Source of the DNA: a virus | DNA length: 64,000 nt | Reading direction: 5' to 3' (one strand) | Virus record (IMG/VR): IMGVR_UViG_3300010413_000010 | Coordinates: 34,635 to 98,634 of that record | Shown: positions 1-64,000 of the stretch, piece by piece | Numbering within the stretch: the stretch's first letter is position 1 | Layout of the letters: each line of letters starts with the position of its first letter | The notes under the pieces: model-generated | What the model saw: only the letters and a program-made list of their open reading frames with translations | What the model was told of the DNA's origin: nothing | The model's database searches: none | Translations under genes and position numbers: made by a program

Positions 1-1
1 A

Positions 2-3000
2 GGAGTAGCTGGACGGATTACCGGGCTGGTGACTGATGGGGGAGGGCTCGTAACTCAAATATGGGTTGATGAGCAGTTTACCTTCACCGACGGGGAAACT
101 CACCGGTTATTACTCCGGCCGTTAGACCCAACCGAAACTTTTGAGAGTGTTGAAAATTCTCTGATGGTTGAAGTTGTTACTCCAGCGTCCCTTACAAATG
201 AAGTCTATGTTGATGGAGAGACCTATTACAGGTTCGATTTAACAACTCCCACGGATGAAACCAAGTTTGCAATTGATCAGCTCTTCATGCCTGGCATCTC
301 TGGACAGGAGACCTTGGACCTTCTTATTGATTCAATTCAAGTCGTTGATGAGCAGTCCGTTGAAATCACTGCGATACCTTACTCTGAGGCAATTTATTCC
401 ATTGATGAGAGTGGAATACCTGCTTATGTTGCAAACATAACTCTTCCTCCTGCCGGTTTGAACGAACCGAACTTCTCCGGCATCTATGATCTCGCAGCTC
501 AGATGGCTGCTTTAGAAGAAGCCAAAGCCGAATTATATGGCAAAGTCGGGTTTAGTCAGATAGTTGACGGATATATTCCTGCTGGAGATATGTCCACTCT
601 GGACCCTCCTTCTGCAGCGCTTACTTCACAAGGCCGAACCATATCGATGGCGATAGCGTTACCTTCAGGACTAGTTTCTGCAACCTTGGTGACTGAAGCA
701 CAGATATCGGATGATGGTGCGACTTGGTACTCTATGCAGGACGGTAGTGATCCGGCTGGTGATACAAGCTGGATGACTTCTTGGCAAGGCACACTCGATG
801 ATGTAACTGCTTTTACTGGACTGCAGTATGTTTTAAACCGAATACCCTTCGGCGGAACCGAAGGTATTCCGACGGAGAAGACTTACTATTTTAGGTTCCG
901 GTTTGTAACTGGATATTCAGCTAGAGTAGAGACAGCATGGTCGGCTACTTATTCGATAGCTGTGAAACCCCTCACAACGATAGACATCGAAGGGGGGAAG
1001 ATCACTACCGAAAAGATTCAAGCTGACGCGATTACTGCTGATTTGATTGCAACCGGTGCTGTGACTGCAGACGCTATCGATGTTGATGATCTTTTCGCAC
1101 AGACGATAACAATCCCGGCAGGCGGTTCGTTAACGGCCGGTGATGTGGAACTTTCCAGTACAGGACTTACAGGTCCCGGTTTTGCTATTACGGCTTCCGG
1201 TATAGCTGCTGATCAGGGGACTATTGGTGGGTTCAATATTGGAGCAACCAGACTTTTCTCCGGTGCCGCTGCAGGTGACGGCGCACGGATACAGCTCGAT
1301 GTAACTCAGAATCGGTTTGCCATCTATGACGCATCGAACATTGCTAAGGTAGCTTTGGGTTATCTCGGAGGGATCGAGTCTTTCAACAGTAATCAGTACG
1401 GCCTTTATATTGCCGACGGTAACGTCGCACGATTTGAAGGTGGCGCGGAACTCGTAGGTAACGACTACACAATTGCCCAGGATGGTGCCCTCGTTATTGA
1501 GAACGCTGACGGTGCTGCAGTTGCACGGTTCGGTTCTGTAGGCACCGGAGAAATTGGGATGATCCTTGGTTTTGCTGACCAGGGTGGTGGCACGTTAGAC
1601 TCTCCTCAAGATTGTGACCGACGTATTTACATCGATGCGGATGAGTTGGGTTTAGAGCAATGGACAAATGCCGCGTGGTCGACTGTTAACAGTGTTCGGA
1701 TCGGTGGTGCAGATGAGAACGGGAACTTCACACCCTATTTTTTTGGCCGGGGGCTCCGCAGCTCGTTGGCAGATGCCACAATGGGGAATTATATTCCGAC
1801 GGCAGATACTGCGGTATGGAACGCCGAAGACGCCTCGAACCGATTGATATCGAACCAGGGCAAGGAATTAACATACGTGCAGTATTTTCTTACTGGTGAG
1901 AGTTATCAGAAGTTCGGTACAGCTGGATTTCGTATTAACGCAAACGCAATGGACCGGTACGGGTACATTAAAGCACCGCTAGGTATTTCGGTTTTCTCCC
2001 AGTCGTTTCTTGCTGGGGTTTGGATGCGAATCGATAGTGGCTATATAGACGATTCACGTGTGTTCCTGCAAGTTGGGGATACATCCAGTACCGTTGCAGA
2101 TAATTTTTATAGCTTTACTGCATATTACGACACGAATACACTCACATTAAAATCCAGTGTTACTGATCCATTAGCAACGAAGTCTGAACAGTTGCCGTTG
2201 GATACATTTTTCTTTCTTGGGTTGTTTTATGATGAACCAAACTCAAAGATTTATGCAATACAGAATGATACCATATTGTTTGAAGCGGATGCGTCTACTT
2301 TTACGTCGTTAAACTCTGACGGGACCGTGTTCGTGTATGGGAGAGAAGTAGACCTGTATTTTGATGATCTCTTTTATTCTCCGGGTTTCGATTCTATTGA
2401 TGCGGTGCTACAGTATGTTCAGCGGAATGAGGCGTGGGATATATCGGGAACCCTCCGAGATTTGTTTATTACTCCCGCTGCTGGTGGGGTTGTTCGTGTT
2501 ATAGGTGGGATTAGCTTTGAGGGGCCTCTTGGCTTTACCGGTTATGATCCACTTGTACCTGTAGAACGTAATCATCAGATATGGCTGAAAGGTGATGTCA
2601 TTAAGTTTCAGGAGTATACCAACAACGGTTGGACCTCCGTCAACTCGATTATTATCGGCGGGGTAGATGATAATGACATATTCATCCCTCTAGTCGGTAG
2701 TCGCGGTGGCTATAACGTAATGGGTGGACCTCCTGCGGGTGAGCCGTTCCCGAGTGAAGAGTTCAAATTATTTAACTTTGAGAATGGTTTTGTAGACCAG
2801 AATGGCGAAGAAGCCTACTCGATGGCACGGGTAACTACGACAACTACATGGTCGAAGTTCGGCACGTACTCTCTGGCGTGTGATACTACCAACTCGTACG
2901 GTACACTTCACCCCGACTGGCGATCATGGACTTTTGGCGAAGACCAAGCGTTTGCTGCTTATTTTTGGCAGGATAATATTGATGGCGGCGGAGCTACATT

Positions 3001-3544
3001 CTTCCAGATACGTGATGGATCAATAGATAACGTTTTTCTGATCGGCTCCATGAACTCTACTGAAATACAAATCAGAGTTATTAAAGGGGGGGTAACCGAA
3101 TATTCTGCAGCTATTGACGTAGGGGTCTCTACGGATGGAGAACACTTCATTGCAATGAGCTACGACAGTACTGCAGATATTTTGTACTGGTGTTTCGACG
3201 ATCAGGTTTTTAATACGGGGGTTATTGGAGGCACTTGGGATGAGGGTTCTGGATACTGTGAAGTATCGGTTCAAAACCGCCCTACTAGCATAATCACGTA
3301 TGCTGACGAAGTTCTGTTCGCCCCTGACCAGACCGTTCCTGTTGAAGTGTTTCTTCAACATTACCGCTCTGACCTTCCTTGGAACACGTCTTATTCAATT
3401 AAAGATTATGTTTTGCACCCCGCTCCTGGCGGGGTTGCTCGGACTATGGGAACTCACGTAGCTGACGCATATCAGTTCCCGTATACAGATGCTCGAATAG
3501 AATACAACCCCGACACTGAAACCATCGATTTCGTTTTCACTTAA
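2..3544 (+). CDS. Tail fibre / host-specificity protein, 5' partial
   Basis: Frame is open from the window edge. ITTEKIQADAITADLIATGAVTADAI fibre repeats, two LamG-like beta domains, located upstream of the lysis genes. Confidence 0.75.
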   Translation, partial: GVAGRITGLVTDGGGLVTQIWVDEQFTFTDGETHRLLLRPLDPTETFESVENSLMVEVVTPASLTNEVYVDGETYYRFDLTTPTDETKFAIDQLFMPGISGQETLDLLIDSIQVVDEQSVEITAIPYSEAIYSIDESGIPAYVANITLPPAGLNEPNFSGIYDLAAQMAALEEAKAELYGKVGFSQIVDGYIPAGDMSTLDPPSAALTSQGRTISMAIALPSGLVSATLVTEAQISDDGATWYSMQDGSDPAGDTSWMTSWQGTLDDVTAFTGLQYVLNRIPFGGTEGIPTEKTYYFRFRFVTGYSARVETAWSATYSIAVKPLTTIDIEGGKITTEKIQADAITADLIATGAVTADAIDVDDLFAQTITIPAGGSLTAGDVELSSTGLTGPGFAITASGIAADQGTIGGFNIGATRLFSGAAAGDGARIQLDVTQNRFAIYDASNIAKVALGYLGGIESFNSNQYGLYIADGNVARFEGGAELVGNDYTIAQDGALVIENADGAAVARFGSVGTGEIGMILGFADQGGGTLDSPQDCDRRIYIDADELGLEQWTNAAWSTVNSVRIGGADENGNFTPYFFGRGLRSSLADATMGNYIPTADTAVWNAEDASNRLISNQGKELTYVQYFLTGESYQKFGTAGFRINANAMDRYGYIKAPLGISVFSQSFLAGVWMRIDSGYIDDSRVFLQVGDTSSTVADNFYSFTAYYDTNTLTLKSSVTDPLATKSEQLPLDTFFFLGLFYDEPNSKIYAIQNDTILFEADASTFTSLNSDGTVFVYGREVDLYFDDLFYSPGFDSIDAVLQYVQRNEAWDISGTLRDLFITPAAGGVVRVIGGISFEGPLGFTGYDPLVPVERNHQIWLKGDVIKFQEYTNNGWTSVNSIIIGGVDDNDIFIPLVGSRGGYNVMGGPPAGEPFPSEEFKLFNFENGFVDQNGEEAYSMARVTTTTTWSKFGTYSLACDTTNSYGTLHPDWRSWTFGEDQAFAAYFWQDNIDGGGATFFQIRDGSIDNVFLIGSMNSTEIQIRVIKGGVTEYSAAIDVGVSTDGEHFIAMSYDSTADILYWCFDDQVFNTGVIGGTWDEGSGYCEVSVQNRPTSIITYADEVLFAPDQTVPVEVFLQHYRSDLPWNTSYSIKDYVLHPAPGGVARTMGTHVADAYQFPYTDARIEYNPDTETIDFVFT

Positions 3545-3559
3545 AAGAAAAGAGTTATT

Positions 3560-6500
3560 ATGTCTTTAATATTTCACCTCCCTTTAAACGGGGATTTCAC
3601 CGAACAGACGGGGGCGGGGCACACTGTTGTCCCGTCCAACGTCTCCTTTACAGAGTCCATATTTGGAGAGAACGCAGTCTTCGCCGGAACCGTCGATTCA
3701 AAGATTGACGTTACTCTGGAATCCCCGACAGATATCAAGTCGATTATGTTCTGGATTAGGACACGGCATGGGGCACGGCAGATTCGATCCACCGAAGATT
3801 CTCAACGTCAGTACTTCCCAACGATATTTCGAGTACCTGCAGTTGCAGGAATGATCTGTCTTAGTGCGTGGGCGGCGGGTTTAACTAACGAAACCGTCCA
3901 TCTTTGGAATAATTCATATGCGACGGCAGTTACTCAAGAAATTGCTGAGGACGAAACTGCACATATCGCTATGATTTGGAATGCAACAGATTCCCGGTAT
4001 GATATTTTCATCAATGGACATTATGTAAATTCACATGACCGATCTGAAACTGGAGCTGCGGGGTTACTTTCTTCGGTCTCAACATTTATCATTGGAACCG
4101 ATAGTGCTGCTTATCACTATGACGGTCAGCTCTCCGACTTCCGAATCTATGACCATTCTCTGACTCCCGCCGAACTCAGGGATATTGCCAAGTATCCGAA
4201 TAACGGACTTCTGGCTCATTATAAGTTTCAAGGGGATGACCGCGATTACTCTGGGAACGGGTACCACGGCTCTGTCTACGCCGGAAAAGAGCAGGCCCAT
4301 TTAGTCAATGAAATAAACATGAATGACTATGGGATGCTGGCTGTTAAGAACACCGCTACAAGTGCCTGGGATTCTGGTGCTCGGGCTTACCAGTCATTCC
4401 CTGCAACCGATGGTTCAGTTAGCTCCCCTGTATTCACAGAGTGGAAATACCATCTGGTTGACCCAACATCTGATGCAGGGTCACATGCAGTTATGGCAGG
4501 AATCAGCAACACAGCCGACGCATCAACGGGAGCGTTCGGCCAGATTCAGTGGGCGCTGTACTGTTACAATATGTCCCTGCATGTTTACTATAGTGGGACT
4601 TCTCAGGGATACACAGGATATCAGCATTATGTTGGTGCCACCTACCGGATGGAGTGGGATGGTACGTATCTCCGTATTTTACAAGATGGCAATGTAATCT
4701 GGACAGATACTCCAACAGTATCTGGTAATCTACGTTTTCGTATTGCTGTTCACAGTTACGGTCACTCGGATGGAGCTTATAATATTTATCAATCTCCCCG
4801 TTCCACGCGGGTCTCTTACTCGGATGTTTGGGACGATACGAAAGCAGTCCAGTTAAGATGGGCTGATGATTCGTGGATTGTTGTTAACCATAACGGGGAA
4901 ATGTCCCGGAAGGTGTTCGGGACAGAGCGATGCCATACTATTTCAGCTTGGATAAACCTAAGTTCTTGGTCTAATTATGGTTCGTTAATAAATAAGATGA
5001 CCGGAGCCTCGTGGTCGAACACAACGAATGGTGTCTGGACCTATAGTGCAGGGATTCGTCACATAGCTGGGACAAATGAAGGAGGAAATCCCACTAACTC
5101 TGTAATAGCTGTAACGGAATCACCAACTCTAAACGAGTGGCATCACTTCTGCGCGGTGTCCCAAGGGAAGTTCGGGTTTTTATATATTGATGGCCAGTTC
5201 ATCTCGATCTGTGATTATGATGTCCTGTACAAAGACCAAAGTGAGAACCAGCGAGAAATCTGCATCGGCCCTAGGTATTTACCATCTTCAGGCAGTGAAG
5301 GGTTCCCTGGCAAAATTTATGATTTGCGAATTTATTCAGAGCCGTTGAGTCCCAACATCATTCGTGCTTTAGCTCATTCTCCGTTCCCGACCAAGAAAAC
5401 AGAGGAAATGATTTCCAACTCTAAATCCCTCATGTTGGATTTCAATTTTGCTGAACGGGCAGAGGTGACATACAACAACTATGTGAACAACGTAAAACGC
5501 GGCGACTATGAGGAGTTGGCGGTTGGTTCTGATGCTAATTTCACAACTGCTCAAGCCGGTGCAGGTAGTTATGTTGGTGTTGTTGACACTTTTGCTCACG
5601 AGGGTGAAAAGTCGTTACGGTTTGTTTCTGGAACTGATAGTTATAAACGGATTTACTACACACTAGGAGGTGTTTCTGCTGGCACCTGGATGTCTATCTC
5701 TGCCTGGGTCTACAATACTGATCCCAGCTTAAACGTGTATCTCCATATGGAAGCTAACGGTGGTGACTACACATGGGGGATACCTCAAGATCGGAATTAC
5801 CACCACGGGACCGGCTGGGAAAGGCTTTGGTGCCGGATCAATCCAGCCACGACATCCGTAACCGACCTCTATATGTACATAAACAACAAGACAAGTGGGA
5901 ATGAAATCTTTATAGATGAATTCCTGTGTGAATCAAACCCAATTGATCATGGTCACACGGTAGGATACTTTTCAAACAACGTAAGGGATTCCTCCGGCTG
6001 GCCGTTTAGTTTGAAAAACGATGACGGACTCGGGCGGCGTTCCCCTAAGTGGGTAGAAGAAGGCTACAACTCGGTGGGAGCTATTGAGTTTCCGGCCTCA
6101 AATGCGACAGCTCAGACAAAGTGGAATAGCAGTAAGATTTCATTCGGTCCTGACCCAATTCTTACGGTAGCTTATGCTATAAAACGAACCGGCGACATCT
6201 CGTCAGGAAAGGCTACATGGGGTCTGGGCTCCCCAGGTTCTCGGTGTGCTCTCTCCAGCTATGTTAATGCAGTGAACTCCATCGGGATTGATTACTACGG
6301 ATCACCAACTTACAAAGCTGATTACACATGGCCTGTAAATGAGTGGATATATGTGGTGGTGGTCAAGAACCAGACGGGGCTCACCCACAAAGATGGGCAC
6401 GAGATTTATATCGATGGAGTTAAGCAGGATATTACAGTTCTACGGAGTGGGGCATATCAACCCACCCTTTTAGAAGGGCTCTGCTTTGGGGGAATCCATT

Positions 6501-8143
6501 CAACTGAGACAAATTACTACGCAGAAAACTTCGTCTTAGGCGACTTCAAGGTTTTCCGAAAAGCACTTTCCCATACAGAAATCCAGGAACTGACCGAGAA
6601 AATGGCGGCTGGTACAGCTACGACTCAGGTAGACAGGGAGGGGAACCTTTACATTGATAAACCTATCGTCTCGAAAATGTTCTCACCGGCTCTGGCACTC
6701 AATCACCGAGAGTGGTGTGTATCCGAAAGAGGGTCACACACTTCTTGGGTTCGTAACGGAGATGCTACTGAAAACTCAATTGTTAGAGGCCGGGACCCTT
6801 GGGGTAAGTTCACTCACATATGGGTATGTACACCTGATGCAAATAGTAATGGTGATGGGGGATGGAATACTTTTTTCCCAATAGATAAAGACTACCATCA
6901 TCGATTTTCAGTATGGATTCAGAAAGCGGGTAACGTGTTAGCAGGAAGTACTTACCTGGGCTGTTACAATAATGCAAATTTCACGCAGGACCTTGCAGGG
7001 ACGGGCCAGACAAATCACTACTTTATTGTAGGTGATCCACCGGCTTCAGACCAATGGTATCTCTATGTTGGCTACATTCATAAAGCCGGTGCCACTTCTG
7101 ATGCGTTTGGAGTGTCAGGCTATGTTTACGACACGGCGGGGAATATTGTTCAGACGCATACAAGAACACGGGTACGTACAGTGGATGATATTCAGCGTTT
7201 TCGCTGCTATCTATATTATTGTACAGATACTTCCGTCCGTCAGTATATGTGTTATCCACGAGTCGATAGGATCGACGGGACGGAGCCGGATATATCAGAT
7301 TTGATCAACGGGCTTTCTTCCATGGAAGATGAGTTCATGAGCCGTTACCCTCATATCCTCCGTGATGTCACTTTGGAAGACTCCATCGTTAACTTCGGGA
7401 AATTGAAAAACGAGATAGCAAATCTCGACATGAAGTTCAGTGGTGCCAATGGACTGAAAGGGCATTACCCACTGCAGTATAATACCAACTTGTTTGCAGG
7501 GCAGTATCAACCTACGGTGCATAGTAACATCGCGTATGAGCTAGAAGATGGTTATCCTTGCGCTCATTTCACAACACAGACCACTTCTAAGCTCAGTTTT
7601 GAAGAGATGTCATGTTCTTCCAGTGACCCTTGGTCTGCTTCAATTTGGGTCAAAGAACCGGCTTCAGCTGTAGATACCCAGAGGATTTTCCTTGGGTTAG
7701 AAGACGCATATGGCCCATACTTTCAGCTCTTAGATAATAATAAATTCCTTTTTAGGTTTTGGGAGAGCCCGTATGGTTATTATTATGTGTCGAATGCTAT
7801 TGTTGATAGGACTCAATGGAATCAGTTTACGGTCACTTGGGGAGGTGCCTCTTCTCCAGTATTTAGAATTTACATTAACGGAGAATTAGACAACACACAT
7901 GATGTGACGGGTGATACGCAGTATTATCCAAGCGCTCATTTTGATTGTATTGGCCCTGTCTATAAACGTGCGGAAAATCATCCTGAATACGACTTCACGG
8001 GTTGGGTGAGGGACTTCCGTTTCTATACTGAAGAACTTTCTGCCCTGTATGTAAAACAGCTTCATCATGCCACAGAAAGCCCCTTCTTGGGTCTTAACAA
8101 CACCGGCATTATCACCGACGCTGAGGTCATCAAAGAAGTATAA
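3560..8143 (+). CDS. Multi-LamG (concanavalin A-like) tail / receptor-binding protein
   Basis: 1527 aa with repeated LamG signatures (GQLSDFRIYDHSLT, GKIYDLRIYSEPLS, NEWHHFCAV, GWVRDFRFYTEELS) plus a CBM-like domain. Confidence 0.75.
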   Translation: MSLIFHLPLNGDFTEQTGAGHTVVPSNVSFTESIFGENAVFAGTVDSKIDVTLESPTDIKSIMFWIRTRHGARQIRSTEDSQRQYFPTIFRVPAVAGMICLSAWAAGLTNETVHLWNNSYATAVTQEIAEDETAHIAMIWNATDSRYDIFINGHYVNSHDRSETGAAGLLSSVSTFIIGTDSAAYHYDGQLSDFRIYDHSLTPAELRDIAKYPNNGLLAHYKFQGDDRDYSGNGYHGSVYAGKEQAHLVNEINMNDYGMLAVKNTATSAWDSGARAYQSFPATDGSVSSPVFTEWKYHLVDPTSDAGSHAVMAGISNTADASTGAFGQIQWALYCYNMSLHVYYSGTSQGYTGYQHYVGATYRMEWDGTYLRILQDGNVIWTDTPTVSGNLRFRIAVHSYGHSDGAYNIYQSPRSTRVSYSDVWDDTKAVQLRWADDSWIVVNHNGEMSRKVFGTERCHTISAWINLSSWSNYGSLINKMTGASWSNTTNGVWTYSAGIRHIAGTNEGGNPTNSVIAVTESPTLNEWHHFCAVSQGKFGFLYIDGQFISICDYDVLYKDQSENQREICIGPRYLPSSGSEGFPGKIYDLRIYSEPLSPNIIRALAHSPFPTKKTEEMISNSKSLMLDFNFAERAEVTYNNYVNNVKRGDYEELAVGSDANFTTAQAGAGSYVGVVDTFAHEGEKSLRFVSGTDSYKRIYYTLGGVSAGTWMSISAWVYNTDPSLNVYLHMEANGGDYTWGIPQDRNYHHGTGWERLWCRINPATTSVTDLYMYINNKTSGNEIFIDEFLCESNPIDHGHTVGYFSNNVRDSSGWPFSLKNDDGLGRRSPKWVEEGYNSVGAIEFPASNATAQTKWNSSKISFGPDPILTVAYAIKRTGDISSGKATWGLGSPGSRCALSSYVNAVNSIGIDYYGSPTYKADYTWPVNEWIYVVVVKNQTGLTHKDGHEIYIDGVKQDITVLRSGAYQPTLLEGLCFGGIHSTETNYYAENFVLGDFKVFRKALSHTEIQELTEKMAAGTATTQVDREGNLYIDKPIVSKMFSPALALNHREWCVSERGSHTSWVRNGDATENSIVRGRDPWGKFTHIWVCTPDANSNGDGGWNTFFPIDKDYHHRFSVWIQKAGNVLAGSTYLGCYNNANFTQDLAGTGQTNHYFIVGDPPASDQWYLYVGYIHKAGATSDAFGVSGYVYDTAGNIVQTHTRTRVRTVDDIQRFRCYLYYCTDTSVRQYMCYPRVDRIDGTEPDISDLINGLSSMEDEFMSRYPHILRDVTLEDSIVNFGKLKNEIANLDMKFSGANGLKGHYPLQYNTNLFAGQYQPTVHSNIAYELEDGYPCAHFTTQTTSKLSFEEMSCSSSDPWSASIWVKEPASAVDTQRIFLGLEDAYGPYFQLLDNNKFLFRFWESPYGYYYVSNAIVDRTQWNQFTVTWGGASSPVFRIYINGELDNTHDVTGDTQYYPSAHFDCIGPVYKRAENHPEYDFTGWVRDFRFYTEELSALYVKQLHHATESPFLGLNNTGIITDAEVIKEV

Positions 8144-8148
8144 TCAAT

Positions 8149-8167
8149 AGGCGGGGGTCTCCCGCCT
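8149..8167 (+). terminator. GC-rich hairpin after the tail gene (weak terminator or processing site)
   Basis: aggcggg/cccgcct stem with no clear U-tract. Confidence 0.4.
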
Positions 8168-8184
8168 TAAATAAGGAACAGCAA

Positions 8185-8436
8185 ATGAAACTCACAAAAA
8201 ACATAGCAGCGGTAGCGCTGCTGGTGCTCCTGTTGTCTATGGGGATTGTCTTCATGGTCCAGGACGCAGAGGGTGCAATCTGGAATGACTACTTTAATTT
8301 TGCAAAGTGGTATATCGGTGTCTTCTTCAGTGTGAAACTCTTGGGCGATACCGTAAAGTCTGTCTGGTATAGACCAGAACTTGACCCGAATAACACGAAG
8401 GCGCCGGACAAAGAAGCCAATGAAGAAGTTTGTTAA
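8185..8436 (+). CDS. Putative holin
   Basis: 83 aa, two hydrophobic helices, charged C-terminus, in the lysis cassette. Confidence 0.55.
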   Translation: MKLTKNIAAVALLVLLLSMGIVFMVQDAEGAIWNDYFNFAKWYIGVFFSVKLLGDTVKSVWYRPELDPNNTKAPDKEANEEVC

Positions 8437-9259
8437 CTGGATAAAGAAGTACGCGACTATCATCCTGCTCGGTATCATCTCGATACTGGGCGGGATAATC
8501 GCAATCATGAGTAGAGGAAGTAGAGATGAAGAAGATAGTACTGATCATAATGATCCTGACCTTATCAACCGCGATATTGCCAGCCATCGATCTACCGAAT
8601 TACGGGATCGAACCAGACAGGTGGTACGAAGGATTTTTAATAATCGAGGCGTTGAACGAAATCCAGACGCTGACGGAGACGGCAATAGAACAGGCAGTGG
8701 AGGAGACCAGCCAGGAGTACCTGGAGCGGCTGGAGAAAGCACTGCAAGCGGAACAGGAAGCAAAGCAGAAGGAACGAATGTGGATGGGTCTCGGTATCGG
8801 ATCAGCGGTGACGGCAGTAGCCTCAATTCTAACATTGATCCTATCACAGTAGATGATGTAGGGTTTCTGGATTACCTGGAAGGCCCTACCATCAAACGCT
8901 ACGGTGAGAAGCTCCTCACACTTCTGGCTCCGCTTCAGCTCCATTCGAGGAAACTCACCGCAAAAGAAATTGTTGAAATTTATAACCAGGGGAGGAAAGA
9001 CCCATCCATTATGGATCGGCAGTGCCGTCTTGGTAAAAACGGATATTTAGTAACCTACCATGCCCGAAAGATTCTGGGCTTGTCCCACTACCTCACCGAT
9101 GCTGGTGATAACTCAGACTTCCTCTTGCAAGGGTACAACTATGGGTCACGGTGCGGTTACATCATCAAGGATAAAGAGGGAAGGGTACTCTATGTCTCTT
9201 CCCCCTTACGAAAAACTGACACTTTATTTTCGGTAGACTGCTACCGGTGGGAGGAGTAA
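8420..9259 (+). CDS. Membrane-anchored protein of the lysis cassette (i-spanin-like N-terminus)
   Basis: MKKFVNWIKKY followed by a TM helix. Frame stays open across the embedded ORF 8526-8852, and its stop overlaps the amidase start (TAATG). Confidence 0.5.
   Translation: MKKFVNWIKKYATIILLGIISILGGIIAIMSRGSRDEEDSTDHNDPDLINRDIASHRSTELRDRTRQVVRRIFNNRGVERNPDADGDGNRTGSGGDQPGVPGAAGESTASGTGSKAEGTNVDGSRYRISGDGSSLNSNIDPITVDDVGFLDYLEGPTIKRYGEKLLTLLAPLQLHSRKLTAKEIVEIYNQGRKDPSIMDRQCRLGKNGYLVTYHARKILGLSHYLTDAGDNSDFLLQGYNYGSRCGYIIKDKEGRVLYVSSPLRKTDTLFSVDCYRWEE
8526..8852 (+). CDS. Embedded secreted coiled-coil protein with C-terminal TM helix (spanin-like partner)
   Basis: Signal peptide, EQ-rich helix, C-terminal hydrophobic segment, GAGG upstream. 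Confidence 0.6.
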   Translation: MKKIVLIIMILTLSTAILPAIDLPNYGIEPDRWYEGFLIIEALNEIQTLTETAIEQAVEETSQEYLERLEKALQAEQEAKQKERMWMGLGIGSAVTAVASILTLILSQ

Positions 9260-9798
9260 TGCTCCACATAAACAAAAAGAGCCGCCCCGGAAAGAAGCGA
9301 CTCTCTACTAAGAAAATTATCATTCATTATACTGGAGGGAATTACCGTAGCCTCGATGAGCTGGAAAAGTACCTGGCCGGAGAGCATAGATTTGGCGGTT
9401 ATACCCTGGCGGTGGACGATGTAGGAATCCGGTTGTTTGCTCCGCTGGATGAGATGACTCCCCACGTTGGTGGGGAACTACTCGATGACTATGAGCGAAT
9501 CTTCGGTCCTACCAAGATGATCGACGGCTACAGTATCCAGAACTGGCACACCCTCGGGATTTGTTACATCCACCAGAACTGGACCGGTGAGCCCTCGAAG
9601 GAAACCTACGATGTTCTGGTCAATGTGGTTGCTTCGCTCTGCAGACAGTATGGCTTGTCGGAAAACGATGTAGACCGGCATTTTGATGTAACCGGTAAGA
9701 AATGCCCGAAGTACTATTCAGAGTCTGGAGCTCTTTGGACACGGTTCCGTCAGGATGTACGAAAAGCCATCTTTGAAAGACGGCACTATGTGATATAA
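9259..9798 (+). CDS. Endolysin, N-acetylmuramoyl-L-alanine amidase (Amidase_2 type)
   Basis: IIIHYT...RHFDVTGKKCP zinc-binding motifs; GGAGG RBS. Confidence 0.85.
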   Translation: MLHINKKSRPGKKRLSTKKIIIHYTGGNYRSLDELEKYLAGEHRFGGYTLAVDDVGIRLFAPLDEMTPHVGGELLDDYERIFGPTKMIDGYSIQNWHTLGICYIHQNWTGEPSKETYDVLVNVVASLCRQYGLSENDVDRHFDVTGKKCPKYYSESGALWTRFRQDVRKAIFERRHYVI

Positions 9799-9803
9799 AA
9801 GTG

Positions 9804-9828
9804 AAGCCTCCCTTTCGGGAGGCTTTTT
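9804..9828. terminator. Intrinsic terminator between convergent genes
   Basis: aagcctccc-tttc-gggaggctt followed by a T run. Confidence 0.8.
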
Positions 9829-9832
9829 GTAT

Positions 9833-10462
9833 TTATGCACCGCCAAGTCGTCTTCGGCGTTCCTCTTTAAGTTTCTCGTAAGTTGTATCTCTGTATTCAG
9901 AGAGGAAGGCTTTTAATTGTGCGAACTGCTCAGGTTCAAGTGTAATAGGGTCGTTGTAATATTGTAAAGTCAACTGACTGGAGTTCACAACGCTTTCGAT
10001 AAAGCCGTCTGTATTTATAGGATACAGCCCAATCTGCTCCATCACTTCCCCGCCATATATGACATCTCGGGAAGGATTGTCATCAGTGAGTGTGGCAAGA
10101 CCGCTGTCTGTTTTAAACTTCACTTCCCCACTCATAAATCGCCATCTAGGGCCTTTATAGATAATGCGGAGTGCAAGCATTTTACCGATCCCCTGCACTG
10201 GGGTTTCAAGCGTTACAATAGAGGCTTCAAGTTCAACATTCCAAGGAGCGCCCCAGTACCCACCTTCGAGCGTGAGTTCGTCCAATCTGACAATGTAAGA
10301 TGACCGTTCAATGTCATCATTGAATTGGATGTAGGTCCGATACTCATACTTTGTTCCCGGCACCGGTTTTGTTTCATAACCGGTCGGCCCAATAAGCATC
10401 GACATGCAACCAGTTAAACTGATGATACACAGCACCAGACTTGCAATAAAAGGTCTTTTCAT
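9833..10462 (-). CDS. Lipoprotein, unknown function
   Basis: Signal peptide with lipobox LTGC. Confidence 0.7.
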   Translation of the reverse strand: MKRPFIASLVLCIISLTGCMSMLIGPTGYETKPVPGTKYEYRTYIQFNDDIERSSYIVRLDELTLEGGYWGAPWNVELEASIVTLETPVQGIGKMLALRIIYKGPRWRFMSGEVKFKTDSGLATLTDDNPSRDVIYGGEVMEQIGLYPINTDGFIESVVNSSQLTLQYYNDPITLEPEQFAQLKAFLSEYRDTTYEKLKEERRRRLGGA

Positions 10463-10500
10463 ACTTCACTCTCCTCTTGAAATGCTCTATCTACAATTTT

Positions 10501-10923
10501 TCAGTTCAATGCTTCCTTAATCCCTTCTTCTAAATCAATTAACTTAGAACGTGCGTATCCGTAAATCCAGCAGAGAGCTTCGGTAAGGAAAGAGTCATAG
10601 TAGTCATGTTCTACTGCTGTAATCCGATATATTATTCGGTGTATAGCTACTTTTTTAGTATCAGGCCAAAGGACCACAAAGTCCAGTCCCTTATGTAACG
10701 CAAACCCAGCAAGTAAACAAAAAGCATAAGAAAGCTTTCTTTTAACTCCTGCTTTAGCTTCTGCACCGGCCATCGAACTTAAAACATGAGCGCCGACAAG
10801 AGCATCTACGGCTCTCATTACAATCTCATCGGGGTCAGGAGACGTTGATCCTCCCGCAGTGTTTTGGTGAAGCCATCTTTCATAAAGCTTTTCCTTCGGA
10901 AACTGAAGGCTTTTAATATCCAT
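10501..10923 (-). CDS. Hypothetical protein, paralogue of 10956-11375
   Basis: Shares the IYR...EAL..IYG.A....D.E.GI.E pattern with the neighbouring ORF. Confidence 0.7.
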   Translation of the reverse strand: MDIKSLQFPKEKLYERWLHQNTAGGSTSPDPDEIVMRAVDALVGAHVLSSMAGAEAKAGVKRKLSYAFCLLAGFALHKGLDFVVLWPDTKKVAIHRIIYRITAVEHDYYDSFLTEALCWIYGYARSKLIDLEEGIKEALN

Positions 10924-10955
10924 CTATTTTCCCTTTTAAAATAAGACCAAAGGTC

Positions 10956-11375
10956 TTATTTTTTAATCAGTTCCCGGATTCCGGCTTCTATATCTACTTT
11001 ACGCTTGATGGCAAACCCGTAAAGAAAGTTTAAGGCTTCGCCTATAAGATAGGCGTGATTTGCTTCATGTACTCCTGCGACCCTATAGATAACCTGTAGT
11101 ATTTCTACTTCTTTTCCGGTCAACCAGTTAACTTTATCACTGATTCCGTATTCTCGCTGGACACCTATTAAGAGGGCTACGGCCTGAGACAGCTCCCTGT
11201 ACAGCATCCGCTCTGAATGGTCGCTCTCTACAGAGGAGAGTATACTCACTTTTGTCAGCCGCATAATAACATCCATGAGTGTTTCGTTTATCATGGGTTT
11301 GTCATCACGGACAGTGGTGTAGTTTATACGCCACCAAGTATGAACTTTTTCATATGGAACATCTAGAGTATACAT
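10956..11375 (-). CDS. Hypothetical protein, paralogue of 10501-10923
   Basis: Start set at MYTLDV, overlapping the upstream stop. Confidence 0.7.
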   Translation of the reverse strand: MYTLDVPYEKVHTWWRINYTTVRDDKPMINETLMDVIMRLTKVSILSSVESDHSERMLYRELSQAVALLIGVQREYGISDKVNWLTGKEVEILQVIYRVAGVHEANHAYLIGEALNFLYGFAIKRKVDIEAGIRELIKK

Positions 11376-11554
11376 TATCCCACCTTCGGTATGTGAACTC
11401 TGCAGACACTGATCCACCGATCACAGCGTTGGCACTGCCTCTGCAGAGTTCCATGCTGACGGCCAATCCCGTCGACTTCATTAGGTTCTATTCTACCATA
11501 ATCATACTGATCGTAGGCATGGCCGAGTAGGGTACAGACTATTCTTTTTTTCAT
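11375..11554 (-). CDS. Small Cys/His phage protein
   Basis: C..LGH....C.RC pattern; coupled start/stop. Confidence 0.55.
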   Translation of the reverse strand: MKKRIVCTLLGHAYDQYDYGRIEPNEVDGIGRQHGTLQRQCQRCDRWISVCRVHIPKVG

Positions 11555-11727
11555 TCCTTCCCTTCGTAACACTTCGGTGGTGTTTCCCATAATGAAACAG
11601 GTGCGCCTTCTTCTCCCCACCACCTTCGTGCCGCTTGTTTTACTTGATCGGTGTAAGCCTCGGGGCACTTGCTGAACTTACTACACCCCGTGTGAGGGCA
11701 GAAGGTTGTATCTCTGAAACACATCAT
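11551..11727 (-). CDS. Small Cys-rich phage protein
   Basis: MMCFRDTTFC...C; ATGA coupling. Confidence 0.55.
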   Translation of the reverse strand: MMCFRDTTFCPHTGCSKFSKCPEAYTDQVKQAARRWWGEEGAPVSLWETPPKCYEGKE

Positions 11728-11906
11728 ATCTTTTCTTCGTCCTTGTTTGGGTTTGGATGAGGCGGGAACATCCATAGTTTTTCTTCTGGAATTTTACTTC
11801 GGCAATCTTCACAGTAGCAGGGGTAACCCACCTCGTCACCGAGGAACACACCACAGCGTTCGCAGAGTACACCGCGTAGAAGCATGTCAGCTATTTCACC
11901 CATCAA
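11724..11906 (-). CDS. Small zinc-finger phage protein
   Basis: MGEIADMLLRG, CxxC...CxxC. Confidence 0.6.
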   Translation of the reverse strand: MMGEIADMLLRGVLCERCGVFLGDEVGYPCYCEDCRSKIPEEKLWMFPPHPNPNKDEEKI

Positions 11907-12026
11907 CCCAGTCCTCAGCTAGTAGTGCGTAGCACTTCGGGCATTCGCCGTCGGAAGTCAGTTCAACACCTTCTCCGGTCCAGCCACACTCAGGGCACTC
12001 AAATAGTTCGTGTTCTCTGGCATCTT

Positions 12027-12377
12027 TCATTCCTCTTCCTTCCGAAAGATCACCCCGGTCTTCAGTTCATCGTCAACAATGACATTTGCTTTCTTATAGG
12101 TGATGTCTCTCACTTCTGGGTATCGGGTCTGAGCGGACCCAGTTGTTCTCATCAGTTGCTTATAGTCGGTGGCCCCGAACAGGACCATCTCTTCTCTAGG
12201 TCTTAGGGTAAGGAGCTTTGTTCTAAGAGATGCTCCACGGTTTCTTTTCAGCCTTTTCATCTCCGCATCATGTTCAACTTCGATAGCATCGAGATACTTT
12301 ATCAGTAATAAAGCATCTCTTTCATCTATCTTCATCGCACCGATAGCTTTCCTCATCAGCTTCCCAGCTTTACTCAT
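12027..12377 (-). CDS. Hypothetical protein
   Basis: Packed operon ORF with GGAGG RBS. Confidence 0.55.
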   Translation of the reverse strand: MSKAGKLMRKAIGAMKIDERDALLLIKYLDAIEVEHDAEMKRLKRNRGASLRTKLLTLRPREEMVLFGATDYKQLMRTTGSAQTRYPEVRDITYKKANVIVDDELKTGVIFRKEEE

Positions 12378-12762
12378 CTTCGCCCTCCGCATCACTTTCT
12401 TCGGTCTTTGGGCTTTCAATAAGGTTAATCTTCCGTCCACAATACGGACAGTATGTAAAGTCCCACTTTGTTTCAGGCATTATAGAGTCGGGTTTAAAGA
12501 GGCCGAAACCTCTTTTACCTGTTGTTCCAACACATCCGATATTGAAATTCAAATCAAAGACTCTTACCCAGTCACAGGCGCTTTCGTCTTTCTTTAGTGC
12601 ATGGAATTTCCCGTTCAGCTCCCGGAGAATCTTCTGGGCAATTCGATGGTTGAACTGATGACTATTGTCCATTAGTGGGTGCTGATCTCTCGTCACCATC
12701 GAAGACAGGTCTCCAAGAAGTTCTGGGATAGTCTTTTCTTTTAAGTTCTCACTCAACTTCAT
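12370..12762 (-). CDS. Hypothetical protein with C-terminal zinc ribbon
   Basis: FTYCPYCGRKI motif; GGAG RBS. Confidence 0.6.
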   Translation of the reverse strand: MKLSENLKEKTIPELLGDLSSMVTRDQHPLMDNSHQFNHRIAQKILRELNGKFHALKKDESACDWVRVFDLNFNIGCVGTTGKRGFGLFKPDSIMPETKWDFTYCPYCGRKINLIESPKTEESDAEGEDE

Positions 12763-12817
12763 TATCTCCTTGAACCGAATCGGTACAAAACACATGCTTT
12801 GTACCCAAAAGGTTCAA

Positions 12818-13117
12818 TTACACTACCGGCATCGGAGTTGGGTAGCGCCAGTAGGAATACACTTGATGTTCACCGGTCGGCCACACATCACAAACCCACT
12901 GATTGTGCATCTCCGGGATACAGACTTCCGTGGTCGTCCCTCTGGGAGGCCGAGCTTTCTTAGTTTTGATCCACCCATTCTCGTCCATGTAGTGTACCGA
13001 TAGAATCGCCTTATAGTGCTCTTTCCAGAGAGGGTCTTCTTCCAACACTGGGGTTTCGTGGTGCTTTTTACAAATCCGTAAGTAATCGTCGCGGTATACG
13101 CTAAATGGTTTTTTCAT
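12818..13117 (-). CDS. Hypothetical protein (DUF551-like C-terminus)
   Basis: NGWIK...PP....V..W...P.P pattern. Confidence 0.5.
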   Translation of the reverse strand: MKKPFSVYRDDYLRICKKHHETPVLEEDPLWKEHYKAILSVHYMDENGWIKTKKARPPRGTTTEVCIPEMHNQWVCDVWPTGEHQVYSYWRYPTPMPVV

Positions 13118-13614
13118 CTTAGCTCCTGTTCGTCTCCGTATTCGTTATGGAATATCTCGAAAGCAGACTTCTGTAAATATTCTTCCAAGGTATATGTATT
13201 CTTGGGGATGTAAGGAGAAGGTATCTCGTTAAATGAAAAACCAATCGTTGGCTCATAAACACGTCCTTCTATAATAGCACACATATGATAGCGCTTAGTT
13301 TCCGTGTTGTAAAGAATTTGGAGATACCCTTCATAATGGAATTGTTCCACAGCAATCCAGAGAAGGAGTGCAGACATATCCTCACAATCCCCGGTTCGCA
13401 GAGTTAAAGTTTCTACGGGGTCTTGCCATTCATCATCCGGTTTTAAATCCCAGTCGCTGCTTCCGATGTCCGAGACGTACTCAACGTTTTCGTAAATCCA
13501 GATATTTGCTTCGATAATCGAATCGAACTCAGGCATAATTACGAAGCCTAAATAAGGGTGACACCCTACATGCAGACCTATCGATAACACGGTAAGTAAT
13601 AACAGTTTTTTCAT
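13114..13614 (-). CDS. Transglutaminase-like cysteine protease lipoprotein
   Basis: Lipobox-like HVGC; WQDPVETL..GDCED nucleophile motif with a downstream His. Confidence 0.7.
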   Translation of the reverse strand: MKKLLLLTVLSIGLHVGCHPYLGFVIMPEFDSIIEANIWIYENVEYVSDIGSSDWDLKPDDEWQDPVETLTLRTGDCEDMSALLLWIAVEQFHYEGYLQILYNTETKRYHMCAIIEGRVYEPTIGFSFNEIPSPYIPKNTYTLEEYLQKSAFEIFHNEYGDEQELR

Positions 13615-13678
13615 ATTTACCTCATACGATTTTGTCTTACTGTCAGTCTAACACAGCACGTCGCAATTTACAGCAAAT

Positions 13679-13843
13679 TTATCCTTGGCTACACATTGGA
13701 CAGCTATGCTGCCAACTCCCGTCCCGGCCCTTAAAAGCCTTCCATCCTTCAATCTTCGCTTTATCTTTCACGATAAAGAGAGGTCCTTCATACTTCGTCT
13801 CTACCTTCTTACATACATCACAGAAATATACAGTGGAGACCAT
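13679..13843 (-). CDS. 54-aa zinc-ribbon protein (absent from the ORF track)
   Basis: Manual translation MVSTVYFCDVCKK...HSCPMCSQG; TAATG coupling. Confidence 0.6.
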   Translation of the reverse strand: MVSTVYFCDVCKKVETKYEGPLFIVKDKAKIEGWKAFKGRDGSWQHSCPMCSQG

Positions 13844-14097
13844 TACGAGGCCTCCTTCATGAAGCCCCAGTCATGGGCTTTTAAGAGAGCGTCTACTTGC
13901 TCTTCTAATGAAGCAGCCGTAGTCTTGTGCAGTTCTGTGAGCTCATCGATCTTGGCCTTGGCCTCCTCCAGGCTCTTAACCCCACGGGCTTCGAGCTGGT
14001 TCATAAGGCCTTGGAGCTCACCTTCAAATCTCGCCTTTGCCTCTCTGGACTGGGCGATCTCTTCTTTCATCTTGAGGAGTTTTTCTTCAGTAGTCAT
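13843..14097 (-). CDS. Small coiled-coil protein
   Basis: Heptad-rich 84 aa; TAATG coupling. Confidence 0.65.
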   Translation of the reverse strand: MTTEEKLLKMKEEIAQSREAKARFEGELQGLMNQLEARGVKSLEEAKAKIDELTELHKTTAASLEEQVDALLKAHDWGFMKEAS

Positions 14098-14408
14098 TAA
14101 GCGATCCCCCGCTGCACTTTACGCGCCTGTAAAGCCCGTTTGTTCTTGGCTCGGCGTTTAGCGATCTTCTTCGCCTTCATCACCTCTTTACCGAGATCAA
14201 CGTTCTTGGACTTCATCGCCGCTCTTCTTTGAGCGCGATTAGTACCATCTGCAGAGGGGTAGCCGGTGACTCCTTTTCCCTCAAGGATTTTCCGCTCTCT
14301 CTTTGTGATCTTGCATCCTCGTGCCTGACGGCTCAGGATGACACTCTTCAATTCGTCTGTGTTACTCAATTTTCTGACTCCTTTGGGAGTCAGTCGCTCG
14401 GGATACAT
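14097..14408 (-). CDS. Highly basic small protein
   Basis: K/R-rich 103 aa with NRAQRRA; first gene after a promoter. Confidence 0.55.
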   Translation of the reverse strand: MYPERLTPKGVRKLSNTDELKSVILSRQARGCKITKRERKILEGKGVTGYPSADGTNRAQRRAAMKSKNVDLGKEVMKAKKIAKRRAKNKRALQARKVQRGIA

Positions 14409-14518
14409 TATGACCAGTATCTATTGCGGGAAGACTCCCTTAAACACTGGTAAATGTATTGAGCTTAGTTCTTTTTCGGTAGGTATTGCCTAAGCTATTT
14501 GTATTAACGTTCAGAGAT

Positions 14519-14547
14519 ATTTTATCATGGAAACCCCAAAATGTCAA
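14519..14547 (-). promoter_or_regulatory. Sigma70-type promoter
   Basis: TTGACA-17-TAAAAT on the minus strand. Confidence 0.75.
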
Positions 14548-14635
14548 CTATCTCCACTCTAAAAATCCCCTTGTAACATTTTATTTTTAAAGTAACTTTG
14601 ATTTTGTTACAGTGAAATATTTATGTTACATTGCC

Positions 14636-14878
14636 CTATTGTACCCACTCTCTGAACACATCAATGTTCATAGGGCCGGTTTTTCTATCGACTTCTTTCC
14701 CGCCAATAATCTTCACAAAGGTCGGAACGGTTCTTACACCGAACTCTTCCATCATAGCCACGTTGTCCTCTGCATCGATGTAGTGGATAACATGACCTTC
14801 TTCTCGCAGCTTCTCGACTACGAGCTTCATCATTTTACAGGGGTTGCACCACTTGGCCCCAAAGAAATTTATGTGCAT
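14636..14878 (-). CDS. Thioredoxin
   Basis: WCNPC active site and cis-Pro motif VPT. Confidence 0.85.
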   Translation of the reverse strand: MHINFFGAKWCNPCKMMKLVVEKLREEGHVIHYIDAEDNVAMMEEFGVRTVPTFVKIIGGKEVDRKTGPMNIDVFREWVQ

Positions 14879-15865
14879 TTATGCGCTCCATTTTAGTAGG
14901 TTCTTGTTCTGTTCATACTTAGCGACACTGTTCTGAATGCGAACTTGGTTTTTCAGCCGCTTTTTTAGAAAATCTAACAACTCCATGTTTTTAAAGAAGC
15001 CGGGTTGGTTACACCAGGCGGCAATATCTTTGTAGAAATCTATGTGTTCACTTTCCCAGCAGGAAATATCACGCATGACATAGGGGAGGATTTTCCGGTC
15101 CCGGAGGAATTCAATACGTTGTACAGTATCTGATAATGGCATCGCCGGATTGATGTAGACGAAAAACTTTAACCCCCATGGCTTACACCAGGTGAGAAGT
15201 TCCAATTGCTTTTCGATGAGATTTCTATACTTCCAGTCGTCAAACGCAAACACGTATTCACGAGTGTATCGTATTTGCGATAGAAGAAGAGAATTCTCTT
15301 CATCAAGAAGACGTATGTCCAGCCCTTGATTGAATTCGCACCTTATCTTCGCATCGATGATTTCTTGGAGGATCGCTTTGTGATCTGGGTAAGCAAGGAT
15401 GTTATTGTCAAGGAACTGTACTACCTTGTGTCGGACGATCTCCTGGAGGCTCTTATCTCTTCGTATCATTCCTTCTTTTTGCGGAACAACACAGAAGCTA
15501 CAATTACGGATGCACCCCCGAGTAAGAAACCCATAAGAGGTGTCATTGTCAGGGTACAGTGAATAATCTGGCTCCAGATCATCGATCTCTTGTGGTAACA
15601 CTTTTGTTAGAGAGTATCCGGTGCCGCCGAACTCGATACTGTCACCTTCGATGTAGTTAATTGACTTGTTATAGACAACTGAGCAATACACCTGGTCGTA
15701 CTTCTCCGTGGGGATGTGTTTGATTTCTTTTCTTCTATGTGGAGAGTAGGGGATTTTCAGTTCTAATAGTTCTACTGTATCCCCTTTACTCTTATGGTAA
15801 GTCGCCAATTTCATCAATGCTAAATTCGGAATAACCGAATCTGCATCGACAAGGAGAATACGCAT
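14879..15865 (-). CDS. Radical SAM protein
   Basis: TRGCIRNCSFC (CX3CX2C), PNLALMKL, FLDNN, FNQGLD. Confidence 0.85.
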   Translation of the reverse strand: MRILLVDADSVIPNLALMKLATYHKSKGDTVELLELKIPYSPHRRKEIKHIPTEKYDQVYCSVVYNKSINYIEGDSIEFGGTGYSLTKVLPQEIDDLEPDYSLYPDNDTSYGFLTRGCIRNCSFCVVPQKEGMIRRDKSLQEIVRHKVVQFLDNNILAYPDHKAILQEIIDAKIRCEFNQGLDIRLLDEENSLLLSQIRYTREYVFAFDDWKYRNLIEKQLELLTWCKPWGLKFFVYINPAMPLSDTVQRIEFLRDRKILPYVMRDISCWESEHIDFYKDIAAWCNQPGFFKNMELLDFLKKRLKNQVRIQNSVAKYEQNKNLLKWSA

Positions 15866-15874
15866 TCTGCCCCC

Positions 15875-16078
15875 TCACTTTATCACCGGTGGTTCAATGT
15901 CCCAGGTTTGCCACTGGGTTACATCCCCCAATTGGATCGTATCTGGAAAGTTTTTCTGTGTAATTTGTATTGCGTATTTGTCAATTTCGGAAGCATAGTA
16001 TTTTGTAACTGGAATACCCGCCCGTTGGAGTGCCACCTGACCAGCGGATATCCCGTCAAATAGACTGAGTACTATCAT
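15875..16078 (-). pseudogene. Truncated C5-cytosine DNA methyltransferase
   Basis: VLSLFDGI, ASEID and GDV (motifs I-III), then a stop before the catalytic PC motif; no continuation in other frames. Confidence 0.75.
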
Positions 16079-16088
16079 TTCTTTTCCT

Positions 16089-16328
16089 TTATAATTCGTC
16101 GCAGTAGATCGGAGTTCGTTCCCCGTAGTAGGCTCCGGCGATGTTGTAGTCGAAGTAGTCAATCGCGTTATCAATCCCCATGTCTTTCTCAAGCTGGGAG
16201 ATTATTCTGTTGGAGGAGTAGATGAGCCTTTCATTTTGTATATCAACACCAATGATGGCATCGTCGCGCCCAGTAAGAAAAACGAAAGGAATTCCAGGGT
16301 AACGGTCTTTTACATCTTGGATTGTCAT
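16089..16328 (-). CDS. Conserved phage hypothetical protein
   Basis: DDAIIG...AIDYFDYNIAGAY.GERTP motif. Confidence 0.65.
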   Translation of the reverse strand: MTIQDVKDRYPGIPFVFLTGRDDAIIGVDIQNERLIYSSNRIISQLEKDMGIDNAIDYFDYNIAGAYYGERTPIYCDEL

Positions 16329-17488
16329 TAGGTTACCTCACACCCCCCGCCACCACAGGCAGCTTCGGCTTGGAGACTGGTTGTATCTGCATCTTCAATC
16401 ACTTGGGTGAGATCAATCTGTTTAAGAACCTCGACGCGTTTTTCGAACTCTTCCTTAGAAATATCTTCAAAAGGAGCCTGAGTGTATGTCCCGCCATCAT
16501 AAGGAAGAACAGAAATAGCAGTGAAGTCTTCCCGGTTATCCCACATCCACTCCGCTACTTCAGCCCACTCGTCAGGCCGAACACTGATTGTGCAGGAGAC
16601 GTTATTCCGGTTGTCACCTTCTACATGACCGGGCTTCACCCACTCCACGTTGAAACGCCGTACCCGGCGTAAGGTGCCCAAAGCGGTCTCAGTTCTCAGA
16701 ACGGCATGATCAGGAGCCTTCTGAGGTACAGTGATGACGGCCATAGTCTCCGGCCGAAACTTCTCATCCTCGACGAGCTCAGGGTGGAGGAGAGATAAGT
16801 AGCTGTAGATAGCTTCGTTCTTCCCGACCCGGATACGTCTGAGATAGTAATCATTGTGCCAAGCATGGACCCCGGAGGAGGTTCCACATACCAACGAAGC
16901 AGTTCCTTCGGGCTTGATCGCTGTAGTTCTGGCAGCAGGATTGATGCCAATAGCATGAGCAGTAAGGGTGTTCATATCCTTTACTTCTTTTGCAACCGTA
17001 GCCAGGTCAAGGTTGTCTACCCGGCCGGAGGCGATGCCAGTCATGGATACGCCGATGAGGGCTTCCTCTTCTGTTGTCTCCTTCCACTTGGCTCCAAGAT
17101 AATGGAAGTCAGTGTAGGATGCTTGAAGGGTCGCAATGAAGGATGCAGCCCGAGCTCGTTTATTGAGATCGTCCTGATCCTCAACATCGGAAGCATTGAT
17201 GGTTACGAGATTGCAAAATTGATGGCTACGGAGAGAAATTTCCCCGCACGGATTAAGCCCCCAGTCCGTGTTGTCAGTGAACATCACACCAGGCTCTCCA
17301 GCACCAGAGGCTTTCACACGATCCCAGACTTTAAGGAATTCTTCCTGGGTGATCTTATTTCTCTCCATCACAACGGTGTTGTTAGCTCGTCCACGGTGGG
17401 AGTGGAGTTCCCACCAGTTGCCGGACTTACAGGTCAACATCTCGTAATCGTCGAGAGAGAAGAGGGAGATCATTGCTGCTCTACGAAT
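16328..17488 (-). CDS. nrdJ: Class II ribonucleotide reductase, exon 2
   Basis: IRRAAMISLFS, GLNPCGEI, FCNL, KPEGT and C-terminal ACGGGGCEV; no beta-subunit gene in the window. Confidence 0.9.
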   Translation of the reverse strand: MRRAAMISLFSLDDYEMLTCKSGNWWELHSHRGRANNTVVMERNKITQEEFLKVWDRVKASGAGEPGVMFTDNTDWGLNPCGEISLRSHQFCNLVTINASDVEDQDDLNKRARAASFIATLQASYTDFHYLGAKWKETTEEEALIGVSMTGIASGRVDNLDLATVAKEVKDMNTLTAHAIGINPAARTTAIKPEGTASLVCGTSSGVHAWHNDYYLRRIRVGKNEAIYSYLSLLHPELVEDEKFRPETMAVITVPQKAPDHAVLRTETALGTLRRVRRFNVEWVKPGHVEGDNRNNVSCTISVRPDEWAEVAEWMWDNREDFTAISVLPYDGGTYTQAPFEDISKEEFEKRVEVLKQIDLTQVIEDADTTSLQAEAACGGGGCEVT

Positions 17489-18442
17489 CGTTTACCCCTA
17501 CGTTTCCATAGGGAACGGACTATCTCTTAACTCTTCTGAGCCTCGGATTTCTTGGAGAGGTTATTGTGTCGTCTACTCACTCTCTAGTCTCTGAACCTTC
17601 CTGTTACTTTTATGACGTTCACAGGAGTGGTAACGGATTGCCATATCGTTAGACTTAGGTTTCCCGTTTTAACCCGATTAGGTGGCCTTCGTAGTTTAGG
17701 CAGCAGGTTGGAGAGCGGCTTTGTATTCGTTCAGAAACATCGACGCTTTCCTTTGTTTTCTATGATTGAATAATACAGAAGGCTCGGCATAGAGCCATTC
17801 GACAAACGCAGCAACCCGCGCCATGTTACCAAACTTCAAGTCGTAACAGGCTTCATCCCTACGAGGGCGCACGGTCGTAGCAATGTTTAGCTCCTCTTCC
17901 ATAATCCTTTGTATAGAGGATAAGAACTCGAAGCTGCTGTGGGTGAATCCAATATTTGCCCAAAGCCGGTCCCGGTCTTTCCGGTGCCCATAACTTATAT
18001 GACCGTCCGCATCGAAGAACCCACGGAGATAATGCCTCATCAGGTTCCGGGGGATATTCACAATCCTTCGGTCGTTTTTCAAACCCAACACACCATACTT
18101 ATTGAAAAGAGGGGAAAATTTAGAACTAAAGGCTAGTGTTGCAGTTTTTTTCTCCGTCTTAATGTTGTACTTCTTGTTGATCGTTACTTTATAATTAACT
18201 GCTGTGTCGGGGCAGTATAAGCGCTGAAACATTTCAATAAGATATGTATCCACAGAACTCACACTGAGACGGGCTTTGCGTTTATGAGTAGGTTGATTAA
18301 AAATACCATCCCCGGCTAAGTAGCCGATGAGGTAGGCAGACTCTGGGTCGAGTTTGTCGAAAATATTCAATCTGTATTTCTTTGCATTTATAAGATACTC
18401 TTTCATTTCTGATTTTCTCCTGTATTATGTTATTTAGAGCTG
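17489..18442 (-). mobile_element. Group I intron in nrdJ
   Basis: 5' exon ends in U and the intron ends in G; R (UCAGAGACUA) and S (AAGAGAUAGUCC) elements; IGS 17681-17694 forms P1 and P10; splicing restores AVLAGG-IRRAAM. Confidence 0.93.
17696..18406 (-). CDS. Intron-encoded double-motif LAGLIDADG homing endonuclease
   Basis: LIGYLAGDG and LRGFFDADG motifs; own GGAG RBS. Confidence 0.9.
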   Translation of the reverse strand: MKEYLINAKKYRLNIFDKLDPESAYLIGYLAGDGIFNQPTHKRKARLSVSSVDTYLIEMFQRLYCPDTAVNYKVTINKKYNIKTEKKTATLAFSSKFSPLFNKYGVLGLKNDRRIVNIPRNLMRHYLRGFFDADGHISYGHRKDRDRLWANIGFTHSSFEFLSSIQRIMEEELNIATTVRPRRDEACYDLKFGNMARVAAFVEWLYAEPSVLFNHRKQRKASMFLNEYKAALQPAA

Positions 18443-19165
18443 ACCACCAGCTAAGACGGCATCTGCCAGATGGCACTGGATGTCGTGGACCTCGATGGGT
18501 TTAAGTTTCGTTCCAGAACCTCGCTCCTGAAGGGCCGTCTCGAAAACATTTTTAACCTGAACTAAAGCTTCCCTGAGAGGTTCGGGGCCGGGTGCTTTCC
18601 CTCCCGAGGTTATGAGCTCGGCACCTTTCGGCCGGATAGATCGAAAATCGAAATCGATTTCATTCTTTCCATAAAAGTAGGATTCTACCAGGACACGAAT
18701 AGCTTCGGCCCAGCCTTCAATGGAATCCGGGATGAGGTAACGCTTTCGTCGATTTTTGTTCACACCTTGAACAGTAGGCAGGGCTGCTACATGCTGCCGC
18801 TGTACCGAGTACCCAACGCCGGTTCCAGATAAAAGGAGGAACATCGTCTCCCAAAACACACTGGGGTCATCCGCGTTTCGGAATGAACAGTTATATAACC
18901 GCACAGGGTTAACCTCGATGGCCTGTCCAGCGAACTGGATCGATCTCATAGAAGGGAGGATTTTCTTTGGTCGGACATAGACCTCATAGGCCAAGTCGAT
19001 TTCGTTTTCAAGTTTCGGGAATCGTTTCAAGTGCATCGCCTTGTTGCGATCCACGATTTCATCCCAGGTCTCTCGTCTTTTTTTAATTGGCAGGTATCGG
19101 GCATACTTCATGAATGCGGTTAAACCGCTGAGGATATCCCGAGCAAGCTGCTCCTGTGTAAGCAT
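18443..19165 (-). CDS. nrdJ: Class II ribonucleotide reductase, exon 1
   Basis: KYARY..RRETW, LPSMR, LYNC, GTGVG, DSIEGW; AGGAG RBS before MLTQEQ. Confidence 0.9.
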
Positions 19166-19305
19166 ATTAGCTCCTTGTGAGTAAAATTGTGTATGTGTTT
19201 CCGTGGAATTCCCCGGAACGGGGAGTAGAGGAAAGGCTTGTATTGTATCACGAACGGAGTTCCATCCGTGTCTCCCTGTTTTTTTGGGAAAGGAGAAAAG
19301 AGGGG

Positions 19306-19334
19306 TTGACACCCGCAACGTTACAGGTTATATT
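19306..19334 (+). promoter_or_regulatory. higBA promoter with a near-palindromic spacer
   Basis: TTGACA-17-TATATT; spacer contains gcaacgttac. Confidence 0.7.
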
Positions 19335-19366
19335 TACCTTATCGCTGCTGCGAATAAGGAGGCTTA

Positions 19367-19651
19367 ATGATTGGAAACTTCAGCCATAAAGGTCTGAAGG
19401 CTTTCTATGAAAACAGTTCAGTTAAGGGGGTCGCCCCGGAGCATGTAGGTCGGATTGATAGGATTTTATCGATCTTAGATTCCGCGACAAGCCTACATGA
19501 CATTCAAAGCTTCCAGAGTTTAGGGTGTCATAGATTGCAAAAGGGAGAACTGAGAGGTTTTTACGCTGTAAAAGTAACTGGGAGTTGGCGGATTGTCTTC
19601 CGGTTCGAACACGGGAAAGCCATCGACGTGGGGTACGTGCAGTACCACTGA
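19367..19651 (+). CDS. higB: HigB (RelE-family) toxin
   Basis: F.HKGL..F, HRL.KG....Y.V.V.G.WRIVFRF, C-terminal YH. Confidence 0.9.
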   Translation: MIGNFSHKGLKAFYENSSVKGVAPEHVGRIDRILSILDSATSLHDIQSFQSLGCHRLQKGELRGFYAVKVTGSWRIVFRFEHGKAIDVGYVQYH

Positions 19652-19743
19652 TCCGATTGGGAGAACGGCGCGATCCGGGGCTTCGGCCCCGGAGTTCTTA
19701 TCCCGACTGAACTCTATAAGTAAAACTAATTAGGGGGTAAAAC

Positions 19744-20052
19744 ATGGCTAGGAGGAAACCGGAGCATCCCGGTACTATTTTTAGGGAAGAGTTCCTTCAA
19801 CCGCTGAAGATAACCGTCACTTCAGCTGCCGAACAATTGGGAGTTACACGTAAGACTCTCAGTGAATTTCTGAATGAGAGGGCTGGCTGCTCTCCCGATA
19901 TGGCTGTGCGTGTTGGACAGGCTACTGGGACTTCACCCCAGATGTGGCTGAACATGCAAACAAATCTTGACCTTTGGGTCTCTAGTCAAAAAGAAATAAA
20001 TGTGATTCCTTTTGTACCGCATAATGAAAGTAGCATTATGTTAGAGGGATGA
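19744..20052 (+). CDS. higA: HigA antitoxin (XRE HTH)
   Basis: HPG..FREEFL.PL, A..LGV.R..LS, MA.R, WLNMQ...DL. Confidence 0.9.
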   Translation: MARRKPEHPGTIFREEFLQPLKITVTSAAEQLGVTRKTLSEFLNERAGCSPDMAVRVGQATGTSPQMWLNMQTNLDLWVSSQKEINVIPFVPHNESSIMLEG

Positions 20053-20077
20053 CCATCTCAGTGTGTGAAAGTTCCAA

Positions 20078-20108
20078 CCCCTCGGCGCCGTCCGGGGGGT
20101 TTTCTTTT
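20078..20108 (+). terminator. Terminator after higA
   Basis: acccctcgg/ccggggggt stem followed by a T-rich tail. Confidence 0.65.
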
Positions 20109-20149
20109 ATAGTAACTCGGATTATAGTAACCCCCGTTACTATAACTGC

Positions 20150-20818
20150 TTATGGGAGAATCTGAAGATTGATAATCTTTGGATCGCAATCCTTGTCCCA
20201 CGGAAACCTGTTGTCTTTATCCGGCCATACCAACTGTAACGCTGGGAACCTTTTTACTCCATCGTAATAGACGTCTGCCTGACAGAGATATTTATCTTTT
20301 GTTTCGTCATTCAGTTTCCTGAAATAGACAGGCACTTCGTTTTGAAGTAAGTCAGTGTACCTGATTTCTGGCCGGAACGTTCGATTATCTTCGGCAATCA
20401 TCTCTACAAGATCACAGATAAAGGTGTGAGCCATTTGAAAACTGATACCGAAAATAATAATCTCTGGGTGACGATAAGTTTCAAATAGTCCAATGGAGTA
20501 GGTAAAGCACGGAGAATCTTCATCTTCTCCAACACCGATACCTGCCCATCCATATTCTGCTATGAGACTTTTAACATCGTCCGGTAGTGATTTACATTTC
20601 CCCTGCGCCTCTTCATAGGCAAGCCAGTGAGTTACTTCATCGACGAGCCAGCCTCGGGTCCCGGAGAAGATGTCGCACTCTTTGTCCATCTCTTCGATGT
20701 ACCTTCGCTCGTAAGTTCCTTCTGAGAATCCGGTATGCTCAAAATAGTAAACGACTTTTTGGCCGTGCGCTGGTTTCCGGTCACTCATCTTGATAAAATC
20801 GTCGAGGTTGTATCCCAT
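20150..20818 (-). CDS. DUF4262-like domain protein with N-terminal DUF551-like domain
   Basis: VTHW motif, then F.YSIGL...HPEIII.G and ALQLVWPD...FPW. Confidence 0.7.
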   Translation of the reverse strand: MGYNLDDFIKMSDRKPAHGQKVVYYFEHTGFSEGTYERRYIEEMDKECDIFSGTRGWLVDEVTHWLAYEEAQGKCKSLPDDVKSLIAEYGWAGIGVGEDEDSPCFTYSIGLFETYRHPEIIIFGISFQMAHTFICDLVEMIAEDNRTFRPEIRYTDLLQNEVPVYFRKLNDETKDKYLCQADVYYDGVKRFPALQLVWPDKDNRFPWDKDCDPKIINLQILP

Positions 20819-20820
20819 AA

Positions 20821-21012
20821 CTATTCCTCCGTCTTGTTGTATTTCCACGCAGCTTGAAATCCTGACCATTTCGCCTTTATATCTCTGGCTACTTCTTCAA
20901 GTTGCGGGTCCTCTTCATAGTACATGTAATCTTCCCCATCAAAATCCAGGAAGTCGGGAACTTCAAAGAATGTTTCAAAGATACATTGACACTGTGATTT
21001 CATCTCTTGCAC
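20821..21012 (-). CDS. Small acidic hypothetical protein
   Basis: Packed operon ORF. Confidence 0.45.
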   Translation of the reverse strand: MQEMKSQCQCIFETFFEVPDFLDFDGEDYMYYEEDPQLEEVARDIKAKWSGFQAAWKYNKTEE

Positions 21013-21050
21013 ACCTCTTAGTAGACAGAATCCTGATTATATGAACCAGT

Positions 21051-21257
21051 TTACAGGTCCTTTCCGGCGTCTTTCCAGCCGTCCTCGGACCGTAGTTTGG
21101 CGCCTCCAATACGTAAGTCCAGTGCAATCTTCAGATAGTAATCTCTTTGGTCCTTATAGAAAAGACCCAGACTTTCGGCATCTTCCAGGGCTTTCGACAT
21201 ATTGTCCATCTTAGAGGATAATTCAACCCGTTTTACCGCTCGTTCGATATCTGTCAT
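21051..21257 (-). CDS. Hypothetical protein
   Basis: GGAGG RBS, TAATG coupling. Confidence 0.55.
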   Translation of the reverse strand: MTDIERAVKRVELSSKMDNMSKALEDAESLGLFYKDQRDYYLKIALDLRIGGAKLRSEDGWKDAGKDL

Positions 21258-21709
21258 TACGCCTCCTGTATTTTGGTCAAATCTATCGGATGTTTCCGGT
21301 TTACGATTTTCCCTTTCTTAATAATCTCTTTAGCATACAGTTGCTCTCCGGTGAATTTATAATGAAGGTACGCAACCCGGCAGTCAAACGTTTTGCAGAG
21401 CTTTGGTAAATTATCATGGATACCACATTTTCCGTCTTCCAGGTATACGCAGTCTCCGTTTTTGCGCTGTGGAATCAGCCACGTCTCAGGCTCTTCACAG
21501 ATTTTCTTTTTGAGTGGATGGGCTTGAATATCATCGATGGCCGCAAAGATTGTCACAGCAGAGTGACTACAGCAGAGGTTACAGTTCCCACAGAATTTCC
21601 CGTGATATTGGTACTGCAGATACATCGTCGGGTCTTTTGGGATAGACACTGGTAACCCGGTAATTCCTTCCGTAATTAGAATGATATCATCTTGGCTCGT
21701 GTCTATCAT
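21257..21709 (-). CDS. YkgJ-like Cys-cluster protein
   Basis: CGNCNLCC...CVYL...C.IH...P..C..FDC. Confidence 0.75.
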   Translation of the reverse strand: MIDTSQDDIILITEGITGLPVSIPKDPTMYLQYQYHGKFCGNCNLCCSHSAVTIFAAIDDIQAHPLKKKICEEPETWLIPQRKNGDCVYLEDGKCGIHDNLPKLCKTFDCRVAYLHYKFTGEQLYAKEIIKKGKIVNRKHPIDLTKIQEA

Positions 21710-22011
21710 ACAGTCTCTGTCTCATCCTGATCGATCCAGCCAATAGTCAGGGACTCCCACGTATCGACCGTTTTTTTATACACTAAGTAATCGCTTACTT
21801 TACGCAAAAGGATATAATTTAGGATCGCACTGCATAGTAGAAGAACATGCCAAATTGCAGTTGTTGGGGCGGAGCCTGTTTTTATCAGAAGAAATGCTGC
21901 AACAACTAAACGGCCTCCAGCCACCCCCATCAGTACTAAGCTACATGAAGAAAGGATCGAGGAAACAAGAATTATTCTTCTGGTTTTCTTTGTCATCATC
22001 GTATTTTCCAT
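21706..22011 (-). CDS. Membrane protein
   Basis: Two hydrophobic segments. Confidence 0.55.
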   Translation of the reverse strand: MENTMMTKKTRRIILVSSILSSCSLVLMGVAGGRLVVAAFLLIKTGSAPTTAIWHVLLLCSAILNYILLRKVSDYLVYKKTVDTWESLTIGWIDQDETETV

Positions 22012-23081
22012 ACCTCCCCAGATTCCCGCTCTGGCAGATGTGGAAGTCTGATTTGTGGTTCAATCCAAACGGGTTTCTTCACTTCACCCTTGATCCGGTT
22101 CCCCGCCTCGTCTTTCCGTTTCCCATACCAGTAGTAATTGAAGTGTCCAGCTACTCTGATCTGGTACTTGTAATCCTTCTTGTACCCGGCTTCGGCAAGC
22201 TGTGCCTGGACGTATTTTTTATATTTTCCGCCGACATAACGAACAACATAATCAGCTTCTTCCTTTAGCTGCCGTTCGGCTCTTCGACGTTTTTTCGGAT
22301 TGGAAATTTTCTTTATGTAATCATGCGTCCAATCAGGACCAACCTTCTCAACATCATCTTGCAGTTCAAGATAAGCTCCCAGTGTAAAAACAAGGTTGAT
22401 AATAACGTCGCGCATCTTGAGGAAAACATCTTTGTATTCCTTAGTATTAAGGGTTTGGTCTTCGCCAACATACTGGTCGTTTCTCCGGTCCCGCAACACT
22501 TCCGCGAGGGCTTCATTGGAGAACTCATGATCCTTTCGAATTGTCATGAAGGTGTACCCACTGCAGTGAATATGTTCTGGCGGTGTCATCTTGTCCGAGG
22601 ACCACTCCTTGACTACTGTCCTTAAATCGGCAATCCGCAACAAGTAGTGATCCCCTTTTTCATGCCATTGAACATGAATGGCTTCGATCCTTTCAACCTG
22701 ATCCATTTCCGGGTGCCCGATATCTGCATGAGAAATATTGGGGTACAAGATAAAAGAATTCGACGGAAAGGCATCTGCAGGGAAGACCCCCCTGTAGCTG
22801 GTATTTACCAAAGCAAGCGCCAGATCGCGCTCCAACATTAAGACAGTCTTGGATTTTTTAAACTCTTTTGCCATGTAAGCATGAACTGCCATGAGGTTGT
22901 CCCGGAGGTCCATCTCCACATCTTTACCGAGGAGAGTATCAGCAAGGGGACCAACCCATTCTGGATGCCCTTGGTTTGCATGTCTAAACGTCTCAATAAG
23001 TTCTTCCCGAGTCTTGGTTTTTGCTTCTTCAAGGAACCCGTCGAGGATTTCGAAGTAGTAGTCATGCAACTGCTTTTTCAT
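21996..23081 (-). CDS. Conserved phage protein of unknown function
   Basis: 361 aa; C-terminal V.GHF..YW.G...WI.P motif. Confidence 0.7.
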   Translation of the reverse strand: MKKQLHDYYFEILDGFLEEAKTKTREELIETFRHANQGHPEWVGPLADTLLGKDVEMDLRDNLMAVHAYMAKEFKKSKTVLMLERDLALALVNTSYRGVFPADAFPSNSFILYPNISHADIGHPEMDQVERIEAIHVQWHEKGDHYLLRIADLRTVVKEWSSDKMTPPEHIHCSGYTFMTIRKDHEFSNEALAEVLRDRRNDQYVGEDQTLNTKEYKDVFLKMRDVIINLVFTLGAYLELQDDVEKVGPDWTHDYIKKISNPKKRRRAERQLKEEADYVVRYVGGKYKKYVQAQLAEAGYKKDYKYQIRVAGHFNYYWYGKRKDEAGNRIKGEVKKPVWIEPQIRLPHLPERESGEVWKIR

Positions 23082-23157
23082 AACTGTCCTTAATTTTTAA
23101 TATTGAACATAGAAAGTTCCGGGGCCAGAGGCGGCCCCGGCATTTAAACAAATTCCT

Positions 23158-24183
23158 TTAACGGTAGGCAGGATTGTTGTACGATTGCTTTCTCTCACGT
23201 TGACGCATTGCAAACTCAATAGCAGGTTTTCGGCGCCAGTACTTTCTTCTCCCCCACTTCACGTCAGGGATTCCGCTGTTTGGTTGAAGGGTTTTCCCTG
23301 ATATACGAATGGTCGCAAGAGAATATGGAGAGAAATCAGCGAACTCTTCCATGTCTACATACTCTTTACGAATGGCATCAGCCTCATCTTGGCACGTAAC
23401 AACAGAACCATCAATAGCAATCTGATAATCAAAAGTAAGAGCTCCTGCTTTCGTCTTATTATAAGTCACAGCCAGGGCAGCAAGGTATTCTTCGCAGGAG
23501 TGGCATTGATCAAGGTCGAGCCCGTGACGCTCAAAGTTGGTCATAAATTTCTCTCGGTCGAATTTTGGATGTAGAATAAACATCAAAATTGCTTCGTTGA
23601 ACGTAGCAGACCGATTATAGCCATCTCTGGTTATTGCGTAGCCTACCTCAAGGTATAGCTTCATGAGTGTATTATGTTCCTTTTCTCTTTCTGGGTTTTT
23701 TGCCCAGCGCCCAGCCTTGAAGTCTTTGTTCGCCCCTTTGTTCTCAACAAGGGCCTTCAGGGGATCAGGTCGCCAGAGATAGATTGATGGTAAAAGATTA
23801 ACAGTATACTCATCCATGAATTCTTCTAAATAGAGGTACTGTTCCAGTTCCATCTTTGCATAGAGCTTTTGGTAATCCATCAGTGTCCAGCGAGACTGAG
23901 TAGTGTTCAATTTTGCGATAGCTGCTGGCAATTGTTTTTTCTGTAGGTCAGGAATCACCACTGCAGGTATTACCATTCCTTCTCGAACACCGGCGATGGC
24001 CCTGTGCTGTCCATCGAAGATTTCCCAACTCCCTCTGTGCTCTCGGACCGCAATAGGCATTAAAAACCCAAACTGTCGTAGCGAATCTCTTAGCTTGTCA
24101 ACCTGGTTTTCATCAATGTCGCGGTTGAACTCAAGGTACTTTAGTCTGTCGTAATCCTTCGGTGCAATTGCAATCAAATTCAT
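23158..24183 (-). CDS. ParB/sulfiredoxin N-terminal domain protein
   Basis: NR.I...V..L..S....G...PI.V and IFDGQHR. Confidence 0.75.
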   Translation of the reverse strand: MNLIAIAPKDYDRLKYLEFNRDIDENQVDKLRDSLRQFGFLMPIAVREHRGSWEIFDGQHRAIAGVREGMVIPAVVIPDLQKKQLPAAIAKLNTTQSRWTLMDYQKLYAKMELEQYLYLEEFMDEYTVNLLPSIYLWRPDPLKALVENKGANKDFKAGRWAKNPEREKEHNTLMKLYLEVGYAITRDGYNRSATFNEAILMFILHPKFDREKFMTNFERHGLDLDQCHSCEEYLAALAVTYNKTKAGALTFDYQIAIDGSVVTCQDEADAIRKEYVDMEEFADFSPYSLATIRISGKTLQPNSGIPDVKWGRRKYWRRKPAIEFAMRQRERKQSYNNPAYR

Positions 24184-24279
24184 TTTAACTCTCCCATAAC
24201 TTTTGCATTTTCTGCGAGGTTATCCTAACATGATATGGCGAATTTGTACACAATTAAAAGTTTTTGATTGATTACTTTC

Positions 24280-24858
24280 CTACGAGTTTATCCCTTTTCG
24301 GTAGATTGCCAAGGCTCTTTCAAACGCAGCAGATTTGTGGTATCCGCACGTCTCATATTCATAGCAATATCCTCGATATATACAATCGGGAACACAGACA
24401 TCATATATATCTGGGTCTACTCGCGCGACTTCATCAAGCACTTTTACCCAAGCTTCTCTTGTCTCTTTTGAAGCTTGATTACACAATCGTTTCCTCGATA
24501 TATTGATTAAAGCTTGAGCGTTAGCTTCAAACTCATGCTCTACAAGAGCCCCTTGAGGAATCGTATCTCGATCAATACCTGTTCTATCTGACCTTTGAGT
24601 TCTGACCCAGTGAACAATTCCGAGCCAATGTCGCACAAAATGGGTCGAGACCCAATAAGGGAGATTTCTCCATTTCACCTTCACAATTAGCTGTCGGATT
24701 GGCGAGTGTTCCGCCAGAAGCATCCGGCGCCGCCACTGTCGGGACGGATCACTCCTCCCCGGTTCCCGGTGGATGGTGGTCCTGGCAGCATCAGCTACAT
24801 CCCGCCAGGACCCTTTCAGTTTTATGGGCTCACAGTAGGTTTGCACTTTTTTATCCAC
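24280..24858 (-). CDS. thyX: Flavin-dependent thymidylate synthase
   Basis: EHSPIR, HFVRH, QRSDR, NAQALINISRKRLC; GTG start after GGAG. Confidence 0.75.
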   Translation of the reverse strand: MDKKVQTYCEPIKLKGSWRDVADAARTTIHREPGRSDPSRQWRRRMLLAEHSPIRQLIVKVKWRNLPYWVSTHFVRHWLGIVHWVRTQRSDRTGIDRDTIPQGALVEHEFEANAQALINISRKRLCNQASKETREAWVKVLDEVARVDPDIYDVCVPDCIYRGYCYEYETCGYHKSAAFERALAIYRKGINS

Positions 24859-25060
24859 GCACAAACTCCACATCTATAGCTCCGAGTTTTCCCTCAGATT
24901 CATTGATAATTACGCTGAGATAGTTCTTGCAGTCTTCATCCAAGGCAATAACAGTTTCATAATTCCCTTGGAGGTACTCTCGCTTGGTGCCATCGATACA
25001 CTCAAACTCAGTGCCAGCGGGAATGACAATATCAGATTTTGTTCTAATCTTCACTCCCAT
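24851..25060 (-). CDS. Hypothetical protein
   Basis: GGAGG RBS, packed operon. Confidence 0.5.
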   Translation of the reverse strand: MGVKIRTKSDIVIPAGTEFECIDGTKREYLQGNYETVIALDEDCKNYLSVIINESEGKLGAIDVEFVRG

Positions 25061-25295
25061 CTTGCACCTCCAACGCCGCAATAGTTACAAGAAGCCCTTC
25101 CCCGTCGATATAGAAAAAGTCTCCATCAGTATCAATAAAACTAACGAACAATAATCTCTCGCTTCCTCTAAAAACCGATATCTCGTGCATAAGTTCAGCA
25201 CCATCCTTTGCCTCGGAGAGGATAGTCGTGTCCACAGCAGTTCCGTCGGGCTTCTGTGCGTGGATCAAGTATTCTGTTAAACATTCTGTTTTCAT
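25044..25295 (-). CDS. Hypothetical protein
   Basis: ATGA coupling. Confidence 0.5.
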   Translation of the reverse strand: MKTECLTEYLIHAQKPDGTAVDTTILSEAKDGAELMHEISVFRGSERLLFVSFIDTDGDFFYIDGEGLLVTIAALEVQDGSED

Positions 25296-25921
25296 TCTTT
25301 AATCACCTTTACCTTTGAAATGTAATCGTCTCCGCGAGAAACCCGGAAGACCTTGTCGGAGTGCTCGATAACATCGCTCTCCTTATTGTGCGTGATCATG
25401 ATGATCTGGAGCTCAAGCTTTTTACTGAGCGTCGAGACCATCTCCATTACTGCTTCCTGAAGGTTTTCAGAAACATGTTTAAAAGGCTCATCCAAGATAA
25501 ACGTTGATCTAGTCAGGGGAGTTGAGATATTCCACAAAGCCAGTCGAAGGGCAAAGGCTGCTACATCGACAACACCAAACCCTGAAGAAGCAAGCGGTGA
25601 GAACCGAACCCCGTTCCGGGTAAAGTAAAGAGAACATTCGGTCTTGCCCCGTTTTACTTCAAAATCAACTTCAAAATCGTAAGCCTCGTGTTGGTATACG
25701 ATATCCAGCGCAGAGGTGACTATTGGCTCGATGGAGAGTTTTAACTTCTCCTGTGTCGCCAGGGCAACCTCTTGGACGACCAACTGCCCCGCCTCTATAT
25801 CCAGATATTCCTCATCGACATCTCCAAGCTGCTGAGTGATCTCCCGCGACTGCCGTCGCAAGATGTCACGCTGTCCTACAAGTTGCGAGATTTCTGTACC
25901 CATGCGTTCCATGCTGAACAC
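25292..25921 (-). CDS. SbcC/Rad50-like ATPase, C-terminal half
   Basis: Signature SSGFG, Walker B FILDEPF, H-loop MITH; no Walker A. Confidence 0.8.
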   Translation of the reverse strand: MFSMERMGTEISQLVGQRDILRRQSREITQQLGDVDEEYLDIEAGQLVVQEVALATQEKLKLSIEPIVTSALDIVYQHEAYDFEVDFEVKRGKTECSLYFTRNGVRFSPLASSGFGVVDVAAFALRLALWNISTPLTRSTFILDEPFKHVSENLQEAVMEMVSTLSKKLELQIIMITHNKESDVIEHSDKVFRVSRGDDYISKVKVIKE

Positions 25922-26073
25922 TCGGTAACCTCCTCATCGTCTTTGAGCAGTTCGCTTAATTGAGAGGCCTGGTTAACGGCACTTTCCATAAGCTGCTGCC
26001 GGGGTATTTTCAGCTCTTCTTTTCGAAGAAGCTCCGCATAAATCAGACCTGTTGCAAGTTCTTTAAATGTCAT
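25876..26073 (-). CDS. Hypothetical protein
   Basis: ATGA coupling to the SbcD-like gene. Confidence 0.45.
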   Translation of the reverse strand: MTFKELATGLIYAELLRKEELKIPRQQLMESAVNQASQLSELLKDDEEVTECSAWNAWVQKSRNL

Positions 26074-26963
26074 TCAAGCCACCCCATAATTAATAGACCG
26101 ATTCCATCGTCAACATCATTCGTTCGGATGTATTTAAGGAGATTGTCTCGATAGTCGAGAGTCAGACCGCGCACCTCTGAAAACTTCTTCCCGAGCGCTT
26201 CCAGCCGTTGATCTCTCGCCTCTTCATATTCAATGTGGGAATCATCAAGGATATCCCACTCTATTGGAACTGAGACGGCTTCAAGCTTCTTTGTAGCCGC
26301 ATCGAAGACGAATACATGCGGACAATGCTCTTTTTGAGCCGCAGTATCGCGCTTGAAGCTCCCTGGGTTGATCAGGACTCTTCCATCCATTTCTTCGACG
26401 AAACACTGGTGATTGTCGCCGGTCAAAATGATGTCGTACTCTGGGAATTCCTTTAGGAGGTCTCTCGCTATTTTGCCGTCCATATGAGGGTCAGGTTCTT
26501 GGGAGACATACCCATGCCAGACAGCGATTTGAGTAATTGTTTTCAGTGCCGGAACATGCTCTATAATTTCTCCGTAGTTGTATCCATAGACACGTACAGG
26601 ATCGACCCCCTCTTCTTCTGTCTCGAAGGTCGTAGGCTTATCAAGTCTCCTGAACCGGCCGGTCTTTTCAAGAAAACCAAGAGTTGTTTTTTTCCAGAGC
26701 TCTATGTTGTGGTGGAGCTCGTCATGGTTACCGTAAACTCCATGTAGTAAGGGGAGCTCGTCATCCAGATACGAGGCGAAGGTGAGAGGTTCAGCCCTTT
26801 CCCTTGAGCGATCCACGATGTCTCCAGCGCAAATCTGAACGTAGTATGGAAAGGTTTCTCTGAGCCACTTAATCAGCTTCCCTTGAGTAGTGAAATAATC
26901 ATCCTTCCGTGCTACTGGGACGGTTGATCGCAAATGAAGGTCTGCAGAAAATACGAACTTCAT
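26070..26963 (-). CDS. SbcD/Mre11-like nuclease
   Basis: ADLH, AGD, GNHD, GDNH and NPGS motifs. Confidence 0.85.
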   Translation of the reverse strand: MKFVFSADLHLRSTVPVARKDDYFTTQGKLIKWLRETFPYYVQICAGDIVDRSRERAEPLTFASYLDDELPLLHGVYGNHDELHHNIELWKKTTLGFLEKTGRFRRLDKPTTFETEEEGVDPVRVYGYNYGEIIEHVPALKTITQIAVWHGYVSQEPDPHMDGKIARDLLKEFPEYDIILTGDNHQCFVEEMDGRVLINPGSFKRDTAAQKEHCPHVFVFDAATKKLEAVSVPIEWDILDDSHIEYEEARDQRLEALGKKFSEVRGLTLDYRDNLLKYIRTNDVDDGIGLLIMGWLE

Positions 26964-27181
26964 TCATCTTCCTCCATTTTAAATATCTTTTTAGCAGTTA
27001 TAATTCCAACTACATAAAGAACTGTGACAGGCCAAAGGCAAGACATTATTAACGCTATGTCGTAATCGTCTTCAACGTGGTCGTAGTGGGATACCCCGAA
27101 GTCCAGCTTCACGAAGACGCAGAAAGCGAGACCCCCGAGATACGCATACAGGGCGATGTAGAATAGGACTATTAAAAACAT
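26960..27181 (-). CDS. Small membrane protein
   Basis: Two TM helices, LWPV motif. Confidence 0.55.
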   Translation of the reverse strand: MFLIVLFYIALYAYLGGLAFCVFVKLDFGVSHYDHVEDDYDIALIMSCLWPVTVLYVVGIITAKKIFKMEEDE

Positions 27182-28384
27182 TTATTCTCCTAGGCGGTGG
27201 CCACAGAGAATGCAGGAGTCTCCCATGGCCTCATCGAATTCTTCTATTAACTGGTTAAGAGTTGCCTCTTCCATCTCAATACCTTCTTGCAGTCCCTTCG
27301 CCTCAACATACAGGTTTTTGAGAGACTCAAGACTGGTGGCCGTTGATGTCAGCCGCCCCTGCTTTCGGTCGATTCTCGCAAAATCAATGTCAGGGAGCAT
27401 TCTGCCGAGAACCCGTTGGATTTCTTCAATATGGCGGACAGCCCCGTCCATTTCTGACTTGTCTATGAAAAGTGCCGATTCTTTAGCACATAGAGAAAGG
27501 GTTGAATCGATCTTTTTCGAGAGCCCCTCGACATTCTTCGGCATCGCATATTGAATTTTCAAAATTTGTGCGTATATATAGAAGATTTCTGCTTTTTCCT
27601 CTATGAGCGGATCAATCTTTGAAAGAGTCTTTTCTGCCCTGGCTATCCGTTTTTCAAGACGGGAGGCATCCGGCAAAGCAGCTATTTTTTCTTGAAGGGT
27701 ATCTATTTTGGTGACAAGGTCCTGTAGAACAGCAATCTCACTGCTGAGTTCCCCTACCCTATTCTCGTACTCTTGAGATTTTTCGTAGAGGTCTATCAGG
27801 GTGTCTAAGTATTCATATTCCTGCTCTTTCTTCTGATTCTCTTCAAGATTTTTGAGTAGCCGTTTCCGTTCAGCCCGGTTCTGCCTGACAGATCGCTCGG
27901 CGTTTACTAATACTTGGTCTATAAGGTCAAGGTTGGTGTATGAGTTGATTCTCCGAATCACCTCCCCCGCACTTTCCCCAAACAGGAAGAAGTTGTCCTC
28001 CTGCTTCTGGACGTTCAATTCTCCAATATTTAGAAACTCTTGCACTTCTGGTACAGAGCCCCTCCCGAATGCTTTATATTCAACCTTCTCACCATCGATT
28101 TCACTGCTATAGCTATTCTCTACACCCTTCGTTCGAGTGACGGTTCCTTCGTCGGTGGTGATATCGACAACTGCATTTTCTGTGGGCTTTTTCTTGGCAT
28201 CCCACGTCCAGGAGGAGACAAAGGCCGTGCCGTCCGGCTTATTCTCGTTGACAAGATTCAGAGCTCTCATCACTGAGGACTTTCCGTGATCACTTGTTCC
28301 TATAAAGACATTCACACCAGGACAGAATTCAACTTCCGTGTCTTTATGACTTTGAAAATTTCTTAATCGCACTTTTCGGATCAT
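27182..28384 (-). CDS. SbcC/Rad50-like ATPase, N-terminal half
   Basis: NFQSH, Walker A GTSDHGKSS, Q-loop, coiled coil, terminal CILC hook-like motif. Confidence 0.85.
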   Translation of the reverse strand: MIRKVRLRNFQSHKDTEVEFCPGVNVFIGTSDHGKSSVMRALNLVNENKPDGTAFVSSWTWDAKKKPTENAVVDITTDEGTVTRTKGVENSYSSEIDGEKVEYKAFGRGSVPEVQEFLNIGELNVQKQEDNFFLFGESAGEVIRRINSYTNLDLIDQVLVNAERSVRQNRAERKRLLKNLEENQKKEQEYEYLDTLIDLYEKSQEYENRVGELSSEIAVLQDLVTKIDTLQEKIAALPDASRLEKRIARAEKTLSKIDPLIEEKAEIFYIYAQILKIQYAMPKNVEGLSKKIDSTLSLCAKESALFIDKSEMDGAVRHIEEIQRVLGRMLPDIDFARIDRKQGRLTSTATSLESLKNLYVEAKGLQEGIEMEEATLNQLIEEFDEAMGDSCILCGHRLGE

Positions 28385-28884
28385 GGCAAACCTCGTCGAT
28401 AATCTTCTATATAAAGGAGCGGATTTACTCTTTCTCCATTTATGAAGATTTCCAGGTGGAGATGTTCCCCGTCAGACTGACCGGTGTTTCCGATCCTGCC
28501 GATGACATCCCCTGCTTTTACAATTGTTCCTTCCCTGATATATGATTCTGAAAGATGAGCGTAGAGTGACTCGACACCGTTTTCGTGCCGGATGATGATT
28601 GCTCCTCCGTAAATAGGGTGTCCCTTGTAGTAATCGTCAGGTGGGGGCCATGAGTCTGTAACGACTCCATCGGCAACCGCTACAACCTGCGCTTTCCACA
28701 CGGATGCAATATCTACTCCAGAGTGGCAGTGGATCGTTTCTGTCAGAGGACTAACTCTGACCCCAAAAGGGGAGGTGTATCTGCAATCCTCTTCAGCTAT
28801 TGGGAATTTCAGTAAGATATGCTGCGCTGTTAAGTTCCACATACTGAGTACAAACAGCACACCTATGATTTTCTTTCGAGTCAC
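28381..28884 (-). CDS. M23 family peptidase
   Basis: HSGVD, YAHL, GNTGQS..HLHLE; N-terminal signal. Confidence 0.9.
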   Translation of the reverse strand: MTRKKIIGVLFVLSMWNLTAQHILLKFPIAEEDCRYTSPFGVRVSPLTETIHCHSGVDIASVWKAQVVAVADGVVTDSWPPPDDYYKGHPIYGGAIIIRHENGVESLYAHLSESYIREGTIVKAGDVIGRIGNTGQSDGEHLHLEIFINGERVNPLLYIEDYRRGLP

Positions 28885-28895
28885 TCTCGCTCTCC

Positions 28896-29348
28896 TTAAT
28901 TCTTAAAAAAGTAGGAAAAGAACCGTTTAAGATCGAGGATGGCGATAGGATTCATGCCGTTACGCTTATGAACAACAAGCCAGTCCCTCCCCCCCTCTGT
29001 GTTAGCTTTGGCCTGTTCTATAGTAGATTTCAGGTTAAAGCTCTCAACGTTCTTACATTCGATATCGAAAGGGATTTCATCCCGAGCCGGTCCTATGAGC
29101 AGAACATCTGTCCCGGAACCACCCATCATTCGGGGCTGTATCATTTCACTGTCGTAACCCCAAGCGTAGCCGGTATGGTGGCTCAAGATTTCGCAGACAT
29201 CTTGTTGCAGTTTCCTACCTTTCGATTTTCTTGCTGATACCGAGATTGGTTTCAGCTCTTTGTTAATCTTCTTAACCAGCCGTTGGGCCTCTTTGTCATC
29301 GAGAGGCTCCAACAAGCTGACAAGACTTTTTAGGTCTTTTCTATTCAC
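28896..29348 (-). CDS. Holliday junction resolvase-like PD-(D/E)xK nuclease
   Basis: SARKSKGRKLQ, G.D, IECKN, EQA. Confidence 0.7.
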   Translation of the reverse strand: MNRKDLKSLVSLLEPLDDKEAQRLVKKINKELKPISVSARKSKGRKLQQDVCEILSHHTGYAWGYDSEMIQPRMMGGSGTDVLLIGPARDEIPFDIECKNVESFNLKSTIEQAKANTEGGRDWLVVHKRNGMNPIAILDLKRFFSYFFKN

Positions 29349-29643
29349 TGTATTCCTCGAAGTCGAGGTGGTCGCGGTCACCGTCAAAGAACTCTTCTTC
29401 ATCGAAAAGAATAAGCTGCTTCGATGCAGTGATTCGCTTCCTTACCTGGGACGCTGCCTTCCGGCGGAACTTTTCTGGATTCACTTCACAGTCCATAAGA
29501 CGGTAAAGGACCAGTTCTATTCCGTACCGGATGTCAGCATCGATTTCTTCATCTTCAAGAAACGTGATAATTTCATCTGCCATCTCTTCGATGTCTTCAG
29601 TCTCTCGAAGAGTGCGGATGAACGTTTTAAAGCGTTCCCACAT
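29341..29643 (-). CDS. Acidic hypothetical protein
   Basis: GGAGG RBS, packed operon. Confidence 0.6.
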   Translation of the reverse strand: MWERFKTFIRTLRETEDIEEMADEIITFLEDEEIDADIRYGIELVLYRLMDCEVNPEKFRRKAASQVRKRITASKQLILFDEEEFFDGDRDHLDFEEYSE

Positions 29644-29646
29644 AGG

Positions 29647-30879
29647 CTATCCTCCAAGAGTCTTCCGATTTCGCACCGGGCGAATTCGTTCCTCAATGGC
29701 AAGCCACTTATCAACCGCTTTTTGGGCGTACTCTTCTTCCAGCTCATTACTGATGACGTACTGGATTAGGGACTCCCTGTCGACGATCCCAAAGTGCTCT
29801 ACATAAAGTGACTGCAGCTCTTGATTTTCTTTTATCCAAGCAATCATATTCGCCTGGGTTTTTCTCAGCCCCTGCTCTTTGAAATCTGATTCCATGTCTT
29901 CCAGGTTTCCCCAAGATTCAAGAAACCCTTTAATGGAAGAAGAATTAACTTCTTCAGATTCTTCCTTGAACGGGATGTTGTTGATGACAGCAGGGTCTTT
30001 GAGCTTTCCGTAGTCATCCCGGAGGTCATAGAGGTAGTCGATATTGGTTCCTACGTCGTCAACACCGTACTCGGTGAGAATAGTGAGAAACATCTCTCGT
30101 TTGGGGTACTTACATCGGCTCTTTTCGGCTGTGAACTTGAGAGTCTGACCGATAAGTCGACCCTCCTCTTTGTGTTCCTCGACCACCTTGAGAGCAACCT
30201 GTTGATCTGAATAGAACTCAAGAGCTCGGCCTCCAGACTTAATGTCCTTCTTGCCGAACATCCCGGCATTCAGATTATCTCTGAGCTGGGAGATGGCGAT
30301 CATCAGGACGTTATTGTCCCGAAGGGTCTTGCCCAGATTTCGGAATAACTTAGAAGCATACTTCGCTCTTTCGGCGCCGTAGGTTCCCTTTTTGTATTCC
30401 TTTCCCGCTTCCAGAGCTTTAGCCCTTTCCGCAATTTCCTGCTGCTCCTCTGCAGAACTCAACGAGTCCCAAGAATCAACAACGTAGATACCAATTGTAT
30501 CTTTCTTCTTTTTCGTGGCGAAATTGTAGAGATCGGCCGACAGCTCCTCAACAGTGTCGACATTCTCCACAAAACAGTCTTCCAAGGAAAAGCCGTACAT
30601 CCTTTCGGTGTCGAAGGAGTTTCCCCCCTCTTTATCGAGGTATCTCACCTCAACTTTTCCTTCAAATTTCTTGTATGCTTGATAGATGATCTCATTACAG
30701 AGAACAGTTTTCCCAGCTCCTGACGGGGCCGAGATTCTTACCAGATGGCCTACAGGTCCAGCACCACCACCCATGATTACATCGATGAGGGCGTTCCCGT
30801 AGCTTAGGTAAGTGCGAATTTCGTCCATATCCGTCCTTCCTTCACTGACGTAGTTTTCGAGTTGATCTGTTAATTTCAT
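29647..30879 (-). CDS. RecA/UvsX-like recombinase
   Basis: APSGAGKT, VVDSW, ISQLRD, SGGRALEFY. Confidence 0.9.
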   Translation of the reverse strand: MKLTDQLENYVSEGRTDMDEIRTYLSYGNALIDVIMGGGAGPVGHLVRISAPSGAGKTVLCNEIIYQAYKKFEGKVEVRYLDKEGGNSFDTERMYGFSLEDCFVENVDTVEELSADLYNFATKKKKDTIGIYVVDSWDSLSSAEEQQEIAERAKALEAGKEYKKGTYGAERAKYASKLFRNLGKTLRDNNVLMIAISQLRDNLNAGMFGKKDIKSGGRALEFYSDQQVALKVVEEHKEEGRLIGQTLKFTAEKSRCKYPKREMFLTILTEYGVDDVGTNIDYLYDLRDDYGKLKDPAVINNIPFKEESEEVNSSSIKGFLESWGNLEDMESDFKEQGLRKTQANMIAWIKENQELQSLYVEHFGIVDRESLIQYVISNELEEEYAQKAVDKWLAIEERIRPVRNRKTLGG

Positions 30880-30915
30880 TGAAAATGGGCCGGGGTTGCC
30901 CCCGGCTAAACCAGT

Positions 30916-32007
30916 TTAGAAAACGGTGGACTTGTAGGTCGCTTCACATTTTTCATACAGAGCACAGTCATCACAATCATCAAAACTGTCGATGTCAGTG
31001 CCGAAAGTTCCGCCAGCAGGACAGGTGGGTCCAGCGGCAGCTTCTTTTTCTCGCTGCCTTTTCGCTCTCCGTTCTTCCCGAGTCAGGGAGTCGCTCCCCT
31101 GAGTGGGGGCGTCCGCTACAGGGGCCTGTTCTGCAGGTGACTCAGCTGGTTCACTGGTGACAGTAGTTTCTTCATCTCCGCCGAGGAAATAAGTTCCATC
31201 TAATACGGCAGCGATGTCGTCATAGCTGTACTCCACCAGGTATTCATCAAGAGCGGGAAGGCTTTCAAGGATGTCAGCCGGAATTGCTTCCTCTCTGGTT
31301 TCAAACTCCATCTGTTTGATGGGACCAATGATGGGGTTACCCTTGTTGTCAGTAGCGGTTGAGGGGTCTACCCAGAACCGGAGACTGGTGCCCTTGGGTC
31401 CAGGCTTGGGAAGGATGATCTGCCCGGCACCCCGGTTGGACCGGGAAAGCTTACTCTTCAGATTATCGCCAAAGAAGAAGGTGGAGTACTCCATCACATA
31501 CACATTGCCATCAGCACGGTTTCTTATCAGAAAGAAATCCCTGGCAGTATCGTTCAGAGCTTTAATCTGAGCCTGAAGCCTACCCTTCTCACTGGATTTG
31601 TCGGCATTCTTGTCCCAGGTTCCAATCTCATCGAAGAGTCTGGACTTCTCCTCACAGGCGGGACAGGGCTTACCGAAGTTCTTCTGAGGGCAGAGGTACT
31701 TCTGCTCTCCACTCGGGGTTTTAATCCGATGAAGGGTAATGTTCATCTTCCAATCGGCAGGGTCTTCCCCCTTGAAGGCAGCTAAAAGGGCCTGATATCT
31801 AGGGTGGCTCTTCGTGGCCGGGAAAGGAAGGAAGTCAAAGAGATAGCCGTCGCTGTCTGCAGGGCTTACTTCAAATTTAAACTTCTCGATTCCGTGATCT
31901 TTCTTTAACCGGTTGTAATCGAGAGTCTTCAGGTATTTTTTGCTACCACCAGCCGGGGCTTCCGCAGCGGTGGTATATTCTTCTGTTCCAAAAACGTCAT
32001 AATTCAT
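30916..32007 (-). CDS. Single-stranded DNA-binding protein (gp32-like)
   Basis: H...CP.KNFGKPCPACE zinc site, acidic linker, next to RecA. Confidence 0.65.
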   Translation of the reverse strand: MNYDVFGTEEYTTAAEAPAGGSKKYLKTLDYNRLKKDHGIEKFKFEVSPADSDGYLFDFLPFPATKSHPRYQALLAAFKGEDPADWKMNITLHRIKTPSGEQKYLCPQKNFGKPCPACEEKSRLFDEIGTWDKNADKSSEKGRLQAQIKALNDTARDFFLIRNRADGNVYVMEYSTFFFGDNLKSKLSRSNRGAGQIILPKPGPKGTSLRFWVDPSTATDNKGNPIIGPIKQMEFETREEAIPADILESLPALDEYLVEYSYDDIAAVLDGTYFLGGDEETTVTSEPAESPAEQAPVADAPTQGSDSLTREERRAKRQREKEAAAGPTCPAGGTFGTDIDSFDDCDDCALYEKCEATYKSTVF

Positions 32008-32384
32008 TCTTCTTCAGTCTCCATAAACATTGCCATAATGATGTTCGCTTGTCGGATCGTTAGCATAGGATTGGCAACAAGTAGCATGTCAGCAGTTAAA
32101 CCAGTTTCAATTGTGGTGGTCTCTTTCTGGGCGGTATCGATGTAAAACTGATCCATCTCATCCCGTTGTTGTGAAGTGGCCACGGCGCTGTCGTATACGA
32201 ACCCTTTCTTGCCGTTCCATAGAAACAGAATGCGCTCATTAAATTCGTTGATCGCACTTTCTACCTGTATGGCGACTTCGCCTAATAGTATGGCAACGGA
32301 CAAGGGGAACCTGTCATCTTCAAGTTCTTGTAGGAAGGTTCTGTATTGTAGGGCGGTGTAAATGGTGATCGTTTTATCCGGCAT
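32004..32384 (-). CDS. Hypothetical protein
   Basis: Packed operon ORF. Confidence 0.55.
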   Translation of the reverse strand: MPDKTITIYTALQYRTFLQELEDDRFPLSVAILLGEVAIQVESAINEFNERILFLWNGKKGFVYDSAVATSQQRDEMDQFYIDTAQKETTTIETGLTADMLLVANPMLTIRQANIIMAMFMETEEE

Positions 32385-32856
32385 TGATCCCCCGTATTTG
32401 CACCAGGTCGTCTTGCGTCACTGTCTGCCGAGGACTGCCGGCCTTCGGCGCCGACCCTGACGGATTGACGTTGTTGTAGTACCCGTATATCCACAGGTCT
32501 ACAAGCTTCTGCAGCATAGACTTCCGGCTCTGGATTGCGTTAACCGCAGAAGCATGAGTGTCGACTACTCTCTTCTGAGCAATAATTGCTTCCCGCTTCT
32601 CCACCAGCTCGGAGTCTTTGTTAATAAGTTCACCTACGATTCCCTCAGTCAGTTTGGACAGACCGGTCTCGTAGTTCCCACTCCGAATAGAATGGGCTGT
32701 CTTAGCTACGCTCAATTCCAGGTCAAGGTTCAGTTTTGACAGAATCTCTTTTTCACTGTTGAGCGCTTCTTCATAATCAAAAAGGAGAGTAGACTGTTTT
32801 ACCAGTTCGTCCTCCAAGTTCATTTCGTCAATTTCAATATCTTCTCGAAAATTCAT
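32374..32856 (-). CDS. UvsY-like recombination mediator
   Basis: IEIDE..L..E...Q, KLTE, RK.ML..LV.L...GY; context. Confidence 0.55.
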   Translation of the reverse strand: MNFREDIEIDEMNLEDELVKQSTLLFDYEEALNSEKEILSKLNLDLELSVAKTAHSIRSGNYETGLSKLTEGIVGELINKDSELVEKREAIIAQKRVVDTHASAVNAIQSRKSMLQKLVDLWIYGYYNNVNPSGSAPKAGSPRQTVTQDDLVQIRGINAG

Positions 32857-33098
32857 TCGGTTTCCTTTTCTTTCTCCGGGAAGTACCGGACAGCTTCTTT
32901 ATAGCCGACCCAATTTGCAACTCCACAATCTTGGAGTGCGAGATACTTCGCTGCGTGTTCTTGGAGCTCATCGTAGAGCTTAATTGGAATGGTTATCATT
33001 GGTTCGCTGTTGAACAGCTCTTCTGTAACTCTGCCACTAAGTGGGTACAGAACGTGGTCCCCAGGGAATCCTACTTCTTCTACTGTTTTACCGCTCAT
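32853..33098 (-). CDS. Hypothetical protein
   Basis: ALQ.CGV.NW.GY.EA phage motif. Confidence 0.55.
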   Translation of the reverse strand: MSGKTVEEVGFPGDHVLYPLSGRVTEELFNSEPMITIPIKLYDELQEHAAKYLALQDCGVANWVGYKEAVRYFPEKEKETE

Positions 33099-33642
33099 CG
33101 CCGTGCCCCCCAATCGCATTCCGTTCAAGCCGGGATTCCAGCTTTTCACGGTTCTCATTCAGAATCTCAAAGACATCAAAGCCGTAGTCACTGGCGTCTT
33201 CAATGAGTCCACCAACGAGTCCAACAAGGAGGCTTACTAGTTCGTTTCGCTTTTTGTAATTCGAGACATCGTAGTGAGTGTCCCGGATCACTTTTTTCAT
33301 GTGCTCTTGAACAGTAAAGATGTCTTTGTAGCTGATACTGAATCTCGGTATCTGGGTAGTCAGTTCTCCAAGGAGGTTCAGCCGATACAAGAGGTGGCCC
33401 AGGTAGTAGAAAACATCCCCAAACTCTTTCCGGGTAAGTCGTCTCCATTCGTCCATTTCCTCTCTCGGGATGTTCCCGAAAATGTAGGGCGAAATCTTAT
33501 CCATGAGCTCATGGTATTCCCCGCCGATCCCGAGGACACAGCAAGCAATGGCATCTTCATGGGTTTTGTGGATACTGGTGGTAACGGTCCAGTTCGCATA
33601 TTCAGTAAATTTCTCAACAAATTCTGGTTTGATTTTCTGCAT
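33088..33642 (-). CDS. MazG-like NTP pyrophosphohydrolase
   Basis: LG..GE..E...K, KEFGDVFYY, N..KL.SR..R..I.G.GD.R. Confidence 0.8.
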   Translation of the reverse strand: MQKIKPEFVEKFTEYANWTVTTSIHKTHEDAIACCVLGIGGEYHELMDKISPYIFGNIPREEMDEWRRLTRKEFGDVFYYLGHLLYRLNLLGELTTQIPRFSISYKDIFTVQEHMKKVIRDTHYDVSNYKKRNELVSLLVGLVGGLIEDASDYGFDVFEILNENREKLESRLERNAIGGHGDER

Positions 33643-34550
33643 TATTGATTCCTCATGTATGCTTCGTAGCTGGCCTTGACCAGTCCGGGAAGGCCATCAC
33701 CGGGTTTGTACCCTTGGAACGAAAGTAGGACGTTGAACGCTGCGTTATGTTTATTCTTCAGCAAGGTCTTAGCTGTGTATGTTCTGACTGTTTGCACGAC
33801 AACTTCTGGAGGGGCAGTTATCCCGGCCAAAACAGGAGCGATGTCTACCCACGGCGCCGGTCTGACCAAGAGCTTCGCCAGTTGGATGACTTCAGCTTTT
33901 TCTTCTTCTGTGTGGTTGACAATCAGTTCATCCTGGTGAGCGGGGTCTATTCCCCTCATCTGGTTTAATAGAACTAAGCTCTCGCGTGGATTACGGTCTT
34001 TAGCTGTAACTATCTTGCCCAGCATTTGCCGGTCGATCTGAATCTGCTCTTTATCTGCAATATCTTTTAGATATTTAATGAGCTCCCGTTTGTCGGGTGT
34101 TTCAACTCGATACTCGGCTGCCCGTGACCGCACCGTCGCTTTCAGCTTCTGAGGGTCCGTTGTTGCAAAAACAATGTACGCATGAGCCGGTGTCTCCTCC
34201 AGAACGGTCTTCAGGAGGATTTCCTGAGCTTCCGGCGTCAGACGGTGGCACTCATCGAGGATGTACATTTTGTCCCCGCCGAAGCCCCGAAAAACTATAC
34301 GTTTTTCAAGTTCCCTGGCAAAATCCACTCCATTTGCGTTAGCAGCATTTGTCTCTTCGATCTGCTCAATTCCCAGCTCTTGGGCCAACAGCCGAGCGAA
34401 GGTGGTTTTACCCGTCCCCCGCTCTCCGATGAACAGATAGAAATGTGCTCTGTCAGGGTTGCTGATCTGTCCTTGGAGTGAAGCAACTGTGGCTTCATTG
34501 CCCAGTACTTCACTCCAGTTTTTAGGCCGATACTTTAAGTGTAAGCTCAC
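33642..34550 (-). CDS. Clamp loader (DNA Pol III gamma/tau-like AAA+)
   Basis: LHLKYRP, GERGTGKTT, ILDECH, ATT.P.K; GTG start after GGAGG. Confidence 0.88.
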   Translation of the reverse strand: MSLHLKYRPKNWSEVLGNEATVASLQGQISNPDRAHFYLFIGERGTGKTTFARLLAQELGIEQIEETNAANANGVDFARELEKRIVFRGFGGDKMYILDECHRLTPEAQEILLKTVLEETPAHAYIVFATTDPQKLKATVRSRAAEYRVETPDKRELIKYLKDIADKEQIQIDRQMLGKIVTAKDRNPRESLVLLNQMRGIDPAHQDELIVNHTEEEKAEVIQLAKLLVRPAPWVDIAPVLAGITAPPEVVVQTVRTYTAKTLLKNKHNAAFNVLLSFQGYKPGDGLPGLVKASYEAYMRNQ

Positions 34551-34755
34551 GCACACCTCCGACCCGGACTCTATACTTCCGCGCTTTACAGTCAGCCTGA
34601 ATCCTCTCCCAGACCAACCATTCAGTTGTTGCACGGCGCGGAGAGATCAGGTCTTTATAGACAGCTCTCCAGCCACCGTCGTGCCAATCAAGCACCTTTG
34701 GCACCCATACGTTTCCAACTCTCTGTATCCGAAATCGCACACCTCGGTGTGACAT
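34522..34755 (-). CDS. Basic hypothetical protein
   Basis: AAGGAGG before MSHRG. Confidence 0.5.
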   Translation of the reverse strand: MSHRGVRFRIQRVGNVWVPKVLDWHDGGWRAVYKDLISPRRATTEWLVWERIQADCKARKYRVRVGGVRELTLKVSA

Positions 34756-35031
34756 TTCAGATACCTCCTTCTCTGTACCTTTAATTGTGATGGTCTTTCG
34801 TCGCCACATCGTCCGCTCCCTGAATTAGGTAATGACTGTACGCAACGCGCACAGGGGCGGCAGTAAGGGTTCCTCCTTAGTTAATGTGACTAACAGACAT
34901 GTGTGGTGGGACGGACATGTAGTGTCCGCTTTGGGTTAACAGGGTAACAAGTGTTAAGCATTTTCCGGGCCAAAAGTGGACATTTCGTGTCCATTTATAC
35001 CGGAAATTGTATATATCACGTGTTTCTTTTC

Positions 35032-35060
35032 TTGACATGTAACTTGAAGTGACATATCAT
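35032..35060 (+). promoter_or_regulatory. Sigma70-type promoter opposing the replication operon
   Basis: TTGACA-17-TATCAT. Confidence 0.75.
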
Positions 35061-35066
35061 GCCGTT

Positions 35067-35209
35067 AACAGTAACGACTATCGTTTAGTTGTTCCTTGGT
35101 GTTCTAACAACAGACAATCGATACATCAGGTTTTGGTAGAACCTGTTGCCCACACAAAAACATGTTTGTTAGTTCCTGCCGGTTGAGTTGCCTCTCAACC
35201 GGTTTTTTT
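35067..35209 (+). ncRNA. Candidate ~140-nt sRNA
   Basis: Bounded by a promoter and a terminator; two hairpins; no credible ORF. Confidence 0.6.
35179..35209 (+). terminator. Intrinsic terminator
   Basis: ccggttgag-ttgcct-ctcaaccgg followed by T7. Confidence 0.85.
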
Positions 35210-35215
35210 ATCCCT

Positions 35216-36100
35216 TTAGATCAAATTTAACTCCTTCTTCAGATGCAGTGCATCATCTTGATCTAAGTCTCCGGGGTCCCCGGAGTCCAGTGTGATATTC
35301 CGTACCACTAGCCCCGCCGTCGAAAGGTAGTTGGCCACTTTGATGGCTTTCTCCTGCGCAGCAAGCTCTGAGTCGAATAAGGTATATACTTTTCGGTACT
35401 GCTGGACCAACAGATTCAGTTGGTTGTACGTTACGGCCGTGCCGAACGCTGCTATAGCACCGTCACCTAATCTTATTGCGTCAAATACCCCCTCAACGAG
35501 AATTACAGTATCTCGCGTCGAATTGTCGAGATTAAAGAAGATGTCTTTGTGAAAAATCACCTCATCTTCTGGTTTCGCCGTCATGTATTTCGGCGTGGCG
35601 TCGACATAGCTTCGCCCTTGATAGCTCACGATAGTTTTCTTGTAGGTTATTGGGAATATGATTCGATACGGATAGTAATCCGTAGAGCCGGTTACCCGTA
35701 GATCATACTTACGGATAAGGTAGTCTGCGTCGAAACCGCGCCGGGTGAGGTAGCCCTTATGTTGCGGTTTGAAGTCCGGTGAGCCGGGTGGGGTACATTT
35801 CGATGCCCTCAGACGAGTTCTCGATTCCCCCAGTGGATGGTGTTGAATATCGCCATATTCAGTTACTAGTTTGGAAGCAGAGCTTCCTGTCAGTGCTCGT
35901 ATGAGCTTCGGCCAACTATGGCCCCCACACTTCCAGCAGTAAGGCCTTTTTTTGCCGGTTATTTCAAGGCCCATGTGGTTCAGCGAATCATCGCAAAACG
36001 GGCATTGAATCCCGACATGGCCCCTTGAGACATTGGTACTGCCTGGGGGCCACCACTGGATTCCGTGGTCGTCGAGGAAACGGATAACATCAAATGCCAT
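35216..36100 (-). CDS. DNA primase (zinc finger + TOPRIM)
   Basis: CPFC...H...CWKC, RIIFPI, LVEGVFDA, FD.E, DPG. Confidence 0.85.
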   Translation of the reverse strand: MAFDVIRFLDDHGIQWWPPGSTNVSRGHVGIQCPFCDDSLNHMGLEITGKKRPYCWKCGGHSWPKLIRALTGSSASKLVTEYGDIQHHPLGESRTRLRASKCTPPGSPDFKPQHKGYLTRRGFDADYLIRKYDLRVTGSTDYYPYRIIFPITYKKTIVSYQGRSYVDATPKYMTAKPEDEVIFHKDIFFNLDNSTRDTVILVEGVFDAIRLGDGAIAAFGTAVTYNQLNLLVQQYRKVYTLFDSELAAQEKAIKVANYLSTAGLVVRNITLDSGDPGDLDQDDALHLKKELNLI

Positions 36101-36201
36101 TGCGAAAACTCGACGGTTCTTTCTGTATATCACGGGTAGTTTTCATCGGTCAACTCTTTTTTTGAAGATTTTGTGAAGATGGGTGAAAAAAGTTATTTCT
36201 C

Positions 36202-36408
36202 TTACATTATTAGCGATATGTCGCTTTTTTGTGTCTTTTTCGGCTGTAGGGAGAGAAACAGTTCTGCAATACAGTCCTCACAAAGATCGTAATTTGCCTC
36301 AGTTTCGATCATTCCTTCCAGATTTTTGGTCAGAATATCTACCTGTTTGATTTCCTCAGAGAAAAGGTCTACGCTCTTCTCACATCGGTCACAGATTATC
36401 GCTTTCAT
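36202..36408 (-). CDS. Small zinc-finger protein
   Basis: CDRC...DLCEDC. Confidence 0.65.
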   Translation of the reverse strand: MKAIICDRCEKSVDLFSEEIKQVDILTKNLEGMIETEANYDLCEDCIAELFLSLQPKKTQKSDISLIM

Positions 36409-36782
36409 ATTTGCTCCTTTATGCTCACCACCCGTAGCCGGGATGGGAGAGCCATATATTCTTCACCCGCTACATCTCGGATTCGCAGCATGGGTTTGCC
36501 GGTCCACTCGTAGCCCACCACGACGTACTGTTCGTGGAGGTCGAATATATCAGCGTACCGAAGGTTCTTAGCCTCGACGACGATCTCCGGTAGCTGCCCA
36601 ACTTTCCTGAAGGTCTCCAGCTTGTTGTTGTAAATGTCAATCAAGAGACCAGTTTCTTCACAGTAGAGCAGTGTTAACCGCCCCATAGTCATTAAAGCTG
36701 TGTATTCAGTTTCGTCCGAGCCGTCCCACCAGAAGCGCTTAAACTCTTCCCGGTACGGCTCGGCTATTTTTGTTTTGTACAT
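36405..36782 (-). CDS. Hypothetical protein
   Basis: GAGG RBS, ATGA coupling. Confidence 0.55.
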   Translation of the reverse strand: MYKTKIAEPYREEFKRFWWDGSDETEYTALMTMGRLTLLYCEETGLLIDIYNNKLETFRKVGQLPEIVVEAKNLRYADIFDLHEQYVVVGYEWTGKPMLRIRDVAGEEYMALPSRLRVVSIKEQI

Positions 36783-36806
36783 CCGTCCTCTGCTCCTTAG
36801 CATTTC

Positions 36807-37016
36807 TTATTCTGTAAAACCGATCCGGGCCTCTTTAGTCCCGACGACCATTTTATGAAGATCAAGAACACACTCTTTAAGTGACTCGACTTCTTCAACC
36901 GAGTACCCCAGCAGAGAGATGCCTTCTTTGCTGATATGGACGGCTCGGTCAATTGGCTCGTCCTCAATCGTGCTGTCGATTTCCAGAACATCTTCTTTTT
37001 CTTTGTCTTTTTTCAC
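36807..37016 (-). CDS. Hypothetical protein
   Basis: Coupled to the polymerase stop. Confidence 0.5.
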   Translation of the reverse strand: MKKDKEKEDVLEIDSTIEDEPIDRAVHISKEGISLLGYSVEEVESLKECVLDLHKMVVGTKEARIGFTE

Positions 37017-39649
37017 TAAGCTGCTCCAAGCATAAAGTCTTCGTCTTTGTTGTGTTCGTACCAGTTATCCCGGTAAATTTCCCCGGCCAGCATCAGGGGT
37101 AGCTGGACCCACTTATGCTTTTCTTTGATTCTGATACTGAAATGGTATTCGACCATTTTCTTCACTTCCTCGATCTCTTCAAAGGGTACTTCCAGGATGA
37201 TGGCATCGTGGATTTCTCCAACAAACCCGGTCTTCATCCCTCTCTCTTCCAGCTCTTTTGTCATTGTGATTACACCCTCAAGAAGAAGATGGAATGACGG
37301 CCCCTGGATGGGGTAGTTTGTGAGTTGGTTCTTCGTCATCAAGGAGTTGTACATGACTCCAGTGAGACCGTAGATAACTCCGTTGCGCACATACTCTTTC
37401 CACAGCCGGTTCCGCCACGATCCGAGTTCTCCGAACCGGACATTCCAGTAGTCGTCGTAGAACGTATAGCAGTGCTTTTCCCAGTCCTCGAAGTTCATGA
37501 TGCCAACGGTCTGCAGGTACTCCTTCAGCTCGTTGCCCATATGCCCGTGCCACAGGTTGTAGGCAAGCATTCTGGCGCTGGAACCGTATTGGATCGCAAA
37601 ATTTGCAGTTTTACCAACGTTCCTCTTTTTCTTGAAGAGAGGATCATCTTCGGTCATCACACACTTAAACAGAGCTGCTGCTGTATCGGAGTGCATGTCC
37701 GTTGACTCGTCCATGAGATATCGGGTCATGGTCGGGTCTCCGTGGATGTCACAGCCTCGGTAGGCTTCCAAAGACTTGTAGTCTATATCCAGATATACAC
37801 ACCCCGGTCTGGGTTTGAAGACTGACTTAATATAACTCATCATCTTCAGGTCCCGTTTGGGTAGATTCTGGAAATTTGGTGACTGCGAACTTGACCTGTA
37901 TGATCTAATCAAGTTCAGCAAGTAGTTTGGCCGTATTACATTATCCCAAGTCTCTCTCTTGATCCCTGCAAGGAATGTGTCTCTGGATTGCAGAATCGTT
38001 TTGTATTCAGCAATGTCTTTGGCAATCTGCAGTCCGTCCCGTTCAAAGAATCCTTCAAGAACCTCTGCTTTTGTGGACGGCTGCCCTCTGTCCGTTTTTT
38101 CGACAACTGTGTAACCTATCCGTTTGTAAAAAAGCTCGATAAGATCAGCATTTGATCCGGGGTTAAAAGTTGTCCATCCAGCAACTTCCTTGGCTTCCAT
38201 GATCCGCTTGTAGAGAACCTGCGCCTTCCCGTCCAGCTCGATGTAATTTTTCTCAAGAAGGATTGCATCCACGTAGAAACCTCTAAAGGTCATCTTGGAT
38301 AAGGCAATCTGTCCTTCATGAAAAAGCTCATACCCCCGCTGGATAGCTGGTATTTGCTTAATTTCAGATTCCATTTCTTCACAGATGTGAAAAGTGAACC
38401 AAGCGTCCAAGCCGTTGTACACCAGAACTCGTCGTATGGGAGCCTTCTTAATCTGGTTTAATGAGTGACTGGACTTATCTGCAGAATCGAGAAACCCGTC
38501 GATTTCTGCATCATATCCGGCATTTCCATGCCGCACAAAGGTTTGAAATTTGAGACTGGTGATCCCAGGGCGATTGTCAAGGATATGAGTTCCTATCATT
38601 CCGTCGAATCGCCAGTTTTTTATCCAGACACCGAGAAAGTGCTTGATCCATATGTTTTCAAACTGAATATTCCAGCCGTACTTCGGGACATTTGAAGCCA
38701 TCAGACGGCGCAGCATATTCAGTGTGCGTTTGTCTTTGGGATGCCGGAATGCCCAGATACTCTTTCCATCGGAAAATCCCCAGGTGTAAATCTCCTGCTC
38801 TTCCCGGAATGGCTTTAATCCGGTTGTTTCAATGTCGAATGCGAACTTCGGCACCGTCATCAAATACTTTATTACATTTTGTATTTCTTCTTGACCGGTT
38901 AAGACCTTGGTTTCAGGGGGAGTAGTGTTTCTCCATTGTGCCTTTAACCCGGCCCGTAACTGCTTCTTCGTGAACTTTTCACGTATTACAAAACCATCCG
39001 TACCACTCAGATAGTTATCTTCCCATAAGTTCTTTGCAAACCGTGCTTCCGGTTTTCTGGCCTTGATCGAATTACGTCTGTACTCCAGGTCTGCCAGGGT
39101 TTCCCGAGGATTCAGGATCGGGACAACGACTGTCTTGTAGTCTTGGTCAGGGATTACAGCCCCTGGGAATTTAGCGTATGTGGCAAATGAGAACCGTCCA
39201 GAACTCACATGTTGATACAGAGTTTTCATCGCTACGCTGCCGAAAACTAACACCCTTTCCGGCTGTAGTCGTTTGATTGTCGCTTTTAACCTGAGATGAC
39301 ACCCTTGAACAGATTGCGGTGATACCAGTATTTCTTTATTTGCGAATTTAGACTGATAGCACTGAACGGCGTGAGTGATCCACACGTCGTCCTGATCAAT
39401 CCCCATCTTCTCCAGTAGGGAGAAAAGGTACTGATGCTCTGGAGAAGAAAAGGCACGAGAAGTCCTGTCTTCCTTCTCAGTTGGGCTGTCGAATATCAAC
39501 AGAATCCGCTTCTTCCCCTTCCCTACTACAGGGAATTTTGGTGTATTACAATATTTGTAGGCAGCACAGGTTTCACACCCTGTGGCCCTTGCTTCCCGTT
39601 TTAATTTTGGGAGTCCCTTCTCTTTGGGAATATCTAAGAATCCTGTCAT
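37016..39649 (-). CDS. Family A DNA polymerase with N-terminal UDG-like domain
   Basis: Exo I FDIETTG, motif A DYKSLE, motif B R...K..NF...YG, motif C IHDA; N-terminal family-4 UDG-like Cys pattern. Confidence 0.92.
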   Translation of the reverse strand: MTGFLDIPKEKGLPKLKREARATGCETCAAYKYCNTPKFPVVGKGKKRILLIFDSPTEKEDRTSRAFSSPEHQYLFSLLEKMGIDQDDVWITHAVQCYQSKFANKEILVSPQSVQGCHLRLKATIKRLQPERVLVFGSVAMKTLYQHVSSGRFSFATYAKFPGAVIPDQDYKTVVVPILNPRETLADLEYRRNSIKARKPEARFAKNLWEDNYLSGTDGFVIREKFTKKQLRAGLKAQWRNTTPPETKVLTGQEEIQNVIKYLMTVPKFAFDIETTGLKPFREEQEIYTWGFSDGKSIWAFRHPKDKRTLNMLRRLMASNVPKYGWNIQFENIWIKHFLGVWIKNWRFDGMIGTHILDNRPGITSLKFQTFVRHGNAGYDAEIDGFLDSADKSSHSLNQIKKAPIRRVLVYNGLDAWFTFHICEEMESEIKQIPAIQRGYELFHEGQIALSKMTFRGFYVDAILLEKNYIELDGKAQVLYKRIMEAKEVAGWTTFNPGSNADLIELFYKRIGYTVVEKTDRGQPSTKAEVLEGFFERDGLQIAKDIAEYKTILQSRDTFLAGIKRETWDNVIRPNYLLNLIRSYRSSSQSPNFQNLPKRDLKMMSYIKSVFKPRPGCVYLDIDYKSLEAYRGCDIHGDPTMTRYLMDESTDMHSDTAAALFKCVMTEDDPLFKKKRNVGKTANFAIQYGSSARMLAYNLWHGHMGNELKEYLQTVGIMNFEDWEKHCYTFYDDYWNVRFGELGSWRNRLWKEYVRNGVIYGLTGVMYNSLMTKNQLTNYPIQGPSFHLLLEGVITMTKELEERGMKTGFVGEIHDAIILEVPFEEIEEVKKMVEYHFSIRIKEKHKWVQLPLMLAGEIYRDNWYEHNKDEDFMLGAA

Positions 39650-39651
39650 TA

Positions 39652-40668
39652 CTACCCCCGGTCAACCCAGAGGTACATCGTTTTTTGATCTTGTTCAGCA
39701 GAAATAAAGGATTCTTCGAGGCTGTACTGAATTACTGGAGACACCCCAATAAGGTCTGAGAAAAACGCAGGGTTTACCCGGAATGAAAATGGTTTAGCAA
39801 CAGATTCAGAGAGGGTAAGCCTTTCAGAAAGAGTTGCTCTGATTCCATTGAGCGTCAGTGTGATGACGGCGCCGTCGACTGCAACGTCGACGAAGAGATC
39901 GCGCCGTTTGAACTCAAGATCAAACTTCCGTATCTGTGTGAGTAGACTTTGTGCCTCTTTTACGTCTTCGATGATGAACCGGTACGGAAGGATTGCTTCC
40001 GGGACATACCGAACCACACTACTGGCTTTACCGATGTTCTTCAGGCAGGACAATACTCCGGGGCCGACTTTAAAGGAGACGACATTCCGACTTACCGCTG
40101 CCCCCCGAGGCTCTGCTCTCAGGGATGTAAAAATCTTATCAGTTCCGATAGGAATGCTAGTGTCATCACAGTGTGTCATGTGCATTGCGATCCGATATCC
40201 ATCTGTCGAGTACATAAAACGATCTTTTATGTACACGTTCGAATACTCGATATTGTCTTTGTGGATACACTGAGAACAGAACTTCTGCGCAGCCCCTAAG
40301 TCAGCCACAGGAAGAAAGTCTCCCTGTTCGAGATAGAAAGACCGCATTTGCTCCTCGATGTCAAACGGGAGATCAAACGAACTTTCTGCATTATCGGCAG
40401 CAATCCGGGTGGACGTATCTGTCACAGTGACAGTTAAGCTGTCTTTTTTCACTCGGCCGAGAAACGCAGCCATCTGCGGTGCAGGAAACGCTCCTCTTAT
40501 GCCTTTAAAAGGCTGTGAGTAAAAGAAGTAGCCGTTGAAAACATAGGCCACATCCCCGTCCATGTAGACCCATTCCGGGTACGGGACGGTCCCCCGCTGG
40601 CTCCAGATTGGCTTTGTCGAGGACAGGAGCAGATCAATATCTAATTTGTCAATTGTTACGTGCCCCAT
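39652..40668 (-). CDS. Sliding clamp (beta-clamp-like)
   Basis: 338 aa, STDGYRIA motif, between helicase and polymerase. Confidence 0.65.
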   Translation of the reverse strand: MGHVTIDKLDIDLLLSSTKPIWSQRGTVPYPEWVYMDGDVAYVFNGYFFYSQPFKGIRGAFPAPQMAAFLGRVKKDSLTVTVTDTSTRIAADNAESSFDLPFDIEEQMRSFYLEQGDFLPVADLGAAQKFCSQCIHKDNIEYSNVYIKDRFMYSTDGYRIAMHMTHCDDTSIPIGTDKIFTSLRAEPRGAAVSRNVVSFKVGPGVLSCLKNIGKASSVVRYVPEAILPYRFIIEDVKEAQSLLTQIRKFDLEFKRRDLFVDVAVDGAVITLTLNGIRATLSERLTLSESVAKPFSFRVNPAFFSDLIGVSPVIQYSLEESFISAEQDQKTMYLWVDRG

Positions 40669-42152
40669 CCTTTTTTCTTCCCTTCCGGCTTTATTTCCTG
40701 CCGATTCTGATAACGGTCAATCTCTTCCTGCATATCAGCGATGATGTCATAATAGTTCGGTATGTCTTTCTGCCAACGGGCGTCCAGTATTGGACGAGCC
40801 AGGGCAAGCGATTGGAGACAAACTACTTTTGAGGATTGGAAAAACCCGTCATGTCGACCAACGACTGAAAGTCTCATCAACCCCGCTTTCTTTTCTGCTT
40901 CCGTCTGTAGGATCGAAACCCAGTGTGAAACATAGTCAAACTTCCGGGAGGACCCAGACGCCGATTCAGGACCGACTTCAAACTTGGCACCCTCCTTCCC
41001 GTACTGGGAACCGAAAATAACCAGAGTATTTCTGTCCTGTGCAATTTTTGCCTTTACATCGCGCCAGATTGCGTTCATAGCTTCCCACTGTTCACCGCGA
41101 AACCCAGACTCCGGGGATAGCAAAGCATCATAGTCAATGACTACAACATCGATCTTGATCCCCTCATATTTCTCAATCCGGTCAAGTGCGTCACAGATAT
41201 CTGAAACTTTCCGGCCACAGAGGGTGTGGTCGAAGAGCCGAAGCTCCCCTACCCCACCGTACTTTCCGAAACTTTCCTGAAACTCCCTCGCCTCTTCCAT
41301 CCCGAGACCAGGCGAACTATAGGTCTCGTAGACTATGTTTCCATTCTCATCGAACACCGGTATCTGTAGGTTACTGACCGGTTTCCGAGACTCTCCCAGA
41401 TAATTCTGGAAGGTCCGCATTCCCATGACAGGGCTGTCCATCTCAAAAGAGAATTCAGCTACGTTCAGTCCTTCAAAAAGACTGTACCGTCCGATCTGGC
41501 TCATCAAGAATGATTTGCCTCGTTTGGCCGGTCCCGCCACGGCAAGGATGTCTCCTCGGTATACATCCCGGAAGAGTTCCTGTAATGCAGGGTATGGGAA
41601 CTTAAAGAGCGTCTTTTTCATGCTCTTGAAGATACTGGTGATGAATGTCGAATCTCGAAAGGGATCGATGCCAGTAGAGATAAGAGGCTGTACCCGGTTG
41701 TGATCCAGCAGCACCTTATTGGCAGCATCGATGTCACCGGTTGCCAGATGACCCTTTATAGATTCTGAAAGTTTTTCTAACGAGCGGTGTTCCAGGTATT
41801 TCCTGGTTTTACTCACGTAGTACTGGTCTGAGAAATTCTCAGGATTTTCGATGTAACGGTCATTGAGATGCTCCAGCATCTGACCAACAGCTTGGACAAC
41901 TTCATCGGTCCCAAGTTGCTTCACTTTTGAACTGTAAATGTCATAGATAAGTCGACCCGGTGCTTCTTTGTAATGTTCAAAGTGTTCCAGGCACCAGCGA
42001 AGGACTGTCCTAATAGTCGACTCTTTGATGAGAGAAGTATCACTGAGGAGCGGGGCGGTTTGCTCCAGAAACGGTGTAGATGTTATCGCTCCAGTCAGTA
42101 AATCCTTCTCAGGCGAATTGTCCACCGTTTCCATGGAGAACCGCATCGCCAT
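40656..42152 (-). CDS. DnaB-like replicative helicase
   Basis: GPAKRGKS, FSFEM, VVIDY, SQ motifs. Confidence 0.85.
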   Translation of the reverse strand: MAMRFSMETVDNSPEKDLLTGAITSTPFLEQTAPLLSDTSLIKESTIRTVLRWCLEHFEHYKEAPGRLIYDIYSSKVKQLGTDEVVQAVGQMLEHLNDRYIENPENFSDQYYVSKTRKYLEHRSLEKLSESIKGHLATGDIDAANKVLLDHNRVQPLISTGIDPFRDSTFITSIFKSMKKTLFKFPYPALQELFRDVYRGDILAVAGPAKRGKSFLMSQIGRYSLFEGLNVAEFSFEMDSPVMGMRTFQNYLGESRKPVSNLQIPVFDENGNIVYETYSSPGLGMEEAREFQESFGKYGGVGELRLFDHTLCGRKVSDICDALDRIEKYEGIKIDVVVIDYDALLSPESGFRGEQWEAMNAIWRDVKAKIAQDRNTLVIFGSQYGKEGAKFEVGPESASGSSRKFDYVSHWVSILQTEAEKKAGLMRLSVVGRHDGFFQSSKVVCLQSLALARPILDARWQKDIPNYYDIIADMQEEIDRYQNRQEIKPEGKKKGWGT

Positions 42153-42385
42153 TAGCCACTCCGGTTTTTATTCCCTCCTGGTGTAAACCAAGGAAAGATA
42201 AAAATCTTGAATCCTAAAACCAGCCAGTATGTCTGCCAGAACCCAAGATGAACGTAAATGTTCAGTAATGCGAATGCCCAATTGAGAAACCACATTGTGA
42301 ACATATTGAAAATCAGAGCCATTACGATAATGATTCCGATCATAATCAGCGCTCCGATGAGCGCTTCTGAGGTTTGTTTGGTCAT
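42152..42385 (-). CDS. Small membrane protein
   Basis: Hydrophobic, GFWQ motif. Confidence 0.6.
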   Translation of the reverse strand: MTKQTSEALIGALIMIGIIIVMALIFNMFTMWFLNWAFALLNIYVHLGFWQTYWLVLGFKIFIFPWFTPGGNKNRSG

Positions 42386-43020
42386 AAATAATTTACTCTT
42401 TTCTTACTCTTTTCAAAGACAAGGAAATATGAGTGAAATTTCCGTGCGTGTTTTTGATTCTTCTTCTGCCAATCAGCAACCAAGCGGTTTTTCTTGGTGA
42501 GAACGAAAAGGTCCTTGGTGTAGAAACCGAGTTTTTCGGCGCCGTTCATTATGAAAACGTGCGAGAAATACTGCTTCCCCGAAGAAACTTTATCTTGACA
42601 TTTGAAGATTACAATTCCGTCGTCTTTCAAAATCCGAAAGAATTCAGCCAGGGAATTGATGTAGAAATTATGGAGCTCTTGCTCCGAACTGAAAACAGAG
42701 AACCGCTTCGCCATGAGATTGCTGCCGTCATCCTTCTGCAGAGATTTCCCTGTAGTTGCAAGGAATGGCGGATCAAAGACGATTGTGTTAACTGAGTTGT
42801 CAGGTAAAGGGAGATCATCTGCAGAGGCTTTTACGATGCTGTCATCTGCCGGGTACAAGTCAGATTTAAACTTGGGTTCCGGTATGCCTGTCCGCTTGTA
42901 GAAATTTCCCTTGGAGTATGTCGGGTCTACATCGACAGTCCCATCAATTGAGTGGAGATCGAGTATCCCTTTAAGTATTTCTGCATCATTGTCGCTGACT
43001 GATTTCACTAGCTCGGCCAT
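42382..43020 (-). CDS. DNA amino-methyltransferase
   Basis: DPTYSKG, VFDPPF, EFFRILK..G...FK. Confidence 0.8.
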   Translation of the reverse strand: MAELVKSVSDNDAEILKGILDLHSIDGTVDVDPTYSKGNFYKRTGIPEPKFKSDLYPADDSIVKASADDLPLPDNSVNTIVFDPPFLATTGKSLQKDDGSNLMAKRFSVFSSEQELHNFYINSLAEFFRILKDDGIVIFKCQDKVSSGKQYFSHVFIMNGAEKLGFYTKDLFVLTKKNRLVADWQKKNQKHARKFHSYFLVFEKSKKRVNYL

Positions 43021-43028
43021 GTGGTGTC

Positions 43029-44759
43029 CTATACGGCCGAACGCTCCTTCTTCCGAGCTTCGGCTTCTTTTCGGTATTTTTCTTTGAGGTAAACCAGAAG
43101 TTCTTCCTCTTCAGCCTCTCGGCCTTTATTGACCGCTTCGGTTACGCTCTTTTTGGTGTCCAGACGCTCGATGAGCTCGTCCTCAATGGTGCCCTCCCCT
43201 ACCAGATAGTAAGAGATGATACCCTTTTCGCCGTTGAACCCATCTCGCCAGAGCCGTGCTTCAGCTTGATCAATTTCCCCAGGAGTCCACGGAAACTCAA
43301 TAAACACCAGAGTACAAGCTCCAGATTCTTGGAGACCATCAACTCCGGTTCCCATCGAGGTGGTGTTTCCGAAGATAAACTGAATCTTATCATCTTCGAT
43401 GAATTTCTGCTTATTCTTTTCCTTCCTTGCACTTGTGATGGTCCCGTTAAAAACCACCGAATTCGGAAACTCTTCATGCAATAACCGGATTGTTTCTTGG
43501 TGCTCGGCGAAAACGACAATCTTGTCCTCGTTTTCCGCAAGGTTGCGGAGGAAAGAATAAACCTGATTCATTTTATGCTTCACTGAGGCCTGTTTCAACC
43601 GCTCAAATACCGTCAATCCGAGAGACGGGTTTTCAGCAATAAGGTCAAGAACAGCGTCTTTCTCATCCAAGTAGGCCTGAAAGTTGTCGAGATCAATAGG
43701 TACGACTGTCCGAATCGGCTCATCCGGGAGATCGGGGAGAATCGTCTTCTTGTCGAAGAAGAGCATTCCGTTGTTGTACAGTTTCCTGTTTAATTCAAGC
43801 AGATTACTGGCACCATCATACTTCGTGATCCTTCTCGATTTCCCAAGATAAATCTGCCTTGGTTCACAGTGGCGGATAAAGAAATCTTCATCGGTTTGCC
43901 AGGTGTAAGGCTTCATTACCTTCCAGTAGGAAAGAAGTTCAGAAGGACGGGAGAGGATCGGCGTACCGGTCATCCCTATCACATACCGAGCGTGGGACGC
44001 GAGAGTCTTCCAAGCGTAGTACACTTTGGTTTCGTTGTTCTTCAGCCGGTGAACCTCATCAGCAATAATTGTTCTGAAGCCAGACCGTAAGAACCGCCGG
44101 AACTGCCGGGACGGAAGACATACATCCCGAACTTGTTTCCTCCCCTTTGCATCGATGTACGGTTTTTGTACAGTCTCGATGGCCCGAGAGAGGAGTTCGT
44201 AGTTGACCACATAGATTTTCTTTTCGGTACATTGGTCGATTGACATATCCCCTTTTAGGATTTCAATCTCTGTTGTATTTCCGAAGAATTTCTTATGGTC
44301 CTTGAGAAATGTTGATTTTACTGGTGCGGGGCTCATCACCAAGGCCGGTAATGAGTCCTCTATGGTTTTGATGAGGGCAAGACTGATCAGGGTTTTACCT
44401 GATCCCATTGGTAGGCCCCAAACTCCACGGTAACCATGCCACTTTATGTATCGTAGCGCATCTAACTGGTATCGCCGTAGTGCGTAGGGTTCTACAAGCT
44501 GAAGATTCGGGAACGGCTCATCTTTCCAGCCGTCTAAGGGTGGTTCAAGAATATCTTTTGCGAGGTCTGGTGTTAGGTTAAACGCTTCTTTGTTCAACAA
44601 CAGCACATTCTCCTCGGTGTAGGGGATCGCCCACTCCTTTGTTTTCCCGTCATAAGTCCGACCCGGAATGCTTTTAATCAGGGCGATATTCTCTTGGAAG
44701 CGAAGGCCTCCAATCTTTAGTATAATACGCCCATCATTACTGAGTCGTGCTTTCTGCAC
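43029..44759 (-). CDS. SNF2-family helicase
   Basis: MGSGKT, DEVH, TGTP, QAEARLWR.G. Confidence 0.9.
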   Translation of the reverse strand: MQKARLSNDGRIILKIGGLRFQENIALIKSIPGRTYDGKTKEWAIPYTEENVLLLNKEAFNLTPDLAKDILEPPLDGWKDEPFPNLQLVEPYALRRYQLDALRYIKWHGYRGVWGLPMGSGKTLISLALIKTIEDSLPALVMSPAPVKSTFLKDHKKFFGNTTEIEILKGDMSIDQCTEKKIYVVNYELLSRAIETVQKPYIDAKGRKQVRDVCLPSRQFRRFLRSGFRTIIADEVHRLKNNETKVYYAWKTLASHARYVIGMTGTPILSRPSELLSYWKVMKPYTWQTDEDFFIRHCEPRQIYLGKSRRITKYDGASNLLELNRKLYNNGMLFFDKKTILPDLPDEPIRTVVPIDLDNFQAYLDEKDAVLDLIAENPSLGLTVFERLKQASVKHKMNQVYSFLRNLAENEDKIVVFAEHQETIRLLHEEFPNSVVFNGTITSARKEKNKQKFIEDDKIQFIFGNTTSMGTGVDGLQESGACTLVFIEFPWTPGEIDQAEARLWRDGFNGEKGIISYYLVGEGTIEDELIERLDTKKSVTEAVNKGREAEEEELLVYLKEKYRKEAEARKKERSAV

Positions 44760-44977
44760 TACTCAAGCATCATGTCAAGGAATGCGTCGGCCCCTAAGAT
44801 ATCGACGATTCCTTTTGCTACTTCCTTCGCCTCTTCACGGGAGAGAAATATAACATCCTCTCCCCTCGGCGATCTCTCAACCAGAACTATGTTTCCGTTG
44901 TCTCTAATCCCTTGAATGAGGGATAAAGTACGTTCGTCACCCATAATTCTGATCGTCTTTTCTGTTCGTAAGCTCAC
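44759..44977 (-). CDS. Hypothetical protein
   Basis: Coupled starts and stops. Confidence 0.55.
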   Translation of the reverse strand: MSLRTEKTIRIMGDERTLSLIQGIRDNGNIVLVERSPRGEDVIFLSREEAKEVAKGIVDILGADAFLDMMLE

Positions 44978-45597
44978 ACTACCTCCTGATAGAGTTCAGG
45001 TTTGTAGGCGCCGAGCTTTGCATACTTCTGCACATCGAGAACCTCCATCGTGGTTCCCTGTAGCTTATCGTGATGGTTGTCAAAGACAAACCATCCGGTT
45101 ACCAGCGCACCGACATGAAACAATCCTTCTGGATGTACAGGGCCTCGATAGTCGACCATGCGGTTGAAGACATAAACTTTTTTCAGTTTATCCCACAACC
45201 CGGTCTCATACCGCCCTACACTCCCGAAGTAGTTCAACCGGCCGATGGTAATTACCTTGTCGGCAATGGACAAGGACTTCTTCACCATCTTGTCCCATTC
45301 GGAAAATGGGAAATTCGTTACCACAGCATCCCAATGACCTCGAAGGTCATAGATGTTTGCACGGTCTCCGTAATCTGTGTACCAGTCTGAAGCGTCGATC
45401 TGCATTTCAGGATGTTTTTCCTTGATAGCTTCAACGACGGCTCCGTCCCCGGCACATGGATCAATGATATGAGAATTAGTGTCCACCTCTCCGGTTTTCA
45501 GTAATTCCCACGTCAGTGACTTCGCAGTCGGGTAGAAATCCCCCACGGGTCGTTCCTTCTGGGGAAGACGGTTAGCATACGCCTTACCGCTTTCCAT
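44974..45597 (-). CDS. Adenine DNA methyltransferase-like protein
   Basis: DFYPT, DPCAGDGA, TNFPF (variant of NPPF); start at MESGK after GGAG. Confidence 0.75.
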   Translation of the reverse strand: MESGKAYANRLPQKERPVGDFYPTAKSLTWELLKTGEVDTNSHIIDPCAGDGAVVEAIKEKHPEMQIDASDWYTDYGDRANIYDLRGHWDAVVTNFPFSEWDKMVKKSLSIADKVITIGRLNYFGSVGRYETGLWDKLKKVYVFNRMVDYRGPVHPEGLFHVGALVTGWFVFDNHHDKLQGTTMEVLDVQKYAKLGAYKPELYQEVV

Positions 45598-45676
45598 TTG
45601 AACTCCGTATCTAAAAATGTCTTGGAATAGTTGATACAGCCCCCGGCCCGAAGGCCGGTTTGTGCATCTGATACGG

Positions 45677-45705
45677 ATTCTACCACGTTTACGAATAGAT
45701 GTCAA
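45677..45705 (-). promoter_or_regulatory. Sigma70-type promoter of the replication operon
   Basis: TTGACA-17-TAGAAT. Confidence 0.75.
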
Positions 45706-45727
45706 GAGATTTTGGAGAAAATGGAGA

Positions 45728-45940
45728 TTATTTTTTTGTGAACACCTGAGCGATACAAAATTCCTCGTCATGCTGCTGAAACATTGTCAAATCCAGACAG
45801 TCGACATGAACTTGGATAGCCTCCATGATTCCGTCCTGTTCTGTACCAGCAATTTTCACCAGCACAACAGGCTCGTCTTTACTTTCCCCGCAAATAGGAC
45901 ATCTAAAATTGGTCATGTTTGGATGATCGAAAATCTTCAT
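45728..45940 (-). CDS. Small zinc-binding protein
   Basis: CPIC...H.DC. Confidence 0.6.
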   Translation of the reverse strand: MKIFDHPNMTNFRCPICGESKDEPVVLVKIAGTEQDGIMEAIQVHVDCLDLTMFQQHDEEFCIAQVFTKK

Positions 45941-46191
45941 TTCACCTCCTTGGGTCTGCAGACCGGACAGGGTATCTCAAACCCGCCATGTTCAGGGTCA
46001 TTATCTCTAAGGACCCTCTCATTGTTACAGCAGTTACAGTTCCCCTCTTCGTCCACGAAATACTCCGGTTCAGGGCAGTCCATGTTGGCGGGGGGTTCCG
46101 GGTAATCAACACCACTGTCGTACCCCGGTTCGTTACCGGGAATCATTGACTCTGTTACTCCGGGGGGCAGATTACTATTCGCTCTTTTCAT
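45937..46191 (-). CDS. Small acidic Cys-rich protein
   Basis: NLPPGVT...IPGN motif; GGAGG RBS. Confidence 0.6.
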   Translation of the reverse strand: MKRANSNLPPGVTESMIPGNEPGYDSGVDYPEPPANMDCPEPEYFVDEEGNCNCCNNERVLRDNDPEHGGFEIPCPVCRPKEVK

Positions 46192-46253
46192 CGTCTCCTC
46201 CTTTACGTTCCCAGCGTATATTTGCGCTTGTTTTTATACTTTGGTATCGTATA

Positions 46254-47162
46254 CTACTCAGACTTTATCAGACCAATGCTCTTGAGATACTTCTCAGTAG
46301 CAGTGATTGACTTGTGATTCAGTAACCGACACACTTTGTACAAATCTGTAGTGCGTTTATAAATTTGTACAGCAAAGTAGTGCCGGAAGCTATGGGCATG
46401 GTATCGGTACTCAATCTTGCCAGCCTCTTCCAGAGCGCCCATATACCGAGCAAGGTCGTTTTGAATGGTCTTCTTTTTCAGGTTAGCAAAGGGCTGTTCC
46501 TGAGATAAGTCGTATCCACGGGCTTCAATCGGAGCCCGGCACTTATCGGGGAAGTGACCAGTAACAGTCCGTCCACCCTTCACTATCGTTGTGTAGACAT
46601 CGCCGTTCAGTTTTATCTTCTGTATCTCCGCGACCCGGAGACCGGTATTTATCATTACCAGAGTTGCCACATAGGTGTGATCAGTTTTTATCCCGGCGAG
46701 AATGGTCTCGATTTCGTCTTCCCGAGGAGCGGTTTGTTCACGAACCGTCTCCATCTTGGGGACTTTTTTAGTACCTGAGAAAGGATTAAACCGGAGGTAG
46801 TCGTATCTGATAATCAGGTTGTATAAACCGCTGATAGCTGCCACGTGTAGCCGGACCGTTGAGGGAGACCTTTCTTTGCTCAGAGCAACAAGGTAATTAT
46901 CAGCATCTCTGGCCTTTACATCCAGAACATGATCAAAGGAGTTGAGGAACCGCTTCAGGCCGTAGCTGTAAGTCTCCCAAGTCTGAGGCTTCAGGCTTTC
47001 TTGATACTCTTTTAATACCTCATTGAGATTGAATTGAGCTTTCTTCCTGGCATGTTGCTCCTTTTCAGTAGCTTCCTGCAGATCGGCGTTAACCACTGCT
47101 GCCTTAGCAATTTTCTCATGGTAGTCAGTCAGGTCTTTGGAATTATCAAGAAGTTCAGTCAT
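46254..47162 (-). CDS. Tyrosine recombinase (XerC/D-like)
   Basis: TGLRVAE, VKGG, HSFRH, LLNH...T..Y. Confidence 0.92.
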   Translation of the reverse strand: MTELLDNSKDLTDYHEKIAKAAVVNADLQEATEKEQHARKKAQFNLNEVLKEYQESLKPQTWETYSYGLKRFLNSFDHVLDVKARDADNYLVALSKERSPSTVRLHVAAISGLYNLIIRYDYLRFNPFSGTKKVPKMETVREQTAPREDEIETILAGIKTDHTYVATLVMINTGLRVAEIQKIKLNGDVYTTIVKGGRTVTGHFPDKCRAPIEARGYDLSQEQPFANLKKKTIQNDLARYMGALEEAGKIEYRYHAHSFRHYFAVQIYKRTTDLYKVCRLLNHKSITATEKYLKSIGLIKSE

Positions 47163-47185
47163 GGCTCCCTCCTTATTACAATATA

Positions 47186-47214
47186 ATTATATTATAATTA
47201 TATTCTGAAGTCAA
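47186..47214 (-). promoter_or_regulatory. Recombinase promoter overlapped by an 11-3-11 palindrome
   Basis: TTGACT-17-TATAAT; aatataattat-att-ataattatatt at 47180-47204. Confidence 0.75.
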
Positions 47215-47240
47215 TAGACAAAACATGTATTTAGTCTATT
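47213..47240. other. Candidate dif-like recombination core site (11-6-11)
   Basis: aatagacaaaa-catgta-tttagtctatt; arms match at 10 of 11 positions; next to the recombinase. Confidence 0.55.
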
Positions 47241-47246
47241 TCATAA

Positions 47247-47385
47247 CTACCATTTGTCGTAGGAAACTCTACCTTTTGTTGTAGTTTTATCCAGAAATTT
47301 AACGCTTTTTGCCCGAAATTGGGGGTATTTTACCGATAAAGTGGTCGTTTTGAGAGGATATTTCAGATGCTACCATTTGTTGTAA
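47247..47385 (+). repeat. Three 16-bp direct repeats (ctaccWtttgtYgtaR)
   Basis: Copies at 47247, 47269 and 47370. Confidence 0.75.
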
Positions 47386-47397
47386 CTCTGAACTGAT

Positions 47398-48681
47398 CTA
47401 ACTGGGCAGGTCCGGCTGAACAACTTCCCGCTCGTGGGCTTTGGTTTTTGTCTCCATGTATTCTTCTTTGATGAGATAAAAAACGTAATTGTTGAATAGC
47501 TCGTTTTTCTCTTTTCCACTTCCTTTCGATTTCACATTTTTTACAAAAGCTGTAGCTTCTTCTTCAAGTTGTTTGTATAGAGCTTTGTCTTCTTCTTCTA
47601 ACTCCGCTGCTCGGCTTTTAATGGCATCCAGCTCAATTTCCGGGAGTTTTTCAATTTCTGAATTGATGAACTCTTCGGAATTGTAAATCACGATAAAAGT
47701 TTCAAAAAAGTCATTATCATCAAAAGCGTAATCCATGATAATCCGATGCTCTTTTAGTTCATCCAGCGCTTTACGGAATTGGTCTTTTTGACGGGACCGT
47801 TCTTTGTAGATAGGTGCTTGGAGGTACTGGGCAATTACACTGTAGGGCACTCGGAGGTGTGCATGATTGTGTTTATGGGTCCCATACAGCCGTATTTTAA
47901 AGAATTCGTACAGTCGTGCAGCACTTTTAATTTTGAACTCATAATACCGGAGAATTGATAAATAACTATGTGGTTTTTTCAGTAAATTGTGGAAATGGAA
48001 AAGATTAAACATGATATCTATCTCCCCCCCCTTGAAGGCATCATCGACAAGACCTCGATATGAGAGCAATGGGATTGGGCTCTGTACAATATGCTTATTT
48101 CCAAATTTATAAGTTGATCGAAGAGAGATAGTCGTCGCTGCCATAGCTTCCAGGGAATCGCGTACTTTGCGATGATCCATAGAGAAAGTTCGTTTTGCAA
48201 AATAACAGAATTCTTTTACATTCACTGGGCATCGGGTCAAGGTTCTTGCTTTGTCATAAGCGTCCATAATGTGTTTTTGTCGAATTCCTTCAGGGAGATC
48301 ATCAACAGTGAGGAGTTCCCGTTCCCGGCTACTTCTTGCTTTATCCCGTAACCCTTTCAATGCACGATTATCAGAATCAGCAATGGAGTTCTCAATGAAA
48401 CTTCGGAGTTCAACCCGATATGATCTCGTGGACAAGTACCAGTAATACTCCAAAGCTACAAGAACATCCCGGTCTTTACAGGTTAAGGCTCGTCTATTGT
48501 AAATCAGATTTAGCTTGTATTCGATCCCATTAAACACATACCCGTAAGAGTACTCTTTGCCGGTCTCGATATTTTGAGGACGATTTGAAGCTGTAAAGAA
48601 TGGTAAGGTCATAAGATTTTTGTCTGTGGGGAAATTCTCATATAGAACCTTCGTCGGAAGACTGCTTCCTTTCTTACTCAT
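47398..48681 (-). CDS. Plasmid-type replication initiator Rep
   Basis: N.M.LPFF N-terminus, winged-helix-like A.RLYE and AL.EL motifs; adjacent iterons. Confidence 0.7.
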   Translation of the reverse strand: MSKKGSSLPTKVLYENFPTDKNLMTLPFFTASNRPQNIETGKEYSYGYVFNGIEYKLNLIYNRRALTCKDRDVLVALEYYWYLSTRSYRVELRSFIENSIADSDNRALKGLRDKARSSRERELLTVDDLPEGIRQKHIMDAYDKARTLTRCPVNVKEFCYFAKRTFSMDHRKVRDSLEAMAATTISLRSTYKFGNKHIVQSPIPLLSYRGLVDDAFKGGEIDIMFNLFHFHNLLKKPHSYLSILRYYEFKIKSAARLYEFFKIRLYGTHKHNHAHLRVPYSVIAQYLQAPIYKERSRQKDQFRKALDELKEHRIIMDYAFDDNDFFETFIVIYNSEEFINSEIEKLPEIELDAIKSRAAELEEEDKALYKQLEEEATAFVKNVKSKGSGKEKNELFNNYVFYLIKEEYMETKTKAHEREVVQPDLPS

Positions 48682-48693
48682 TATACCCTCCCT

Positions 48694-49268
48694 CTACATC
48701 AGAGTTCCACTTTTTGCAGAATTCTGTCTTGGTTTGTAGGAAAATAAGGGTCAAATTTGGTGCTATTCTGGTAATCATGCCCATTTTCACCTTTATTTTT
48801 ACACATTTCTCTTTATGTTAAAGAAGTACCGTAAAAAAGTGGAACTCTGATGTAGGTTTCTACTTATTAAAATAGGTTTTCTCCCACTCTACGGCCAGTT
48901 ATCCACAAAATGTGGATAAACGCTCATGTAATTCCACACCTATGCAGAACTCTGCTGTGATTATATGGGAGCCTGATGTAGCCGTCAAGACACAAAATGT
49001 AAAAAAGTGGAAGTCTGCTGTAGACATATGGAACTCTGATGCACAAATCGGGATTTCTGAAGTACAGATTGTAGAACTCTGATGTTTAAATATGGAACTC
49101 TGATGTAAAATAAAGCTGTAAGTTCTTACCCGATAGCAACTTATGTCTCCTAGAAGAGGTTTTTTCCACGATAGCCCCTAAGTTCTCTAGAATTCCTAAG
49201 ACTTTTACACTATTTAGTTAATCTATATTTACTGTTCTGGCCAAACATCCGACAACACTTGTGGATAA
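48694..49268. repeat. Iteron-type replication origin with DnaA boxes
   Basis: ggaactctgatgta-like cores at 48947, 48968, 49010, 49031, 49052, 49074 and 49095 (21-22 bp phase); inverted pair at 48694-48715 and 48834-48855; TTATCCACA boxes at 48899, 48911 (rc) and 49260 (rc). Confidence 0.88.
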
Positions 49269-49354
49269 CTCCATGTATCCATAGCAGAATCCCATGATGT
49301 GAGTGCAGTATACCATGTTTTCTCCTTATTCTTAGACTAAAGAAAAAAGGGACT

Positions 49355-49777
49355 CTATTGAGTCCCTTCAGGTTCGTTCTCCCACGGTCTAATATCAGGG
49401 AGAAAGTTATTCCCTATGTCGTTTTCATCCATGATGTCATAAAGTTTCTTTTTCAGGAAGGCGGCGAAAGTACTATAGCCTTGAGTACGGGCGTAAACTT
49501 TCAGCATAGCTGTGTGGTTAACCGGAAAATCGAAATTTATCAGATTACGTTTTTCTACAACTTTTCCTGATTTCACCACTTTCTGAGCTTTGCCCGGCTC
49601 ACGGGGAATACAGTTCTTGGTATACGCCGTTCCAAAAGGTTCCCCCTTCACTTTATCTTCAGCCATGGTCGTTGGCGACGCAGATTGCTTTTGCGCCACA
49701 ATCTTCTCGTTCACACCATCCATCGTCTGTTTGAGCTTTTTCTCTTCCTCTTCATTCTGGTAGTCGTCTAACTTCAT
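49355..49777 (-). CDS. Putative centromere-binding partner of ParA (type Ib-like)
   Basis: Coupled to parA; disordered N-terminus and ribbon-helix-helix-like C-terminus. Confidence 0.55.
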   Translation of the reverse strand: MKLDDYQNEEEEKKLKQTMDGVNEKIVAQKQSASPTTMAEDKVKGEPFGTAYTKNCIPREPGKAQKVVKSGKVVEKRNLINFDFPVNHTAMLKVYARTQGYSTFAAFLKKKLYDIMDENDIGNNFLPDIRPWENEPEGTQ

Positions 49778-50574
49778 TCAGATGCTCCAATGAGAGCACT
49801 ATAAAGTCTGCGAAGTTCTTTAATTGTCCGCTTCGAGGAATCAGTGCTCTTACTTTTTATCGCAAATTCGAAGATGCTCTTTTTGTGAGCCACACACTGA
49901 GAGATTTTAGAATCTGCTCCAAAATAATACCGGTCAATACCCTCAAGTTGACTGATAGCCTCTACATTTTCCATGTGATCTTTCCGGCGTTGGTCGATAT
50001 TATTTACGATTAGCTTCTCCACAATGATGTTCGGAAGCTGGAGATCGTTACGAAGGTTCCGTTGTATTTCAGAACAGTATTCTACAGCCTGAGCAAAACC
50101 CTCGATGGAGAATTCTTCGGGCTTCATCACTGGAATGTATTCGTCTAACGTCAGGACGGTTACGTCGGTTAGGACTGATTCCGAAGGAGGGCAATCGTAA
50201 ACTGCATGATCGAAACCAAGAGCTTCCAATGCACGGTTAACAGAGATCATAAACATCGGTTTCTGACCAACATCCTTTTTTGCAAAATCTCGAAAGCCCT
50301 TGTTATGGGGACGTACAGGAAGGACATATAGGTTCTCTCGAACTTTGTAGATCGCATCTTCAAAACTGGCACCGTTGGCTATAACATCATAGAAGTCAGT
50401 TTTGAGTGCTTTTGCTTCTTTAGTCCCGAGCCACCAGGTAGCCTGATTACCCTGCGGGTCTGTATCAACTATGATGGTTTTATGCCCAGCTTCAGCAAGC
50501 ATAAAAGCGATATGTCCGGCCATGGTAGATTTCCCTTCCCCACCCTTCTTTGTTTGAACTCCTAATTTCCTCAT
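49774..50574 (-). CDS. parA: ParA partition ATPase
   Basis: KGGEGKST, DTDPQGN, YDCPP. Confidence 0.92.
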   Translation of the reverse strand: MRKLGVQTKKGGEGKSTMAGHIAFMLAEAGHKTIIVDTDPQGNQATWWLGTKEAKALKTDFYDVIANGASFEDAIYKVRENLYVLPVRPHNKGFRDFAKKDVGQKPMFMISVNRALEALGFDHAVYDCPPSESVLTDVTVLTLDEYIPVMKPEEFSIEGFAQAVEYCSEIQRNLRNDLQLPNIIVEKLIVNNIDQRRKDHMENVEAISQLEGIDRYYFGADSKISQCVAHKKSIFEFAIKSKSTDSSKRTIKELRRLYSALIGASE

Positions 50575-50635
50575 CAGTACCTCCGTATTCTTACTAAGCC
50601 CCACTGATACCGTGTTCGCGCTCTATTACAGGGCC

Positions 50636-50740
50636 TGCAAGAATAATACAAGAAAAAATGAGAATTTGTCAAGAGAAAGGAAAGAAAAAATACGGCAAAG
50701 TTCTTACGAAATGCAAGAAAAGTGCAAGAAGAATGCAAGA
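50636..50740. repeat. Helically phased (TG)CAAGA repeats over the parA promoter (centromere candidate)
   Basis: CAAGA at 50638, 50649, 50670, 50714, 50725 and 50736; TTGACA-18-TATTAT on the minus strand at 50643-50672. Confidence 0.6.
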
Positions 50741-50880
50741 GAAAATAATCACTAAATAATGGCGGTGAGAACGCACTAAATAGCCGTTTCTGGTGTGTAC
50801 GGTCAGCTCTGGCGGGTAAACGTCGTGACGAGCTCTCAGCGAAGCCTGAGAGTAATATAAGAACATGTCTATGTAGCCCC

Positions 50881-52563
50881 TTAAATAGGCAGTTTGATGC
50901 CACATTTTGCTTGGTAATAAGCCAGAAATTCGGTGTGCCAATAACCGAGCACTTTGAAGTGTCCCACGTGAAACCCGTCATGACATCTCTGTTGGAGGAA
51001 CTGACAGAACTCCATCATGTAACCGGAGAAGCTGGACATGTAGGTTACCCAGTTATCACTCTTATGTTCTTTGTTCCGGTTCAGTTCATGGAAGTAGAGG
51101 AGCTGTTCAGTGAGAATATCTTGGAGCCGGTTTACGCTTTTCACTTTGTTACCACTTCGCTCTACCGCTGCCGTAATATGGGCTACTACATTGGAGTGGC
51201 GGTGTAATAGGTTCTGCCTCTCTTTCTGAAGATTGACCAGTTCGGGAACGTAGCTACCCTGGTGAAGAATTTCCCAGAACCAACTCTTGTGATTCAAGAC
51301 TTTCCCGTTCCGGGTACGGACTTCGTTAAGACCAATAAATTCAGTCAGGGTAGTGGGGAGGGATTGTTTGTCCATTACACCCTTGCCTGGGTCAAAGTAC
51401 TCCCGGTAGGTTCGGAAAATCTTCTTGAACATTTCAAGAGAAATTTCCATGGCACACCAGTCCTCTTCGATTTCTACATCAGAGATCGTTTTTATCTCAG
51501 GGTATGTTGCCAGGAGTTTTCCTTTGGAAATCAGAACCAGCTTTTCAAGGATCGCTTTCACTGTCTTACTGGCCCGGCCGGACATATCGTACTTGTGCCT
51601 GGTGAGTTGTTTTAAACCAGCATACTCCGGGGAGTCGGGGAGGGGAGGGAGGCTATTCCACTCTTCAATTACCGGGAGTAACATCACCTCGTCATCCGAC
51701 AGCTTAATACCCCGCTTCGCGGGTGAAACAGGAGGGGAAAGGGAGGTGGAGGTGGGGAAGGGCCTAGACCTACCACTCTTCACATCATAACCATTCTCCT
51801 GAAAAGAAGCAGGGGAAACCCCTGAAGTAGAGGAGGGTGCAGGAGGGGAAATAGGGTCGGGAACCGGCCCGGTCTCCTCCGAACCCTCTTTACCTTTAGG
51901 TAAAGAACTCTCTATGTAAGACTCTATGTAGTTATATATGTATATGGACTTGTCTCTGGGAGCATTTCCACCTGCGTTACTAAACATTTCCATATGCTTA
52001 ATCGAGCAGACCTTTGGGTCGAAATTTATAACATTTTTGGTGTATGCCTGGGCTACAATTGCTTCAAACTTACGAAGATCGCGTCGGAACTTTCGGAGAT
52101 TAAACACCCAGTGAAGAGTCGGGGTCCCCAGGGCTTTTCGGTTCTCGACTTCCAGGTAGCCCATATCACAGAGGAGCTTCCTTACAAGATCAAGTTCACC
52201 CCTAGTGGCTCTCACATCTGCGTACCACTCACTGTAGGATTTAAAGAACTCACCGTGGGATTTACGGTTCTTCTGGTTCGAGGAATTCATGGATAACTCT
52301 GTCCAGAAGGCGATCTTGGCAATAATGTTGGCAAGTTTCCAGGTGTCCGGCCACCGTTTCCTGGACTGGTACTTCTCGGATTTAGCGAAGTACATCTCTT
52401 CTATGTAGAACATGACCGGCCGGATAGCGAAGGCTCCGATAGGTTTACCCTCTTCGGTGTAGAGGTTCAGGTCCATCATCGCCTTCTTGAAATCGAGTTC
52501 TTCCTTGGTAGAGAAATCGTCGAAAGGGTATTCGTTGATGGGTCGTACTTTCTTTTTTTCCAT
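50881..52563 (-). CDS. Phage replication initiator-like wHTH protein
   Basis: F.KSY.EW...RK.L...GYLE.......PT.H N-terminal domain and a Pro/Ser linker. Confidence 0.6.
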   Translation of the reverse strand: MEKKKVRPINEYPFDDFSTKEELDFKKAMMDLNLYTEEGKPIGAFAIRPVMFYIEEMYFAKSEKYQSRKRWPDTWKLANIIAKIAFWTELSMNSSNQKNRKSHGEFFKSYSEWYADVRATRGELDLVRKLLCDMGYLEVENRKALGTPTLHWVFNLRKFRRDLRKFEAIVAQAYTKNVINFDPKVCSIKHMEMFSNAGGNAPRDKSIYIYNYIESYIESSLPKGKEGSEETGPVPDPISPPAPSSTSGVSPASFQENGYDVKSGRSRPFPTSTSLSPPVSPAKRGIKLSDDEVMLLPVIEEWNSLPPLPDSPEYAGLKQLTRHKYDMSGRASKTVKAILEKLVLISKGKLLATYPEIKTISDVEIEEDWCAMEISLEMFKKIFRTYREYFDPGKGVMDKQSLPTTLTEFIGLNEVRTRNGKVLNHKSWFWEILHQGSYVPELVNLQKERQNLLHRHSNVVAHITAAVERSGNKVKSVNRLQDILTEQLLYFHELNRNKEHKSDNWVTYMSSFSGYMMEFCQFLQQRCHDGFHVGHFKVLGYWHTEFLAYYQAKCGIKLPI

Positions 52564-52844
52564 TACGAGCTCCACCGGAACCGAAAAAAGCTGCCGGTCT
52601 TATCTATGGGGTCCAGCCGGTGCTGCACCACATTCTTCTCTATTGCTTCCTGGATGACGGCATCGACCTTCTCTTCACTCCAGAAATCCATTTCTGTTAA
52701 TAACTGTTCACGGTCAAACCAGACGTAGTTGATCCCTTCTATATTATATTTTTGACCGAAAGTTATTACCGGGTCTAAAATAGAACAGAGGATTGCTACG
52801 TCGGGGCCGTGATTCTTCAGCGTTGATTCGCTGATTGTAATCAT
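52563..52844 (-). CDS. Small wHTH-like protein
   Basis: G...AIL, W....L..EM.FWS pattern; TAATG coupling. Confidence 0.55.
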   Translation of the reverse strand: MITISESTLKNHGPDVAILCSILDPVITFGQKYNIEGINYVWFDREQLLTEMDFWSEEKVDAVIQEAIEKNVVQHRLDPIDKTGSFFRFRWSS

Positions 52845-52886
52845 GGTCTCTCCTTGAGAATCTAATAATGTGTTGGATTTAGAGGA

Positions 52887-52951
52887 ATAATAACATAAAA
52901 TCTCTAAAATGTCAAATATCTCTTGACAACTTTTCTAATTCATGGTATGAT
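52887..52951. promoter_or_regulatory. Back-to-back divergent sigma70 promoters
   Basis: Minus strand TTGACA-17-TATTAT (52915-52887); plus strand TTGACA-17-TATGAT (52923-52951). Confidence 0.8.
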
Positions 52952-52988
52952 TCACTTAATTCCAAGACATTACTTACGGAGTACAAGC

Positions 52989-53381
52989 ATGACGTTGGCA
53001 GAATTGTCACGTAGGCTTGGACGAGGGAGGTCAGAAGTACGACGTATGGCCCGTCTTCATCTACTAGGTGAGGATGAGCCAGGGAAACATAGTAACGGGG
53101 TCATTCGGGTGTATTCCGAGGAGGATTACGATTTCCTACGGGAACAGTTCTCCAGGCCAATAGAGGAGATTGAAAAGGATGTCCTGACAATCATCAAGGC
53201 TTGTCCATTCTCCACAGAAGCGGAAATCGCGGCGATCTTGGGGCGACGCCCTTTGTACATTGGCCGTGCCGTTACAAATCTTACCTACAAGGAAGCAGCT
53301 TTGGCAGAAACTGATGCCGGAGAGCTCTTCCTACTCACCGAAGAGAACATCGAGATTATTGACAGACGTAGCGATCCATAA
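52989..53381 (+). CDS. HTH DNA-binding protein
   Basis: MTLAELSRRLG...R.YSEED (MerR-like) plus a second HTH (EIAAILG). Confidence 0.65.
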   Translation: MTLAELSRRLGRGRSEVRRMARLHLLGEDEPGKHSNGVIRVYSEEDYDFLREQFSRPIEEIEKDVLTIIKACPFSTEAEIAAILGRRPLYIGRAVTNLTYKEAALAETDAGELFLLTEENIEIIDRRSDP

Positions 53382-53413
53382 TATAATTCCAAGATAATTC
53401 AAAACATTGGAGG

Positions 53414-53776
53414 ATGCTACTGAAATACAATCTCACCGATGATGAACGCCAGTTAGTGAACCGGCACATTGAAGAGTTCACCACAGTAATTAGATCAGAG
53501 AAACGAGCAAAGCTCCTCGATTATGTGACCATCGGCGCCGGTGTATCGGTGTTGGTGGCAGGGACTATAGTTTGGTCTCCAGCCTTTATCTGCTGGATAC
53601 CCTGCTGGATTTACTTTACTGCAAAGAACATGAAAACATTATCAGATTTTTATCGCCGCCGAAAGGTTATGGTGATACGGACTGCGCAGACCGTCTTATC
53701 TGATAATCGCCTCTACTCCGTATTCCGTGAACGGGCGGTGGAGAGAGGTATGGATGGAAAAAAGGCAACAATCTGA
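53414..53776 (+). CDS. Membrane protein
   Basis: Central hydrophobic hairpin. Confidence 0.6.
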   Translation: MLLKYNLTDDERQLVNRHIEEFTTVIRSEKRAKLLDYVTIGAGVSVLVAGTIVWSPAFICWIPCWIYFTAKNMKTLSDFYRRRKVMVIRTAQTVLSDNRLYSVFRERAVERGMDGKKATI

Positions 53777-54584
53777 AGATAAAGGACTACGATTCAACGA
53801 AGGGAAACTGAGATACGATCTCTTCCCACCCTTCGCTATGGAAGAGTTGGCGAAAGTGATGACCTACGGGTCAAATAAATACGCCGAACGCAACTGGGAA
53901 CGAGGTCAGAAGTGGACGACAGTTATTGCGTCCCTCAAGCGCCACCTGGCCGCGTTGGAGCAGGGAGAAGATTTCGATTCCGAATCAACTCTTCTTCATG
54001 CAGCACATGTTCTTGCTAACGCTGCCTTCCTCACTGAATTCTATAAAATATATCCAGAAGGTGATAACCGCCAGCATACTTTCTTTCAACAGAAGAGGGT
54101 AGGGTTGGATATAGACGACGTACTGGCCGACTTTTGTCAGGCCTATGTGGAGCGTTATCCAGACGTTCCATACCCATCATTTTGGAACTTTGATCAGCAA
54201 GGGGAAGCCCGATTCGCAGAGATCGCACAAGATCGTGAATTCTGGTTGAACGTTCCGCCCAAGATCGCCCCGGAGGACTTACCCTTCGAGCCGGTCGTTT
54301 ACATTACCAGTAGAAAACAACCTGTTAAATGGACTGAAGAGTGGCTTGCCAGGCACGGCTTTCCTTCGGTCCCGGTAGTCTCATCTCAAGGAGAGAGCAA
54401 GGCTGATTATGCCAAAGCCTTCTGTGTGGATGTTTTTGTCGATGACAATTACGAAACTTACCTTGATATGAACGCCAATGGCATCCTGACTTACCTCATG
54501 GATGCTGTCCATAACCGGAAGTACGATGTGGGGTATAGACGTCTCTATTCCCTCAAAGAGCTTCCGTTTCTTAAAGTCAAATAA
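53754..54584 (+). CDS. dATP/dGTP diphosphohydrolase domain (DUF5664-like) fused to a HAD 5'-nucleotidase
   Basis: GK.RYDL, YG..KY..RNW..G, HAAH; then GLDIDDVLADF, ITSR, FVDD. Confidence 0.8.
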   Translation: MEKRQQSEDKGLRFNEGKLRYDLFPPFAMEELAKVMTYGSNKYAERNWERGQKWTTVIASLKRHLAALEQGEDFDSESTLLHAAHVLANAAFLTEFYKIYPEGDNRQHTFFQQKRVGLDIDDVLADFCQAYVERYPDVPYPSFWNFDQQGEARFAEIAQDREFWLNVPPKIAPEDLPFEPVVYITSRKQPVKWTEEWLARHGFPSVPVVSSQGESKADYAKAFCVDVFVDDNYETYLDMNANGILTYLMDAVHNRKYDVGYRRLYSLKELPFLKVK

Positions 54585-54585
54585 C

Positions 54586-54830
54586 AGTACTCGCCGCGCC
54601 TCTAGAGGACCTAGGCCTCTATGCGTAATGTGGAGGGTCTTCTTCTCCGGCCGATAAAAGCCGGAGTACCAGAGCGATGGAGAAATTCGGGGAAGATAGA
54701 TTCCCACCGGAGCGACGGTTGCCGGAGTATTACCGGCTGGGCAAAACTCAAGTGACAGTAGACAACCTCAAGATAGAGCCCAGGGTCTTGCAAAGCTGCC
54801 ACCGTTTGCGGGTGCGTCAACCCCGCACAT
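54586..54830 (+). ncRNA. Unassigned structured RNA upstream of tRNA-Thr
   Basis: At least six GC-rich stems in 245 nt; no credible ORF. Confidence 0.45.
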
Positions 54831-54902
54831 GCCGGAGTAGTTCAACGGTAGAACGTCCGCCTTGTAAGCGGATTGTTAGGGGTTCAATTCCCTTGTCCGG
54901 CT
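54831..54902 (+). tRNA. tRNA-Thr(UGU)
   Basis: Cloverleaf; tccgc-ctTGTaa-gcgga; GGTTCAATTCC; G7-G66 mismatch; CCA not encoded. Confidence 0.85.
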
Positions 54903-54950
54903 CACTAACAGACACGTTGTGTCTGAAGACAATCTTAGCTAGGAGTTATA

Positions 54951-55799
54951 ATGAAAAAAACTCTAATTTTGATGACCATTATGGTCGTAATGTTTGTCGG
55001 GATTTCGGGGTGTACCACCGAAGTACCCGAAGCCACCTTGATTGATGGAGTGTCGAACGAGCTCGTCTACTCAGCCCTGTCTGCTGCAGAGGGCAAGGTT
55101 GCAACAAGAGAACTTAGTTCGGCAATTTCTATCGCTGAAGAGGACCTCTACGGATTCCCTTGGACTGATTCTGCCGGTACTACCGCTGTAGAATTTCTTG
55201 AAGGTGGAGCCATTCGGATGTGGGTTCCCGGTCTGGGATTCCCCGAGACTGACCCTTTTGTTCCTTGTACCTACACTATTCCCACCGAGGGTGAGTTTAC
55301 TATTACCTTCCCCGACGGTTTTGTGAATACCGGTGTGTACTTTATGATCCAGCCGGATGCTTTGGGTTTCTCGGTCTTTTATGAGAATGGTAATGACTAT
55401 CTTGTGACCGTTGGCCCCGACTTCCCTGCTGATCCTGATGACTGGGAGTACTTCTCCCGACCTTCTTATGCTGATGCCGCGTTATTTGTTAGTGCTGATC
55501 CTTGGATTGACATTGATGAGACCAGCATTGGAATGGATGACTCCATCTGGTTCTACGCTGATGGAACAGGCCAGTCCACTTTCAACCCCTGGGTCCCTGA
55601 TCCTGTACCAACGACTTGGAGTATCACCCCGGAATTTGGCTGTGAAATAGTCATCCCGGCTCTGGATAATTACACCTGGACTGGATACTTCTTCACCGTC
55701 GATCTGGTAGGCGCCGACCATCGCTTCCTGATCACTCACACCGGAAATCCTGGTGGAACCTCCGGCGATGATTATTCTATCGCCTATCAGGAAAAATAA
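54951..55799 (+). CDS. Acidic lipoprotein
   Basis: Lipobox ISGC; AGGAG RBS. Confidence 0.75.
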   Translation: MKKTLILMTIMVVMFVGISGCTTEVPEATLIDGVSNELVYSALSAAEGKVATRELSSAISIAEEDLYGFPWTDSAGTTAVEFLEGGAIRMWVPGLGFPETDPFVPCTYTIPTEGEFTITFPDGFVNTGVYFMIQPDALGFSVFYENGNDYLVTVGPDFPADPDDWEYFSRPSYADAALFVSADPWIDIDETSIGMDDSIWFYADGTGQSTFNPWVPDPVPTTWSITPEFGCEIVIPALDNYTWTGYFFTVDLVGADHRFLITHTGNPGGTSGDDYSIAYQEK

Positions 55800-55807
55800 T
55801 CAAAAAC

Positions 55808-55952
55808 AGACTGCAACACCGGACAAGGCTTAGGCTGGTAAAACCAGAAATGTCCACTATCAGGCTTGGAAAAGAGGGAGTCGAGAGACGCGAGACCTAA
55901 ATGCCAAGAGTGGTAAATCCAGGTAGGAAGCGAGTGGGTGACCATGCAGTCT
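55808..55952 (+). ncRNA. Unassigned 145-nt multibranch RNA
   Basis: Closing stem agactgca/tgcagtct; inner ggaca/tgtcc, ctgg/ccag, cttgg/ccaag and gtc-gaga-gac. Confidence 0.55.
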
Positions 55953-55955
55953 TTT

Positions 55956-55982
55956 ACCACTGTAGTTCGCTACAGTGGTTTT
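55956..55982 (+). terminator. Perfect 10-bp UUCG hairpin (terminator or processing stem)
   Basis: accactgtag-ttcg-ctacagtggt followed by short T run. Confidence 0.6.
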
Positions 55983-55985
55983 ACG

Positions 55986-56063
55986 GGGGCCGAGAAGGGT
56001 TCGATCTGGACTAAAGCCTAAAAGGACAGTCCAGGGACGGGGGTTCGATACCCCCCGGCTCCA
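55986..56063 (+). ncRNA. Mini-tmRNA (tRNA-like domain only)
   Basis: GGGGCCG/CGGCTCC-A acceptor with G3.U70, stemless D-loop ending GGTTCGA, 8-bp helix 2a, GAC linker, T arm; only 15 nt where the mRNA-like domain should be. Confidence 0.8.
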
Positions 56064-56126
56064 TACTCCTCCGGGAGCCTCTTAAAGTATGTTTCCGAGG
56101 GTGCTGCGTTGCTCACCTTCGGAGAT

Positions 56127-56198
56127 GCCGAAGTAGCTCAATTGGTAGAGACACGGATCATAGTTCCGGGAACGAGGGTTCGATCCCCTCCTTCGGCG
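56127..56198 (+). tRNA. Atypical tRNA (CAU-containing loop, off-register anticodon arm)
   Basis: Perfect acceptor and T arms, TAGCTCAATTGGTAGAG D arm, 4-bp anticodon stem with loop tcatagt. Confidence 0.6.
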
Positions 56199-56211
56199 AG
56201 AATCTTATCAC

Positions 56212-56295
56212 GCCACCATGTTGGAACTGGTAGACATCACGGTCTTAAAAACCGTGGGCCGAAAGGCCGTCCGGGTTCGATCCCCGGTGGTGGCA
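56212..56295 (+). tRNA. tRNA-Leu(UAA)
   Basis: acggt-ctTAAaa-accgt, long variable arm ggcc-gaaa-ggcc, A73. Confidence 0.9.
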
Positions 56296-56482
56296 GTTAT
56301 TTTTACCAACCGTTTAAGGCTGGTCTTTTTTCAAAGGCCGGAAAGACTTTCCAGCCTTTATTAAAATCTTCGATACTATAGAGGTTGCCGGTTCCAGGTA
56401 TACCCGAATCCGGTCGGACAAAAACCTGCAGGTTTTGTAGGTCAGTGGGAACACTGGTGTCACCCCTTTGAGGGTGGCTAAC

Positions 56483-56557
56483 GTCAGCGGTAGCTCAGAT
56501 GGTAGAGCACTCAACTGATACATGAGAGGTCAGGGGTTCGATCCCCCTCTGCTGGCA
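56483..56557 (+). tRNA. tRNA-Ile(GAU)-like with an 8-bp acceptor stem
   Basis: Canonical D and T arms; loop ctGATac; A31-A39 mismatch. Confidence 0.7.
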
Positions 56558-56580
56558 AATCCTAAAAATTGAGGTAATTT

Positions 56581-56763
56581 ATGACTCCCAGACATCTTAT
56601 GGACCCGCATATGCCGGTCAAACAAAAACATCCAGTAATCTGGAGACTTCACGAAGTGAAGGGCCAGATGCGGGTACACCTCCCGGAACGGCCCGAAAAA
56701 GACATCGCTATGAAAATGATCCAGGATATCATTAACATTTCCAATTCCATTCTGGAAAGGTGA
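56581..56763 (+). CDS. Small hypothetical protein
   Basis: GAGG RBS, 60 aa. Confidence 0.5.
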   Translation: MTPRHLMDPHMPVKQKHPVIWRLHEVKGQMRVHLPERPEKDIAMKMIQDIINISNSILER

Positions 56764-56786
56764 GAGACACCCTTAACTCCGAAAAA

Positions 56787-56795
56787 TGATATAAT
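56787..56795 (+). promoter_or_regulatory. Extended -10 promoter
   Basis: TGaTATAAT with no good -35. Confidence 0.5.
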
Positions 56796-56836
56796 CGCCA
56801 TTAAGTGTTTTTGGTAAGCAGTTGCTTACTTTTCCT

Positions 56837-56949
56837 ACCGGGGAGAGAAATTCCTTCGCAGCCACATATTCCCATGAGCCGCACCCTTTGGATCAAACTC
56901 TCCTTTTCATTCCATATAACCTCCTTTTTCATTTCTCTCCCCGGTTTTT
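56837..56949 (+). ncRNA. Candidate antisense sRNA: 15-bp stem enclosing a 79-nt C/U-rich loop
   Basis: accggggagagaaat/atttctctccccggt perfect inverted repeat followed by a T run. Confidence 0.6.
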
Positions 56950-56956
56950 ATATCGC

Positions 56957-57024
56957 ACTGTGTCCATAGGTGGGCCTGATCTTCTAGAGAGGAAGCAGGG
57001 CCGGTTCAATTCCGGCGCATAGTC
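56957..57024 (+). ncRNA. D-armless tRNA-like element
   Basis: Acceptor-like actgtgt/gcatagt stacked on T arm gccgg-ttcaatt-ccggc. Confidence 0.5.
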
Positions 57025-57037
57025 AGCATCCCTAATG

Positions 57038-57163
57038 GCCTACGGGAAGCCCTTGCAAGTGTCTGAGGCTCACCCCCACAGTGCGGTGGACTCGGTGGAG
57101 TTGGGTAGGCTTTCGGTGTCGCCCCGTCAAGAACGGTGGACGGGTTCAATTCCCGGCCCGACG
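57038..57163 (+). ncRNA. Structured RNA ending in a T-arm module
   Basis: gcctac/gtaggc multibranch domain, then gtcg...cggg-ttcaatt-cccg...cgac. Confidence 0.4.
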
Positions 57164-57183
57164 ATATTACAACTTATGGAGAA

Positions 57184-58413
57184 ATGATGAGGCAAAGTTT
57201 TCAGCAATACGCAAAGGAGCTTTACCGTAAGGACGGTAAAGAAGCTCTTTACGGAGCGTATGAAGAGACAAAGCAGAAGGGACTTCACAATATGAACGTT
57301 TCTTCTTATGACCGGCTATGTCGCCGGATACACAGAGAGTTTCAGGGTGTAGACCCGTTTTTGGAGAACTCACATGAGAATATTGCCACCTTGGAGGAGG
57401 CTATTGAATTCCATGAGATTCCCGAAAGCCTCCAGAGAAACATCAAGAAAGTTAGGTTTTCCTCCTGGGAATCTGGAGAAGAAACGAAGAAAGCAGTAAG
57501 GATTGAGGCGACTGCAGGGGAGAGTGAGCTCACCCCGGAAGAAGCGGCTGCGATTTTCCTTAAAATAGCTACGGAAGGGTTTACGCCCCCGAAAGTAAAA
57601 GCTCCCAAAGCAAAAAAGCAAGAGCTTCTCGGCCTCATGATACTGGCCGATCCACACATAGGCCGACAGGTTTGGGGTAATCGGATTAACGGAGAGAGCT
57701 ACACTCTTGAGGACTCCCGGAATGATTACTTAGAGACTGTCGCCGCCCTAATCGATTCCCGGCCGGTAGATAGATACTTATTTGCCATGCTCGGGGATAC
57801 ACTGAATTCAGATATAACAGGCCCTCAAGGGCTTGGGAAAGCCACTAGCAAAGGCACACCTCAACCGGAGACTGCCGACCCTTTTCAGATGTTTGAGTCT
57901 GCATTAAGGATTCTCAAGGATGCCATTTCTCTACTCCTTGACACTGGAAAGCCAGTCGACATTCTCCATGTATCTGGAAACCATGACAGTGCATCGAGTT
58001 ATCTGCTTATCACTGCTTTGAAACAATTTTTCCACTCTTATAAGGGAGTCACTTTTTACGCCGATGCAAATACTTATCAGTGTTATACCTGGGGTAAACA
58101 TGCGGGTTTATTTCTTCACGGCGATGGACCGAAGCCGGATATGTTACTGAATGTATTCGTCCATGATTATAAAGAAGAATACTTTAAAGCCGATTGGCAT
58201 AGCTGTTACATCGGCCACCAACATTACAGAAAAAAGACCATGCCTGACCTGATAGAGGAGCGAGGATTACGAATCCATCTCCATTCCTCCATGGCCGGAC
58301 ACGACACATGGCACCACCATAAAGGGTACAGGAGCATCAAGATGGGATCACTCCATGTGATTGACAAAGAACGCGGGGAGATTGCCGAAGAGATGCACAA
58401 GCTGACCCGGTAG
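57184..58413 (+). CDS. Calcineurin-like metallophosphoesterase
   Basis: ADPHIG, LGD, GNHD, HGD, GHQH. Confidence 0.85.
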   Translation: MMRQSFQQYAKELYRKDGKEALYGAYEETKQKGLHNMNVSSYDRLCRRIHREFQGVDPFLENSHENIATLEEAIEFHEIPESLQRNIKKVRFSSWESGEETKKAVRIEATAGESELTPEEAAAIFLKIATEGFTPPKVKAPKAKKQELLGLMILADPHIGRQVWGNRINGESYTLEDSRNDYLETVAALIDSRPVDRYLFAMLGDTLNSDITGPQGLGKATSKGTPQPETADPFQMFESALRILKDAISLLLDTGKPVDILHVSGNHDSASSYLLITALKQFFHSYKGVTFYADANTYQCYTWGKHAGLFLHGDGPKPDMLLNVFVHDYKEEYFKADWHSCYIGHQHYRKKTMPDLIEERGLRIHLHSSMAGHDTWHHHKGYRSIKMGSLHVIDKERGEIAEEMHKLTR

Positions 58414-58434
58414 AAAAGATTTTCAGGAGAAACT

Positions 58435-58716
58435 ATGGCATTTATTCTCAATGATTCACGAGAGGTGCGTCAACCGATTGACTTGGCTTCATACGGGATG
58501 CGTCTCGATTATTGGGCGCCTACAAACACAACGGATACACCTGATGGGTCTTTACCTGTTTCGGCAGGGACTGCCGAGGGTGAGGCCGTCTGTGTTGTAC
58601 CCCCTGGGACGTTGACCGTAGCTGGAGATTGGCGTCTCCAGGCTGTGTTGATATCGGCTGAAGGGGAAGTTCCAGCTGTAACAAAAACAGTAAATATCGC
58701 GGCTCGTGGTATGTAA
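58435..58716 (+). CDS. Small beta-rich protein (BppU-N-like)
   Basis: GTL...G.W..QA pattern; GGAG RBS. Confidence 0.5.
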   Translation: MAFILNDSREVRQPIDLASYGMRLDYWAPTNTTDTPDGSLPVSAGTAEGEAVCVVPPGTLTVAGDWRLQAVLISAEGEVPAVTKTVNIAARGM

Positions 58717-58726
58717 GGAGCCCCAC

Positions 58727-58781
58727 GGAGGGGTATACGGAGGGGTATAAGGCCCTTTCTGTAGACATTTTCCGTGGAAAT
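58727..58781 (+). repeat. ~55-bp dispersed repeat, copy 1
   Basis: (ggaggggtata)x2-aggccctt-...-ttttccgtggaaat. Confidence 0.8.
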
Positions 58782-58845
58782 ATTACTCTAAACCGGTGCC
58801 CTCTGTCCGTAGGTTGGGCTGCCACAGGAGAGTGTGTTTTGAAAA

Positions 58846-58894
58846 AATGCCTAACATTGTCCTCACTTACAGAGGGGTGTTAGGCATTTCTTTC
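58846..58894 (+). terminator. Long hairpin, probable terminator
   Basis: aatgcctaaca/tgttaggcatt followed by tcttt. Confidence 0.55.
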
Positions 58895-59528
58895 CCCCTC
58901 CGCTTTTCGATCTGGGAAAGTCAGATGAAGTTATGAAGTCTCTTCTTCACAGGGAGATAACACCATAGGACAATAAACTCTTGTATTTTTGCGCAACCTT
59001 AAAACAGAGAAGTATGCTACCATAAGCAGTAAGCAGAGCTTGGGAGGTTGCTGACTTCTCCAGTACTTTGCTCATTTTTGTCCAGAGCCTTCCCGGTCGT
59101 TGATCGTGGGGGGCTCTTTTTATTTGTAGAAGCTGTGGGAGAAAGGGAGAAACCATGTAATACAATAATAGGAAGACGGTACAGGTTAACTGCGTTTTAT
59201 TTCCAAGAGGATCGGGAAAAAGATGCCTGGAGGTTACGCAAAAAAGAGCTGCAGTAGCCGAAAAATACTGGAGAATGTGCATTAGGGTGAGTAGAAATGG
59301 GCATTACAAAAGTATTACAAAATCAGAAATCGACTTTGGTCGAAATTCTCTTCAGAAATTTCGCTCGGAAAGTATAGAGAATGCCGAAAATCGACCACTC
59401 AAAGCGACCTAAAAGTACCGGACTTCCGTGTAGAGATTAGGGCATGGGGTGGCCGCCCCCGTCCCGACTACGACGTTCGACATTTCCTTTATTTCAGGCT
59501 TTAATGTACTGTAATTATCTATGTATGC

Positions 59529-59557
59529 ATAGTACTCTACAAACAAGAGAATGTCAA
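59529..59557 (-). promoter_or_regulatory. Early-type promoter, leftward
   Basis: TTGACA-17-TACTAT within gagTACTATgca. Confidence 0.75.
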
Positions 59558-59668
59558 GCAAAATCGAAGAAAAACACAAAAGTTTCTGCCTGGGCATAGA
59601 CACCTCCAATAGAAGATAATTATCATATAATTATATCAGAAAACAGGCAGCACTTCCACCGATTTCAG

Positions 59669-59703
59669 TTGACAAAGGCAACTTTAGGTTGTATAGTACT
59701 ATG
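59669..59703 (+). promoter_or_regulatory. Early-type promoter
   Basis: TTGACA-17-TATAGT overlapping the atagtactat palindrome. Confidence 0.75.
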
Positions 59704-59725
59704 CAAAACAACAAGGAGGCTAACA

Positions 59726-60088
59726 ATGATTAGTACCAAAGTGAAAGAGTACAGTTCTTACGTCGATTATGGTGATTGTGGCGGGACCGGGAGTTATTAC
59801 CGCCATCCCTTCGGTGGAGTCTACTCCGATGGAGTCAAAGAGTTCGCCGAAAAGAATGAAGCATTCTGGTTGATTGACGCAATCTTTTCTCACCGGAATA
59901 ATCTTCCGATAGATGATACCACTATCATCTATTGCCACGTGGAAGACGGAAAAGCTATTCTGTTCCACATGCCGACCGATGACGAGACCAAGGTTCTACA
60001 GAAGATTGACTTCACTACCTTGGAACAGGACGCACGGTTTTACTATTCCGGGTATGAAAAGATTCTCTGTACCCTGAATGAGCGGTAG
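59726..60088 (+). CDS. DUF6876-like protein
   Basis: YSDGV...AE...AFWLIDAI.SH...Q.I.FT motif. Confidence 0.7.
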   Translation: MISTKVKEYSSYVDYGDCGGTGSYYRHPFGGVYSDGVKEFAEKNEAFWLIDAIFSHRNNLPIDDTTIIYCHVEDGKAILFHMPTDDETKVLQKIDFTTLEQDARFYYSGYEKILCTLNER

Positions 60089-60297
60089 AACAGAAGGCCG
60101 ACTGTGCAGGAATTCAGTACTAAATTTTTGTATTACATAATTCCCCGGATTTTTAATACTAAAGTTATATTGAGATTTCCCCCGGCTTTGTCGTAACTTG
60201 ACTATAGCTTATGGGAGACTTCCTACGATAGAAGTCAATAAAGTTATGGGAATAGGCGGTCCGTAGAGGTGCGGACCGTCTTTTTTTAACATTTAGT

Positions 60298-60326
60298 TTG
60301 ACAAGTAGTTGTAAATAGAGTACTAT
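60298..60326 (+). promoter_or_regulatory. Early-type promoter
   Basis: TTGACA-17-TACTAT. Confidence 0.75.
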
Positions 60327-60358
60327 ACATACAAGAAACAACAAAAAAGGAGATAGCT

Positions 60359-60988
60359 ATGGGTGTTATCTACAAAGAACTTGAAGGCGAAAATGTCAAA
60401 GTAAGAATCGAGTATGAAGAGTACCCCGAATCCCCCGATTTCTATGACAGGTTGGGGACGATCTATTACACAGAAAACCGGTATTTCGGATTCGGTAAAG
60501 AAGACAAAGGGTTCAACTACAGTGAAGACCTTGCAGAGAAGCACCGGGAACTGGAAAAGGCCGGTGCTATCATTCTCCCGGTCTACGCCCATGTTCATTC
60601 AGGGGTTTCTGTTTCCACCGGCTCCTTTAGCGATCCTTGGGATTCTGGGCAGTGCGGTTTTATCGCCGTTGAGCGGGGAAGGGTGCTGGAAGAATATGGA
60701 AAGAAGATTATCACCAAGAAGGTCCGGGAGACAGTTGTCCGGGTTCTGGAAGGTGAAATCGAAACATGGGACCAGTACTTTACCGGGGAAATCTTCGGGA
60801 TTATCGTAACCGATAATGACGGGGAAGAACTGGAAAGTTGTTGGGGATTCTACGGGTACAAATACACCGAAGAAGAAGCGGACCGCCAGTTGAAAGCTTG
60901 GGACCGTGATGTTGCCAACGAGAAGACCGAAGAGGACGTAATGGGGAACTGTGAATCCATGACCGCCCTTCTTCATGCAACGGTTTAA
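60359..60988 (+). CDS. Conserved acidic mobile-element protein of unknown function
   Basis: LPVY...HSG...ST..F.DPWDSGQ.GFI and ESCWGFYG motifs. Confidence 0.75.
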   Translation: MGVIYKELEGENVKVRIEYEEYPESPDFYDRLGTIYYTENRYFGFGKEDKGFNYSEDLAEKHRELEKAGAIILPVYAHVHSGVSVSTGSFSDPWDSGQCGFIAVERGRVLEEYGKKIITKKVRETVVRVLEGEIETWDQYFTGEIFGIIVTDNDGEELESCWGFYGYKYTEEEADRQLKAWDRDVANEKTEEDVMGNCESMTALLHATV

Positions 60989-61000
60989 GGAGGGGAAACA

Positions 61001-61273
61001 ATGAACAAAATCACCATGGAATATCAGGAGCTTGCAAGGCTGAACACTTTGCATGACTTCAAAAAACATCGGGCCGATGATGATTTGAAGACCCTTGAAA
61101 TAGCAAAAAAGAACGCTATTGAAGCGATCAACAGGAATGACTTCAAGGATGCAATGCAAGAGATACAGGAATGTATTACCCAAAAGGCAATACAATACGA
61201 ATTGGAAAAGTTCTGTATGGACCTGAAGCGTATCATTGAAGACATAGAGGAGGACCAGAATGCAAATACATAA
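61001..61273 (+). CDS. Helical hypothetical protein
   Basis: GGAGG RBS. Confidence 0.65.
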   Translation: MNKITMEYQELARLNTLHDFKKHRADDDLKTLEIAKKNAIEAINRNDFKDAMQEIQECITQKAIQYELEKFCMDLKRIIEDIEEDQNANT

Positions 61274-61559
61274 ACAACTGATAAAGAAGGAAAATAAACT
61301 GCCCGAACAGGTTCGAGCACAGATTATCAGATATGCCGGGGTAAATTTTGAGGTGGTTCACTTCTGGAAGACCGGTACTAGTGATTACTATGTAGTAGTA
61401 CGGACTGAAGACGTAGACGACGGGGATATAGAGGAGTTCTTCTTCTTCCATATCTTCTGGTCCGAACTGACAAAGCGGTGGATGACCAGTGTGGACGGTG
61501 AAGTTGGCCGGAAACTCGAACACAAGAGTAATCCCGCAACATGGTACAAGGTGCAGTAA
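61260..61559 (+). CDS. Hypothetical protein
   Basis: GGAGG RBS. Confidence 0.65.
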   Translation: MQIHKQLIKKENKLPEQVRAQIIRYAGVNFEVVHFWKTGTSDYYVVVRTEDVDDGDIEEFFFFHIFWSELTKRWMTSVDGEVGRKLEHKSNPATWYKVQ

Positions 61560-61571
61560 GGGGGACCAACA

Positions 61572-61841
61572 ATGAATAGATACACTGGAAGAGTGGTAAT
61601 TGAAATTGCATTCGAGATCGAGTTCAGGGATGAGAAGAAGGCCCTGGAAATATACCGGGATATTTTCAATCCCGGTGGAGAACTGAATAATCTGGTAGGT
61701 GATATTGTTGCCGAACGATACCACAATCAGGATGGCCCCTGTCCCTATGCCGATGAAGGAATTGAATACACCATGCACGACTACTGGGACGAAAGAGAAT
61801 CCCCGGCAATCTACCCGAAGGAGGGAAACAATGAAAACTGA
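61572..61841 (+). CDS. Acidic hypothetical protein
   Basis: RBS, packed operon. Confidence 0.6.
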   Translation: MNRYTGRVVIEIAFEIEFRDEKKALEIYRDIFNPGGELNNLVGDIVAERYHNQDGPCPYADEGIEYTMHDYWDERESPAIYPKEGNNEN

Positions 61842-62142
61842 AATACCGAGAATCATAATATCAGCGGACAGTCCGGTCTCCATTGATGATCTTTACATGC
61901 TGAACACCAATTATGAAGGCCTGAAGGTGGAACTGTATATTCTGGATTATTCCGCCGATTCCAAAGTGTTGGCCTACCGTATCGATGAACCGGACACCCC
62001 CGAAGCGGACCGGACCGGAGAAAGAATTCCGGTTATCCTTACACAATATACTTTCTGGGAAGACGCCACTCCCGTTGAAAAGATTATCACCGGCGAGTTC
62101 ACCATGGCCGATATCATGGTCGGGAAGTTCACAAGCCCCTGA
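61831..62142 (+). CDS. Acidic hypothetical protein
   Basis: AAGGAGG before MKTEIP. Confidence 0.6.
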   Translation: MKTEIPRIIISADSPVSIDDLYMLNTNYEGLKVELYILDYSADSKVLAYRIDEPDTPEADRTGERIPVILTQYTFWEDATPVEKIITGEFTMADIMVGKFTSP

Positions 62143-62151
62143 AATCGGGGC

Positions 62152-62180
62152 TTGTTCTTTTAGAAAGCGTATAGTACTAT
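62152..62180 (+). promoter_or_regulatory. Early-type promoter
   Basis: TTGTTC-17-TACTAT with the atagtactat palindrome. Confidence 0.65.
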
Positions 62181-62210
62181 GCGCATACAACAACAAAAAG
62201 GAAGGAAAAT

Positions 62211-62924
62211 ATGGAACATAAAGGAATAAAAGGAAAGATTCAGGATTTCGATACGGACGCTTTTGTGGTTGTTGCTGAAAACACCTCCAAGCCGATTGAA
62301 GTCACCGGGGAGACCTTGGGGGAAGTCAGAAACAACTTCCAGAAGGCCATTGATACTCATATTGCAGAATGTGAAGCTGAAAAAAAGCCCATTATGGACA
62401 ACTTCCGTTTGGCTGATGAGCTGAAAAGGAAAGCCGAATCATGGGTAGACCGGTCCTTCAACTTCATCCATCTTGACGTGTATGAAAAGATGGCCGATGG
62501 TATGTTGTTTGAGTACATCCGCAACCCGGACCCTACCGCTGATGAAGCGATTGAGTGGTACGATGATCGGGACGACGACGAGAAAGCCGAAATCGAAGAG
62601 GAAAGAGACGGCGAAGACTTGGATGAATTTCTTCTGGAAAACTACCGGGACGAGATCGTCTCCTACCGTGACGAGCAGGGACGGGAAAACTACCCCATGT
62701 GGAATACCCTTTTCGAATTCCGGTGGGACGCAAGCGAAGAATGGTTGGTCAAGGCTGAAAAAGCCGGGTTCGGTGTAATTGAAAGACTGGAAGACTTCAA
62801 CCCGACTCTTTTCGTCGCCGGGTGTGGGTATAGCTTCTACGGTACCCACTGGATTCCCCTGTATCTTTCCATCTTTGAAGCTGAAGCTGAATACTATAAG
62901 AATGTCAAATATGACATGATGTAA
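62211..62924 (+). CDS. HicB-like N-terminal domain fused to an acidic conserved domain
   Basis: M.HKG..G....GETL.E....F.KAID..I..C...KKP, then YPMW and G.GYSFY..HWIPLY. Confidence 0.65.
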   Translation: MEHKGIKGKIQDFDTDAFVVVAENTSKPIEVTGETLGEVRNNFQKAIDTHIAECEAEKKPIMDNFRLADELKRKAESWVDRSFNFIHLDVYEKMADGMLFEYIRNPDPTADEAIEWYDDRDDDEKAEIEEERDGEDLDEFLLENYRDEIVSYRDEQGRENYPMWNTLFEFRWDASEEWLVKAEKAGFGVIERLEDFNPTLFVAGCGYSFYGTHWIPLYLSIFEAEAEYYKNVKYDMM

Positions 62925-62933
62925 GGGGGTTGT

Positions 62934-63374
62934 ATGGCAAAGCATAAGGAAAACGGTATCGGTATTGGAACAGGCTCCAACACCGTCCGCCGGTGGGATA
63001 TCAACAGTAGGTCCGGCAATGGGGCCGTCCTTACATTGGTCTATCAAGCCAACAAGGACGGCCAACAGATAAATGCCTACGAGATCGACCCGAATCCCAG
63101 TGTTTCGGTGCGGGTTCGGAAATTGATTGAAGGCGGTTATTTGAGATCGGAATTTGGTCCTACCGCTGATACCGCCGACCGGCCGAAAAACCAGCAACGT
63201 CAGAGGCGAAATCTTTTCATTACAGAGAAGGGAAAGAAGGAATTGGTCCGTCGTGCGCGTGTAGTCGAAAAGAATGGGACCGTGGACGGACTGACCAAAG
63301 ACCCGGAAGAGGGACGGCCGGACCTACGGCCGATCTTTTTCGAGATTGAGAAAGAGGTCCGTGGAGGGGTATAG
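62934..63374 (+). CDS. Winged-helix (MarR/PadR-like) protein
   Basis: V.KL...GYL....R....ITEKGK..L. Confidence 0.6.
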   Translation: MAKHKENGIGIGTGSNTVRRWDINSRSGNGAVLTLVYQANKDGQQINAYEIDPNPSVSVRVRKLIEGGYLRSEFGPTADTADRPKNQQRQRRNLFITEKGKKELVRRARVVEKNGTVDGLTKDPEEGRPDLRPIFFEIEKEVRGGV

Positions 63375-63418
63375 GGAGGGGTATACAGGCCCTTCCGTAG
63401 CATTTTTCCATGGAAAAT
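63363..63418 (+). repeat. ~55-bp dispersed repeat, copy 2
   Basis: (ggaggggtata)x2-caggccctt-...-ttttccatggaaaat. Confidence 0.8.
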
Positions 63419-63623
63419 CATTTTACAAAAGGAGGTAAAAATTAACAGGGTGGAAGAGTAACCAAGCCCCAAAAACAACAAAAGGGGCCGGTCCCCCTTG
63501 GAGCAGGGTATGTATAGTAATATACAGGGTAGGACGTGCCCGAAAATACCCCGTCAGAGCGCTGAGGATTGTCACCAGCGCCTTTTCCAAGGATATCCGG
63601 CTATCTGTAAAGGGAAGGTAAGA

Positions 63624-63818
63624 ATGACGAAATCTAAGCTGAAAAAGATGAAAAAGGACGATCTTATTTTACTGGTTCTGGAAGAACATGAGAAGGCAGC
63701 GAAGTATCAGGAGAATGTGCTGGAGCTGATGAAAAGATTGACCCGGATTCTATCTATTTTCAAAAAGTATCCTGCTTTGGAGAAGCAGCTCCCAGCCGAT
63801 TCTAAGATCGAAAACTAA
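63624..63818 (+). CDS. Small hypothetical protein
   Basis: L.KMKK.DLI motif; RBS. Confidence 0.5.
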   Translation: MTKSKLKKMKKDDLILLVLEEHEKAAKYQENVLELMKRLTRILSIFKKYPALEKQLPADSKIEN

Positions 63819-63874
63819 CCTGCTGAAGCTTGGAGTTTCGCTACCAGGTTGAAAAACAAGCTGCGAAGAGAAGA

Positions 63875-63926
63875 AAGCCCCGTATCGGGAAACCTGAAAA
63901 TAGGACTAACCGATACGGGGCTTTTT
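63875..63926 (+). terminator. Intrinsic terminator
   Basis: aagccccgtatcgg/ccgatacggggctt followed by a T run. Confidence 0.75.
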
Positions 63927-64000
63927 GTGCTTGGGGGCTGCCGTTTTTATCAGTGCTTGGGGTTGAAAAATGTGTCAGAAATTCTTGTCTGAAAATTTCC

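Follow-up and report, generated by a model that had tools for sequence, protein, structure and literature searches.

Does a 78-nt stretch in the tRNA gene cluster of an uncultured phage encode a tmRNA reduced to its tRNA-like domain (TLD), and what would such an RNA do in the infected cell? Bacteria rescue their ribosomes and tag proteins mainly by trans-translation, which is also a drug target. A natural 78-nt RNA with exactly the parts used by AlaRS, EF-Tu and SmpB would be a ready probe of the first steps of this process, and the mini-tmRNA may be a phage counter-measure against this host quality-control pathway. We analysed the locus within a window of 64,000 nt (positions 34,635 to 98,634 of IMG/VR virus record IMGVR_UViG_3300010413_000010). 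An earlier note had read it as an alanyl TLD from which the mRNA-like domain is missing, kept by selection and possibly acting either as an SmpB sponge or as a tag-less rescue RNA. This interpretation was partly supported.

Results and Discussion

A tRNA-like domain of tmRNA in 78 nt

The Rfam tmRNA model (RF00023) matched 55986-56063 from end to end (model 1-374) with 52.4 bits and E = 9e-18, above its gathering score of 47. The match skipped 308 model positions, which are replaced here by 15 nt, and the description of the locus as a TLD of tmRNA without the mRNA-like domain was thereby confirmed by the model search that the earlier note had proposed. The parts from which that description had been built were all found in place: the acceptor with G3.U70 and A73, the stemless D-loop, the helix, the GAC linker, the T arm and the 15 nt (Table 1). 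The D-loop analogue without a stem (GGNUUCGA), the 7-bp acceptor and the T arm are those of the TLD in RF00023; the D-loop region of the tmRNA TLD is the part bound by SmpB (PMC3022190). P2a has eight pairs here, the first of which is a U.G wobble, and exactly 15 nt (AAAGCCTAAAAGGAC) lie between its strands. No CCA is encoded, A73 being followed by TAC, and at least two adjacent tRNA genes are likewise without an encoded CCA. The predicted fold has an MFE of -38.3 kcal/mol (z = -3.4), and none of 200 shuffles was as stable.

A covariance model, R1, was built from 37 other members of the family described below, with the window copy left out. R1 matched the window copy over positions 1-79 with 83.6 bits (E 9e-17), every modelled pair being standard; the runner-up in the window was a tRNA with 23.8 bits.

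Two other classes of RNA were considered and rejected. A canonical tRNA-Ala, which the earlier note had named as a possible refutation, is not the better fit: the tmRNA model outscored the tRNA model in the Rfam clan, P2a has no 7-nt anticodon loop, and ARAGORN, which called four tRNAs over the window, made no call at this site. A two-piece permuted tmRNA (RF04321, RF01849-51) does not fit either, as RF04321 gave 19.8 bits against a cut-off of 47 over a partial stretch, and the TLD is unpermuted.

Homology to standard SsrA (RF00023) extends over the TLD and the base of helix 2 and takes in the AlaRS identity set and the region bound by SmpB. About 300 nt of SsrA have no counterpart here, namely PK1-PK4, the resume codon, the tag frame and the greater part of helix 2. 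No mRNA-like domain (resume codon, tag frame and stop) was found at the locus by RF00023, by ARAGORN or among the frames within 500 nt, and no tag-like frame or tag-like C-terminus was present within the same distance. For PK1-PK4 there is no room, the 15 nt making one 3-bp hairpin. Since the tag frame is missing, the window RNA cannot template a tag. These comparisons show the locus to be a predicted phage gene for a 78-nt RNA that is homologous to the TLD of tmRNA and from which the pseudoknots and the tag frame are absent.

Table 1. Coordinates of the mini-tmRNA gene, its surroundings and the loci compared with it. Plain numbers are positions in the window; handles beginning with L denote other contigs or phage sequences.
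Feature	Location	Strand	Basis or remark
Mini-tmRNA gene, TLD only, G1 to discriminator A73	55986-56063	+	RF00023 and family model R1
Acceptor 5' strand GGGGCCG	55986-55992	+	G3 at 55988; pairs with 56056-56062
Stemless D-loop analogue AGAAGGGTTCGA	55993-56004	+	aligned to Rfam consensus GAucuGGaUUCGA
P2a 5' strand TCTGGACT	56005-56012	+	all 8 family P2a pairs change on both sides
Inner element: bulge AAAG, stem CCT/AGG, loop AAA, bulge AC	56013-56027	+	P2a/P2b junction and P2b stub
P2a 3' strand AGTCCAGG	56028-56035	+	fold and R1 alignment
GAC linker	56036-56038	+	aligned, with the T arm, to Rfam consensus GGACGcGGGUUCGAuUCCCgC
T arm GGGGG/TTCGATA/CCCCC	56039-56055	+	see GAC linker
Acceptor 3' strand CGGCTCC	56056-56062	+	U70 at 56060
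Discriminator A73	56063	+	
Co-oriented RNA gene cluster around the mini-tmRNA	54831-56557	+	ARAGORN, Rfam
tRNA-Thr	54831-54903	+	ARAGORN/Rfam
Perfect 10-bp hairpin with TTCG loop	55956-55979	+	6 nt upstream of G1; read from sequence
tRNA	56126-56199	+	ARAGORN 'tRNA-Tyr', odd anticodon AUA; Rfam tRNA 48.9 bits
tRNA-Leu	56212-56295	+	ARAGORN/Rfam
tRNA-Ile	56483-56557	+	ARAGORN/Rfam
DS6A TLD-only tmRNA	JN698994: 28478-28560		unannotated; between gp33 and gp34
BRock-like mini-tmRNA, BRock	L229:1161-1238		
BRock-like mini-tmRNA, pSt2308	L236:668-745		
BRock-like mini-tmRNA, GiJojo	L233:606-683		
BRock-like mini-tmRNA, LuckySocke	L234:604-681		
BRock-like mini-tmRNA, Alone3	L235:603-679		
Marine ORFan, example	L059:12444-12782	+	
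Marine ORFan, example	L215:2525-2893	+	
Marine ORFan, example	L043:3805-4152	-	
Permuted tmRNA, Pseudomonas phage SM1	L007:1418-1809		NC_041877
Permuted tmRNA, Achromobacter phage JWDelta	L008:1470-1854		KF787094
Permuted tmRNA, Xanthomonas phage Rb1	L230:1135-1547		PQ569993
Permuted tmRNA, Synechococcus phage S-CAM3	L228:1180-1449		NC_031906

The inner 15 nt

The 15 nt enclosed by P2a are more than a plain loop and would fold around a CCU/AGG stem flanked by the two bulges listed in Table 1. A short hairpin within P2a was found in 118 of the 121 unique long-class members of the family, built from 55 distinct inner stems of which CCC/GGG, CCG/CGG, CCU/AGG and CCA/UGG are the commonest, and an A-rich bulge lies on the 5' side of this hairpin. 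Folding of the inner region is more stable than that of its shuffled versions (mean z = -1.9). In the Rfam consensus P2a is followed at the corresponding point by a 'GAa' bulge, and this by P2b. From this order and the inner hairpin, the mini-tmRNA can be described as a TLD to which P2a, the P2a/P2b junction and a P2b stub are attached.

The letters GCC-TAA within this element had been thought a possible relic of the end of a tag. That idea did not survive the comparison, because GCC is the 5' strand of the conserved inner stem and matches the start of P2b. GCC followed by a stop is found in only three members, which are related: the window copy (TAA) and those of contigs L034 (TGA) and L086 (TAG); elsewhere GAA, CCA, GCA and other triplets occur. 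The window, L034 and L086 share a U as third stem base and a purine-rich loop.

Genomic setting of the window copy

The virus record (IMG/VR) is 98,634 bp long, has 46% GC and is estimated to be 59% complete, the full size of this uncultured phage being about 167 kb. The mini-tmRNA gene lies among co-oriented tRNA genes (Table 1). The hairpin just upstream of G1 may serve in processing or as a weak terminator, and we regard it as context, a candidate only as part of the gene. It was not called in the terminator scan, just 3 T following it, and a simple sigma-70 and terminator scan gave no clear promoter and no signal at the mini-tmRNA gene. The stretch that ends in this hairpin, 55808-55985 (+), is structured and ORF-poor, with an MFE of -59 kcal/mol; it matched no Rfam family at E up to 1.

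Comparison with isolate phages by megablast and blastn gave matches to tRNAs only. No relatives were found in IMG/VR through the two flanking proteins, and the 282-aa upstream protein matched only itself among 5.8 billion proteins. The family-A DNA polymerase of the phage has about 23% identity to those of the best isolates (Bacillus and Clostridium phage polymerases). By these comparisons the phage lineage is very divergent, with no close relative found, so the argument from conservation rests on the wider family. Neither SmpB, nor the CCA-adding enzyme family, nor an RF-1/ArfB domain was found in the 98.6 kb record, which at about 59% completeness is weak evidence of absence.

A family of short tmRNAs in phages

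A strict pattern, which required both TLD halves at a distance of 15-45 nt, was found in 79 contigs of IMG/VR, DS6A itself among them. The completeness of this list was checked with a sub-pattern, which returned exactly the 7 expected loci. The viral set held 57 unique sequences, 56 from IMG/VR and the window copy. The same pattern occurred in at least 120 metagenome contigs (105 unique sequences among the matches listed, with a size mode of 78-79 nt) and, in 596 Gb of bacterial and archaeal genomes, in only 5 contigs, all of them MAGs. As far as these pattern searches reach, the TLD-only RNA family is phage-specific and nearly absent from cellular genomes.

Its members fall into size classes of 62-72 nt, in which P2a is capped directly, of 73-84 nt, which have the inner element, and a small group of 105-118 nt. 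The window copy, with 78 nt, is at the mode of the size distribution. Collecting phage homologues, as the earlier note had advised, thus gave the conserved short length and the strong covariation for which it had asked. By size, fold and R1 score the window RNA is a typical member of a large, conserved and mostly unannotated phage family. CCA is encoded in 28 of the 57 unique viral sequences. The 13 IMG/VR contigs of the intermediate 105-118 nt class (L095-L107) share the TLD ends of the others and enclose a branched insert of greater complexity; most of these RNAs are about 109 nt long, with a GATTAAAGCCC motif and no obvious tag frame.

Standard annotation overlooks such genes: ARAGORN missed 77 of 80 copies, and some lie under 'hypothetical protein' calls. 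Two 64-nt copies of the short class, L025:2015-2078 (+) and L031:8489-8552 (-), were miscalled tRNA-Glu by ARAGORN, and the long-class copy of L072 was called 'tmRNA*'.

Only 21 of 80 copies lie within 1 kb of a tRNA gene. The recurrent neighbours are replication or early genes (DnaB, ERF, DUF932 and a GP88/DUF7227-like protein). No partner or nuclease gene is consistently linked across the loci; synteny is lineage-specific, with nothing in common with the window. In many loci protein genes flank the RNA at 0-300 nt on either side, so that a separate message piece would not fit there. One marine phage lineage (30 loci, 23 unique mini-tmRNAs) has an ORFan of about 115 aa that ends 0-160 nt upstream on the same strand, and a DUF7227/GP88-like gene follows 100-300 nt downstream of the mini-tmRNA. 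The ORFan, three examples of which are given in Table 1, had no Pfam or PHROG match; it may reflect the synteny of the lineage alone, or be a partner protein.

Selection and alanine identity

Among 42 unique long-class sequences, 98.5% of cells were paired, as against 71.5% in column shuffles. The covariation score was 0.705 compared with 0.153 for shuffled columns, was reached in none of 500 shuffles and did not exceed 0.155 in slid registers. Changes on both sides were seen at every P2a pair, at acceptor pairs 5 and 6 and at three pairs of the T stem, and at these covarying positions the search pattern had imposed no complementarity. Together with the full-length R1 match of the window copy and the invariant G3.U70 and A73, this bears out the earlier suggestion that the RNA is under selection and not in decay.

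G3.U70 and A73 were invariant in 79 of 79 viral loci, and a relaxed search, in which C69, U70 and A73 were no longer required, returned the same 79 loci. As the pattern fixed G1, G2, G4, C71 and C72, the positions truly left free in this test of invariance were 69, 70 and 73 alone. The more stable G3-C70 pair occurred in no copy among the 79 viral loci, while pairs 5:68 and 6:67 were each formed by five or six pair types. Invariance of G3.U70 and A73 beside neighbouring pairs that vary argues that charging matters.

DS6A, BRock-like phages and other known systems

A TLD-only tmRNA was already published for a phage: 'Mycobacterium phage DS6A (TLD only)' appears in Hudson, Lau and Williams 2014 (PMC4131195) and is repeated in the 2025 tmRNA database paper (PMC11915505), so the novelty implied in the earlier note cannot be upheld. 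The window RNA has the features of this DS6A type, its TLD halves being contiguous and in standard order and its 78 nt lying within about 63-84 nt. Both RNAs are phage-borne, unannotated, of similar size (80 nt in DS6A, 78 nt here) and without an encoded CCA. They share the G3.U70/A73 acceptor, the stemless D-loop analogue, P2a, the A-rich bulge, the inner hairpin and the T arm, and both match the Rfam tmRNA model end to end (43.2 bits for DS6A, 52.4 for the window copy) and R1 (72.5 and 83.6 bits). The sequences differ, however, in every variable helix. The DS6A copy stands alone between protein genes, whereas that of the window is inside a tRNA cluster; DS6A is a temperate mycobacteriophage, and the window phage is unrelated to it, uncultured, about 167 kb in size and of 46% GC. 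As judged by these matches and the shared fold, the window RNA and the DS6A TLD-only tmRNA belong to the same family. Functional data belong to the DS6A type, whereas the window copy is known from sequence.

Five cultured BRock-like Streptomyces phages carry an unannotated TLD-only RNA at one locus, downstream of tRNA-Val (Table 1). In BRock (NC_048650) the copy is 78 nt long and lies in the tRNA cluster, with 64.5 bits in Rfam and 75.2 bits with R1; those of GiJojo, LuckySocke, Alone3 and pSt2308 gave 55-74 bits with R1. The genome paper of BRock, for which ARAGORN was used, reported tRNAs only (PMC7453282). In GiJojo the mini-tmRNA lies under CDS 44, a 'hypothetical protein'. The group was found by synteny, independently of the strict pattern, which missed it because the acceptor starts with GGGU or GGGG and the D-loop analogue is variable (e.g. 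TTTTGAC). P2a shows compensatory changes within the group and pair 4:69 alternates between G-C and U-A, while G3.U70, A73 and an inner GAAAGCCGCA(C/U)GCGGA element are constant. Location in a tRNA cluster and the plan of bulge and inner hairpin are common to the BRock-like RNAs and the window RNA; the GGGU/GGGG acceptor start, the variable D-loop analogue and the hosts, which are Actinobacteria for the BRock-like phages, set them apart. No full-length tmRNA was found in the complete genomes of DS6A and BRock.

CDS-less tmRNAs are also known from jakobid mitochondria and from plastids of Mallomonadaceae, where they are about 65 bp (PMC11915505). Likened by description, they too are reduced to little beyond the TLD. 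Unlike the phage RNAs, they are organelle genes with imported SmpB, presumably serving the organelle's own rescue, and are not virus-borne beside a host tmRNA.

We found no paper describing a wider phage family of TLD-only tmRNAs in the searchable literature, where DS6A is the single phage example, and the family appears much larger and better defined than that literature records. New in comparison are the hundreds of copies, the discrete size classes, the extra conserved junction element and the invariant alanine identity. The single window copy would not surprise a tmRNA specialist; the breadth of the family, its invariant alanine identity and the Streptomyces carriers make function testable, and the cultured Streptomyces phages, whose hosts are not pathogens, are a tractable experimental system.

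How the RNA would work

Every TLD feature used by AlaRS, EF-Tu and SmpB is conserved in the predicted RNA, and there is no message. The family probably interferes with the host rescue-and-tag system. In the reading that we favour, to which we assign a probability of roughly 0.55 on the sequence comparisons above, the RNA would be an Ala-charged, SmpB-dependent competitor of host tmRNA that prevents tagging. The mini-tmRNA would be excised from the transcript of the tRNA cluster, receive CCA from the host enzyme, be charged with alanine by AlaRS and be bound by SmpB and EF-Tu. It would then compete with host tmRNA both for SmpB and for stalled ribosomes at their empty A site and, with no message to switch to, uncouple ribosome entry from SsrA tagging. 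The net effect would be to suppress host trans-translation tagging in infection, along with the ensuing proteolysis and mRNA decay. Strong inhibition of E. coli tmRNA by a TLD molecule of the DS6A kind is reported (Mao 2009, as cited in PMC4131195 and PMC11915505); according to the same two accounts, this inhibition was obtained by heterologous over-expression, reportedly 'whether or not chargeable'. Inhibition of the latter kind fits a plain sponge, so the invariant G3.U70 is left unexplained by inhibition alone.

A tentative alternative, which we consider possible, is template-free rescue; what it would explain best is the strict conservation of G3.U70 and A73 in an RNA without a message. 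In this alternative the Ala-charged mini-tmRNA and host SmpB would take the nascent chain, which would be released untagged with one Ala or, through repeated rounds, with a short alanine tail, and phages would reclaim ribosomes after destroying host mRNA. Possible too, if somewhat doubtful, is a tag-less booster of rescue, an Ala-charged RNA that would enter stalled ribosomes with SmpB and take the peptide; release by ArfB or ArfA-RF2, drop-off followed by Pth, or a second round would return the ribosome to the phage and leave the proteins unmarked. The invariant G3.U70 and A73 argue that charging, hence ribosome entry, is required, and in vitro the peptide can be transferred to a TLD-only tmRNA (Shimizu and Ueda 2006, as cited in PMC3895274). 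Full-length tmRNAs occur in many large phages, so that boosting rescue is a plausible phage interest. In jakobid mitochondria and in some plastids the CDS-less tmRNAs are found together with SmpB, and a role in dealing with incomplete mRNAs has been suggested for them (PMC11915505). The 98.6 kb record, however, has no ArfB-type (RF-1 domain) release factor and no SmpB, productive release of a ribosome holding peptidyl-Ala-TLD is conjecture, and the published effect of the DS6A-type RNA, as given in the accounts cited above, is inhibition. A pure sponge, titrating SmpB off host tmRNA with neither charging nor ribosome entry, is in our view unlikely. The SmpB-binding part of the TLD is intact, but a sponge needs neither the G3.U70 wobble nor A73, and neither ever changes, however freely the pairs beside them vary; the constancy of G3.U70 speaks against a sponge that has no need of charging, as does the encoded CCA of about half of the family.

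Still less probable is some other use of a tmRNA or tRNA-Ala look-alike, as a decoy for defence nucleases that cut tRNA and tmRNA or as a non-ribosomal alanine donor. The window copy sits among phage tRNA genes, and phages are known to make factors by which tRNA and tmRNA are bound and cut (AcrIIIA1, PMC11662646). Yet the neighbours across the family are ordinary replication and early genes, with no consistently linked nuclease or partner, and a TLD whose SmpB/EF-Tu-facing parts are all conserved is more in keeping with trans-translation. Most improbable of all is that the RNA is what decay has left of a full-length phage ssrA, or that it is half of a split tmRNA whose message piece lies just upstream. 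In favour of this the stretch 55808-55985 could be cited, which folds stably and holds a GCC-started 7-codon frame. Its similarity to other loci, though, is a single 20-nt match (E 0.057), there is no tag-like C-terminus nearby, many loci are too tight for a second piece, and the low RF04321 score and the standard, unpermuted order of the TLD speak against a split gene. Decay is contradicted by the full-length fit to the family model with all pairs intact, by the discrete size classes and by the strong covariation. Model fit, TLD order and the absent tag frame largely refute both forms of this explanation, and an Ala-charged competitor of host tmRNA remains the reading that we prefer.

Other observations

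Unannotated full-length permuted (two-piece) tmRNA genes were seen in four cultured phages (Table 1), with 95.8-126.9 bits (best of RF04321, RF01850 and RF01851); that of S-CAM3 is partly under the 'hypothetical protein' call gp053. About 1.4 kb upstream of the mini-tmRNA, at 53727-54584 (+), the window has a dGTP_diPhyd_N and NT5C-like fusion gene. A 28%-identical homologue, L034:7033-7458 (-), was found, about 1.8 kb upstream of the look-alike mini-tmRNAs in L034, L044 and L066. The window also contains a group I intron (RF00028, 71 bits) at 17496-17782 (-), beside a ribonucleotide reductase fragment (ORF 16328-17473).
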